From Podarcis liolepis (Eukaryota), in assembly GCA_965112155.1 (NCBI GenBank), contig OZ218100.1: a stretch of DNA of 64,000 bases. One strand, 5' to 3'. Positions 1 through 64,000 of this stretch are shown piece after piece; position 1 is the stretch's first letter; every line of letters starts with the position of its first letter. The translations under genes were made by a program, and so were the position numbers. The notes beneath the pieces are model-generated. The model did no database searches, was not told the DNA's origin, and worked only from the letters and a program-made list of their open reading frames with translations.

Positions 1-1920
1 ATTTGCATAAATGAGCTCTTGGGGTGTCGAATGTATGCAGCAATTTGGTAAACTCATATTTGCTTAACTTTACACAGGTTAGAAAGTCCCTGTTAACACT
101 GTAATGGGGTGATTTGGCTCACATTTTAAAACTATGATGTGTATATCATGGCATTAGCATCCTCTTCGTTGTTTCAGGATGCACTAACTGAGAAATAAGA
201 AGGAAATGAATATTCTAATTACTGGCTCTGAAATGTACTTAAGTATCAATTTCATGCATTAAAAATATAAATAAATCATAAATAATATTTTGTGGCTTTT
301 TTGGCTTCTTAACGTTTGTTTTTACCATTCACAAAGGCCTTTTCATTTCACATTTGAGAAATTGTCTCTTGATTCCATTTCCTCTTCTAATTACAATCCC
401 ATTTCCTTGCAAAAAGCATCCCCATGTTTCTACTCATCTCTCTAGTTGTAATCTTCATAATTGTGTCCCATCCCATTTTCAATTTGGCACTGCCCAGACT
501 TCTGAGCTCCATGTGGTTCACAATAACCTTTTATTTTCTGCCAACCTCTTTCTTTCCCCCTTGTCTTTCAGGATATTGGTGCTGTATCCATTAATTCATT
601 CTTCCTAAAGCTATTTTGGTGGCTCCTCTCCCTTTCTTTCTGATTTTGGCTTGCTTTGGCGGTTAAGAAGTTATCCTTTCACGGGATCTCCAAAGGCTAT
701 TATTTTCCCTGTACATTTCCCACTTGAAATCAAGCATCCAGATGGACAAGACAGGGAAAACCACCTGAGAGAAATCCACTTGAAGGCAGACTGAAAAGTT
801 TCAGGTGCATCTGGTCACTAGGGCAAGGCGGGGAAGACCCTGCCATTGTTTTGTTTTGTTTTGTTTTGTGCACCCAAAGTTAAGAGTACAGCAGATCTGT
901 GTTTCATAGAGTCATCTTCATACAATTTCTATCTTTCAGAGATTCCCTGGAGTCCTTTCTGTCCATCTCTCTTGGTATAAGCAGAACCAAAACATCACAG
1001 GTACATCTAAGCACTTTAAACTGAATCTTAGAAATGTAAATTTTCTAGGTGTCCAACTTTTCTCAGAAGTGACTATTCCTTCAATGTCTGGTGACTGTGT
1101 CTGAGAATTGCTTAGGTGTCTACTTTATCTCTGCAAGGGAGGAGGATGGGGAGAAAATCAGAAGAAGTTGACTCAGTCTCCAGTGACCCTCTGGCTCTGC
1201 CTCCTATTAGCTGTGCTGTCCACTACATCACCAGCTCCAGTAGTTACCAGCTACCACTGTAATGCTCAAACTTTACCTCCTTACCAGGACCATCCAGATA
1301 ACAAGATGAGAATGGCAAAGACACTGCTTTTGAAAAGCAGACAAGCCATGGCAACGGCATAATGGAAACTGATCTCCTCTAAAAAGGAGGATAGACAGAG
1401 TTGACACATGACAGATGTCATTTTGCTATTCCACAATTGCACCATAGATTACTTTTATGCAATATCGAGCTAGGAGAAAGACAGTAGCAGTGAAACATCT
1501 CTTTGTGGGTGGGGCAAATCCACTGGCGTTATTAGAATTTAGGTTTTCCACTGACTCACTGGAATCTGAAAGAAGATATATAGAGCTGGGCATCGCATCT
1601 CTGGCCATTTCAAATGGATTTTAAATAGCATGGGATACAAGATGGAACCCTTTCAACCCTCATCAAAGCTATGGATTAGAGAGCATCAGTCTCTTGGCTG
1701 TAATCCTATATACGCTCACCTAGAAGTAAAACACTAATGGCAAAGCCCCATTTATCTAGCTGGAAAAGCCTGTTGGAACACAAATGCCTCCAGCTGTTTC
1801 CAGAAGGTGCTGGTAGCAGGCACCCAGCATATGTTAACAGGAATGCTATTCCACAGAACAGGGGCAGCCAGATTAAAAGACTTGGTCCCAGTTACTGTGG
1901 AGTGCACTTCTGCAGACCGA

Positions 1921-2073
1921 GCCATCAAGTTGGCTCAGTCAATGGAGCATGAGACTCTTAATCTCAGGATCGTGGGTTTCAGGCCCCACAATGGCAAAAA
2001 AAATTCTGCATTGCAGGGAGTTGGACTAGATGCCTATCATGTTCCCTTTCAACCCTTCAATTCTATGATTCTA
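1921..2073 (+). mobile_element. tRNA-Lys-derived SINE with CR1-type 3' tail (Squam2-like)
   Basis: GAGCATGAGACTCTTAATCTCAGG matches the tRNA-Lys(CTT) anticodon arm, followed by CTGCATTGCAGGGAGTTGGACTAGATG...TTCTATGATTCTA (CR1-like 3' end); second copy at 42579. Confidence 0.75.
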
Positions 2074-3779
2074 CGATCTACTGGGTATGTAAGGGATAAG
2101 GTGGTCTCTCAAATAGCCTGATTCTGAATTGTATACATGTTAGTACCAGTACATTGAACTTGGCCTGGTAGCAGATTGGCAGCTGGTGCAAATCCAGCAA
2201 GGGAGGTGTTGTATGCTGGTGGCAGATGGCCCCCACAAGCAATCTAGCCACCATGTTCTGCAGCAGCTGCAGCCTTCAGAGCAACCCAAGAGTAGTCCCA
2301 CAAGACACCATAAAACAATTTCCGCCCCCGCCCCCCACGAACCTTATCCTAGCCAGGATACTATAGAAAAAAGTCATTTCCCCCCAACTTTCTCCCTCAT
2401 CCAACAGATTGTATAAACTTTCTGTTACATACTTTCTACTATTTTTCTAAGCTTATACATTTTAGTTCTCTAAGGTTACACATTTTTGAGAGTAAGTGTG
2501 GAAGCTAAGCTGTCTCTAGAGAGTCCCCATAAATACTACCTCTCTCTACAAGGTTTTCAACCTCCCAAAAATTGATGGGAAAAGCTGTAAGTGCAGATTA
2601 TTAATACAGTCCACCCTGAAAGCATGTATACTAAAACAACAGTAACAAATAAGGTAGCTCTCAGTTATGACCCTGCTGTTTCTCAAGGTCAAGTTTCTGC
2701 AGGTTTCCATCTCTAAATTTCAGCACAGATCACCTCTGTATCCCTATGGCCATTGTTTCTCAACAAAACCACCTGCCATCACCTTCCTGCCATGTGCCAC
2801 AGAGCAAGACCTTCCACACAAAAATCCACAACTACTTCAAATTATTTTAGAGCATTTAAGCTGCATTCAGAAATGGTCTTTATTGCATTCATTTTACAGG
2901 ATATAATCCTAGTGCATCTCTCCTCATTTCTAATATTCCTTTTACCTGATGCATTATGGAACTATGGCTTTTTGATCAATATACTGCAATGTCTCGCTAA
3001 ATTTCATTCACACGAGTGGGCATGGTGTGACACAATTAAGGTCACTGGATAAGTCACCACTTCCCCATCCTTTCTGTGCATATGGGCTTCTGTTCCCCTA
3101 CGATTCACCATGCGGTATGCCAAAATAACACCCCAAATTTCTTTATGTGAATGATGGGAGCATGATCTATGAAAGCCACAGGAAAATTACAATGTAAAGC
3201 TCCCACAATATTCCAAGCTTCCGGGGTTGCAAGTGGATTTTTTTCCTGTTAATAATTAACATAAGAAATGAGTGCTAAACTTCTGCTAAATTCCACTAGC
3301 TTTCCAGAAGTGGAATTTACATCATGCGAAATATTGCACAAAATGCAAAAATTAGCAGGTAAGGAAACACTTGGGAAATTCAATAATATGCTGTCTGAAT
3401 GCAGCCTTAGGGCACAACCATGCTACAAAAAGCAGAAACTGTGGTTGGAAGACAACCAAACAGGCTGATCTTATGGTCTTGCCATACTGATCTTGCTATA
3501 CTATGCCTTTTCATTCTGCCAGGTTTGCCTACCAATTCGAGACTGTCTATTGCCAGCATATTGGACTTGGCTAGCCTGTGTACACTCAGCAAAGTTAATA
3601 CCACCGCAATAGCTGATGAAACAAAAAACTGTAGCAACACCGATGATCCAGAAGTGTCCACAGCAACTCCCCTGGCACTCACCAGTTGCAACAATATGCT
3701 CTGATGCTTCCATATTACCTATACATGGAAGTTACGGTACCAGTCAAAATGAATCACTGATCTACCGCATGATGTCATA

Positions 3780-3968
3780 CAGGGTTGCCAACTTGAATAA
3801 AATATTGGGGGGACGCAAGTAAGCCCCACCCCACATAATTGATCACAAGAAGTGACACATGCACACCATTTGAATGGCAATGCCCTACAATTTTGGAGGG
3901 GACTAGCCCCCTCAAATATTTTACTGGGGAGACAAAGGGACTTCAGCCCATAAGGGTGGGTTCCTATG
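3780..3968. mobile_element. hAT-type MITE
   Basis: Perfect 8-bp TSD ATGTCATA (3772-3779 / 3969-3976); CA...TG ends with degenerate TIRs. Confidence 0.65.
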
Positions 3969-5203
3969 ATGTCATAGAACCAAAAACACCAGGAGAGAAA
4001 GATCACCGGAACCTGCAGTGCTCCCTTGGAAGATAATACTCTAAGTAGGGTTTCCTGTTAAACTGCTGCTTTCCTGAGTTGTGTGAATGCTTAACATTTT
4101 GTTGTTAAAAATCTATGGGGTTCTATTGATATGTACTACTTCTCAAAGTGGTCTACACTGTTTGAGATAAGGAGAGGGTATAAACCAAGGCTGTCATTAT
4201 TACGTTTTCATTTACTTCTTCAGTGCTTGTTATTCTTTTAGTGTTGTGATGGACTTGATATTTAAATGGTTAGGAAATTGATATTTTCTATGGATTTACA
4301 CTATATTGAATTTGAACTTGGCATATAGAGAGAGAGAGCTCTGCTTTGTGGAGCATGGTTCTCAAACAGTGGACTATAAATCATTTAAATAAATAAAATA
4401 AATGTTAAGTTACACAGACCAGAGACAGACAGATCTGCCCATCCTGACTTGTGAAGGTGGATAGGATTTTGAATGGTTAGTGGGGAAAGGGTTAACAACC
4501 CCTCTCCCATCATTTATCCACTCAAAATCACAGCCTCGGAAAGCTCGCTTTTCCTATTAAAAAGTCAGGACTCATTACACATATTTGCATGTAATCTCTA
4601 GCTTGCCCCTGTTTAACTTCAATTGCTTTTTTATGCACGAGGCTAACAATGGAAAACTTTTAAACAGTATTGTGACAACAAATTAACCTAACCAGTTTGG
4701 ACATATGTTTAAAAGGAAGGCCACCATGCAATTAATTAGCATTTCTCTGCCTGCCTTCTCCTCCCATGAAAACAAACAAGAGACTGGTGGAGCAAAGGAT
4801 CCACAAATTGATGCATCCTCTGACCTTTTTTTTTGTTTACATTTGTTGCTATTCTTTCAAATAAATGAAACAATTAAATCTAGAAACAAGAAGTACATAG
4901 AGTGTGTCTCTCTTTACAGGTCACCTATGTTCACTGTTCTCATACATCAAGCGTCAGAGAATCGCAATGCCCCCAAACAAGATGTTACAATCAGAGCTCT
5001 CTCCGAAAAGAAGCCTGGGATACTGGTGGCTGAAAGGAGGTTCTTCTGCTGTTTCCATAAGTCAGCCAAGGATATATTTGGATTCCTGCATGGCTCACTG
5101 TTCGGTGCAGGCCTCCTCTGTACTTTGACGGTGTGTCCACATCTAAAGAATTTAACAGTCTAGTCACACTGATTCAGAAACTTTGTTGGTTTTCTTGCAG
5201 CAG

Positions 5204-5598
5204 GTTATTATTTTTTAAACAATAGTTTTAAAAAAATCACATAACATAAAAAATAGAAAACAATTCCCCAGAACCGCCCCCCCCCCCGGCTTCCCTCAAC
5301 TCCCTTATTGACTTTCCCTGCTTTATATCTTCATATTGCATTCTTAATATCCAATAACGTTATTCTCTTATCATTGTAATAATTTCTTTAAAGTAGCTAT
5401 ATTTACTTTATATATTGTGTTTACTCAAATCCTGCTAGTGAGTCCATTTCTTTACATTGCTTCTGTAAATACCTCTCTGTTGTCTTTATTTCTCAGTCTT
5501 TCAGATAATTTTGCCATTTCGACACACAGTATTCCATCAGTATTTCTTGACAGTGTTCTTTCGTTGGTATTTCCTCATTTTTCCATCTTTTTTCCATC
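5204..5598 (-). mobile_element. 5'-truncated L1-clade LINE (3' end)
   Basis: 14-bp TSD TTTTCTTGCAGCAG (5190-5203 / 5599-5612); T-rich tail on the left; similar in layout to the 3' ends at 36859 and 57344. Confidence 0.7.
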
Positions 5599-6010
5599 TT
5601 TTCTTGCAGCAGATTAAAATGGCTGCTATCTGTCTGGAAATGGATGCCAAAATGTGTAAGAAGGACTCGCTCGCCTTGGAGGCTGGCTGAAGGAAGACCA
5701 GATCAGTGAGATGTAGCTGGCAATTAGGAGGTTGCTTTATATGGAGTCAGATCACCAGTCCATCTAGTTCTGGAGCTGCCCAGAGTGGCTGGGGAATCCC
5801 AGCCAGATGGATGGGGTACAAATAATTAATTATTATTAAATTATTATTATTATGTATTAAAATATCTATTTCTACATTAACTGGGGTTCTAGATTGAATT
5901 TACGACCTTTTGCATGGATTTATGTTTGTCAGCTATAAACAATTTTTTTTTAATGTCATAGAATCAGCAACACCACAGAGGTAGAGGCAGCTTCCCAAGG
6001 GGAAAGAAAC

Positions 6011-6036
6011 ATATATATATATATATATATATATAT
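6011..6036. repeat. (AT)n microsatellite, left flank of Penelope-like insertion
   Basis: Directly visible. Confidence 0.95.
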
Positions 6037-6553
6037 GCAGGTTTTGGTGTCTTCGGGTGTCTTCCCGTGTAAGAGTTGGGGTGTCTAGGCGACGTTTCGA
6101 CGAGGTCTCACTCGTCATCTTCAGGCTGGTGCTTTCGGCTTCTTGTTACTGGAACAGAGCAGGATCTCAGTGTTTGAGTTCCTATAAATACTGTTGAGGG
6201 GGTGTGGTGTATAGCCTCCAACGTTCTGGGCAGAGAGGAAGTTCCCAGGTTAGTGTGCCTTTTCTTCTTTTGTTCCTTAATTACTTGAGGGATATCTTGA
6301 GTGATTTCTTGAGTGATATTCTGAGTACCACTTAGGTGGGTCATTAAGTGTGGATTAGTTGCTAAAGCTTTCGTGTCTTGACCTCTTGAGCTTGTGAAGA
6401 GTTTTTCTGAGAAGATGGCTGTACTGCACTTAGTTGTGCTCTGGCTTGGCTTCGTGTATAGGGGCGAGCTGTGGTTTTGTGTCCTGTGCCAGCCAGATCT
6501 GTGTAGGGATTGCACACGAAAACATATATATATATGTAGGGATTGCACACGAA

Positions 6554-6556
<3 letters not shown>
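6037..6556 (-). mobile_element. Penelope-like element (PLE) 3'/pLTR fragment inserted in (AT)n
   Basis: Hammerhead motif ~50 bp from the element end; flanked on both sides by AAAC(AT)n; no RT or GIY-YIG coding sequence visible. Confidence 0.7.
6089..6127 (-). ncRNA. Minimal type-I hammerhead ribozyme motif (PLE-associated)
   Basis: Minus strand: AGC-CTGAAGA-T-GACGAG-tgagac-CTCGTC-GAAA-CG-TC-GC; intact CUGANGA/GAAA/UH core, 6-bp stem II, palindromic ACGT stem III, weak stem I. Confidence 0.75.

Positions 6557-6600
<44 letters not shown>
6557..6600. repeat. (AT)n microsatellite, right flank of PLE
   Basis: Directly visible. Confidence 0.95.
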
Positions 6601-6603
<3 letters not shown>

Positions 6604-7296
6604 TAGATATTTTTGTTAGCAATATGGCATGGGCTGAGTAAAACACTCCTGTCAGACTATTTTGGCACCTTTCCCATCAACAAATTGTGCAGCCAGAGCG
6701 CAATGAATGTGGTCAATGGAGCAATCGTTAAACAATATGAAGCAAGCTGCCTGCAGACCATTTAAAGCTAGTTGTGATTAGAGAATGGGAGGGTTTTAAT
6801 GATACATACTTCTCATTGGAGGGTATGTATCTACCCTAATCGACACTTATTTAAGTTAGATTTGCCATTCTCTGCCCAGGTCCTGGTAACTGGCACACAA
6901 TTTACCCCTTAAAAAAATATTAGCTATTAAAATGGTATTACTTTAAACTTTAAAATTAAGGGCAATTTAAAAATATATCTAGAGTGCTTAGTTGCATTAT
7001 ATTCCACCCCCCTCCCCCAGTATTTATTCTCAAATAAAATGGCAGTGGCAATGATTAGATAACATGGAGCAGTTACATGAAGGGGAAGCTGTGTTGTGAA
7101 AGCCGTTAGCAGAGGAAGGCAAGAAGAGGAAATTGCAGCTGGAGACTCAGACAAGCAACTCAGTGTGTTAATATGGAAGCACCATTCCTGAAAGCCTTTC
7201 TGTCTTCTCATACCTTAAAACTGGGAAATGTGGAAGAACAGACAACTTGTATTGTTACTCTTAATTAAAATAATTAATGCAAACAATTATAATTGT

Positions 7297-7608
7297 GAGC
7301 CAGCATGGTGTAGTGGTCAAGAGCGGTAGACTCGTAATCTGGTGAACTGGGTTCGTGTCTCTGCTCCTCCACATGCAGCTGCTGGGTGACCTTGGGCCAG
7401 TCACACTTCTCTGAAGTCTCTCAGCCCCACTCACCCCACAGAGTGTTTGTTGTGGGGGAGGAAGGGAAAGGAGAATGTTGGCCGCTTTGAGACTCCTTAG
7501 GGTAGTGATAAAGTGGCATATCAAATCCAAACTAAAACTACTACTACTACTACTCTTCTTCTTCTTCTTCTTCTTCTTCTTCTTCTTCTTCTTCTTCTTC
7601 TTCTTCTT
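7297..7608 (+). mobile_element. tRNA-derived SINE (Squam3-like) with (CTA)n(CTT)n tail
   Basis: A box TGGTGTAGTGG, B box GGTTCGTGTCT, CORE-like GGGTGACCTTGGGC, microsatellite tail; closely similar inverted copy at 25022-25304. Confidence 0.85.
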
Positions 7609-7679
7609 GAAATCATTTCAATTATTCTATCCACACACCACATTGAATCCACATTTGTTTATGAATTGTTGCTTATATC

Positions 7680-8059
7680 TGTTGAATGGTTTCTTTAAAT
7701 GTAAAGGTTCATCATTGTTCCACTCCATGTGTATGTCTTTAAGGGGCCGGAGCAAGGGCCAGAGCAAGATAACGAGACCCAGCTTTACAGCTGTGAAACA
7801 TAGCAGGTGCTGCTGAGTTGTATTTGATTAAGGTGTGTCAGCATTTGGGTAGAGTATATAAGGAGCAGCACCTAGCTCTCCCATAACCCTGGGGGATGGG
7901 TTGGTGGTTGGGTCATGTTGGTTTGTTAATATATTTAGTGTAAATGGAGTTTTTGTTTTTCTTATTAAAACCTTTAAGTTATTTTTGAGTCCTTTCTTTT
8001 TAATGCATGATCTCCCCAGCAAGCTCTCTGCAGCGTCACTATACTGCAAAAAGCCAACA
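7680..8059 (+). repeat. 5' LTR (380 bp)
   Basis: TGTTG...CAACA terminal inverted repeat; TATATAA 7855-7861; ATTAAA 7964-7969; no differences from the 3' LTR by eye. Confidence 0.97.
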
Positions 8060-8064
8060 TCTTT

Positions 8065-8079
8065 GGTTATGGGCCCAGC
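8065..8079 (+). promoter_or_regulatory. Primer binding site for internal (half) tRNAiMet
   Basis: GGTTATGGGCCCAGC is the reverse complement of GCTGGGCCCATAACC in the initiator tRNA-Met anticodon arm, as in Drosophila copia. Confidence 0.9.
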
Positions 8080-8176
8080 TGCTGAGTGGATGACTGCATA
8101 TTTTTGGACTCTGAGAAAGGTTTGAAAACTCCTTCTCTTGTTAGCGTAGTTTTTGTGGGTCTGGAAGAGTTCCAGA

Positions 8177-8941
8177 ATGGTTGACCGGGTTCCTGAAGCT
8201 GAGAAGGCTCTGGTCTTCCCACAGCTAACAGATGAGAACTATAGTTTATGGTCTTTTCGGGTGGGGGCGCTTTTGACCTCTAGAGAAGTATGGACCTATG
8301 TAACTGATGACCCTCCTGACCCTGTAACTAATGCTTGGTCGAAAGGAGATGCAAAAGCCAGGGCGATAATTAATTTGGCAGTCAGCGACCAGCAAGTAGT
8401 CTATATAAGAAATAAGAAAACTGCCAAAGAAATGTGGGACAGTCTTGCAGCAGTGCATGTTAGAAAAGAGTCAGCATCTGCATTGACGTTTTTCAAGCAG
8501 TTGTACCAGACGAAGTTGCAGCCTGGTGGTGATTTGGCAGCACACTTGAGACGTCTGGAGGCAATACGCTGCGAATTAATTCGAAGGGACATGGAGATAC
8601 CTGATATTCAGTATGTTTTTATCATTCTATGTTCCCTTAATGAGGACTTTGATGGTATAGCTAGCCAGATATCTGCCGTTCCACCAGCACAATTAACTGT
8701 GGAAGGGGTAACGGCAAGATTAATGGGTGAGTTGGATAGAAGGGAGGCTTGTGCCATAAGCACTCCTGTTTCCAGAAAGAATGAGGAACGCCATATGCAA
8801 ACGTGTGGTGATACAACTGCATTTAAAGCTGCAAAGCGTTGTTGGTTCTGCAATAAGCAAGGACATTTTGCAAGGGACTGCAGATCCAAAAGAAAGCAAA
8901 GTACTCCCAAGCCTGTTTCTGTTCGTCAATCACGGTCGTAA
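8177..8941 (+). CDS. gag: Copia Gag
   Basis: ATG at 8177; LTDENYSLWSFRV N-terminal motif, TAKEMWDSL (UBN2/gag_2-like), zinc knuckle CWFCNKQGHFARDC. Confidence 0.92.
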   Translation: MVDRVPEAEKALVFPQLTDENYSLWSFRVGALLTSREVWTYVTDDPPDPVTNAWSKGDAKARAIINLAVSDQQVVYIRNKKTAKEMWDSLAAVHVRKESASALTFFKQLYQTKLQPGGDLAAHLRRLEAIRCELIRRDMEIPDIQYVFIILCSLNEDFDGIASQISAVPPAQLTVEGVTARLMGELDRREACAISTPVSRKNEERHMQTCGDTTAFKAAKRCWFCNKQGHFARDCRSKRKQSTPKPVSVRQSRS

Positions 8942-11023
8942 GCCCAGCAGCCGGCATCGTATAGTAGAGACAGAAACGAGCCGCGAGCTTTTCACGCTCG
9001 TTCTAAAGATCGTAAAAGAATTAAAGATGCCAGGTGGAAGTCTTTTGTTATCGACTCAGGAGCATCGCAAAATATCTGCAATGATCGAAGCTTGTTTATT
9101 TCTTTCGAAGAGGAAATTGGTAATGTACATTTAGCCAATTCACAAGTCTTGCAGTCGCTTGGCAGGGGTACTGTTAAACTTGACTCTTTAAACATTACAA
9201 TAGCGAACTGCATTTACTGCCCGTCAGTGGACAATTTATTGTCAGTAAGGTGTTTTGCTCGTCAAGGCATAACTGTGCGTTTCTTAAAGTCAATGTGTGA
9301 GTTTTTCGAGGGGAACAAACGTCTATTGTATGCCCGGGAATCTGATGGTTTATATAGACTGTATTTTCGCACTTACTCCCAATCGCATATAAATTGCAGA
9401 GCAGCACAGTTAAGCCAGGGGTTGAGGAATGTAAGACCACATTCTGGGTGTGTCCACATGGCGCACAGAATTCTGGGACACCTGAATTTTGCTGATGTAA
9501 TTAAGACAAAGAATATTGTCAATGGCCTCAACTTAAAACCATGCAAATTCTTTATGCAGTGTCTATCCTGTTGCAAGAATAAGATTAAGGTTGCACGAAA
9601 GGGTAGGTGCTCAGATAGAAAAGTAACTGAGCCATTTGAGCGTGTACATTGTGATTTAGTTGGGCCACTCCCACCATCATTAGGAGGTTCTAAGTACTGG
9701 CTTACTCTGATAGACCAGTATAGTAGATATTGTTGGACTTATGCAATAGCTGAGAAGTCCCAAGCATTTGAAAAGTACAAGGTTTTTTGCAACTGGGTAA
9801 AAACACACTTTAACAAACCAATTAAGAACCTGTTTTCTGACCGGGGTGGGGAATTTGTTTCTGAAGATTTTGAGAAATTCCTGGAAGCGCAGGGGACCAC
9901 TCATGAGTTATCTTGCCCCCGAAGTCCCTGGCAAAATGGGCTTGTTGAAGTTGTGCAGCGTGACTTGCAGGCTGGGGTTAAAACTTATCTGCACGATGCT
10001 AATCTGCCCAAAGTCTTTTGGGCTGAAGCACTCAATGCCTTTTGTTATGTTAGAAATCACAGTTATCATTCTGGTTTAGATGTCACCCCCTATGAGAAGC
10101 TGTTTAAAAAACGCCCTAATCTGAAATACCTACGCATTTGGGGTTCAGATGTAATTATGCATTATCCTGCTAAGCAGAAATTGGGTGAATGTAGTGTACA
10201 GGGGAAATTAATGGGCTACCAGCAGGGGGCGTACAGAATTTACATACCAGCAACTGGCAAATTTCATATTACCAGAAGCATGATACAAACTGTAAATTGG
10301 AATGGGGTTGCTGTTTTCCAAGATACTGATGGTATAAATGATACTGAGGAAGAAGAGGAAGCAGCAGCAGCAGCAGGAGGAAATGGTGATTCTGAATTAA
10401 TAGAAAAAGACAAAAAGCCTGTTGAATCTGATAATTTGTTTGACTTAAAGTCACAGGCATCTGAGGGGAGGTTAGATTCTCTTGAGTTTTCTGACCGTGA
10501 GCTTAGCCTACAGGCACCTCTTCAGTCTGACAATGATGATTTACAACCTGAAACTAGTAGTTCACTTAGTCCCATTAAGTCTGAGGAGTCTGACTCTCCT
10601 TCCGGACTGAGACGTTCAGATAGAAAGAGGCAGAAGCCACAACGTTTTGCAGATGAACATTTTAATACTGTGTATGCCAATAAGGCGGTTTTTGAACCAA
10701 AAAGCTACAGTGACGTTCAGAATTTACCTATGCACCAAGCTGTAAATTGGTATAAAGCTATGAACTCTGAGATAGCTTCTTTAAAAGAGCATAACACTTG
10801 GTCTCTTGTACCACAAACCCCAGATATGAGACTTATTGATTCAAAATGGGTTTATAGAGTTAAAATGAATGACAAAAATGAAGTTGTAAGGTACAAGGCA
10901 AGACTAGTTGCTAGGGGCTTTCAACAAATTCCAGGTGAAGATTATGATCAGTGTTATTCACTAAGTGTAAAAAAAAAAAAAAAAAAAAATGAAACAGTTA
11001 AGCTTTTGTTAAAAGATGCATAA
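8942..11023 (+). pseudogene. pol: Copia Pol: protease, integrase and N-terminal RT (truncated)
   Basis: Same frame as gag, open from 8942; FVIDSGAS protease; H-RILGH..C..C; CDLVGP / SDRGGEF / QNGLVE (DDE); KWVYRVK, YKARLVARGFQQ; ends before the QxDV, YGLKQ and YVDD motifs. Confidence 0.92.
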
Positions 11024-11609
11024 ATATGTGGAAAAGCCCACTATGCAATGTTTCTCTGCTCTTAAGAGAGTGGTAATGTACCTTAAACATACCAAACATT
11101 ATAGGTTGCAGTTTACACCCAGTATTGATAAAGGTTTTGAAATTTTCTGCGATGCATCTCATGCAGTGGAACAAAATAATTGCAGGGGTGTGTCTGGTAT
11201 GGTGTTTTGTTATAACGGTTGTCCATTTGAATGGAAGTCCCAGACACAAACCATTATTTGTCTCTCCACAACAGAGAGTGAATTATGTGCATGTGTTCAA
11301 GCCACTCGTGATGTAGAATGGTATCTGCAAGTATTTGCAGACCTACAGATGCAAGTAACACTACCAGTAAAAGTTTACCTTGATTCCCAGAGTGGACTTG
11401 CTATCCTGTGTTCAGAGACCAATACGCAGCGCACTAGAGTCTTAAGATTACGTTTAGAATTTGTAAAGAAACTAATTGCTGAGGAAATGGTTGTATTTAA
11501 ATATGTTCCAGGTGATAGTCAAATTGCAGACATTTTTACTAAAGCACTTCCAAAGGTTACACATGAAAAACATGTACAAAGTATGCTTTATGTTTTTGTT
11601 TCACAATGA
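11016..11609 (+). pseudogene. pol: Copia RT C-terminus plus RNase H (out of frame after deletion)
   Basis: ALKRVVMYLKHT, FCDASHA, STTESE, YLDSQS, QIADIFTKAL motifs. Confidence 0.92.
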
Positions 11610-11615
11610 TGAACC

Positions 11616-11625
11616 GCAGGGGAAA
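11616..11625 (+). promoter_or_regulatory. Polypurine tract
   Basis: GCAGGGGAAA abutting the 3' LTR. Confidence 0.8.
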
Positions 11626-12005
11626 TGTTGAATGGTTTCTTTAAATGTAAAGGTTCATCATTGTTCCACTCCATGTGTATGTCTTTAAGGGGCCGGAGCA
11701 AGGGCCAGAGCAAGATAACGAGACCCAGCTTTACAGCTGTGAAACATAGCAGGTGCTGCTGAGTTGTATTTGATTAAGGTGTGTCAGCATTTGGGTAGAG
11801 TATATAAGGAGCAGCACCTAGCTCTCCCATAACCCTGGGGGATGGGTTGGTGGTTGGGTCATGTTGGTTTGTTAATATATTTAGTGTAAATGGAGTTTTT
11901 GTTTTTCTTATTAAAACCTTTAAGTTATTTTTGAGTCCTTTCTTTTTAATGCATGATCTCCCCAGCAAGCTCTCTGCAGCGTCACTATACTGCAAAAAGC
12001 CAACA
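11626..12005 (+). repeat. 3' LTR (380 bp)
   Basis: Direct repeat of 7680-8059. Confidence 0.97.
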
Positions 12006-12325
12006 ATATCATGCAACCAATGTTTATTTCATTTCTTTCTCTATTTTAAATATGTCTGTTATGGCAAAGTCCTCCCAAGGTTGCTTGTGTGGATAATAAA
12101 ATGAGCTGGGCATGGGGACCAAAAGGGCAGGATATCAAAGTTAATAGAAATAAATAAAATAAGTAATATATAAAAATTGTAACACCTCATTACAATAAAA
12201 CTAAAACAGGCATCTAAAAGCATTACACTTCTACAAAACCAATTTAGTTTTGTTTGTTTTTTTAACCCAGCAGCAATGTGAAATAGTGGGAAATGCATAG
12301 TGCATTATAGGAGCCTTACCTAAAC

Positions 12326-12426
12326 TGGTGCTATCCAGATGTTTTGGACTACAACTTCCTCCATCTCTGACCATTGACTATGCTGGCTGGGGCTGATGGG
12401 AGTTGTAGTCCAAAACTCCTGGAGGC
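12326..12426. mobile_element. Short fold-back MITE (GGACTACAACTCCCA family)
   Basis: TTTTGGACTACAACT ... AGTTGTAGTCCAAAA inverted arms; related copies at 17033, 54037, 58141. Confidence 0.7.
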
Positions 12427-12904
12427 TGCGGTAGGCTATTTTATTGCAGAATGGGAGGGAAATAAAGGTCTTTGTCTAAACTTTAATTGCTAGGAGAGAG
12501 CAAGGATAAGGAATTGGAGCAAAGGGAAGATTTTAGAGGAGTCACCAGCAGCTTTTGCAGCAAAGAAATATTTGATGAATGTAAGAGGAGAAGGCGGTCA
12601 ATGGCACTGCTGACACCACAAAGAGGAGGACAGGGTATACTGGGCAGGGATTTCTTGTAGCCAGGGTGCAAGGGTTCCAACAACGACAGGAGCATTGGCC
12701 AGCAAGGAGGTACATTGGCAGGAATGAGCCAAGTACCCCTAAGTTACAATAAACCAACCTGGACATGACCGGTTGAGACCACAGTTTAGATGTGATTTCT
12801 CCAGGTAAAGACACAGCTGGCAGAACAGGTGAAGTTGGCAAATAACATTCCAGACCACTGCACTTTGTGGGTATTTAGGAGAATTTGGTGGATGGAGGAC
12901 TCAA

Positions 12905-13110
12905 CATATCCCCCAAGATGAGAACCTGCTTCTTTCAGTGGAGTGTAACCCTATCCAGATGCTTCAACCAACAGTACCTGTATCTTGCCAGGATTAAACT
13001 TGAATTTGTTCAGCTTCATGCAATCTAAAGCAAGGCCCAAAACACTAGTTCAGAATTTCAGCTGCATTCCATCTGTACATTGGAAATAAGAGAGGGTTCA
13101 TTTCCAAACA
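12905..13110 (-). mobile_element. Decayed L2-like LINE RT fragment
   Basis: Minus strand reads MKLNKFKFNPGKIQVLL, resembling the L2 RT motif NKLKLNPDKTEVL. Confidence 0.5.
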
Positions 13111-13991
13111 TATGACAGCCACTGATGATGGAGCTTTGAATGGAGCAATGGAAGGTGGCTGCTAATGCATTTGATATCCATATGTGAAAGTTCTACTAGA
13201 ATGAAAGAACCCAAGGAAAGCTGAAATGACATAATTAAAATCTCAAGCTACTCATTCAGAATTTATGATTCACATTGTAAGTGCTACCATATGCTTTTCA
13301 AGCTGTAGCAAGCACCCTTGTGGTTCTATGGGTAACAAGATCAAGAATAATAAGAGCAAACTTGATCAAAATAAAGAACACCATTATGCAAACAGTATAG
13401 ATGAACTTACTCATTATGAGAAATATAACCAACTGAGTGGTGGCAAAGGGTTGTATACAGGGAAAATTAGGAATGAAACTGTGTGCTGTTTTTTAAATTC
13501 TGTTTTCACTGTTACTAAAAGTTACCTTCTGTCTTTCTGTGTGTTCAGATTTGAATTGTGCAGGGTAGCACTAAAAGGAAATTCACTCCATCGGAATCTC
13601 AACATTCTTAGGGCTATACTCAAAGTTTGTATGCAGATACATTTAGTAAGAAAGTTGGGCAAAGTGACTTTTCACCTAAATTCCCACTTTTCTTACTTTT
13701 GCTGTTTCCACCTGCTCAATTACGATCACGTAACATGATGACATCACAATGCCACATCAGAGGAAGGACAGTACTGTGAATGGATGCTGTGAATGGCTAG
13801 ACGCATTCACACTGCTCCAAAAATGTCTAAAAGGGGGAGTGTTTTTTGAAAGTAACAACAGCTTTCATTTGGCTTTGGGTAAGGATAAGCAAATTTCTCC
13901 TATTCTATTCTTTAATTGTTCTTTTGATTTTGTTTCTCCTGTATTTCACTTACTCAGCATTCTGGTTTATTCTGGAATTAGAACATGAGTA

Positions 13992-14210
13992 CAGTGGTAC
14001 CTTGGTACTCAAACTGCTTGGCTCCTGAACGCCGGAAACCCAGAAGTAAGTGTTCCAGTTTGCAAACATTTTTCAGAAGCCGAACGTCCGACGCAGCTTC
14101 CGTTTGAGTGCAGGAAGCTCCTGCAGCCAATCAGAAGCCACACCTTAGTTTCAAACTGTTTCAGGAGCCGAACAGACTCCCAGAATGGATTAAGTTTGAG
14201 AACCAAGGTA
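13992..14210. mobile_element. Tc1/mariner-pogo (Tigger-like) MITE, right TIR truncated
   Basis: TA-CAGTGGTACCTTGG start, CCAAGGTA end; internal similarity to 47640-47880. Confidence 0.75.
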
Positions 14211-14473
14211 GTCTGAAGCAGCTTTCGACTTCCAGAGAGTAGGACTTGAACCAATGGCTTCACATTACAAGAAAGGAGATCCCAACAAAACACCAGGAGC
14301 ACTTTCTGATTGTAAGAGTTGTTCAACCGTGTAACAGGCTCCCTCCCCTTCCTTGGAGGCTTTTAAGCAGAGTTTGGTGCTATGGATGCTTTAGCTGAGA
14401 TTCCTGCATTGCAGGGGGTTGGACTAAATGATCCTCAGGGTCCCTTCCGCCTCTGTGATTTTATGATTCTATG
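14211..14473 (+). mobile_element. CR1 LINE 3' fragment
   Basis: TCCTTGGAGGCTTTTAAGCAGAG...GGGGGTTGGACTAAATGATC...ATGATTCTATG terminus. Confidence 0.75.
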
Positions 14474-14534
14474 TGTTTTCTGAAATGGTACAACCCAGTA
14501 GAACCCAAACACACATTTAACACAATAAAAAAAT

Positions 14535-14654
14535 TCCTTCCAGTATCACCTTAAAGACCAACTAAGTTAGTTCTTGGTATGAGCTTTCGTGTGCATGCAC
14601 ACTTCTTCAGATACACTGAAACAGAATACAGAATTCTTCAGATACACTGAAACA
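14535..14654 (-). mobile_element. Short Penelope-like 3' fragment
   Basis: Hammerhead followed (minus strand) by TTAGTTGGTCTTTAAGGTGATACTGG, the typical reptile PLE terminus; 21-bp duplication TTCTTCAGATACACTGAAACA at the truncation. Confidence 0.75.
14577..14614 (-). ncRNA. Minimal type-I hammerhead ribozyme motif
   Basis: GTAT-CTGAAGA-A-GTGTG-catg-CACAC-GAAA-GC-TC-ATAC: 4-bp stem I, 5-bp stem II, palindromic AGCT stem III. Confidence 0.85.
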
Positions 14655-16442
14655 TTTAACACGTCAGTGATACCTAGGCCTCAAAAATTAGATTAAAATT
14701 CCCCATCTTCTACCATCTGACATTACACTTTTCCCAGAGAACTTTGAATTGTGAAGGAGATATCAATCCCCTCCCCCAAAAAAGAAATTAACAGTTGCTT
14801 TAGAAATACAGTTATTTCCGTACAGAGTACCCCCTGCCTCGATGGATGGATGTTTCATAGAAAAGGCTACGTTTGACACCATTTTCATTATACCTTTGCG
14901 ACTCACCTTGAAGGTGGTGAATTTTGAAAGGGTCCTCTGCAGCAAAGTAGGTACAAACCTTTCAATTCCCATGTAATACTTCACATACAGGGCTGGATAG
15001 CTGATGATGGCCAAAAGTAGGTCTTAGAAGAATAAAGGAACCAGTTATAAATGAAAGGCCTTTGTCCCGCTCTTAAATACTGCAAAGGATAAAAACAGAA
15101 TGAATGAAGCAGAATCAACTTATCTGAGTTTAGAGATGAGTGAATTTGAGAGGCTGGAATAACAGGTGTTGCTTCTGCCTTGGTCTTATTTCATCAAATA
15201 CTATTATGCAAATTATAGATATCTAAAGTGTTAACACTGATATTATCGAGAAGTGAAAATGGGATTCCTTTACGAGATGAGATCTAACTGCTAGATACGC
15301 TGTTTTTGTGTGCTTTTTGGATATTTGATAGTGCTAAAATAAAATAGGAGTATAAATTAAAATAAAATTACATATTGAGTGTGCAGTTGGTAAATTGCTT
15401 ATAGGTCTGTATGAATTAATTTGAAAATGTCTCTAGTTTGTTTCCACTCTGTCTTTTCTCATACATAGGCGCTTTTGTATTTTGCTGTATAAATGAAACA
15501 ACAAATATATATATATATATAAATAAATAAAAATTCCTGGGCAAGAATATTTTAATAGCTGGTGTAATGTCAGCACCAGCCATGTTTCCTTATTGGAGGG
15601 TGTTTCAAAGTCAGGATGCCAGAGAGAAAAGGCCCTCTCATTTGTAACTGCATGACACACTTGTGCTAAAAAAGGGTTGACACACTTGTGCTAAAAAATT
15701 ATGTGCACAACAAAAGCCTCATTTGGAAAAGCCCCCTAAAGTCTGCTCACTAGCAGAGGGTGGAGTTTTCATTATAACAATCACCCTATGATTACTTAAG
15801 TGATCTTGAGGCGGGGAGGGGGGTGGCAGCCTGTATAATAACCTTACCTTTTAAGGGGTTAAATATGAGAACTTCAGACTCCACCTCTTGGACTTTAGTT
15901 TCCTCTGCTTTTCAGTTCCAGTCGGGTTCTCTATATACCAACCAGCAATAAAGGAACTTGTTTGTTTGCCTGCAATAAAAAGTAAGAGTTTGTTTGTTCT
16001 GCCTCTTTGATGCTGAGCAGAGCAAGATTGGGTGCTTGTTGCTGAAAAGGTATATTGTGAACCTATCACTCAGAAAGCTTTCTTGCATATTTATCAAACA
16101 TTTTTGTAAGTCTATGAAAGGAAGTCTATTATGCAGTAAATATATTATAAAGCTAAGAACCAAGTCTCATTGACAAGAATATTGTTCTTGGTGCCACTCT
16201 CCCTAAATGCTCAACTGTGGTTGCACTGCAAGTGTGTTCTTACTCTGTTTCTAAATCCCCACCCTTTCTTTTTATTGGTGTTGTCATGATACAAGATTAA
16301 AACGGATTTTTTGAGAAAACAAGCTCCACACTAGTTTTTAACTTCTTAGTTATAACATCAACTATTGGGTTTGCTTTATACCTTTGGTATCCCCTTGTTC
16401 ACAGTATCCTAAGCATCATTTTTTTTTCTCATGAAACATATA

Positions 16443-16673
16443 CAGTGGTACCTCAGTTTAAGAACAGCCTTTTTACGAACTATTCGGTTTACAAACTCCA
16501 CAAAACTGGAAGTAGTGTCCCGATTTGCAAGCTTTACCTCAGTCTAAGGATGGAATCCGAACGGTGGATGGGCACCAGTGGCGGGAGCCTCATTAGGGAA
16601 AGCTTGCCTCTGTTTAAGAATGGTTTCGGTTTAAGAATGGACTTTTGGAACGGATTAAGTTCATAAACCACTG
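16443..16673. mobile_element. Tc1/mariner-pogo (Tigger-like) MITE
   Basis: TA-CAGTGGTACCTC...ACCACTG-TA. Confidence 0.75.
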
Positions 16674-17032
16674 TATGTCGTTTGTTTGATTCCTGGTGCT
16701 CATACTGAATTTTCTGTTAACTTGACCTTTACAAAGTCCATTATACAAGTTAGCACCCTGCCTGCACAGAGAAGAGCAAGACGGATAGTCCTAGCCTTTC
16801 TCTTCTCCTGGGCCTGGCCCTCACACCCTCCCCACCAGTGAGGGGGGGAGAGATTGGCTCGTGCCTCCTCCCACCCCAAAAATGCCCCAGCCCAAAATGT
16901 GGCAGTTCCATCTAACAAGGGAGGCTGGCTACAGGAGTAATGCTTCCACAGAAAATGTCTCCTTGTTTGTTTTGTTAATAGGCTTTTATTTTTTGTAAAC
17001 CGTCTTGCGGCTTCATAATGGCATATTCATTC

Positions 17033-17160
17033 CAGGGCTGGGGAACCTGTGGCTTTTCAGCTGTGGCTTGGCTACATCTCCCATTATCCTTAGTCACTGG
17101 CCATGCTGGCTGAGGTTGATGGGAATCAGAGTCCAAGAACATCTGCAGGGCTACAGGTTC
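17033..17160. mobile_element. Short fold-back MITE (decayed)
   Basis: GAACCTGTGGC...GCTACAGGTTC inverted ends; same family as 12326 and 58141. Confidence 0.6.
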
Positions 17161-19181
17161 TTTGTTTTTCACAAACCTTAACCAGGCTCAGTGGCACAGA
17201 TCAGATCTTATTACACTTGCAGACACCTAATGTAGCAATCTATATGGACTCTGGGCATGGCCTAAAGCAGGGTTGCCCTCAGTTTGATTACATGTATATG
17301 GGGGGAGGCGGGGAGCCCAGAGGAAAGGAGGGAAGATGGGGAAAAGATAAACTGGAGAGAGCAACGGAAGGAAGAAGGAAGCCCTCTGCAAGAAATTGAT
17401 TCGCACCTCTAGCAAAGAGGAGGGAAAGCGGGGAGCCAGATGGGTAATGTGATGGAAAGGGGAGAGCCCTCTGCAAGCAATTGGCTTAAACCTCTGGCAG
17501 GCGCTAGCTTTCCTCCTTCTGGCAGCCTGCTGGGTGAAGAGAAAGAAGCAGGAAGAGAAGGAAGTATTAAACATAATGAGAGAGTGGGGTTAGCAGAGGA
17601 AAAAGGAGTGGCAGAAGCACAGAGGAAATTCATGTTTCACTAAATATGACTAGGAGCAATCTATGGGGCTCCCCCCCCACACACACCCTTTTCATTTAGT
17701 GAGCTTCCTACTCACTAAGCAACACACACATGAATCTACTGTCTTAAACACAAAATAGAAGAAAAATAAACAACGTAAGTATATCGTTGTGTTGGAGGTT
17801 GCAGTAATACTGAAAAAGAGAAAATAGGAATAAAAGGTATTTTGAGATTATAAATCACAGTGTCCCATTATAAACAGGACTGTGTTATATTTTAACATTA
17901 AAATAGAAAGTTAATTTCTTTGAAATACCCTTTTTAGCACCCAAAGGGGAAGAATCCGCCATGTGTTGAAATGTTGCAGGCTGCCCCAAACTTAAAAGCG
18001 CATTTGCCATGATGATGAAGCAAGACCTCTTGCTTCAAATTGTCCTGGGCTGATTCTCTCAAGTCAGAATCTTATTAAAAGCAACAGATTCTAATTTAAC
18101 AAGTGACAGGATCCAAAGGCATGCTAGTGACTTTCCTCTATTAATTTTTTGAATGGCCCTTGACACTTCCATTCAGTCAATTAGGAGTCTTTGGGGAAGA
18201 CAGCCTAAGAAACACATGGTAAGGACTGTTTCGTTTTTGTGGGGCGCTGTTACCAATCTTCACTTTATCCCAGGCTCCCATTTGCGAAGAAGATGTGATG
18301 CTTCCTGTGAGCTGTTTGATATATCCATAGGGAATACATGTATGTGATTAACCTAACTGGCCACTGGGTGTGACCGTTGCTCCACACAAAAGCAACAGAG
18401 GCTTCTTTTAAGTGACTTGAATCGCTTCACATGAAAAAGGCTCTTTTATCTTAGGAGGTAAAACATTCGCAATGAGAATGTCATATAATTTATGTTCCTT
18501 CAGAAACAAGAATAGTAGTATTAATAAATCCAGGAATGAAACACCCCAAAGTTTCACAGTGACGTATTTAAATGCTAATTGTGTTATCCAAAGAGACCCA
18601 GAATTTTCTCATCCCAAGTATTCAGATTTATTGAAGCAAAAATGAATGTGATTGTTTCAGAGAATGGGTTCCTTTTGTTCCAGAGATAGCAGAAATGTGT
18701 CGCCTGCATACTCTTAAGTGTGCACCTCTTGTGATGAGGGAAACTGTGCGATCACATTGGAATGTTAGCCCTTGTCAACTTTAGAAACAGATTTTATCCC
18801 ATAATATTAAGCTACTGTGAGGTTTTGCATCTTACCACATTAGGTATTCAAACACCATTCTGTCTGTTTGTGGACAATAATCCTACTTATTATTTCCAAT
18901 GCATTTTATTATATCAAGAGTGCAACGGAAACCTCATTATTTGTTAAGAACTCTTTTACTCCATATCACTGTCCCCTGTAGGCCCATGTCAGTGTAGCCA
19001 TGTGTAGGAAGCATTTCTGTTTATAGTTTCATTATCTATATAGTTTAAATTTATCCCCATTCCCTACTGGGGTTGTGTGTTCGTGGTGTGCATTCCTGTA
19101 CATGATGAAAAGCACAGAATGTTTTGTCACAATGGCATCTTTTTCTGCCAGGCTCTGAAAGGATGTTGAGTAACTGGGCTT

Positions 19182-19692
19182 TGTTGTTTAGTCGTTTAGT
19201 CGTGTCCGACTCTTCGTGACCCCATGGACCAGAGCACGCCAGGCACTCCTGTCTTCCACTGCCTCCCGCAGCCTGGTCAAACTCATGCTGGTAGCTTCGA
19301 GAACACTGTCCAACCATCTTACCCTCTGTCGTCCCCTTCTCCTTGTGCCCTCAATCTTTCCCAACATCAGGGTCTTTTCCAGGGAGTCTTCTCTACTCAT
19401 GAGGTGGCCAAAGTACTGGAGCGTCAGCTTCAGGATCTGTCCTTCCAGTGAGCACTCAGGGCTGATTTCCTTCAGAATGGAGAGGTTTGATCTTCTTGCA
19501 GTCCATGGGACTCTCAAGAGTCTTCTCCAGCACCATAATTCAAAAGCACCAATTCTTCGGCAATCAGCCTTCTTTATGGTCCTGCTCTCACTTCCATACA
19601 TCACTACTGGGAAAACCATAGCTTTTACTATACGGACCTTTGTTGGCAAGGAGATGTCTCTTCTTTTTAAGATGCTGTCTAGGTTTGTCATT
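19182..19692 (-). mobile_element. Bov-B (RTE) LINE 3' fragment
   Basis: ORF TKVRIVKAMVFPVVMYGSES..FELWCWRRLLRVPWTARRSN..WRALVHGVTKSRTRLND; 12-bp TSD GTAACTGGGCTT (19170-19181 / 19693-19704). Confidence 0.95.
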
Positions 19693-19737
19693 GTAACTGG
19701 GCTTATATTGATTATAAGCACTGATTACAAAATATAC

Positions 19738-19859
19738 CAGCTACCAGCATGAGTTTGACCAAACTGCAGGAGGCAGTGGAAGACAGAAGTGCCTGGCGTG
19801 CTCTGGTCCATGGGGTCACGAAGAGTCGGACACGACTAAACAACTAAACAACAACAACA
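19738..19859 (+). mobile_element. Second Bov-B 3' fragment, opposite orientation
   Basis: Inverted copy of ~19182-19295; (CAA)n tail; TSD ACAAAATATAC / ACAAAAGATAC. Confidence 0.9.
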
Positions 19860-19897
19860 ACAAAAGATACACATTTTAAGTGAAGTATAGTTCTCTG

Positions 19898-20052
19898 CAC
19901 TGCTTTTTTTCTTTAAAAAGTGTTTAGGGGTACTCTCATTTTCCTACTCATATTGAAATACTGCCTCTCAATGAGGCCAAATTTAGATTTAGATTCACAA
20001 AATGTTTAGGGGTATGCGGACCCCTGCGTTCCCTCCCCCCCAAAAAGCACTG
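19898..20052. mobile_element. hAT MITE
   Basis: 8-bp TSD GTTCTCTG (19890-19897 / 20053-20060); TIR CAsTGCTTTTT. Confidence 0.85.
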
Positions 20053-23000
20053 GTTCTCTGTATTCTTTTTGGGGGGCAGGGGGAATGGCCAGAAGTTTCT
20101 CTAACTGCTCATCTATATATTGTAGTCAATGCATGAATGCCTCTTTAAGAGCATAAAGAAATACTTGTAAGATTAAGTGAATTTACCCTGATCTTTTTAG
20201 GGGAGAGGCATCTGTATATGTCTGCTCTGAAGTAAGCTCCACATAGCTGAATGTGGTTCACTTCCTCATGGGTAAATAGGTATAGGATTACAATCTTAGT
20301 TTTCACTGTTGCACTACTGTGTAGCATCAGGCTCACCAGGAAAAAGTACATCCTGGGGACATTTATTAAGTCTGTTTATGAACAATAGTTATCAGGGTAG
20401 CAGTGGCAAATCACATGGCATCCAGGTGGACAACCTTACATGAAGGTAGCAATCTTATGGTTCAGTATTATTATCATCATTACTATTCTTTTTTTTTCCT
20501 GTGCTGTCTTAGTCCAGTTGGATTATCAGCTTACATAGGAGCCTGAAGTAGTGCTGAGCTTAAGAGTCTGTAGAAACTCCATGCATTTTATCACTTTTTA
20601 GCTACTATTGATATTAATCATATTTTGACAGTTTTGAAATACCTGTTTGTAACTGTTTTTCAAGAATGTTTTATTTTATATTTTGGTGTAAGGTTTTCTT
20701 ACAGTCGGTATATAACTTTTGTTGAATAAAATAAATATTTTTTTTAATTATTATTTTTAAGTTTGATCATAATTCCCAAAGGCATTTCGCATTTTACAAT
20801 TTTAAGCGTAAGCTTGCAGTGATTGACATGCGGACATAAAGTACTGAATGCATCAAGCAAAAATCATATGGTGCTTTTATCAGGGAGCAGGGAATGGCTT
20901 CAGCTTTTTATGTGATACAGCCCTCGCTGACATAGCCCTCTTTAAGTGGTCCTGGGCAAGGCCCTATTTCTCAACCTTACCTACCTCACAGGATTGCCAT
21001 AAATATATAAAATGATACAAGGATAAACCCTTAACTGCTGTGATAGCTGTAGAGATAGGCTGACAAAGAAATCTAAATAATGTTCCATCAGTCCCGATAA
21101 GTGTTTGTTATTCTAATCAAAACTACAGCCCTCAACATGTCCAAGAGACTGTGAAACCTAATAGTTAAAAAAAGTAGCATTGCCAATTAGGTTCAGAACA
21201 ATGTTTCCCTACTATGAGTTATACCTTGCTCCAAGTCCTGCTCTGGATATGTTAAGAGACGACAGCGTGCAACAGAATGCGTCTTTCCATCTGTTTTCAA
21301 CAAGAACAAGTGCAATGTTGATTTGAAACAGGCTGAAAATTATTTTAAGGTGTATGCTTGTGTGTTTCTCAAAACTGCCAACAGCAGGAGATACACTAAG
21401 TGCCTGGATTTTCTGCTTTTTGAAAAAGAGTGTGTTTGTGTTTTCCACATAAAAAGTGTGCTTTAGCAAAAGAAAAAAAAGCTTTCAGTCAATTTTTCAA
21501 AACCTAGTTTTTCAGAGCTTATGCTGAAAATCATCCACACTTCCTAGAATCATTTTCTTTCTTTCTTTAAGTGAGACATCTGGCATCTTCCTGATTCAGT
21601 GATGAGCTGCCAATGTTTACAATGAGGGACTCCTGGGGGGGGGGGGACCTCTTAATTGAGTTTGTGATAACTTTCAAATTCAAGCAAGGTTGTTTAAAAT
21701 GCAATAATTGTTCAATACAAATCTCATATGAAATCACATCAGCTTTGGAGCACAGAACATGCTCTGCAGGTTCCAAAGTGTTGTTTGTGTCTAGAATTGC
21801 CAGCGGACAGTGCAGGGTCCTTAGGCCATACAGCAATTCTTTCTGGCCCCCAGCAGCCCTAAGTAATTGTAATTAAAGTGTTCATGAGCGAGAGAGTGAT
21901 GTCCCCCTGAAAAGTGCACAGCCATCAATCCACAGGTGCCCATTGGAGAAGCCATTCAGGATCAGATCAGAGTATTGTAATAAAGAAAGGTGGAAGAGAT
22001 AGGTGTTCCCTATTTAATGTTTTCTTACATGATAGAATGTTACAGCACCTCATTACTGAATAGTTTTATTGATTGATTTTGTGGGGGAGAGTTTGTTCTT
22101 TATTAATTGCTTTGATATATTCATTAATACATTGTTTTGATATGTTTTGTTGTACACTTTGAGCTACTTTGGGCACATTTCTGTGCAGGAAGCACCATAT
22201 ACATAAATTTAAATCCCAATCTGTGTGTTTTGTATGCAATGCTTCACATGTGCCTCAACCTATGTGCTCCATAGCTATGACATCTGTACTGCTCGATGGT
22301 GTAAGGAGATAGACTGCGAAGCAAATACACTTCCAGTCTCTGCACCTTTGTCTAAAGGATGAAATGTCCCTCAAGAATAATAAAGAAAGTTAATCTGAAG
22401 TACCCACTGCATGGGAACTGGTTGTCTGCATTACTCTTGTGGCAAAACTTGAAAATTCTTTGTGCTATAGTATAGCAGGGGGTCAGGTGGGGACAACCAA
22501 AATGGATAGACCATAATGTTGCATCCATCTGGGAATTCCAATTTACTGTCTGTCTCTCCTGGGGAGCTTCTTAATTATCAAAATTTACCTTAAGAGTTCT
22601 ATTGCTGAGAGTACTTGGCATAACAGAGAATGCTGAAGGAGATTTTCAGGACCCTATATGCACATTATATTTTGTTCCAAGGGGTGATGGCTGCATTTGG
22701 TTCAGTGAGCTCCAAGTTCTAATCTAAGCAATCACAAGACATAATCTGCAAAATGAAAATCCACCTTGGAAAAACTTTTGTGTTCCCTCCCTAATTTAGG
22801 ATAGAGATAGATGGAAGATGGAACACAGGACACAAAGGTACAGTCATGAAGATCATGACTGAACATATCACTATTTTAGTCTACCTTGTGGGATTAGTAT
22901 GAAGACAGGTGTAACATCACTATGACCACAGGAAATCAGTATAGGAAATAGTCACAATTAAACTGTTGTTAATGCCTAATGTGATTTGTGCATCCTGAGA

Positions 23001-23792
23001 GTGCTGCTGTTTTTTAAAACAAAAGTAGGTGTAATGTGAAGTTCACCCAAAAACAACTGAATGCTTAAAGAACATAGATCTCAATTAAAGCATATCTGAA
23101 ATTATTTCCCAAGGGTACTACTTGTTACCACTTGTGTTTTCATTTAGCATATTTTCAGCTATACTTTATTTGGGGGTCCATCATTTTTTGACATGAAATA
23201 TTTCTGTGAACTTGAAACTAAAGCCTTAGAAGTAAAAGTTACTATTGCTTAAGACAACAGATGCCTGTTATGGCACCAAGATGTTCTCTGCCACACCAAG
23301 GCATTATTGGTATGAATTCATAATGCGAGAACCTTTCATGTCAAAAAGAGATGGAAAATCAAATGTGAGTCTAAATAGCATGTAATCTCCCTTGACTCTT
23401 TGCAATTTCATGGCAAAACAGCCTCAACAGATTACACGGTGCAAAATAACAAAATATCCTTGGAAAGGAGATCAGACAGGAATTCATAGTGAATGGGCCA
23501 CATTCTTCATTGACATTATTTCATTGGCCCCCAACTTCTTTCTGGTTGTAAATCATGCAGTGCCTAATGGATCTGCTCCCATGCATCTGAACCCAATTAT
23601 AAGCATAATTTTGAGACAAAACAAATGTGGGTAAAATGGTTCTTACATCTAGTTTGAAAGTAAACACAGTTTGCTTTGATAAATCTGCCTTTTGGTGAGT
23701 CAGGCTAATATAACCTAGGACTGTCTGCAGTGAGTGGTTGTGAAGAAACAAGGTTTCTTCCAGACCTGCTGCTCTTACATTCTTTTAACTGG

Positions 23793-24107
23793 AGGTAAAG
23801 GTAAAGGTAAAGGGACCCCTGACCATTAGGTCCAGTCGCAGACGACTCTGGGGTTGCGGCGGTCATCTCGCTTTATTGGCCAAGGGAGCCGGCATACAGC
23901 TTCCGGGTCATGTGGCGAACCAGAGCAGCACACGGAAACACCGTTTACCTTCCCGCCAGAGTGGTACCTATTTATCTAGTTGCACTTTGAGGTGCTTTTG
24001 AACTGCTAGGTTGGCAGGAGCAGGGACCGAGCAACAGGAGCTCACCCCGTTACGGGGATTCGAACCACCAACCTTCTGATCGGCAAGTCCTAGGCTCTGT
24101 GGTTTAA
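23793..24107 (-). mobile_element. Sauria SINE (Squam1), slightly 5'-truncated
   Basis: (ACCTTT)n tail and B box GTTCGAATC on minus strand; matches 43151-43505 with a ~25-bp internal deletion. Confidence 0.9.
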
Positions 24108-24694
24108 GCAGGGATTAAATGTGGGGCTTTCTGAATGCAAACCATGAGCTCTCCATGTCAGCCCCAGCCCTGGTAATGAATGCTTAGGCCTCAACATTAC
24201 ATTTACAGCGTTCTTTTTCTGTTGTTGTGGCACTAAGTTGCTATGAAGCTTGCATTTACATTTTGCCATCTTCACTTGACATTGAAGCATTTGTCTCCAT
24301 CCATTTCCACTGCCATTAGCGCAAGAGTGATCCCTGGAGCAGCAAATGCTGCTCAGGTGAATGGGGGAAACTAGCACTAGCCATCAAAGGGATAAGCAAA
24401 TATTATGCAGAGTTTACACAAATTATGCAGATTAGGCACTGTGCTTCCAATGAGTGCCGTTGGAAAATAAGTCTGAAGGCATGTGCCTTTGACATTTGGA
24501 AACACAGGGGTTTCCCATTAGAATTCAGCACAGCAAACTCTCTGTTTGAAACCTGATTTGGTGCAGGATGCTTAGATTGTCCATCAAAAATGCAGTAACC
24601 AAGAAGGAGGTTACTGGCCACAATATCTATTTTTTGCCTCAACCGCCCGACGCATCATGCTGTCAGGTGGGCAGAGTGCTGTTGTGCTCATGCC

Positions 24695-24793
24695 CAGTTG
24701 CAGACTTCTCACAGGCATCTGGTTGACCACTGAGAACAGGATGCTGGACTAGGTGGGCCATTGGCCTGAATCAGCAAGCCCTTCTTATGTTCT
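24695..24793 (+). mobile_element. CR1-type 3' tail fragment
   Basis: GGATGCTGGACTAGGTGGGCCATTGGCCTGA...TTCTTATGTTCT terminus. Confidence 0.55.
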
Positions 24794-25021
24794 CAAGGAT
24801 CTGCATCTTGCAGTTTATCCCACTGATTGCTCAGGAGCTCCTGCAATGTGTCATTCCTTTGCCCCTAATGGATGCAGTCAGCCCAACATCAGAATCACGT
24901 TGCTGCCCAGCAGACTTGACAGAAGCTCAGGCTCAACAATACTGTTAGAATCAATAGGTGAATGTTCTGCACCCTGAACAAGAATGGGGTTCAGGAAAAC
25001 ATTCAGAGAATTAGTGAGTTT

Positions 25022-25304
25022 GAAGAAGAAGAAGAAGAAGAAGAAGAAGAAGAAGAAGAAGAGGAGGAGTTTGGATTTGATATCCCGCCTTTCACTCCCT
25101 TTAAGGAGTCTCAAAGCGGCTAACATTCTCCTTTCCCTTCCTCCCCCACAACAAACACTCTGTGAGGTGAGTGGGGCTGAGAGACTTCAGAGAAGTGTGA
25201 CTAGTCCAAGGTCACCCAGCAGCTGCATGTGGAGGAGCGGAGACACGAACCCGGTTTCCCAGATTACGTGACTACCGCTCTTAACCACTACACCACACTG
25301 GCTC
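25022..25304 (-). mobile_element. Squam3-like SINE with (CTT)n tail
   Basis: Reverse complement of the 7297-7608 family. Confidence 0.85.
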
Positions 25305-25769
25305 AAAGCTCACCCAGCCCAACCTCCTCCCAACACAAAATCCAATGCAACCTCATATCTGATAGGTGGCTGTCCTCTAACTTCTAACAAACAGAGTCCA
25401 TCACCCTCTGAGGCAGTCTATTCCTTTGTCGATGAGCCTGCACCCTGGAGAAGTTCAGCTGGTTAGGCTGCAACTTTAGGAGACGTTTTATTGATACGTT
25501 TCTCATGAAAAATGCATCTGTTACATGAGAGTTTGGTTACTGAAAATTGCTGTAGCAGGTCATCACTTGTAGAGGCATATTATCACCTCTGCAAGGTATC
25601 AGCACTCAGTGAATGACAGGCAGGTGGAACTTCTGAGTCATGAGAACCCTGTTAAAAGGAATTTGCCTTGAGCAAGATGAGCTGCTTAAGGCTGCAACCC
25701 TAAGCATCCCACATGCCCTAGGGGCAGCGCCAAGCAGCAGGATGCAGGCAAAATCCTACCCACACAGGA

Positions 25770-26010
25770 AACACAGAGCCTGATCAACAGGTGGATGGGG
25801 ATGTTGTCAATGCACAAGGAAAGAGAGGAGGAGTAAGGATGAAAAATGAGAAGTTTAGTCTTGGACACACTAAGCTTAAGGCAATGACAATGCATCTAAG
25901 TGGAGAATTTGATGTGTGATTGGATGGCAGGAGAAAGTTCTGGGGTGGAGAGGTAGAACTGGGCATCATTAGAGTAAAGGTGATGCTGAAATATATAACA
26001 GGCACACTAT
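25770..26010 (-). mobile_element. Decayed L2 RT fragment
   Basis: Minus strand ACTAATGATGCCCAGTTCTACCTCTCC (ADDTQLYLS-like) and LKLSVSKTKLLIF. Confidence 0.6.
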
Positions 26011-26972
26011 GTGGCATCAGGTGCAGGGCAGCTTAAGCTGCAGCTGCATAGGAACAATCGGGAGCCTTAAAGTGCACTCTTGATCGTTCCTCTGCAACTG
26101 GTCTTGCATTTGGCACCTTTTGAATTTGGCACCAACTGGCTAGATTTGGCTCTAGCCACAAACTCCTGATTGGAGTTCACGTGTGGAGCCAATCTGTGCA
26201 AACCACCTGGCCAAAAGAACTTTATTTTCTGCTGCATGCTGGTCTGCAGAGGGAAAATGCTTAGCCTGACATCATGGTGATGTCAGGTGACTGACAGGTT
26301 GGTGCCTGTCAAAGCTGACCCCTGGGGGGAGCAACAGGGCCAGATGCCGGTCACTATCCCTGACATGTATAGGGAATTGTACAGGGCCCTGAAAGACCCT
26401 GAGAGGGACAGACTCTGCAAACACACTGAAAGATCAGTTAGATAGCTGTGAAGATAATCAGCTGATGGATGAAGTTTTGTGACTCTTCTGGCACAACTAC
26501 GTGTGGCATATTAGTGGCATGATAGTGCTGAGTAATGCATCCTATCAGCACAAAGATTTCCACTTGTGCAGCAAAACTTCTCCAACCCTTTCCTGCCCCT
26601 GCGTGCCTTCTAGGGGTTCCCTCAATCCTCTGGAGCAGATTTGGGGCATGTGCAGGGGGAGGAAAGGGGGAAGTCCTGTTGTGTAAACAGAAATCCTTGC
26701 ACTGAAGGAACACATTGGTTGGCTACAGTCCACGTTCTTCACAAACAGATCCACCACACACGTGCCTTTTGCATTGTGACTCAGTAACACTGAATACATT
26801 AGTGATACATTAGATCAAAACTCAAACTGGTATAAGGAAAGCTAGACCAGAAGGCACATCCTTTCTAGGGTTACCTGATCCTAAGAGTTCATCTTTAAGG
26901 AGAGGTGTGGTATTATTGTGTGAAAAAAGAGTAGATAATGTCAGACCAGAAGAGGGGGAATCTTTCTTAAGC

Positions 26973-26974
<2 letters not shown>

Positions 26975-27020
<46 letters not shown>
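26975..27020. repeat. (GA)n microsatellite
   Basis: Directly visible. Confidence 0.95.
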
Positions 27021-27023
<3 letters not shown>

Positions 27024-28309
27024 GAGCACATCCATTGTCTTCCGCATTGTTGTTCATTTTTATCCTAATTGTACAACTTCAAATGAAAAGAGCAGAAGAA
27101 AGAAGCGTTATTGATGATGCAAGGTAAGTGCCTTGTGGAAATAATTCTTATAGATTTATATGTTGTCTCTCTATATATCCAACAGCGACCTGGGGGTTAC
27201 GGAGCAATATATGGCAGCACTGAAAACAATCTACAAAGCTGCATTTCTTGATCTATTTGTGTTCCGCCCAGATTAGAGTACAGCACGGCAGGCGAAGCCA
27301 CGACTGCTAAGCTTCCATGACTGCTATACGGTATTGCAGGAATGTAATTGCAGGAGGAGAAACTTCTATGATAAGAACCCTCTGCTATTTGCCCCAATAC
27401 AGAATGAATCCAATTATCCCTTAATCACAATAAAGAGCGTGTCCAAAAACACAAAACCAAAAAAGGAAAGCTCTTCACAGAAGAACCAGACTGCTTTCAT
27501 GTTGATTTGATTTTTTTTTAAGTAGGAGGGAGGAAAGGAACCAAGAAAGAGAAGTCCCACAAGCCGTGCCTTGAGGACATTAACACTGTGTTTGCTGTAA
27601 CACTTCTTGACCTCTTAAAAGCCACCCAGCCAACATAGGGGAGTCAAAATGTGTGTAGCCAGATGTAAGGGTGTGGGGAGGAAGGTTCGTACTACTACCC
27701 CCAATCCAACTGTACAAGGTAGACTAGAACTGATGACAGGAAGTTAAGCTGTTGTCTTGGCACGGGACACTTCCATGCACATTGGGAGGAGATCTTAAAC
27801 CTTTTTCTTCATGTTTGCAAGTGGAATCAAAGGTTTACCTTAATTTCAGACTATCGGTCCATATAGCTCAGTAATGTCTACACTGACTGGCAGTAACTCA
27901 TGAGGGTTTTATCCAAGGAGCTGTAGTTTAGCCCCTCAAAGAGCTACAATTCCCTTCACCCTTAATAGACTATGGTTCCCAGGATTCTTTGGTGGGGTGT
28001 TTTAAATGTGTTTTTCAAAGTAACGTGCATATGCAGTCCAAAGCAAAGACCAACAGGTGCCTGTCTAATCACCAAGCAGATAGAGTTCCACGATACTGGT
28101 GCAACCACAATGAAGGCCTTGTTGTTGGTGACCACATGCCAAACATGTGACACTGCCAGTAAGGATTTATCTGCTGACTGTGGAGATCTGGACAGGCATC
28201 TAGGGTGGCAAGTCAGCCTCTAATTTTTTAAAACAAATAAACAGCAAACAAACAAACTATACGTAGTAAGGGAAACATGGGGTTCCCAGACTTATTTCCC
28301 CCTCATAGC

Positions 28310-28446
28310 CATTTCTTTTTTTCCAGCCAGAACTCACTGGAACTCAATTCTAGCACTTCTCGGGTGGGCGCCATTGGCATTCTAAAACTATGAGGGAGGC
28401 ATTCACGGTGAGTTCTGGTACCTCTTTTTATAGAAAAACAGCACTG
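28310..28446. mobile_element. hAT MITE
   Basis: TSD CTCATAGC / CTCATAAC; ends AAACAGCACTG; inverted relative at 56891. Confidence 0.7.
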
Positions 28447-28687
28447 CTCATAACACTAATTTGAGAGGAGGAGAAGGGCTGACTGAATCCTCATTCATTC
28501 AAATGGGCCTTTTCTGCATTAGCTCTAACCCATGGAATGGTCTCCTCAAAGAGGCCCACCTGGCACAAACTTTGTCATCAGTTCAGCACCAGGGAAATAT
28601 ATTTTTGTTTTCCCAGGTCTTTGGACGTCATCAATGATTAGATAATTTTACTCTGTGTTTTCAATATGACTGTGTGTTCTTCTGATA

Positions 28688-28928
28688 CAGTGGTACCTCG
28701 GGTTACATACGCTTCAAGTTCCATATGCTTCAGGTTACAACTCCGCTAACCCAGAAATAATACCTCGGGTTAAGTACTTTGCTTCAGGATGAGAACAGAA
28801 ATTGTGCTCCGGCGGCGCAGCAGCAGCAGGAGGCCCCATTAGCTAAAGTGGTGCTTCAGGTTAAGAACAGTTTCAGGTTAAGAACGGACCCCCGGAACGA
28901 ATTAAGTACTTAACCCGAGGTACCACTG
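28688..28928. mobile_element. Tigger-like MITE family A, complete
   Basis: TA TSD; perfect TIR CAGTGGTACCTCGGGTTA. Confidence 0.92.
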
Positions 28929-29844
28929 TATTCTTAACGGTATTCTATTCCTGTTGTAAATTGATCCTGGACTGTGGTTGTGGGAAGAGCTACATACATT
29001 CAATACACCTAAACCTTACCATGGAAGGCTTTGAATGTTAGATATTAATTGACAGTTCAGGTCAGCATTTCGTTCTGGGCATCACTTGATTTCTATGGGA
29101 TGAAGGGGGAATTACTGAACAAACTACCTACTTATTCTTCCCTACATAAAGCTACAGGGACCCTGTGTCTTTCCCCCTGTGGGTGGAAAAGCAACTTATG
29201 GGCCGTGCTGACAAATGGCAGGATCAGGAAGGTTAAGCAGCCCCTCTTCTTGTCTCTCTCTCTGCCTCTGAGGTGCCCTTGCTTTTAAAACAAAACTGTT
29301 AGGGGAAAAGAGTCACCAAATGCAGTCGTGTGTAGATTGAACTGTGAATGCATAAATGTACTATATAAATTCTAAGCATTATAATAATAGTTATTATTAT
29401 TATACTAATTACTCACGAGGAAAAAGTGCTTGGAATTTGAAAATATATAGAAAATAATTGAAGATCATTCTGGCGAAAGAGTGTACGTCCAAACTCTCTC
29501 ACACACATTATTGAATCTGACACTGACATACTTTCCTTGATAATACAGAATAGGGTATATCTTCCTTCCTTCTTGAGGCTAGATTGGAAAGAGTGACCTC
29601 TGCTTGCTGATAGCAATCCAGTTGGTAATGGAAAGCTCACTCCACAGAAATCGAGTGACTCCCCAGGTCAATACGCTGACCTGAACTGTCCGGATAGGAT
29701 GCAAGGGATACCTGGCACTCAGACTATCCAGTTACTGAAGATTTTCAGTATCCATTTCTATCTACTCAAGCACAAACTGTGCTGTTTTTATATAAAAACA
29801 CAGCCTTATGGGGGGGGGACCTTTAAAATGAACCGATTTACTGC

Positions 29845-29884
29845 GGCATACACCTTTGTGAACTAAAACCCGCTTCATCAGGGG
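29845..29884 (-). other. Decayed PLE hammerhead remnant
   Basis: Minus strand CCCCTGATGAAGCGGGTTTTAGTTCACAAAGGTGTATGCC: CUGAUGA intact, GAAA and UH mutated. Confidence 0.45.
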
Positions 29885-30224
29885 CAAAGGTTGTTATCAT
29901 TAATTGGCATGTATGTGTCCCCACATATACCCACACTTGGGTATAGAGGGGGGAACTGTAAGCAGTGGGACCTAATGGACTCTAAATGTAGCAATATGCT
30001 TTTGTTCTCAGAATGTTAGCTAAATGTAGCAAAATGATATGGATCTGGATGCCAGAGGCACAGATACCAGAAATGGTTGCAAAGAGGTGATTAATTTCAA
30101 AAATCATGCTCCTAAAAGAACTTTCACATAGTATGATCCAAAATTGAAGCTTCGTTCCACTCCCTAGCTAATCAACACCCAATACAATACACCACTTTTC
30201 AGCTGAACAGGCAGAGAGCATGGT

Positions 30225-30561
30225 CAGTGCTTTTTTTCTGGGGGCACGCAGGGGTACACATACCCCTAAATATTTTGTGAAAAAACGGAAAAAAAGTTTT
30301 TTTACAGTTTATTTTCTAGCATGGTGAATCATCAGTTCCGTTGCTACCCCCAATGGCGGCCTCATTTCCTGTCACAGTCTTTCTTGAGTCTCAGGTGGAA
30401 GCGGGCGTTTAATGTGTGAAGTAGGAGCTGGAATCTAGCATGGTGATTGGTCAGTTTCCTTGTTACCACCTCCAATGGCAGCTTCGTTTCCTTTCCTGGT
30501 GATTTTCTTGAGTCAAAATGAGAGTACCCCCTAAATTTTTTTTTAGGGGGGAAAAGCACTG
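30225..30561. mobile_element. hAT MITE, longer relative of 19898-20052
   Basis: TIR CAGTGCTTTT; TSD AGCATGGT / AGCATGGC; subterminal sequence shared with the 19898 element in inverted orientation. Confidence 0.85.
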
Positions 30562-33500
30562 AGCATGGCCAACGGTCAGGGAGGAAGGGCAGTCTAGCAT
30601 CCATTGTGTGGGGAAACCCCTTCTTTTTCCTCATAAGGAGAAACAACTAGAAGAGTCTATCCATTTTGAGATAGATTTATAGACCCTCCTTTTTCCTAGA
30701 CCCACAAAGTCATTGTAAAAAAGCACAGGAGAAAGAACTGTCTCTGCTAAGAAAACCTAACAATTTCATTATAAACCAAGGGGGCAAAAGGAGAGGTGAC
30801 TTGTCCAAGATCACCAATTAACAGGTATGGCAGGAATAGAAACCACGTCTCTTGTTTTCTTGTCCAGTGCATCTTCCCATGGTGCTTTGCCTCTCCGTGG
30901 ACTTGGGCCCTTGGGAATATTGCGCTTCCCTCAGATTCTTGACACGGGCACTTTGGTATTGTAATAGGAGAAAGCCTAAAATAGTGCAAAATGTCAGCCC
31001 GTTCTTTTAATATAATTGGGATCTTTCTTGAAGAGAATAGCACAAATATTGCTCTGTATTGCTTGGAGTTTTCCCCCCTTTTCTTTTCTTTTCCAGGGCT
31101 GTTGTTTTTCTGAATTAGGAAATAAATCAGGGGAGATCATAGTAAGCCTGTAATACCCTGCTCAGCACTATGGAACACATCTTACAGCGATGAAACACAA
31201 ACCTCTAGGCAGGAAGATAAGATACCAAAAATGAAAATTTGCTGAATATCATCAGAAACCACATACCCTTGAGAAATCTCCAAATCCAAGAACCATAAAC
31301 AACTTGTTAAGACATACAATTACTGAATAGTCCTAGCAGCAAGTGCTTCCCTTGATGAAACGAAGAAAGCAAGGCAGCAATAAAAAATCAAGCCCACGAA
31401 GCAAGTAGACCCAGAAGGTTATTTTAGTTATTTTAGAGAGGGGGAAGAGACTGGTGGAAATAAGGACATGCTTCTAGCACTTCAGCTCTCATGCCAAGGA
31501 TCACGGCTCAAGCTTCCCTCCCCAGTATTACAAATTGCTACGGTTCTACTCGGCCCCTCTGCTGTATTCATTTATTCTGCAATAGGCTGTGCTCTATTGA
31601 TGTAAAAGCCGAATACAATTGTATTTGTTGTCAAACGATGTGCCAGAAAGAAACGTAAATTGGCTTACAATGGCCTGCTTCAGACATAGTCCTCCCGATT
31701 GTCAAACCATTATTTAGTGGTTGGAAGTGCCCAATAGGAACACAGGCTGATCCACTCCTCCCCTGCCCACAAGCAAAGTTGCTGCAAACTATAGTTAGGT
31801 CTTAACCCAGAGGTAGAAACCAGACATGAGATCTAATTTTCAGATTGGATTTTCAGATTGGAAAGCAAAGTTTGGTCTGCAGTAACTTTAGTTGCTCTGG
31901 TTCTGTTGTAAACCATAGTTATGGCTAGCTAAGAAATGCTGGGGGTGGGGAGAGGGTTGATGTGGGCCGGGGAGCCGGAACTGGCTGGGTTTCCACTGAG
32001 AACTCACATATTGTGCACCTGGTTTTCTTGTGCGTTTTTAACTATTGACATCCTCTTTGCTTTCAAGATGTTGAAAGTCAAGCTATTGCCAGGTACATTC
32101 ATTGGTCACATGGCACATGGAAAAGAGCCTCCAGCAGTACACAGTGGTGGGACTGGGGGTCACAGGAAGGGATCCTCAGTGTGAAGAGCCTCTCTGTTCT
32201 CAGCTGTGAAATCTCAGAGGTATGGAAAGCATTTTAGCACACTTTCAACTAAAGCGAAGTGCTTTTATTCCTAATCCTAATTCACTTGTCTAATGGGGAC
32301 GACCACTTAAAAAAATAAATCTGGAATTATATCTCACCTTTGGTGTCATTGGGTTGAACCCAATAGTAGCTTTGAACTACGGGAAAGCTCTTCCGCTAGC
32401 ACAATGCAAGGCATCCAATTTTTTACTGATCCCTCCTACCTCCTGCAGCCCTCTATGACTCCCCCCCCCCAAGTTGCTATGGGGGGTTGGAGAGCATTCT
32501 AGAACAGCATGGGATATGATGGTAAGTAAGGGTGGTGGTGGTGAAAATCAGGTATCCTGTTTTGCATGAGCAGAAACTACTTATATTAGTATATTGAATT
32601 TAACCCTAACTTAGCTATGTTTGAATGGATACATGTAACTGCTGTGTTTCTGGTACATGGGAGAGTCTAAAATTCAAGCTCAGTTACTGCTTTGGGTCAG
32701 AAGTGAAGGTTTTTGTACCAGATTTATTTTAGTCCATTGCTGATTATGCCATTAACAACAGAAAATAAGATTCACTCTGTGTGGCATCTTAGCCAGCACT
32801 ATTTTGCTCAAACCCCTGTCATTAAGTGCCTCACTTTTTAAGCCTTTAATTTACTCAGGTAATTATTTAAAGAAAATGGAGTATCAAGCTAAGAATCTTT
32901 TAAAGACAGTTTACACAGAATTCTATATAGTCAGCCATGTAACCAGTCAGGAGGGAAATAACATGTTATACAAGAACAGAATACAATAAAAGTGATGGGC
33001 AGATTGAATCCTTTGGTATCTGACTACCCGTTACACAGAAACAAAGCCTGTGTAATACTACAGTGATACCTATGTCCTAAAGTGTTGTGCTTGTTGACAA
33101 TGGGGATGAAATCAAACTGCTGCATTAGCAGCACTGAAATGACCTCACTGGGGCACAAACCTGGGCCACTGCTGCCCAGCTATAGATACACACACACAGT
33201 TGTCAATGGTGTCCAAACATTTTTTGTGGTGGGGATTGATATTGTTCCACATCGCCAGACCTCACAGGAAAACCAACTGGCTCACTTGTAGAACTCATTC
33301 CCAAGTTTGATCATTGTGAAATTCTCCACCATCTCTACTTCTTAATAATTATGATTTCATTGTAAACATAGAAAGGAAGCTCAGAATAGGTTAAAATGCT
33401 TTTCTGGCTTACCACATTCCACTTACAGTTCTGGTGGAAACCTGAGATTTCCCCATCTGCATTCTAATGAGGCACAATTCTCAATAGGCTTTAGTATGAC

Positions 33501-35212
33501 TGATCTTGTTATTGCTCAGCTTTGAGAGGCCTGTCACCTTATCATCTTAAACAATTACTAAACTGTCCACCAAACAGAGGTAGACAAACCTATGACGGGT
33601 TGCCTACAGGCCATTGATACCTGGCTTTTATTTAAAGTAAGCATGAGAACTCACTTCTTAAGAGCCATGGAAATGAAGGCTATTGGTCAGATCAGATCAG
33701 ATTAACTCATCACAAGTATTCTTCTGTAAAACTAATGAAATCATAAAGCTGCAATAGATGCAGAATTGACCAATTCACCTTCAAAGTGAATAATGTAGGA
33801 CAGGAAAGTATGGGTGTCATCTCAGAAAGGGAGTGAGGACTGAGATGAAAAACTAAAAATGGAAGAGGGCAGAAATGCACAGCTGGTGTTCTCGCTTAAT
33901 CAGGTGGCAAAATCTAATAAAGCTTTGATGTGTGTTATTGAACTACTGGAAACCAAAACACCAGCGTAGAATATTAGGCTGCTGAATCCTACTGTCTCAC
34001 TATAAGAAGAAAAACCAAACAGCAATCTTGTAAACAGAACCTGAGTTCCAGAGACACAAAATTTAATACAGAAGATCACTTTGCAGTGTGTGTGCATGTG
34101 ATATATATTACAGTGCAGGCCCAAAATGTGAAGGTCAAACCTAGGGTTGGCCCTGCTGGCTTATCCGTACAGTCACAACCTTGCTGCTTTAATAGGGAAT
34201 GCATGTTAATAAACAGTAGGTGCATGTATGGGCAGTTAGTTTGTACCGTTGTGGCACCTCAGTATGATCCATTTTGGACCGATATGGCACCAGAATGGAA
34301 TTAAATGATGACTGCATGTGGAATGCACAGGTCGACTCTATCTGACTCATTTCACAACCATTCTGTAGCATGCCCTTACCTTTTTTCCCCAGCATTTTGC
34401 AAAATTTTCAGCACTTGCCTAATATTATTTCCCACCGATCACTCCCACCATACTGATCTTTTTCTGTGTGTGTCTGGTTTTAAAAATTACACTTTATAAA
34501 GAAATCCCATAAGGACGTACGGTACATCCTCTGTTCACCGGTGACCTTTCCAATTTATAACTTCATGGCAGAAGTATTCGTATCTGATCCTCAAAACCTT
34601 GAAACTAGAAAGTGTTGGTAACAGCCGATGCCGGCACTTGGGAATGGAGCTTGGGCCTGCTGCTTAGCATGCCATACAATCTCAATTAGGTGTGACAGCT
34701 CAGACTTTCTTTAATGAGATGATGCTCCATTTGATGTGATTGTCACATAATTGACAAGGCATATCTCACTTGATTTTTATCTCTGAGATAGCTCCTTATG
34801 GGAGCCAGTAATATAGCAAAATATCACCCCCTCTCTTCTTTCTCTTCACGCAAATGTCTTGATATGCATTATATTTCCTTCTTTCAACCCACCTTCCTTG
34901 CATGCATTAAATCACACACTCACCTTCAAGACAGTATCTAAAGCTGGTCAAAGCAAGGTATACCAAACCCAAAGTTTTGTGCAAATGTCTTCTTCAGATT
35001 TTGAGAGATGAATTTCTTTGCAAAAGATTCATTTCTGAGAAACATGCAGAAGGAGTAGATCTGTTCAGCCTTCCGTCCCAACATGGTCCACCACCAAATC
35101 CAGCTGCCACTCCTTTCATACACACCTCTGGCCTGGCAAGAATGGAGCAAGCTGGCTATTATTAGTAGGATTATTTTGGTTTAGAAAGCCTCCTGATCCC
35201 CAAAAATATATA

Positions 35213-35420
35213 AGTGGTACCTCGGGTTACATACGCTTCAGGTTACAGACTCTGCTAACCCAGAAATAGTACCTCGGGTTAAGAACTTTGCTTCAGGATG
35301 AGAACAGAAATCGTGCTCCGGCAGCGCGGCAGCAGCAGGAGGCCCCATTAGCTAAAGTGGTGCTTCAGGTTAAGAACGGACCTCTGGAACGAATTAAGTA
35401 CTTAACCCGAGGTACCACTG
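35213..35420. mobile_element. Tigger-like MITE family A
   Basis: Closely similar to 28688-28928; first C of the TIR missing; short internal deletions. Confidence 0.9.
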
Positions 35421-37480
35421 TATAGCCTTTATGATGTACAGCAGGGTTGGGGAACCCCCCACCCCACCCCTGCCACTGAGGTTGTGCAGCTGCAGCAGCT
35501 GCTTCCAGCGGGTGCTCGTGAGATCTCATGGCACTCTCGCGAGATTTCGCTGGAAACCACAGCTGCTGCAGCCATACATACCCAGCAAGCCAGGCTTTGG
35601 TGAGGATGGAGTGGCACCTTCTTCTTTTGCTTCATGAAATGGGATGGGCCACCAACGTTTTCCACTCAGTACTTACCCATCTGTGTTGAGATAATAGAAA
35701 GCACTCTATGCTTCATCTTACAATACCATAATATCACTTGGCACTGGTATATCTAAGCACCAGAACAAACCAAGGACAGGCCAGAAGTTTAAATGCTTCC
35801 CACTTAAACACTGTTTTAAAAAAGTGTTAAATTCCATTTCTACAAAAAAGGGGACATTCACAATAATTTAAGCTACAGTTCACCTATACATTAGGCAAGG
35901 GTACATAGTGTATGAAAATGTCACACAGAGGACAGTTCGATGTCACAGGACTCACATGCAAATGGAATAAAGCTTTCATATACTATGTGCTCCATATAAA
36001 TGCAGACACAGCATAGTACTCCAGCATGCCTCAGTCCATCAGAAAACCTCATCAAAAAAATTCAAAAAAAAAGTCACATTTGATGCGCACTGTAAACACA
36101 TAACTGGCAGAAATTTAATGCTGTTATTGTGGTTAAATGTATATCCGATCTCTTTCCATCAAGGAGCTCAAGGTAGAATATGCAGTTTATTATCATTAAT
36201 AAAATTATCATTTGCAATGCATCCGGGGGGGGGGGATATTTGTATATAAATAAGACAGAGATCAGAAACATATAATAAATCCTGAATTCAGAAGAAGCAC
36301 ATTTGCCTTATGACCTGTATAAACAGTCAATGAAAATATGCTCGTACCTTCCATGATTAGCAAGCAGATGTCTTTTAATATATTTTGTGTATCCTCTCTA
36401 TCCCTGTCAAAGGAGAAATTGTTTTGAAGTCAACATTAGAGCCCAACCCCCGCTTTCTAAAGCAGCTCCTTCAATTGATCCTTCACATATCAGTATCACT
36501 CAGTAGGTGGCTAAACTCTAAAAGGTTTGGGCAGAAGTTAATATCAAACTATTCAGACTTCAAGGTCCTCTCCATCACCTCCCAACCGACATCTATCCAA
36601 GTCAGAATGTGCAGTGTGTCACAATTCAAGTTAAGGGATTGGTAGCAAATGCCACTTATCCTTTGAAGGAACCGGCATGTGTGAGCTTTATAATGAAAGG
36701 AAACAGCAGAAAGAAAACCCTCTGCAAAGAACTGTGTTTGGGGTTTGTTTGTGTTTGGAGAGGAGGGGAGGGAGATTTGCTTGGAATATGGGGTGTTAAG
36801 CTAAATAAAATCAGAGAGTTGAAGGGAGCCTTGCATGGCACTTGGGATGGGCATTTTGCTTTTTTTTATAATATTTATTGCTTTTACAACAATTTAAACA
36901 CTTACAAAAGAAAAAAACAAAAAAATACATTATAATACAAAAACACTACATAAAAATTAACAAAACAAAGCAAAAACACTTTAAAAACACATCAAAAGAA
37001 AAAAGAAAAAGAAAAGAAAAAAGAAAAAACTTCCAATATCTTATCTTTCTTTCCCATATTTCCACGGCCTCCTCACACCTCCCTTTTTGTATTCCACTTC
37101 TATTAATTATTTCAGCAATTCCTTACCATCTTCCCCTGTTTTCTATCCTATAATTATCTTAACATCTTTTAACCTTATTTTCCTTTAATACTCTATTAAT
37201 CTATTTATACTTAATTCCTTATTACATTTCTACTGAAGCTGTATAATTTCATTCCAACATTCTTCTAACATTCATTAATTTTACAATATTTCTATAAATA
37301 GTCTTTAAACTTTTCCCAGTCTTCTTCCACCGACTCTTCTCCCTGGTCTCAGATCTTGCCAGTCTTTTCCGCCAATTCCGTCTAGTCCATCAACTTCATC
37401 TGCCATTATCCAACACTTCAGTGCTTTTAAGAGACAACCATTCTCTCAGCCAGCAAAAAGCAGATGATTCACAACAAAGT

Positions 37481-38296
37481 TTAAGTGTCTGGCAGGGCAG
37501 GTCCACCTCCTTCTTTAGCATCCATCAATATCTTAAGTTTTACTCGAGGCTTCCTGCCCTGCCAAACCAATCCAGAAACATCCCTCTGCCACCTCCTGAA
37601 ACAATCCCTCCCATCCAAAACTTGCACTTTTTGACACAAAAGCAACATCCCCGGCAACACAGCAACCCTCATCCCCACCACAACAGCTCGGCCCAACCAT
37701 AACAACTTCAGATTTGTCCATATTTCCCAATCCCCCTTCTCTTCAATCCAACGTCCTTCACAGTTGCCCTTAAGTAAATTCACATTTTTGGCGGTCCTAC
37801 TGACCCCCAAAAATCTCTCTTTCTCAGCCGATGTTGATCCTGTCTCCTCCTGAAGCTCTGTCAAACTTTCCTTTCCCAGTTCTGGTGGGGTTCTGATCCT
37901 CAAATTCATCTGTTTTTCTTTAAGCTCCATCATAGCAAATATCAGCCTATGTTCGTCAAGTTGCTTTTGAATGTATGGGGCTCTCTCACACTCCAATTGT
38001 GTTGTTTTACATTCAGCAGCAAAGGTTTTCTCCCTGACTTCATCCGCAGTTTGCCGTATTAAAGTAGATTCCTGTGTCAATTTCTGGATGGTTTCTGTGT
38101 TGGTGTTCACCTTTTGTCCCAGATTATTTAAACTTTCTACAATTAAATCAATTTTATTATTTGCAGCGTCCGCTTTCACATTCATCACTTCTGTTTTCTT
38201 GTGAAGCTGTTCCAGCGAGTCATTTATTTTCAATAATGCGACCACTCAGGCCTCTCCTGTTGACATTTCATCTGTTCTTTCCTTTCCATTTGCCAT
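37481..38296 (-). pseudogene. L1 ORF1p-like (coiled coil and start of RRM)
   Basis: ATG at 38296 in frame with track ORF 38245 via one TGA; heptad-rich region then LKEKQMNLRIRTPPEL (NLRIxGxPE-like). Confidence 0.7.
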
Positions 38297-38949
38297 AACA
38301 CTTAATAGATTCAAGGTCAATCCCAGAGTCACACAGTTTTTATCTTGCAGCTGGAAACTCCCCTAGCCCAGCTCTTATGAAGTAACCAATTTCAGAAACT
38401 TCCACTAGAGGGAAACAGTTTCTATTTATAATAGTCAAGAATGTCACCTTTAAGCGCAACTCGTACAATCCAAAGTTAGTTTCAGTTTTCAGTTACTTTA
38501 TTACTCCTTTTTAGAAGCAGCCAGAAACAGTAGAAACAATATATCTCTCTTATTTTGCTAGCTGTCAAGGAACATTCTAAGTGCTGTCAATGGACATTCC
38601 AAAACGTCAGTCCTACTAGCAGCCCGTTTCCAGGGTCAGAGCGGCAGTATTTTAACTCTCTTTACTCTCTCCTGCAGGCATACTCAGTCCACAACTTCCC
38701 CCCCCCTCTTCTCCTGCCTCCAAGGGGGATTTTATACTCTTTGCCGATGGAAATTTAATCTTTTACAAAAGGCTTTCCAAGACTTCAGCTTACAGACTCC
38801 TTGCCTCAGTCTATTTACAAATAGGGAAGGTGGACTTCCTGTTTTGAAGCTCCCTGTTTCGATGCCAAATTAAACGTTTAAAATCCGATTCTCCCGTATC
38901 AGCTCTACTCATGGGTAATTACTTTAGAGTCAAATTGTCCACAGGAAAA

Positions 38950-39241
38950 AGTCAGTGCTCTCCGGCAACAGCAATGCGGCTTCGCTCCCTGGAAGAAGCA
39001 GACGATTCGAAGCACCGCGCCACTCACCCCATGTCGCTCCGGGTCCCCGAAATTGGGTTCCCCCACGAGTAGGGGAGGCGCAAAAGGTGCCCGCCGAATC
39101 CCACGTTCACAGGCTTCTCCCGCCTGTGATTTTTACGGGTCTCCGCCTTCGCCGCGGCGGTACAGACCCAAATTCCCACGGGGCAAGTTCCTCCCGATCA
39201 GAGGAACTCCGCCATTGCCGTAGGCACCAACCCGGAAGTCC
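38950..39241 (-). promoter_or_regulatory. CpG-rich L1 internal promoter region
   Basis: Most CpG-dense patch by eye; ETS motif CCGGAAGT 39232-39239 and YY1-like CCGCCATT 39209-39216 at the element 5' end. Confidence 0.55.
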
Positions 39242-40413
39242 GGGATGGGCATTTTGTTGGTTGCCAGCTAGGAGAGAAAAGACAATGGAGGGGAGAGGGG
39301 ATTAGTTGTGTGGGAATTGGTTGAGGAGATTACTAGTTTAATCACATTCATCTTAAACTTCAGTTTACCGTGAACCTCTTTTTGTCTTTTCTTGTTAAAT
39401 CTAGGTAATTGTCAGTGAAACCCAAGCTTAAAAGGTTTGAACGCTTACCCCAGTACCTGCCTTTATGCAGTGTTTTGTAGACGGAATCTCTTCCCATGCT
39501 GAATTTCGTGTATTTGAAAACACTGAGAGAAAATGTCTTCAATAAGAATGTAATCTGTTGTCGGGCACCTGATTATCTGGCAGTATTTTATGAGATTGTG
39601 TATTTGATAAAGACACACAAACAGCCAAGGAGTGGATTTTGATTGCAAAAACAGGCTACATAGAAAGGGTTATGGGCGCACGCAGTGTTGCTCTGATCAA
39701 ATTTGTGAACTCTGGAGTCTGCATTTCATGACCTCCCCAAAAAGGCTTTTCAGAAAACTCCTCTGGAGAAGCTGGAGACAGAACCTGCATGGAAAGTAGG
39801 TGCTCTACCAGTGAGCAGTGTTCCACTATGGCCACTTAGAGACAGATTTAGGGGAGCACGACCGGTTCCTCTCTACAGGACAGTGAGCTGAGGGAGTGCC
39901 TTCCCACCTCCTTCCCAAGGCCTAGTAAGTCCTTGCTTCAGGAAGGAGGTGTGAGGGCTCTAGCAGGATCCTAGAGCTCTTCCATCTTCTTCCCAAAGCC
40001 TAGTTTGCTCTTGTGCAGCTTTAGAAAGGAGACGGGGGACTCTAGGACCCTCCCAGAGCTCTTGTGCCTCCTTCCCGAAGCCCAGTATCTTGCTTACCCA
40101 GCTTTGGGAAGGCAGCTTTGGGCTGAGGGGGCAGTCAATTTTTGGCTTCGCACAAGGCGTCATATTACAAAGGACAGGTGAAGAGGGAACAACAGCACCA
40201 CTAGGAAGAAGCAATAGAGTCAGGATGCTCCACGACTGGCAGTGTGTGGTGTGGTGGTTAGCCTGTTTTTGGGTGCCATGCTCTCAGCACAGAGCCCCAA
40301 AATGCATGAGAGCGTGATCTCACGTGACCTCACACAAGAGCACAGAGCCCAAAAGCACATGTTACTTGCACGGCTAAGAAGATGCACATCCCGGTTCTCG
40401 GCCTCCGCATGTT

Positions 40414-40610
40414 GGAGAGTATGGGTTAGTGTGTTGGATGAGGACCTGGGAGACCGGGGTTCAAATACCCACTCAGCCATAAAGCTCATTGCGTGACCTT
40501 AGTCTCCTAGCCTAACAGGATTGTTGTGAGGATAAAATGGAGAAGAGGGGAGATGCATGTAAGCTACCTTGAGCTCCTCAGAGGAAAGGTGGGATATAAA
40601 TGAAATAAAC
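40414..40610 (+). mobile_element. Older tRNA/CORE SINE (Squam3/MIR-like)
   Basis: B box GGTTCAAATACC, CAGGATTGTTGTGAGGATAAAATG core; similar decayed copy at ~60905-61030. Confidence 0.65.
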
Positions 40611-41754
40611 ACAGTCAATAAAAATAAATAGTTACCTGACAATGCTGGCCCTTGGCCCTGGCCCTTAACAACCTCTGTATACTCTTCATCCTATTAGATC
40701 AATCACTATCGCAGAGCTGTTTGGCCAAGCAGCCGATCCTTTTCACAAAAGCCCTGCTATTGTAATGCACAAGTTTGAAGTCAATTACAATGCAGAATTA
40801 TTACATCTTACCAAATATGTAGCAGTGGCGGCAAATAATGAGATGAATGTACTTGCAGCTTATATATATATGCAGCATTTATAATACAAAGAGAATTGTG
40901 TTTTTAGGGGAAACCTGCCAGCTTCACAGTGTTGAACTGCCCGCTGCACCCATTTAATCCTCCAATAACTAAGCCCCCAAAGACTATCACCTCCAGCTTT
41001 CCTTCCTCCCTGCCCCCTGCTGTACCTTAATATTGAAAAATTAACCCCGGGGGAAAGCACTCGCTTCCATAGTTTTTGTTCCTTCTCTTTCCTATTATGC
41101 CAGTGTCACATTCTGCCTGACAATTTACAATAGCCCGGCTATTCTACTTTTATATTTTAAAACCTTTATGCAAATCATCTTGAGAGCACAGCAGCCCCAA
41201 GTTCGTGCATTAATGCCAAGTATTATTCACATATAAAAATTCCATTTAAATCCCATTAAGGTTGTGACATAAATCCAAACAAACTAGAAAATGCACAGTT
41301 AAGGTGGGGAAGTGGCATATGTCTTCCAGTCTCTTCCCTCAACAAGGCAGAATAAAAAAGTGATTAAAGTGTCACCCAAGTGAAGCAAAGGGACTGAAGC
41401 ACATATGCTAACTGCTCCACGTTTTGCCATTTGATTTTTAAAAGAAAATCTGTGTTGCAGCCCCTGTGGTATAAAAGCTGCCATTTGTTTTTGGGTAACT
41501 ATGGCTGTTGTGGTGTATTGTTGCAGAAATGAACTGAGCCGAAGGGAGAAACAAAACAAAAACACAGTTACATACTGGAAAAGAGACGGAAATGCTACAG
41601 ATTTTCTGTTAAAGGCTTCTTGGCGGTTATTAGCGATGGACGGACCAACCTATCTCTATTCCATGTCATTTTCAGTTGTAAGCTCCTCCCATCGCACTTT
41701 CAGCAGAATTATTTTTTCCGTACCAAAAATAATAATTTAAAAGTATGGGCATTT

Positions 41755-42066
41755 CCTCCTAATATACATCTTTATATAAGCACTTTTCCCTAAAGTATTT
41801 GTCTTGTACATATTTTCCTCCCCTAAAATGCTCATTTTGTATGCTGTCCTAAAAAAACAAACAAATGGTAATAAAATATGCATTTTTGTATGCATTTCCC
41901 CCATAATGTGTATAGTTTTGTATGTGTTTTTGCTAAGCAAACTTACATTGCAAAATTCAGATAAATGCTCAGTCTGGTTGATAACTGTGCCCTGTAGGTC
42001 CAGGGACTGCGAATTATGGAAATTCGCTTTCAAACGAGGACCGAATGAAATTCTCTTCCACCCCTT
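41755..42066. repeat. AT-rich dispersed repeat (probable non-autonomous DNA transposon)
   Basis: Shares CCCTAATAT/TATGCATTTT/CATTGCAAAATTCAGATAA blocks with 49643-50045 and 60036-60235. Confidence 0.55.
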
Positions 42067-42578
42067 AAGGATAGCAAAAGGCAGTATGCTATGTTATTGT
42101 GCTTGCAGAAATGAGCAGCATTTATCTTTTCCTGCTCCAATCTGGCATTTCTAATTTCCCCCTTTATTACAGACATATCAGAATTAATAACAATAATAAA
42201 GCAAAACACCAAGGTTTACATACTCCATCCACACGCTTCTGTTTGTTCACTTATCACTTATCCATCCTCATGAGACTTCAAAGTGCTTTACCAAATATAA
42301 GCCCTTGTCTCAGAAATCAGAACTAACACTAATGGAAAGAAAAATTCCCTAAGCCCACTTAGTAGGATTTCACGCACATGGGATAGCTGCTTTGTTGCAC
42401 ATCTGAACTGGATATTTTTTTTACCTGTGGGCTAAAAATGCAAATATATTTTCCACCTGTAAATGTCAGGACTGGATGCTAGTATTCAAGGGTAAAACAA
42501 TGTATGCAAGTAGATGTGGAAGCAGACTGGCAAAGATTAAAATGCTATTTATTCCTCCTGCATAGCATGGATATGCAG

Positions 42579-42728
42579 GCCTTAGATAGCTCAGCTGGTA
42601 GAGCATGAGACTCTTAAATCTCAGCATCATGAGTTTGAGCCCCATGATGGGCAAAAGATTCCTGCACTGTAGGGAGTTGGACTAGGTGACCCTTGGGGTC
42701 CCTTCAAGCTCTACAAGTCTGGTTCTAT
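42579..42728 (+). mobile_element. tRNA-Lys-derived SINE with CR1 tail (Squam2-like)
   Basis: TAGCTCAGCTGGTAGAGCATGAGACTCTTAA head and CR1-like tail; possible TSD ATGGATAT. Confidence 0.78.
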
Positions 42729-43150
42729 AAATGGATATTCCCCAACAGTTCTGGGTGAGACTTCTTTGCCTTATCTGAAACCCTTCCACATAACAACTCT
42801 TTCTACATCCAAAATCAACTAATTCCAAAATCAACATCAAAACTGTTTAAAGTCCAGAAGTATGTCAAAGGCAAGGCTGTAGCGAATGTGTCCTACTTTA
42901 CAGAGGACAGCTCTCTTTGAAAGGATCCTCTGTTCCAAGGGCCACTCAGTCCGAGTCTTTAAAGATAAAGAATCATAAGAAGGCACAGCAGGAGCCTTGA
43001 AGTTGCCCACCAACAGTTAGCATCTGAACAGCTGACTGAGCAGGCATTAAGGTCCCTTGGTCCACAGTTTTCTTCACTATGGCGAGATGCACTGTATCAC
43101 TACTTAACTTATAGTAATCTTTCTCAATGTGCATCTATGCATATAAATTA

Positions 43151-43505
43151 AGGTAAAGGTAAAGGGGCCCCTGACCATTAGGTCCAGTCGTGACCAACTC
43201 TGGGGTTGCGGCGCTCATCTCGCTTTATTGGCCGAGGGAGCTGGCATACAGCTTCCGGGTCATGTGGCCAGCAGGACTAAGCCACTTCTGGCAAACCAGA
43301 GCAGCACACGGAAACACCGTTTACCTTCCCGCCGGAGCAGTATCTGTTTATCTACTTGCACTTTGACGTGCTTTCGAACTGCTATGTTGGCAGGAGCTGG
43401 GGCCAAGCAATGGGAGCTCACCCCGTCGCGGGGATTCGAACCGTCAACCTTCTGATTGGCAAGTCCTAGGCTCAGTGGTTTAACCCACAGCGCCACCCGC
43501 GTCCC
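43151..43505 (-). mobile_element. Sauria SINE (Squam1), full length
   Basis: GGGACGCGGGTGGCGCTGTGGG 5' end, (ACCTTT)n tail, 13-bp TSD TGCATATAAATTA (43138-43150 / 43508-43520). Confidence 0.93.
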
Positions 43506-43726
43506 TTTGCATATAAATTAGCAGATACAAAATTTATGTGAATCTGTGTTCTCTTTTGTCCTCGCTTTTGATGATGCATGTCCTCTTTTTGGCTGCGCAA
43601 GCCAGATCGATGTGATCCATGATTTTGACTTAGATAAGACTAGAAGTTTCAAAGATACGGTGAACATTTGAGAGCAAGAGATATTTTACCTTAACCAGAA
43701 ATCTAGCTCTTTCTTTAAAATAGCAT

Positions 43727-43730
43727 GCAC

Positions 43731-43763
<33 letters not shown>
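43727..43763. repeat. (CA)n microsatellite
   Basis: Directly visible. Confidence 0.9.
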
Positions 43764-43766
<3 letters not shown>

Positions 43767-44916
43767 TTTAGATATGGTGGTAGATTAATTGATATTGTGC
43801 AGCTCTGATCCCTACACAATTGACATGTGAGTAGTAATACTGAGATCAACAAGGCTATCAAAAGTGGTTTCAAAACTATAGCCCACATGCTTGACTACCT
43901 AATAAGAGTCTGTCATTCTACGAACACTATAACAGTCACATAATAATAACACAGCACTTCAGAAGGTTATAAATTATACCCTTGCTGCCATCCTTCATGT
44001 ATTCTATACAGATCATAGAGTTATGGTTATTGGTTGCAGTACGTATTACTAGGTCCCAGGGTCACCAGCACAGAGTTAAATGATGTAAGGGAGTGAGTAA
44101 AATGATGATCTATGTTTTCCAACATATTCAGCCTTGGTACCTACTTAACTCATTCAGTATGTTGATATGCTGTGCATGCATAATCAGATCCACTGGAAAA
44201 AGGCTGACTGTTGACTGTGGCCATACCAGGAGTGGAGGTTTATTTCAATTAAAACTGTTTTTCAGCAGAAAGCATCAGAAAGACTGCTGTGATAGCAAAA
44301 ACCTTGGGGCCTGATTCAGTCAGTGAAGCAGCTAGGGCTGCACATGGATAGTCCAGTAATAATAAAAATGCTGGAAATCTTCCTAACTGTTTGGTAAGGA
44401 AGAAATAGTGAAGACTGACTCTTTCTGACCCCTTCCGCTTCTCCCACTGAACAACTGGCTGGCTTTACTTACTGGACTACATGGGCTCTGGGCAAGGGAA
44501 TCATGAACACAACCTCCTTTTTTGCATGCAATTTACAATCCAACAATGGAAACACTTATAAAAGACTCATTTCACGCACATACAGCATCGAGCACAGGTC
44601 TTCACTCCCCTCACCTTAAACTGCATCACACAAATTTCACTGTCAGTGGAGAATGAGAGAGAAAAACAGAAAGATGGGGAAAGGGGGGGGGGAAGTATGG
44701 TAGAGTTGATATTTGACAAGAGGTACCTGGCAACAGTGAGTCCCAGCACCAAAACGATTGAGCACCACTATCTCCCATTAAGTCCCAATACGGCACAATC
44801 TCTGTTACAGATTCCAGCCTTCAGGCCACTATGACCTCCAGGCCATATTTTATTCAGCATATAAAGAAAGCTTTCATAATGACCACCATATTTCTCATTC
44901 ATTTAATATCGTAGTA

Positions 44917-45158
44917 CAGTGGTACCTCGGGTTAAGTACTTAATTTGTTCCGGAGGTCCGTTCTTAACCTGAAACTGTTCTTAACCTGAAGCACCACTTT
45001 AGCTAATGGGGCCTCCCGCTGCCACTGCGCCACCTCCACACAATTTCTTTTCTCATCCTGAGGTAAAGTTCTTAACCCGAGGTAATATTTATGGGTTAGC
45101 GGAGTCTGTAACCTGAAGTATCTGTAACCTGAAGCGTATGTAACCCGAGGTACCACTG
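44917..45158. mobile_element. Tigger-like MITE family A, complete, inverted relative to 28688
   Basis: TA TSD; perfect TIR CAGTGGTACCTCGGGTTA. Confidence 0.92.
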
Positions 45159-46103
45159 TATGTGTATTCTCAGTAAATATATTTTGCACGATAGTTTGGA
45201 ATGAAATCCAGTCCTATGCTAAACTTAGCCAGATCCCATCGCAGCTGCCTCTGTATACGAGACGAGCAAAAGTAATGTTTTTATTTGCATTTAGCCAACT
45301 CAGTGTTTGTGCTTGAAGCTTGAAGCATCATTCACTGAGGTTTTATTCATGAGTCCTTTGAACTCCGTTCCATCTTCGCTCTTCGGTGCATTGTATTTCC
45401 ACAAATTTGGTAGACCTCAAAGACAATGCTAATAAATCACAAGTTGTGCTGTGGGGAACTACTGGGGCAGAATGAAGCAGCAGCCTCCTCTACAAATCCA
45501 AAATGTATCAGGGACGCCCACTCTTGAAAGAGGTAAACAAGCATAATTGCGCAAAATTGTATTGCAGAAATTTCAGGTGACATAAATCAATTATATGCCC
45601 CTGCCCTGTGTTGTTAGATCACACAGATTTATGGACCAGTTATTTATTTATTTACAGTAATTAGTTAGGATTGATTGATCCAGCTATTGGCCATGAAATG
45701 TCAGCATATTCAGTAGTGCTTGGTGTCAGCAAAAAAATAATAATAATAAAAATGTGTGTGTGTGTGTGTTACTTTTACATTCAAGATGAAATCATGTTAG
45801 ATTGTCAAAGGAGGTGTCACCTGGAGAGTGAAAAAATTGTGCTTAGGTGTGAGTTTTCATGTAAATAATTCCTGCAAAGCAATCCATCAGTTTGTGATAG
45901 AACAGGAGAGTTACCTTACATAAATATTTTGTTTTCTGTACAGCTTTTTATTTCAGAGAAGCTGTGTCATTTTGTAATATGTGTACTGCGTATGCTTGAA
46001 TAGGACAGTGTGCTTCCTGGTGCTTTTTTATATAAAACAAAAAACAAAAACCCCAAACTCCCACTTGTCTGTATCCAATTGCTGGATATAGAAATACAAG
46101 GAA

Positions 46104-46170
46104 GATGAGCGCCACAACCCCAGGGTCGTCCGCGACCGGACCTAGTGGTCAGGGGGTCCCTTTACATTTA
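46104..46170 (+). mobile_element. Sauria SINE 3' fragment
   Basis: GATGAGCGCCACAACCCCAG...GGTCAGGGGGTCCCTTTACATTTA. Confidence 0.75.
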
Positions 46171-47595
46171 AAGAGAAAAGTAACAACTATTTCACTGGGA
46201 GCGGGAGACACCCCACTCCAGACCCTCTTTAAGTTAGCATACAAAGAAAGCTTGCATAAGAGCCAGCGTATCTCTCATTTAATATAGTATTATGTGTTCG
46301 CTGACCTCTTTCCTTTGCTTTTACAGCTTATCTCTTCTCTGATCCTGTCCCTAAAGTGCCCTAGGCAGTTTAATCATTACCAATTAAGGAACATTTCCCC
46401 CCAAAATTGCACTGATTTTATTGGGTTTATGGTAATGATTTTTGTGTTTTAATGTTTGTTTTTTGGAATCCACTTTGATTTTTTGAAAGCACACACACAT
46501 ACACAAACAAACAAACAAAAACACACAAATAAAAGGCAAGAGACACATCTTAAATCACAAATGAATATCTGCCACATGAATATCTACCATATCAAGTCAA
46601 CTATGTAATTAAAATCAATCTGCATGCATAAAAAAGGACTCACGGTCAACCCCTGATATCTCCAGATAGGTAGGGTGAGACCCCTGTCTGGAATCGTGGA
46701 GACCAGTTGCCCGTTAGTTTGAACCTCGCTGAAGTTAGTGGGCCCATGGTCTTCCTCAATCTAAGGCAACTTCCTATGACTTTCCCCATGCACACCTTCC
46801 CCTTCAGACATGAAATAAAGCATCTTAATATTGTTTGCTTGTAGCATTCATTCAATAATATATTGATCTGAATGGTATTTAGGAAGGAAAGCTGGATGAA
46901 TAGAAATATTACAGTATTTACCCATCATTGGGATAGGACAGAAGATCAGGGCTGCAGCTTAAACCTTGCCTCCTGGATTCTCAAAAGCAGCCAGATACAT
47001 GAAGAGTTGAATGAAGGAGCTTCTGCAGCCAGCCTTGCTGGTTTTTATTTTAATGGGGGGTGGGGTTTGAAACAGCCCCAAATCTCTGACAGCATACTTT
47101 TAAATAACTTAAATTATTGTGCTCCCATAGTGCAGGTTATATTTTACACAAAGAAGCTCTGTAAAATGCTAAACACAATATTCAGGAAGAGAGTTGCTAC
47201 TTTCCTCTGACATACTCTGTTTCCTAATGTAGTCCTGAATCATTTTATACGGCCTAGAGCCCTCACCTTCGAAGGGTACAGGCAGCCCCCTGTTTACGTT
47301 CAGAGGCAGTGCGTGAGTTGAAACCCAGTGAAAAAGTCTGCAAACACCCCACTCCACTCCGCCCCCCGCCCCCGTTCAGGCTTACTATTATTTTATTGTA
47401 GCATATTCAGTGTAACACAAGGAGCTTAGCAGAGTAGTGCAAATTTTAAAAAGACAGATCTTATAAGATTATGGAGCACACAGTTGAATTCTATACTTGA
47501 TTACATTTTAAGTGTGGCATCAGTTGCATTTTCTCATATGTGGACTTTTTCATTCATTATCAGCTGTCTTATTTGGCTTTCAGTGACAACTGTTC

Positions 47596-47598
<3 letters not shown>

Positions 47599-47627
<29 letters not shown>
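47599..47627. repeat. (CA)n microsatellite
   Basis: Directly visible. Confidence 0.9.
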
Positions 47628-47630
<3 letters not shown>

Positions 47631-47639
47631 TTATGGGTA

Positions 47640-47880
47640 CAGTCGTACCTCGGAAGTCGAATGCTTTGCGAGTTGAATGATTTGGCTCCCAAATGCTGCA
47701 AACGTAGAAGTGAGTGTTCCAGTTTGCAAACATTCTTTGGAACCCAAAGGTCCGACATGGGTTCCAATTGGCTGCAGGAGCTTCCTACAGCCAATCAGAA
47801 TCCACGCCTTGGTTTCCGAACGTTTTGGAAGTAGAATGGACTTCCGGAATGGATTCTGTTCAACTTCCGAGGTACAACTG
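47640..47880. mobile_element. Tigger-like MITE family B
   Basis: TA TSD; TIR CAGTyGTACCTCGGAAGT. Confidence 0.88.
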
Positions 47881-49642
47881 TATATAAAATTATACTCTGC
47901 ATACTCAGGTGGAACTAGATGTTACAAAAACTTGGGCTACCAAGAAAATTCAACTGATATCACAACACACCTCTTCACCCTGTAGCATGTATCATGTATT
48001 TTATTTATTTAGTTATTGTAAAACCTTTATTATTCAGTCTTCATTACAGCAGCAAAACCAGAGCACAAAACATAGAATACTGTGATGTGACCGTCCACAG
48101 CCCACTCCATTAAATGGAAGGGATGCAAGCAAACCACACAAGGCAGCCCCTCCTTCTGCCACCAGGTGGATAAAACTCCCTTCTCTATCTGCCTCCACTA
48201 AACAGGATTTTACTTTCTGGACTGGCCCAATGTAGTCCCAATACTGAGTAGAGTAGTCTGGCTCTTAGGCATGGGGTGGACAGGAAGGCTTCAGATCCAA
48301 CTTCTTTCCAAAGTTAAGGTGTAAGTGAGCCAACAAAATTAACCATTTTTAAGAAAAATGTTTTAGAAAAAATTGAACTTCATAGTTTTGAGTAGTTACC
48401 CATAAGAGTAAACAAAGAAAGAAACAGAGATGATTGCATCCAGCTATGCCTATTCTATAATGTATCCCTAACCAGGCCAATACTTATTACTTTGCATCCC
48501 TCTGTTCATCTTCTGATCCTCTTCATGGTCCTCTCCTTTTTCCTTCATCCTGCCCCCCCCACCTATGCTTTCTGATACTTCCCAGTTTGCTAGCTCTCTT
48601 AAAGTGTTCCAGTCCTTTCTGCCCTTGTGACTTCTAACTACTATATTTTCCAAGCTTGACATATGCAATATTTTCATTCCCCTCTCAAACTTTTTGACAA
48701 CCAGTAGGAGTGGAAAGTCTTGATTATGTTTCTATTTTCCCGTAGAGTCAAGGTTCCGAAGATCCTCACGTATACAACATCACCTTGTATAAAACGTACT
48801 GAGCAAAACATCTCCATGTACATTTGACCTATGTACTAGAGTCTTTAAAAGCAGCCATTGTTCAACCAAAAACTAAACATAAAATAGCTAAAAATCCTAT
48901 CCCTTCCCAAATACAGATCAATCTACTCCAACAACCAGAAAACAAACACAACGATAAATGTACAGGTCAGGCACGAAGACTCAGCAAATCCCTGAGTGAA
49001 ATGGTGCTGAAAACTTGTAAAAGTAGGTGCCAGTCAAGTCACAGAGGAGAGGAATTTCCAACGCTGGGATGCTGCCACTAAAAAGACCCTCCCTCGGGTC
49101 TTCATAGCAATGAAACACATAATGCAATGTCATCCAACAATACAGAATGGTAAGAGGGAAGTGGGTGACATAATTGTGTCATGTCACCTATTACATTACT
49201 GCATATTATAAAAGGGTGACTGTATTTGGCAATGTCTGGTTCTGTCTGCAGTGTCATTGTTTTGTTCCAGTCAAGGTTAATAGGTTCAGCTTAGTGGATA
49301 GCCCTGTGGTGCTGCTTGTGTGCTTGGGAAATAAGCTATTTGATTACAGTGGGCACTTTTGAGATGACTCTTTGCTTGCGTCCATCATCCCTAGAAGAGT
49401 TGTCATTTGTCAAGACACTTGTCTCTCAAGGAGTCCACAAGAGAGATTAAAAATCCAATATTTCATTTGCTGTCTACTTGGTTTAAACAATAAGAAAAAT
49501 AACTTCATTGCCCAAAAACTAACTGGATATCTGGCAAGATGTGAGCCATAGTCTTAAAATGAGGATATGACAATCTTTAGATAGGGAACATTGTATGAAA
49601 AATTGTATATGTGTGGTGAGGTACTATAGGCACCTGATGGTA

Positions 49643-50045
49643 AGTTAATTTTTCCAATCTTTGATTCAGTTCTCCACATTTCTGCAGCAATTTTCAGTGT
49701 TTTATTCCAATATAAATCCTTATGAAAATTTGTCAACATTTTAGTGTGAATTTCTGCTAATAAACACTTTTTTTGTGGGGAGATTTGACTAACATATATT
49801 TCTGTAAGCAATCTCCCTTAATATAATGCATTTTGGTGTGCTATTTTCACAAATACCGGTATATTCATTTTTATGTACACTTTCCCCTAATATAAGAATT
49901 TTATTTAAAAAAGGAGAACTGCAACACAAAATTCAGATAAGTGCAAATTTCAAAGGATAACTGTGCTCCAATTCAAATTTTGCCTGAGACATGCAAATAA
50001 GGTAGTTTGTCATTAAAATAGAACCAAAATCAAATGTCTCCTCAT
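49643..50045. repeat. AT-rich dispersed repeat (same family as 41755)
   Basis: Shared blocks, boundaries approximate. Confidence 0.5.
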
Positions 50046-50874
50046 CTAAAAACATTATTTTCTAAGATCACAAATAATCCTTTTTACTTCTTTCAGCATG
50101 TTTTTGCCCCTTGTCTACAAGTTGTGGATATGATTTGTTGTCACATAAAGTTTTGGTCATCTTCAGAGTGAATATATGGATTACCCAAGAGATACATCCT
50201 TGTCATAATTCACTGAAAGATGTTTACGATTTAATCACTCTTCTAAGAGTCTGATTTGGCATTTATTTTTCCTTGATTTGCCATTTTCTCTCTGAAGTGA
50301 ATGAGTAAGCAATGCTGAGTGCTGGAACTTGGATACAATCTTCTTGTGAAGCTTGGTGCACCTGCCAATATGAGTTGCTTGCCATCTGCATATTCAGGTA
50401 TCAGAGTAGATGACTCAGCAACAGCGCTTGGAAACCTTGTCATAACTCAGCCTGATTTTTCTTCATTATATGATAGGCTAATTGCATTTCTCCCATCTGG
50501 ATGAGGAAGAAAAACTTCACCATCAAGATTTATATTTTATAGTAATCTCCTCATTACAGAGTGTAAGGGACTTGGCTGTCAGGATATAGATTTAAGGGTG
50601 ATCTAAGGGTGAAGGCCATGGCTGACTCTAAGAATCAAAATGATATCAAGTGTACCTAACGTTGTCCACTAATAGTCCTTTGCAGATCAAGGTATCAATT
50701 TTAAAGCTCAGAACTGGCTCATAACCAGAATTCTGAGTCAGGGTATGGCTTGTATATCATGGCCAGGAGTTGATGCAGAACTGGAATTCAAGAGTTAAAA
50801 GGGGGTTCCCCCCTTTTATGGTTCTATGGTTCTATAGAGTTTTATGGTTCTATAGGGAAGCTGAAGATCTATGG

Positions 50875-51206
50875 TTAAGTCCAGTCAAAGGCGACTATGG
50901 GGTGCGGCACTCATCTTGCTTTTCAGGCTGAGGGAGCCAGCATTTGTCCACAGACAGCTTTCCGGGTCATGTGGCCAGCATGACTAAACCGCTTCTGGTG
51001 CAACAGAACACCGTGATGGAAGCCAGAGCACATGGAAACACTGTTTACCTTCCTCCCACAGCGGTACCTATTTATCTATTTGCACTGGTATGCTTTCGAA
51101 CTGCTAGGTTGGCAGAAGCTGGGACAGAGCAACGGGAGCTCGCCCCAACACACAGATTTGAACTGCCAACCTTCCGAATGGCAAGCCCAAGAGGCTCAGT
51201 GGTTTA
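50875..51206 (-). mobile_element. Sauria SINE, divergent subfamily
   Basis: TTCCGGGTCATGTGGCCAGCATGACTAA and GCTTTCGAACTGCTAGGTTGGCAG shared with other copies. Confidence 0.85.
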
Positions 51207-52280
51207 GAATTAGGCTAGAGTTCATATTGTGCCAGAGATTGTTCAGAGCTGGCCAATGGAGCTGTTCTAAGTAGAAGAATTAGTCCCAAGACAGGTCACA
51301 ATGATGTAAAATACAACATTAAAACCAATTTAAAACAAATTACATTCACAACAGGGTCCTAAAACAATATATCAGAAGCATCAAAGATCGCGTTAAAATA
51401 TTGTGCCTTTGGCAAATAATGAAAACTCTATGAGGAACGTGACACATGCTTTCCTGTGGGGAAGGAATTCCACAACTTAGAGGCTGCCACCAAGAATGCT
51501 CTCCCCTGAGCTACCACCCTTCGAGTTTCTGAGGATGGGGATAGAGGGCTTTTACATCTTAACCCATGAGGTGGAGTATGAGGTGGAATATTGCTCAGAA
51601 AGGGTTCTTTAAAGGTCATTTAGCCCAGTGGACTTTGCCCAGTGCTTGCTCAAGCAATTATCATCCTGCTATTTACATGATCTCTGCATCTTGTTTCGGA
51701 TAGGATGACGAGCTCTAAAGAGACAGAGGGCTCCTTTGTCTTTTTAATAGTAGTGCAGTGGGAATTTTGGCAAGGATGGCTCTTTTCACTCCTATACAGC
51801 AAGCATCCTCCAAATTCCCTCTTCTACATAGTGGGGTTTTGAGGTAGGAGGGTAGGCAGTATGCCTGAGTCTCTTCAAATTCTTGCCTCCAACAAGGATT
51901 CAATTGCTGGAATAGCCAGACAAGTTTCTTGGTAATTACCTAAGTTCAGGTAAGAAGTGAAGTGGCTCGATGTCAGAGGGCAAACAGGTGAGCCCCCCCA
52001 AAAAATTATGCTCAATGTGGTGTACAACAAAGAAACAGGAATGCATTTCAAACAAACACTACAAAAAAAATTCATAATGACATAGCAAAACAATAACATA
52101 ACAACAATTTCATAATAACATAGCAAAACAAAAATATAATAATATGCAAAAAATAACATAAATATAGCAAGATTACATAAGCGACTTGCAATATCCAATA
52201 GCAAAAATAACAAGGGAGCTTCAAAATTCCACCTTAGTTCTAGAAATGCCCCTCCCATGATGTTGTTTACACACATCTAC

Positions 52281-52282
<2 letters not shown>

Positions 52283-52312
<30 letters not shown>
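52283..52312. repeat. (CA)n microsatellite
   Basis: Directly visible. Confidence 0.9.
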
Positions 52313-52315
<3 letters not shown>

Positions 52316-54036
52316 TCATGCTTATGCATAACATGTATAACTCATGCCATTCGACTATACCGTGTTTACATGCACTGAACAATTAATCACTAGTCATTTT
52401 AAGAGCACTGCCTGCTCCTCTGTCAGGGAAACCCCTTTCCACCGAAAGCATACAACCATCTGTCCCTAGCCTCAGCGCGCTAGCAGCACACTTGGCAATT
52501 GGAATGTTTATAAACATTCCCTAACACTCAGCAGCTGAGTCAATGGTTTTGGAGGTCTTATCTCATCATACAAAAGCTTGAGCCAATAGCAAAGAATAAG
52601 TCAAAGACTGCAGTCTGCATTGACCTTGCTTTTATACCTCTTGCTATCCTTATACTGAGGAAAGAACAATTTGTCTATGCCATAATCTGAAGCTTCATTC
52701 ACCCCTTTACTTCCATAGTAAGCATCCTAACAGATTGTCCAAAGGTGCTTTTAACTTTGCAATATATATAGTCATCTAGTATCAGCAATATGATAACAGT
52801 GCAATGAAGATTTTAATGTTTTTAGAGGTTTAAATTGTTTATAAATATTTAAAATGTGTTTTTATTTTATTTTTAACTGTATGGTTTGCCACCAGCATTT
52901 GCTATGCTGGGCTCCTTCGGAAAGAAATTTAATAAAGAATAACAATAATAAATAGAAAGTGTTCTAACAGATTGTCCAACACTGGTTTCATCTTTGGAAT
53001 AGATATATAGTCATACAGTATATTGAACATGCTCATTTTTTAAAAAAGGTGTACCATAAGCTTATAAGAGGAGAGACTATCAGTTACATCACATTAAACT
53101 TCAATTAATGAATCCTGGTGACAGTCACAGTCTCAGTAAAGGCCCCACTAGATTAATGTACTATTGAATCTGTGACTAAAACTTTAGATCAATATCTATG
53201 GTTTTTTCCACAATTTTTAAAGCTCTTTTCAAATTGGCAAAGGCCACATTAAGTGCACTTCATCATTTCTAAGACACGAAGATTAGGTTTTGACTAATTG
53301 GTAGATTTGCTCATTATTTAAATGCAACTTGTTTGCCGTTCCATCATCTGTGTGGTATCCAGAAAGGCATCAGACTATCCCATCAATTTAGTTAGAAAAG
53401 AATAAATGAATAACCAGGCTGACAATTTCTCCCCCTGGGATGCTCCTTGACACTGCATTGTTTCCCCATTATTAATTACTTACATAAAAATAATTTGCTG
53501 CACAGGAACATCTACTCCTTGTTTAAAAGACTGGATCAAGTGTCAATCTGCTTATCCTTCTGTGTGCATTTCATTTTCTTAGTGTGATGGAGTGCCACTA
53601 AGTACTTCACTTGTTGGAAGGGATCAAGAAGAGAATGGATTGATGGTGTCACACAGCAACTTCTTGCCGTCTGGGATGTCCACAGTCCGTGTCCATTTAT
53701 CGTGCATGACGTCCTGCACTGGTTCTCAGGGTGAAATGTAAAGCTGCATTGCAAGCACTTTATTCGTAAGACTGTCAGGTGATGCATTCACAGATGTCAC
53801 TGCCAGGTCAAGTTGCAGCTCAGACCTGTGCTCACTGCATCTCTGATGCTGTTTGTGTTAATTAGAGGCATGTGTTGGTTTATATAGAAAACACTTAACT
53901 CATTTAGCATGTAGTGTAGAAATGAATGTGTGATGGTGTTGGTTCTGGGCTGAACCCTCAGAAGCTTGAGCCTCAGTCCTTGGGGCAGCTGGCCCATGTT
54001 TAAGAACAGCAGCAGATCCATGTTTAAGAACAGAGA

Positions 54037-54150
54037 TGAGGAGCCTCCAGATATTGTTGGACTACTTCTCTCATCAACCCCGGCCAGCATGGTCAATGGA
54101 CAGGGATGATGGGAATTGTAGTCCAAGGACATCTGGAGAACTACAAGCGC
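54037..54150. mobile_element. Short fold-back MITE
   Basis: CTCCAGAT..TTGGACTAC ... GTAGTCCAA..ATCTGGAG inverted arms. Confidence 0.65.
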
Positions 54151-56144
54151 TGGTTTAGAACATGGCATGGGTGACTGCTGGGCTGCTGGGTCACTGGCAA
54201 TAAGCGCCCCACCACGGGAAAGTGGCTGGACACAGGAAAATTCAGGTGGAAGAAGTCGACAAGTTCCAATATTCACCTACACAAATGCATTATACCTGTT
54301 TGGCACAACCATATCTAGTCAGGCTTTTGGTCTCATAAGAAGTGAGACAAATACTTCAAAATAAGCAATAAGCCCAATTCAGGCATTCTACTTCTGTGCT
54401 TAATCAACACATGCGAGGGGACAATATTGGACACCGTAGGAAAGGGTAGATCATGCTCTCTTTCAGGTAATATAGTCAAATGGAAATACTTGTTTCCAGT
54501 TTGACACTTGAAAGACTCAGATGGAATTTGGAGTGGAAATGATATTAGCAAGAAGATGACTCTATATTTATTATAGTCATTCTACTTCCATGTTTCATCA
54601 ATATCCTCCTATTTGGGAAAGTAAGACAAGAAATTTCCTATTCTTCCAAATCATCTTGATTTTCATATGCCACACCACAAAGAGATTACTATGGCTGTAG
54701 CAACAGGACTGACTAACAGCCCCTTGCGATGGTTGGGTTTGGGAGTCACGCAGACCGTTGTTCCCACTCTTTTCTTACATTTGGACCCTTTGTTGTGGAT
54801 TAGTGCAGGAGGTAATAAGGTAATAGCTACAATAAGGTTTTATTGGGATAGTTAAGTGTGATTCATCCTTCAGTCTTTTAGTTTATCATTTCAAGGCTGA
54901 AATGATGCCATCTTATTGCATTCAGTGAGGATTATTTCTGAGGAAGCATATGCAGGATTGCTTTGTAAATCAAATAGTCAACAATCTAGTCATGTACTTA
55001 TGCCAATATGTTTCTACTGGTGGACATAACAACTATTGTTTTATTGCATTTTTCTTCCCTGTTTCAAATCGTGTATGTGCAATAGAGGAAAAAGGAAGAA
55101 ACCTAGTCTCAATTCTCATCCAGTTGTTAGCTCTGTTTGTTACCTAAATCTGCACTGAAGCTTTTTCACCCACCAGCACTTTCTGTGATCAATATCTAAG
55201 CCACTTCCTGAACCATTCAAGCATGTTCACCTTCTGTACCATACAGCTGTCCCTGCCGATTAGCTTTTTAAAATTTACCATTGCTGTGAAAATATCACAC
55301 TGGCTAGGTAAATAATATTTGTAGACCCCTCCTGTTTGCTCCTTTGTCCTCTTGCCTAAAAATAAAAATGCTATCAGATTAGTCAGACAGGATCATCTTT
55401 GTATTAATCCACGTGCAATCCATTTGATCCAATAATATCCCAGTAGGTGTCCCTCTATCCTGCCTCACGTCAGCCCTCGCTGGCATTTTCTACAGGCATT
55501 AATGTCCATTGTGCTGTTCCACCCTTCGCGTCATCATTTCTTTCATGACAAAAGCATGTCAAGATTAAGAAACATATGGTACTTTAATACGGCTTTGAAA
55601 AATTAGACAGCATGAAGGTTTCAGAGACGTATCGTTTATTCCTGCTCCCTGAAGAGCCGGGCATCAATTGTCCTGAAATAAGTGAGCCATTCTGGAGCTG
55701 CTTCCTGCCAAGCCACACAGTTTCAAAGACATTTCTGCTTGCAAGTCAGAAAAATCACTAATGAACATCACACCAACTCCCAACCAGGGGTTTGCTCCAT
55801 ATAGAGGGGGATGAAAATAACACTTGTCTGCCATCTCCCATTGTCTGAAACTGCAAGCACTGGTCTTCTATAGATACAAGATACTCCCCCCTAAATCCAG
55901 CAGAATGAGATGGGTTGCACATTTACTCTTGTTTTAATGAACCAGCAGTTGTTTTCACTTCTCTGCCATGACGCTCAGGGACTCGTGAGACGTGCAAAGC
56001 AAATTGACCTACCAACTCACCTACTTGTGCAGGAAACACCCCGTTTTATAAATATGATAAAAATAATAGTTTTGTTTTTCCTCTGGTAAATTTTATCTTC
56101 ACTGTGCTTTCCTAGGCAGTGTACAGTAACTGTCAATTAAAATA

Positions 56145-56483
56145 CAGTGGCAAGACGAATGCCTCGCAAGACGGAAAACTCGCTGGACGAAAGAGTTTTC
56201 CATTTTGGAGGTGCTTCACAAAATGAATCTCCTATGGGCTTGCTTCGCAAGACGAAAATGTCTTGCGAGTTCGTGCGGGGTTTTTTCCTTCCCCCCCCCC
56301 TTTTTCTAAGCTGCTAAGCCACTTATCAGCTGATCCGATAAGCCGATAAGCCGCTAAAAGCCGCTAATAGTGCTAGTAGCGCTAATCTGCTAATCCATCA
56401 ATGGGCTTGCTTCGCAAGACGAAAAAACCGCTAGACGAAGAGAATCACAGAACGGATTCTTTTCGTCTTGCGAGGCACCACTG
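56145..56483. mobile_element. Tigger-like MITE with internal (TAAGCCGm)n repeats
   Basis: TA-CAGTGG ... GAGGCACCACTG-TA; repeated TCGCAAGACG motifs. Confidence 0.8.
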
Positions 56484-56890
56484 TAAGCCTGCCCTCAAGC
56501 AAATGGTGCTGGGCTAAATTCATTAGGTCAGAGTAAAGCCCTCTGAAACAAAGTTCGCTGTACGCTACACACCTCAGAGCATGCTACTTTTATTTTGCTA
56601 AATTTGAGCTGCTAGATTGCCCGCATCTAAGACACTGAAAGGAGATGTTGCACACCTTAGATCCGAGCTACACAGTTGGTCTAGTTAAGCAAATGTCTTA
56701 ATCTGCTCATTTGACTCTTTTGCCAACCAACATTTACTGAGTAAATGTAGAAAATCAATCACACTTCAATGCGAAATTGCATTATAATATGTTTCCAGAT
56801 GTTTCCAGACTAGGGTCTGCTACCTTTTTTTTTTAATAAGGAAGCTGCTGTTGTATATCAGCAGTCTGACTGCTTTTGCAGTATGTCAGC

Positions 56891-57001
56891 CAGGGCTATT
56901 TTTATAGAAAGAGGTGTCGGAACTCACCTCGTTGTCTTAGCATGGCAACGGTGCCCACCTGAGGGGTGCCAGAACTGAGTTCCAGCAAATTCTGGTTGAA
57001 G
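56891..57001. mobile_element. hAT MITE related to 28310-28446
   Basis: CAGGGCTATTTTTATAGAAAGAGGT start; possible TSD ATGTCAGC / AAGTCAGC. Confidence 0.55.
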
Positions 57002-57343
57002 AAGTCAGCCAGTCCTGAATGTGCTTGAGAGCACAGCCCAGGGTTCTAATCTGGAGCTTTAAAACCATTCCAGGGTGAAGAGTTCAACTTGCTCTCCTGT
57101 TGTTTAACAAAAAAAGGCAGTTCTGCGTAAGTTATCCTGTCTCTGTTGCCTTCTTTCTTCAAGCCATTTGCCCAGCTTTTGCCGCTGGATCTCAGCTCAT
57201 TGGTTTTCAGCTCACTGAGACTTCCCTGAACAGGGAACTACCGGTACTTCTTAGCCTAGTGGTTCTTTTAACATCTTTTGTCCATAACTCTGACATTTCA
57301 GCCAATAACCATGAAGAAATCTTCACTGCTTTCAGTGCTTTCA

Positions 57344-57778
57344 TTCCCCCCTTTTTATTTATTTATACTTTTCAAGTTTAGACATTTCACTAATTTTACA
57401 ATCATTTTGACATTTCAAAACTTGACTTCCTTCCCCCTCTTTCTGCTGTTCCTTAAATTTATTTTTAAGATCTTCTGCATATCCAAATTAACTTAACTTA
57501 CTCATTTATTCATCTTCTTTAAATATATACTCTTATAAAACTGCAGGTAATTACAATAATCCTGCCAATGCTTTTATCTGTTTATAATTTATCTGTAAAT
57601 ATTCAATAAACCATTTCCATTCTTTTGTAAAAGATTTGTTATCTTGATTTCTTATTCTCCCGGTAAGTTTCACCATTTCTGCCTATTCCACAAGTTTTTG
57701 TATCCATTCTTCCTTTGCTGGGACTTCTGCTTCTTTCCATTTGGGGGCAAGTAACATTCTTGCTGCTGTAGTAGCATA
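57344..57778 (-). mobile_element. 5'-truncated L1-clade LINE (ORF2 C-terminus and 3' UTR)
   Basis: 17-bp TSD TGCTTTCAGTGCTTTCA (57327-57343 / 57779-57795); minus strand YATTAARMLLAPKWK...KEEWIQKL...KEWKWFIEYL. Confidence 0.88.
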
Positions 57779-58140
57779 TGCTTTCAGTGCTTTCAGCAGC
57801 ACTGAGATTCTTGCATTGCAGCGGGTTAAACTAGATGACCATTGGGTCAGTTTCAACTTAATGATTCTTAATGATTCTATGAGCAGCAGTCCATTTTGCT
57901 CCCCCTGAGTTCATTTAGGTCTGAGGAAACAGTTTAAGAACTTGTATGAGACAGATCCCTGTCTGGAAAGTTTCTGAACCACACACCAAAGACCCCTTCA
58001 TTCCAAACATCCAAAATACAAATTACAACTAATTCTTTAAAAGGCTAATCCATCTTCCGAGGTTCATTTGTAGTTTCTCCTACAAACAGAAGCCTCCTGA
58101 AGCTAGCTTATATATAATAAATCTGCTTTTTCATTTGGGT

Positions 58141-58272
58141 CAGGAATAGAGAACTGTGGACCTCCAGACGCTGTTGGACTCCAACTCCCATCATCCCCAA
58201 CCAGGCTGGTCAATGGCTGGGGATTATGGGAGTTGGAGTTCAACATCTGGAAGGCCGCATGTTCTCCATCCC
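58141..58272. mobile_element. Short fold-back MITE
   Basis: ACTCCAACTCCCAT ... ATGGGAGTTGGAGT inverted arms. Confidence 0.7.
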
Positions 58273-58915
58273 TCCTCTATAGGTGGCTGCCACTCAGATT
58301 ATTTCTTCCATCAGATAAAACAATAATACACCCAGCCTGGCTTTCTTGTCTTCTTCACTTTCATAATGAGTAACGTGGTGGCAGCTATGGGTCTAAATCA
58401 CTCTTTGGGGGATTTCCAAAGCTGGGAAATACAAGACTAGGATGGGAGGGGGACTTTGGGTTTATATTTCTGATGACTGCAATCAAATGCAATGTCCCCT
58501 GAAGTGAGAGGAGGTTCCTGCTAGAGGTAGTGCACTTTTCTGTCGATTAATTTACATGGCCTTTAGCAGTTTACAGTAAGCATCCCTAAAATTCAGCACA
58601 ATTCCAGTTTGATTGCTTTGATATCATTAGATGATTGTATCTTCCCTTCTTTCACTGTATCTACTGTACAGTACTGTGTGGGAGAGAATGTCAACAGAAA
58701 AGGCTTGATCAACTGAACAATCCCCAGGCTAAATGCATTTTGTATGGGCCACTGCACAACATGTGCTGATTAAAACTCCCCTAAGAATAGTGTATGAAGT
58801 GACTAGCGAACACAGCTTCACAATATTTATGAGTCCAGAAACCTATATCTGGCATTTATGTTTACTTTTATCTCCCTCTCTGTTCGGGAGATTTTTTTCC
58901 CCCTACAGTGGTTAT

Positions 58916-59250
58916 TGTGTTATCTGTATGAACTCCACATGATCATTGAATTTAAAGCATTAATGATGTCTTGCTGCAGTAGTGAAATTTTGTTCTGATA
59001 CTCTAGACACTGAATTTTTAATTCATTCACAACTGTCACTTCAGGCTGAAGTTTCACTTTCACTGACCAAGCAACATTTTACTCACAATGAAGAGAGAAA
59101 TATCACTTCAGCCTGAAGGGAGAATTGTGAACAAGTTAAAAATTCTCTGTCAATATATTCTAGAGTGTCGGAACAGAATTCACTATTGCAGCAAGACATC
59201 CTTAATGCTCTAAATGCAATGATCATGGTGTTCATACAGAACATCACACA
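58916..59250. repeat. Long imperfect inverted repeat (~140-150-bp arms)
   Basis: Nested perfect blocks TCTGTATGAAC, CATGATCATTG, GATGTCTTGCTGCA, CTTCAGGCTGAAGT, each with its reverse complement in mirrored order. Confidence 0.92.
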
Positions 59251-60035
59251 GAAATCGTTTGGGTCGACAAGACAGAACTTCATTTACATTTTTTAGAACC
59301 ACAAATCATTAACTGAGTGATATATAGCTTGGCTTGAGTCATCACAAGCAATCTGCTCTGAAGGCAGAATGTTTTTTCTACTTTCTCATGCGGTCTGAAT
59401 TATGAGATGCACAGCACAACCCTATGTTTCTTTACTCAGAAGTAAGTCTTCTTCAGTTCAGCAGGGCTTACTCCCAAGTAAATATGATTAAGATCCCCTT
59501 AATTAGTAGTGCAGTTGCAATCCAATGATAAATATTTTGGGGAAGTCTGATTGAACCAAATGGGACTTTCTGTAATAAACATTAATAAGAGAGACTTAAG
59601 CACATGCTAAATTCTCCCATGAAAATTAGGACTGAAATCTTACTTGATTAATTTTTTAATCTAATAATCAAAATATTAAATTTGCACTTATATTTCTGAA
59701 GCAATCAATCCTGTTCCTTTGATTTTAGATGTGTCCTATGATCTATGATGAATGTGTCACCGCAGGCATCATCTTGAAAGAAAACGTAGTTGAAGTTGCT
59801 GGCCCTAGTTTGCAGGCTCACATTTGAAGTAGATGCCAAATGGTTGCCCCTTACACATCGTTATAAAGAGGACAAAAGGGGGCACAGATATGAATAAAAT
59901 CTGCATGTGCTTATTTTTACATATAGGTGCAGATTTAGAAAGAATTTGCATAATTTAACTAGAAACACAACAATTCTGACTATGTAACCTCCATGTCTGC
60001 TTTGTCTGCTGTCCAGATGCTATTTTGTATGTTAT

Positions 60036-60235
60036 TTCCACTAATATGTGTGTTTATATGAACATATAAACCCTAGTGTATGCATTTTTCTACACATTGT
60101 TTGACTGCATTGCAATATTCTGAGAAGTATGAATTTCGAAGGACAGCTGTGTTTTATTCAGCCTATCATTTCATAAAGGGCAAATTAGGTAAGTTCACAG
60201 GGAAATGTGAACTGAACCAAATTCCTCCCCTGCCC
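60036..60235. repeat. AT-rich dispersed repeat (same family as 41755)
   Basis: CTGCATTGCAATATTCTGAGAAGTATGAATTTCGAAGG block; boundaries approximate. Confidence 0.5.
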
Positions 60236-61029
60236 CAGTCCCATGTAAAGCACACCCTGCCTGAAGGACAGCAATTTTACAGCATCTCATCAAAAAACAC
60301 AGCAGGTATCCATATGCAAGTACCCACAAAGAGAAAAGGAGAACCCAGGCAAGGCTCCGATCTAGAAATGAAAGCAGGCCTTTTCTTTTCCCAATTCATC
60401 TTCTCTCTCTCAAATAAAAAGAGAGTGTAGTCACACCCCGCAATGGAAGCAGCCTGTCCCTTCATTCCTCTCTCAGTTTGGGCAGTGCATATTAGTCTTT
60501 CATTACCAGCAGTAGTAATGTGCAGATGTTAAATTATACCCAGGAGGGTTCCTTGAATGTAATAGAAACACAGGAAGAATTACAGCATGAGAAAAATTAA
60601 TAAAAATATCAACTATAAAGGGCTATGGAATTAAAACAATGTCTTTTTCCGAGTTCATGCCGAGATCTAGGTGCACGCAGTAGTTCATGCAAATCAGATG
60701 TAATTTACTGTGTGATTTGTTTCTTCAATAAAAAAAACTGAGAATATGGAGAACAATTCCCTCACCCCCCCCCCACTTACATTTTAGCTACACATTTCTC
60801 CATAAAGTGAATAACTACAATAATGACTTCTTATATGTTGCACCAACTTGATTGCCTCTGCGTTTAAAAGCCATTTCACTGCTGTACAATGGATTTCCTG
60901 TCGAAGCCTGGGTTCAAATCCCTAGTCAGCCATGAAGGTCATTGACTTTAGGCAGCCACCGTCACTTAACCTAAGTTCCCATCCACACAGAGTTGTGTGG
61001 ATAAATTGTATGCTTTTTCATTGAAGGAC

Positions 61030-61080
61030 AGGTGTGTGGGTGTGGGTGTGGGTGTGGGTGTGGGTGTGGGTGTGGGTGTG
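61030..61080. repeat. (GGGTGT)n microsatellite, G-quadruplex-prone
   Basis: Directly visible; 7 GGG runs. Confidence 0.9.
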
Positions 61081-64000
61081 TTATTCACTCTTTAATCTGA
61101 CTCAAACTGCTATACCTTTGTACCTCCCCGCTGACCAAACACGGGTCCCCTTAGAACTATCATCAGTTCATGTCCACAGATCTGTTCTGTGATGTATGTT
61201 GCCTTTAATTTAATGGTGGTTTGAGGAAACCCTGTACAAAATCATGCAGATCCATGAGGATCCAGTTTCCTTCTACAGAATCACATCTTCTAATTCCAGG
61301 ACAATTCATTTTAAGTCTACTGCATCCATCTTTGACCCATTTAATACGATTGGATCTTCTGCAACATTTCAAATGTCTTTAACATGAACATTACTTCTCT
61401 ATATGATTTCATATGTGTACATAGTGAGAAAAACGGGGAGGTTGCATTTGCACACCAGATACACATGTGTAAAAATACGCATGTGTCAAAATACTTCATA
61501 TAATCCCCAAACTTAAATTGAAAAGCAAAGAAACAATTTTATGCATGAAGCTGCACTTCTACCATTGTGTTAGGTAACTGTTACATATAATTTTCCCCGG
61601 TACTTTTTTGTGATCTTTATTTCCACCCGCCACCCTTCACTCACTTCACAGAGCATGTGTCTTCCTTGTTAAATAGAAATGGGAGGATAATACACTCTTG
61701 ATTACATTTCTTGGTTTTTGACATTGTGTTTAACTTTGTCATTTGTATATATTAATACATAATCAGCTTTGCAATTAATTGTGTCAAGGGAGCTATTTAT
61801 TGGTAGCCTTGCTAGATTTTTACACTCAGGGTAGCAGATGTCAATTCCTTCCCTATTAGAGGGAACTGGATTCCTCTATTCCCCCCTAATAAAGGGATTC
61901 TGATTAGACTTGTGTTTAAGTGGCGCTCATAACCATTCACTGCTTTGGGTGGCTTTGTGGTGCATAAAGGGCTTGGCTTGTGTAAGGAAATGAAGAAGCT
62001 AAAGTTGAGAGGGACAGAAAACGCAGAATCTGAAAAATGCAAGCTGGGGAAAAGGACACACATCAAGGAGAGAGACTAACAGCCATTATATCTGTCTACC
62101 AATCTAGTGTCAGTATGTAGCGTTCCATCCCTTCTCTCTACTCCCAAGCCATGAGTCCCAATTGGATTTTATCTATCTTATTCTCCTGTTCTTGCCACGT
62201 CAGAATGTGATAGCTCTTGTGACAATACCAGTTCAGCCTAAGGTCATTCTTCTTTTCAGGTTCTTCCTCAAACATTGCCGGAACATTTTTAAAAGTTATC
62301 TTGTAAAAGAAGAAGAAGAAGCAAGCGTCTAAAGTGCTCTAAGCTTTCGCTGTCACCAGGAGAGGAGCTCCACAGAGAATGTGGAGATCGATGGGATGCT
62401 ACACTCAGAGTATTATGTAATGTCCTTCCTCTTGGATTCTCACTTTTAAAAGTTTGCAACTGCCAAAAAGCTCACAATTGAATAGTAAACAATTACTGTA
62501 CTCTGCTGTGAGAAGAATGAAGCAATTTAAAGGCACCTCTTCTTTGCCTTCTTGTCCTTCACAGCTTTTTGGCTTCAAAGCAAGGTCATCCTTCAGCTTC
62601 CTTTAGCTACAGATATTTGAAGAAAAGTATCTAATTTAGTCCTGCTATCCATAAAATTAAGAAGAGTACTGGGTAAGCTAGAGAAGCCATTCACACTATT
62701 GACTTCATTTTTGTGCTTTAGCTTAGTCAGGTAGATCAGATGTTGCTTGTGCTAAGTATATCTATGCACAAACTACTTTTAATAGCCACCAAATTCAGCC
62801 TAGCACAATTAATCATTTGAAGTTACTTGCTCCTTTTCTAAAAACAATTCTTAATTCCAGATTTTTTGTGAAAACTGTTCAATTTGGTTATGTACTTTTT
62901 GATGTTTTGCTTACTGTTTATGACTACTTTTGTTATGTTCCTGGTTATATAATCTTTCATATGTTGTAAGCCACCTGGAGCGTGGTTTTAACTTTGGTAA
63001 GGTGGCATACAAATAAAGTGATTAATTACTGATTGATTGAAAACATGATTCAGTGTAAATAAGCAGAAGTGCTGCTGAACATGGGCAGAGTGCCATTCCG
63101 TCTTCTCACCATAGGCGACCATAATCAACAACCATATTTCTTGGGACAGGTATAGTGCCTCCCAAAAGGGGAAGGGGAAGACAAAACAGCTGATGGAGGT
63201 GCAAAGATGCAGTGTGACAGGATCCTAAGGAAGGCAATCTCTCTCTCCCCAATCAGCCCAAATCTGGTTAGACTGAATGCCCCCAGCAAGAGATCCACCT
63301 TGCTGTTTCATTAGCCCAGTGTGATCTGAGAAGGGCAGAAAGATCTGCTTCCCCCCACCCCCACCCCCACCCCCATGCCTGGCTTCAAATATTCTGCTCT
63401 AGGCTGAAATCCTAACCTTAAGCATCATTAAATTCTGTAGGTGTAGTTAGGCTTGTGCTGGTAGACTTCTGATGTTAGTGTGGGATGCTAATCCATGGAT
63501 CCTAGCATGGATGGAGCAGCAGAGAGCATGAACACACAACTTCCTACATGTTTTAGAAGAGATTCTAGAATTTCTGCACATTTTAGAAGAGTCGTTGTGG
63601 AAGGTAGAGTCAAAGACTCGTCAAGGAGCTACAGATTAGGGACGGGAAGTTTTTTTTTTGTGAAACCACTAAAACCCTCAAAAAAGGCAGAGGCAGATGA
63701 GCTGCAGCTATCCTTCAGAAGCAAATATAGGGTGGCAGCATGACTGGTGCCACCACAATGGGTGCCAAACTTAGGAGGTGCTGCATGTAGTGAATTGAGC
63801 AGAACAGAAGGCAGGGAAGTGCAAAATTTTGCCTTTGCACAGGGTGCCGTTGAAATTTGAAAGACCCAAATCCACCCTGTAAGCTCTCTACCATCTACAA
63901 CAGAAGCAAGAAACAGAACTCCCTTAGGCAGCTACATGACCCCACAGGCTTTCACTTCTGCATTGCCTTTTGAATCACTGGGCTCCCTGGGCATGACTGG

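Follow-up and report, generated by a model that had tools for sequence, protein, structure and literature searches.

What does a retrotransposon that lacks the core of its reverse transcriptase (RT), yet carries two identical LTRs, say about how it was copied? Such an element lies at positions 7680–12005 of a 64,000-nt window, the whole stretch of Podarcis liolepis DNA analysed here (contig OZ218100.1, assembly GCA_965112155.1). We conclude, with a probability of roughly 0.87, that it belongs to a large RT-less subfamily within a young Ty1/copia family of lizards, in which the same 644 bp are gone from copy after copy, and that this subfamily is likely copied in trans by the RT of intact sister elements, likely in shared particles with recombination between RNAs. 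It would then likely be a known kind of freeloading element, neither a one-off accident nor a recent import.

Structure of the element at 7680–12005

All features lie on the plus strand. The 5′ LTR (7680–8059) and 3′ LTR (11626–12005) end in TG...CA and show no differences over 380 bp, with a perfect 5-bp TSD, ATATC, at 7675–7679 and 12006–12010, as originally predicted. A copia-type PBS at 8065–8078, which we take to be of the initiator-tRNA half-molecule kind, is identical in RT-bearing and deleted copies of the family, and the polypurine tract (PPT) at 11616–11625 and the LTR are likewise common to both classes. Gag, with a zinc knuckle (8177–8941; PF14223, PF00098), terminates at an in-frame stop, 8939–8941, that separates it from pol and is private to this copy among 113 compared. 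Protease, integrase core and an SH3-like domain follow in the gag frame at 8942–11023 (PF22936, PF00665, PF25597), and the end of this segment, in the same frame, encodes the N-terminal quarter of RT. The RVT_2 profile (PF07727) matches here at positions 2–60 of 244 only, against 2–243 of 244 in an RT-bearing copy, and no YVDD is present. Within the RT remnant is a run of 21 A (10969–10989), also private among the 113 copies, which may reflect slippage or a sequencing error. Beyond the deletion junction, the orphaned RT C-terminus and RNase H occupy an open frame of 198 codons (11013–11609) that is out of the pol frame; the missing RT core and the frame change were thus both correctly read from the start.

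The TG...CA LTRs, 5-bp TSD, PBS and PPT, together with the domain order gag-PR-IN-RT-RNase H and a copia-type RT (PF07727), place the family in Ty1/copia, although the RNase H Pfam match is weak even in an RT-bearing copy (E=0.005, under the Pfam cut-off). The copy at 7680–12005 has neither a complete RT with YVDD nor a single open polyprotein frame, and so is not an autonomous element. Its RNase H frame, used as a query, found no match in the PDB; Pfam named no family for two other ORFs of the window, in which no tRNA genes were found.

The same deletion recurs across the genome

The junction is real, but it lies within 11022–11032, not at ~11016–11020 as first placed. The gap measures 644 bp in all 58 aligned deleted copies, and the direct repeat at both of its edges is (T)GTGGA, at 11027–11032, which replaces the TGCA microhomology initially suggested. 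At least two junction types share this 644-bp register, and the junction letters of the copy at 7680–12005 are unique among the 58. A splice origin of the deletions was considered and ruled out, the edges being short direct repeats and not GT-AG. YVDD occurs in 55 of 55 RT-bearing copies and in none of the 58 deleted ones. YG[LI][KR]Q is missing from the RT-bearing copies as well, so that among the motifs whose absence had been remarked upon only YVDD is diagnostic of the RT core.

Exact matches to the deletion junction were found at 110 loci on many contigs (control, 0), and 29 more deleted copies carry variant junctions, giving at least 139 in total. The RT-intact boundary has 90 exact matches, for a young family of about 250 copies. 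For alignment we used 113 copies, 58 deleted and 55 RT-bearing, and examined 31 further deleted copies besides; of 60 junction loci, 3 with a single LTR were left out, as were 5 of the 60 hits for RNase H, which were truncated, in tandem or had just one LTR. The RT-bearing copies with YVDD have mostly a single open frame of about 1360 codons, and the autonomous copia family predicted for this genome is therefore present. A search of the genome with PF07727 returned at least 150 loci as candidate helpers, but the 30 examined are members of two different copia families, with ~30% identity, and no helpers of this one.

Perfect TSDs flank 49 of the 58 aligned deleted copies, with different TSDs at different loci, and 25 of the 31 further ones; LTRs are identical in 39 and 22, respectively. 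The corresponding figures for the 55 RT-bearing copies are 50 and 42, in a sample picked for long open frames, which biases comparisons of age as well as of selection. Identical LTR pairs are therefore the family norm (81/113), one such 380-bp pair limits divergence merely to <0.8%, and assembly polishing could inflate the share of identical pairs. The insertion had been called very recent; the identity of its LTRs holds, but it does not set this copy apart, and such identity gives an age for the insertion but none for the lesion.

The 644-bp joint is present in DNA contigs from three of four other runs under other species labels (organisms A, B and D), and contigs of organism C have loose ends that match it. 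The joint is therefore real and older than the insertion at 7680–12005. RNase H joints, described below, also occur in DNA contigs of organisms B and D. RNA reads of organism A map to one strand of the family and cover the RT core as well; the 644-bp joint was seen in none of four RNA runs at a raw-read depth of about 1–20, and a sequence-index search listed no RNA holder. The genome thus contains one lesion at many loci, each with its own TSD, beside an autonomous partner with shared cis signals, as is characteristic of an internal-deletion derivative, and this supports the proposal that a defective genome was mobilised in trans.

Deleted and intact copies share one pool

Copies differ on average by 2.5%, and their LTRs by 3.2%. 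Between deleted and intact copies, Fst is −0.0002 over 8060–10800 (p=0.53) and 0.011 in the LTR (p=0.023), rising to 0.080 at 10900–11026 and 0.345 at 11027–11118 (both p=0.001). Alleles at 11044–11045 are linked to the deletion (r2 0.38 and 0.52), that at 11045 being carried by 47 of 58 deleted and 5 of 55 intact copies. All four gametes with the deletion were found at 164 of 165 common SNPs, and r2 between SNPs declines to 1/n by 200–400 bp. As there is no differentiation except in the ~100 bp beside the junction, the deletion behaves as an allele of one recombining pool. On the integrase tree the deleted/intact label requires 32 changes, and in none of 200 bootstrap trees (0%) does it form a single group; it is slightly clustered (37.8 changes when shuffled, with 14 of 500 shuffles as low), a point that the bootstrap did not settle.

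Structural variants cross the two classes as well. One in-frame deletion at the end of gag occurs in both, in 6 intact and 5 deleted copies, but the flanks of its carriers are not significantly closer (P 0.08–0.21) and it may be recurrent. Three copies keep RT and have an RNase H deletion. In a few copies the two LTRs are discordant, with 10–20 differences. Four of the 113 aligned copies share one extra base in an A-run of integrase; this was considered as proof of inherited integrase-dead genomes and rejected, its carriers having no common local haplotype (P 0.63–0.77), and its likely source is repeated slippage or an error of sequencing. The frame of two further copies ends at that codon number as well.

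Judging by the junction-linked alleles, the four gametes, Fst and the decay of r2, mobilisation in trans is likely, and the pool likely arises by co-packaging and template switching. A single old deletion at a short repeat would have founded the deleted lineage, whose RNA would retain the PBS, PPT and packaging signals, be packaged with intact RNA and be served by RT from intact sister copies. Template switching would then refresh gag-PR-IN of the deleted genomes from the intact pool; because of this renewal, only the junction and the nearest ~100 bp would keep their own history and decay.

Probable decay of the deleted lineage

The RT remnant carries private non-synonymous and synonymous variants at 49:20 in deleted and 9:18 in intact copies (p=0.001; the intact sample being biased to open frames), which points to relaxed selection on the remnant once RT is lost. 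A second deletion, in RNase H, is present in 37 of the 58 deleted copies. It removes about 420–440 bp, roughly 11118–11560, and has four junction types; RNase H was lost at least three separate times. The gag-PR-IN frame, by comparison, is open in 69 of 89 deleted copies. For variants common only to deleted copies, pN/pS is 0.21 in gag-IN, against 0.53 for the RT remnant (p=0.09), a signal that recombination with intact copies gives as well. In deleted copies the singletons are non-synonymous to a greater degree than in the open-frame-biased intact ones (0.59 vs 0.38, p=0.02).

A more speculative reading, which we consider unlikely, is that selection trims the RT-less form to a Gag-protease-integrase-only genome that is a partner and not a freeloader, supplying proteins or needing translation in cis, and held as a balanced allele through several lizard speciations. 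Its basis is the order of losses, RT and then RNase H at least three times, with no large loss upstream. It contrasts with the model of a family driven to extinction by its defective copies; such outcompeting and extinction of helpers was simulated for cattle ERVK (PMC10924933).

Alternative origins and relatives

The original prediction allowed that the deletion was made by template switching in the last replication of this element, and the unique junction letters and the private 21-A run, itself a possible sequencing error, would suit either such an origin at this one locus or an assembly artefact. Against both stand the 110 exact junctions on many contigs, with different TSDs, and the joint in independent DNA runs of other species labels; with at least 139 deleted copies, a lesion confined to this locus has practically no chance of being correct. 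The deletion might instead be a hot spot, each deleted copy being made afresh from intact RNA by a jump at (T)GTGGA and dead on arrival, with no lineage. The repeat of 5–6 bases at both gap ends and the two or more junction types in one register fit this, and fresh generation likewise predicts an Fst near 0. It does not, however, account for alleles beside the junction that are sharply unlike those of the intact pool, for common junction variants that recur across many deleted copies or for the non-synonymous variants gathered by the RT remnant, and the RNase H deletion, nearly confined to RT-deleted copies, would every time have to arise in the very same round. The hot spot is largely refuted by the linked alleles and nested deletions, and we hold it to be very improbable. 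Mobilisation in trans could also be combined with mixing by ectopic gene conversion between genomic copies in place of co-packaging: about 250 copies at this mean divergence are possible partners, short LD blocks match short tracts, and the few discordant LTR pairs agree with it. Yet most copies have an identical LTR pair although LTRs differ between copies, so that the mosaics were fixed before insertion, and for Ty1 and ONSEN recombination during reverse transcription has been documented (PMC6894440). Gene conversion as the source of mixing is thus improbable, and co-packaging remains our preferred account.

That the parent family was recently acquired from a non-squamate had also been proposed. 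The family is young and shares ~30% identity with two further copia families in this genome, and PMC11889832 does not decide whether tetrapod copia was acquired horizontally. The best named protein matches among the candidates scored are, however, pieces of the same family from Podarcis lilfordi (87–90%), with a Podarcis muralis sister family at 45% also among the best. The closest full-length RT-RNase H relative among those candidates (38%) clusters with a P. lilfordi protein, and the best integrase-core representative reaches 45%. No match labelled as non-lizard exceeded about 45% in these incomplete searches, and this absence is weak evidence because two of the three word-index searches scored only the best ~8000 candidates and annotation of TE proteins is poor. 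Within the same scope, no distant taxon gave a much closer match than host divergence allows. With other Podarcis copia families as the nearest proteins, horizontal transfer is unsupported, and we rate it as a low-probability explanation. The premise that copia is uncommon in amniotes finds no support here: PMC11889832 reports copia in 23 of 24 squamate genomes, and for Lepidosauria Mtanga only. One P. lilfordi protein skips the RT core at a different place, and no exact form of that skip occurred in the 78 of 4030 candidates scored.

Relation to known systems

Non-autonomous deletion derivatives are well known, cattle ERVK C/D and mouse IAP 1delta1 among them, so a single copy is ordinary. 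In searches confined to printed, mostly non-subscription literature, we did not find one described for vertebrate copia, nor any publication about a lizard copia subfamily with such a deletion. As a natural record the family is exceptionally clean: its roughly 250 young copies comprise four structural haplotypes and recombine almost freely, and the same junctions turn up under the labels of several related species. It allows a test in a wild vertebrate of whether defective copies extinguish their helpers or persist at a stable ratio, and of whether an RT-less genome retains gag-PR-IN for a cis or cooperative role. RT-based surveys overlook more than half of such a family.

Published systems are compared here as the cited sections describe them. 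The closest parallel is cattle ERVK[2-1-LTR] (PMC10924933), where a defective majority stands beside competent copies, trans-complementation was inferred, and C and D types recombine on four-haplotype evidence with type LD only by the boundary. Those are ERVs with env, however, and D has a replaced 2.7-kb core and no ORFs, whereas the lizard family is Ty1/copia with a clean 644-bp RT deletion, gag-PR-IN open in most deleted copies and a junction found under several species labels. In IAP 1delta1 (PMC6466679) one internal deletion was likewise amplified, with proteins needed in trans and a long frame kept, but there the product is a gag-pol fusion in frame, for which a role in cis has been shown, while the lizard deletion shifts the frame after integrase. 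BARE2, RLC_Angela and RLG_Sabrina/WHAM (PMC9744471) share partial coding capacity and co-evolution with an autonomous partner; they lack gag (BARE2) or RT and integrase and are diverged families, whereas the lizard element keeps integrase and its classes are undiverged. The ‘clans’ of Ty1 and ONSEN/COPIA78 (PMC6894440) are copia too, and their new copies are built as mosaics from intact as well as defective members, although these come from induced bursts in yeast and Arabidopsis and the lizard pattern is read from about 150 standing copies. HERV-K(HML-2) type 1 (PMC4379556) has a fixed-length internal deletion (292 bp) common to its defective contingent; unlike the lizard deletion, it removes the pol-env boundary, creates a splice donor and leaves RT in place.

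Structure of the window copy

The element at 7680-12005 belongs to Ty1/copia and, as a type, to the non-autonomous deletion derivatives. As the original prediction had stated, its 380-bp LTRs are identical (0 differences) and a perfect TSD, ATATC, stands on either flank. The interior holds three frames: a gag frame with PF14223 and a zinc knuckle, a pol frame with protease, integrase, SH3 and only positions 2-60 of the 244-position RT profile, and an orphaned RT-end/RNase H frame. The RT loss and frame shift had been described correctly, while an in-frame stop (8939-8941) and a 21-A run (10969-10989), both private to this copy among 113 aligned copies, had been overlooked.

Just upstream of the insertion, at 7400-7610, lies a retroposon-like 3' end with an ACT/TCT microsatellite tail, and downstream a 26-bp inverted repeat (12334-12423); we take both to be probably common squamate repeats. 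Two minus-strand frames of the window lack Pfam matches: one of 178 codons (19188-19724), which in our estimation resembles a BovB/RTE LINE C-terminus, and one of 254 codons with a coiled-coil look (37481-38245), which we presume could be a LINE ORF1 remnant.

The deletion recurs across the genome

Among 308 candidates from a DNA search of the genome, all 40 that were scored span the junction left by the 644-bp RT-core deletion (within 11022-11032 in the window copy), and 30/30 fetched loci share an identical layout. The exact junction pattern occurs at 110 genomic places, the reversed-pattern control at 0, the undeleted RT boundary at 90 and the RNase H junction pattern at 90. The RNase H frame as query gave 150 scored matches, many within open frames of ~1360 codons. 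From the 99 other junction loci listed we retrieved 60, together with 60 RNase H matches selected mostly for long frames, and aligned the 113 copies with two clean LTRs, window copy included.

Three main classes emerged, with PBS and PPT common to all: 55 copies bear RT (~4955 bp; YVDD in 55/55), 21, like the window copy, lack the 644 bp (~4315 bp), and 37 have lost a further 422-440 bp of RNase H (~3890 bp). Among 35 unassigned RNase H-junction loci, the RT core is missing as well in 31 and present in 2; the remaining two are a truncated copy and one with a larger deletion. As 29 of the 31 escape the exact junction pattern, the number of copies without the RT core comes to at least 139. Both the recurrence of an identical deletion at other loci and the existence of intact copies, on which the original prediction turned, were thereby borne out.

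Five extra loci yielded a third RT-bearing, RNase H-deleted copy; these three (L194, L203, L216) form a rare fourth haplotype with identical LTRs. At locus L212 a TSD-flanked copy of 2.5 kb has lost the greater part of the stretch from integrase to RNase H and carries a short junction motif in duplicate. At L140:523-5901, on contig C20 of this genome, an RT-bearing copy continues through an LTR that both share into the rearranged start of a doubly deleted neighbour, forming a tandem array.

A probably inherited deletion in a recombining pool

Copies differ on average by 2.5% internally and 3.2% in the LTRs, and deleted and intact copies are barely differentiated: Fst was -0.0002 over 8060-10800 (p=0.53) and 0.011 in the LTRs (p=0.023). 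Differentiation increased close to the junction, with an Fst of 0.080 over the preceding 126 bp and 0.345 over the following 92 bp. Nearly all common SNPs (164/165) passed the four-gamete test with the deletion, and linkage disequilibrium between SNPs decayed to background within 200-400 bp in deleted and intact copies alike. On the integrase tree, whose bootstrap was not settled, the deleted label required 32 changes versus 37.8 when shuffled, with 14/500 shuffles as low. The nearest neighbour of the window copy varies by region, being an intact copy for LTR and for integrase.

An Fst of zero, taken alone, would also be compatible with a deletion made afresh each time at a hot spot. However, deleted copies typically carry particular alleles 15-20 bp away from the junction (47/58 vs 5/55 intact), the RT remnant is under relaxed selection (private N:S 49:20 deleted vs 9:18 intact, p=0.001), and the RNase H deletions are nested within the first. 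These points favour an inherited lineage over a hot spot. The two LTRs of a copy being identical, its mosaic structure must have existed before it inserted, from which we infer template switching between co-packaged deleted and intact RNAs, a mechanism reviewed in PMC6894440.

The missing 644 bp are bounded by (T)GTGGA, inside a longer imperfect repeat, rather than by the TGCA microhomology originally suggested; two common junction types share the same 644-bp register. Four sequence types can be told apart among the RNase H deletions, located at three short repeats. We regard slippage of the template at such repeats, in the course of reverse transcription, as the likely origin of the deletions. 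A splice origin was rejected, as no junction of either deletion carries splice ends.

Retained frames and age

Gag-PR-IN is open in 47/58 aligned and 22/31 further deleted copies; the window copy's frame stops after gag. Upstream of RT, the 58 deleted copies have no gaps ≥30 bp except an in-frame one that intact copies carry too. Variants present in more than one copy, all of them deleted, are mostly synonymous in gag-IN (14 N, 19 S) but not in the RT remnant (13 N, 6 S; p=0.09), a pattern that a protein contribution by deleted copies might leave but that renewal by recombination would explain equally well. Singleton pN/pS was 0.59 in deleted vs 0.38 in intact copies (p=0.02), the intact sample being biased.

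Perfect TSDs flank 50/55 intact vs 49/58 deleted aligned copies, and LTR pairs are identical in 42/55 vs 39/58; for the further deleted copies the counts are 25/31 and 22/31. Pooled LTR divergence is 0.18% (99 TSD-flanked copies). One identical pair limits divergence only to <0.8%, or about 2 million years at an assumed 2e-9 per site and year. We consider the family young and probably still mobile, the window copy being a typical member rather than an exception.

Independent sequencing runs

The element stretch is present in twenty runs under five species labels. With an RT-bearing copy as reference, DNA contigs from four runs (organisms A-D) contained the 644-bp joint in A, B and D, both its loose ends in C, and RNase H joints of 424 and 441 in B and D. 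Because the joint occurs in independent DNA runs, the deletion is real and older than those species boundaries, or crossed them, possibly by introgression. In organism A the family is transcribed: RNA reads map to it, RT core included, mostly from one strand. The 644-bp joint was absent among the RNA joints listed.

Relatives and comparisons

No close relatives outside lizards emerged from three word-index searches, two of them scoring the top ~8000 candidates, or from one HMMER search. Among named proteins the nearest are pieces from Podarcis lilfordi (87-90%), which makes a wall lizard the likely host; long proteins matched at 31%, or locally up to 36%. The best full RT-RNase H match reached 38%, in a cluster including a P. 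lilfordi protein; a P. muralis sister family and the best, unnamed integrase representative each reached 45%. The possible horizontal acquisition proposed originally is unsupported as a recent transfer, the best relatives being Podarcis copia. Its premise that copia is uncommon in amniotes is not supported for squamates: PMC11889832 reports copia in 23/24 squamates, which hold 66% of all copia copies detected there, with 1004 sequences in P. muralis. For Lepidosauria it lists no clade but Mtanga, and it allows for an ancient transfer.

The deleted/intact pair probably works like cattle ERVK C/D (PMC10924933) and the deleted copies like IAP 1delta1 (PMC6466679), and they resemble plant semi-autonomous elements (PMC9744471) and HERV-K type 1 (PMC4379556). 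No account of this RT-deleted copia subfamily turned up among the papers listed in literature searches; its value lies in recording cleanly, and across species, the persistence of a defective allele within a population of recombining elements.

P. lilfordi protein CAI5776558.1 (P0185), annotated as 'effector 161-like', represents a fragment of this family in which ~200 RT residues are skipped in frame, at a short repeat, by a gap different from the 644-bp deletion. An older copy (L180:3357-5468, about 94%) has a similar gap with an identical right end; matches of equal score occur at six places, several of them contig ends, and may represent an additional, older RT-less lineage dispersed through duplication of subtelomeric regions. 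Sixteen P. lilfordi gene models (P0187, P0188, P0352-P0365), one of them labelled 'mas-related G-protein coupled receptor member H-like', are misannotated parts of the gag-pol of this family.

Young copia activity in this lizard is widespread: the genome holds 2808 RT candidates, and loci L031-L060 represent two or more further copia families in which open frames of 1338 and 1413 codons are frequent. The 40-Mb contig C20 is densely populated with copia matches from several families and may be the lacertid W chromosome.
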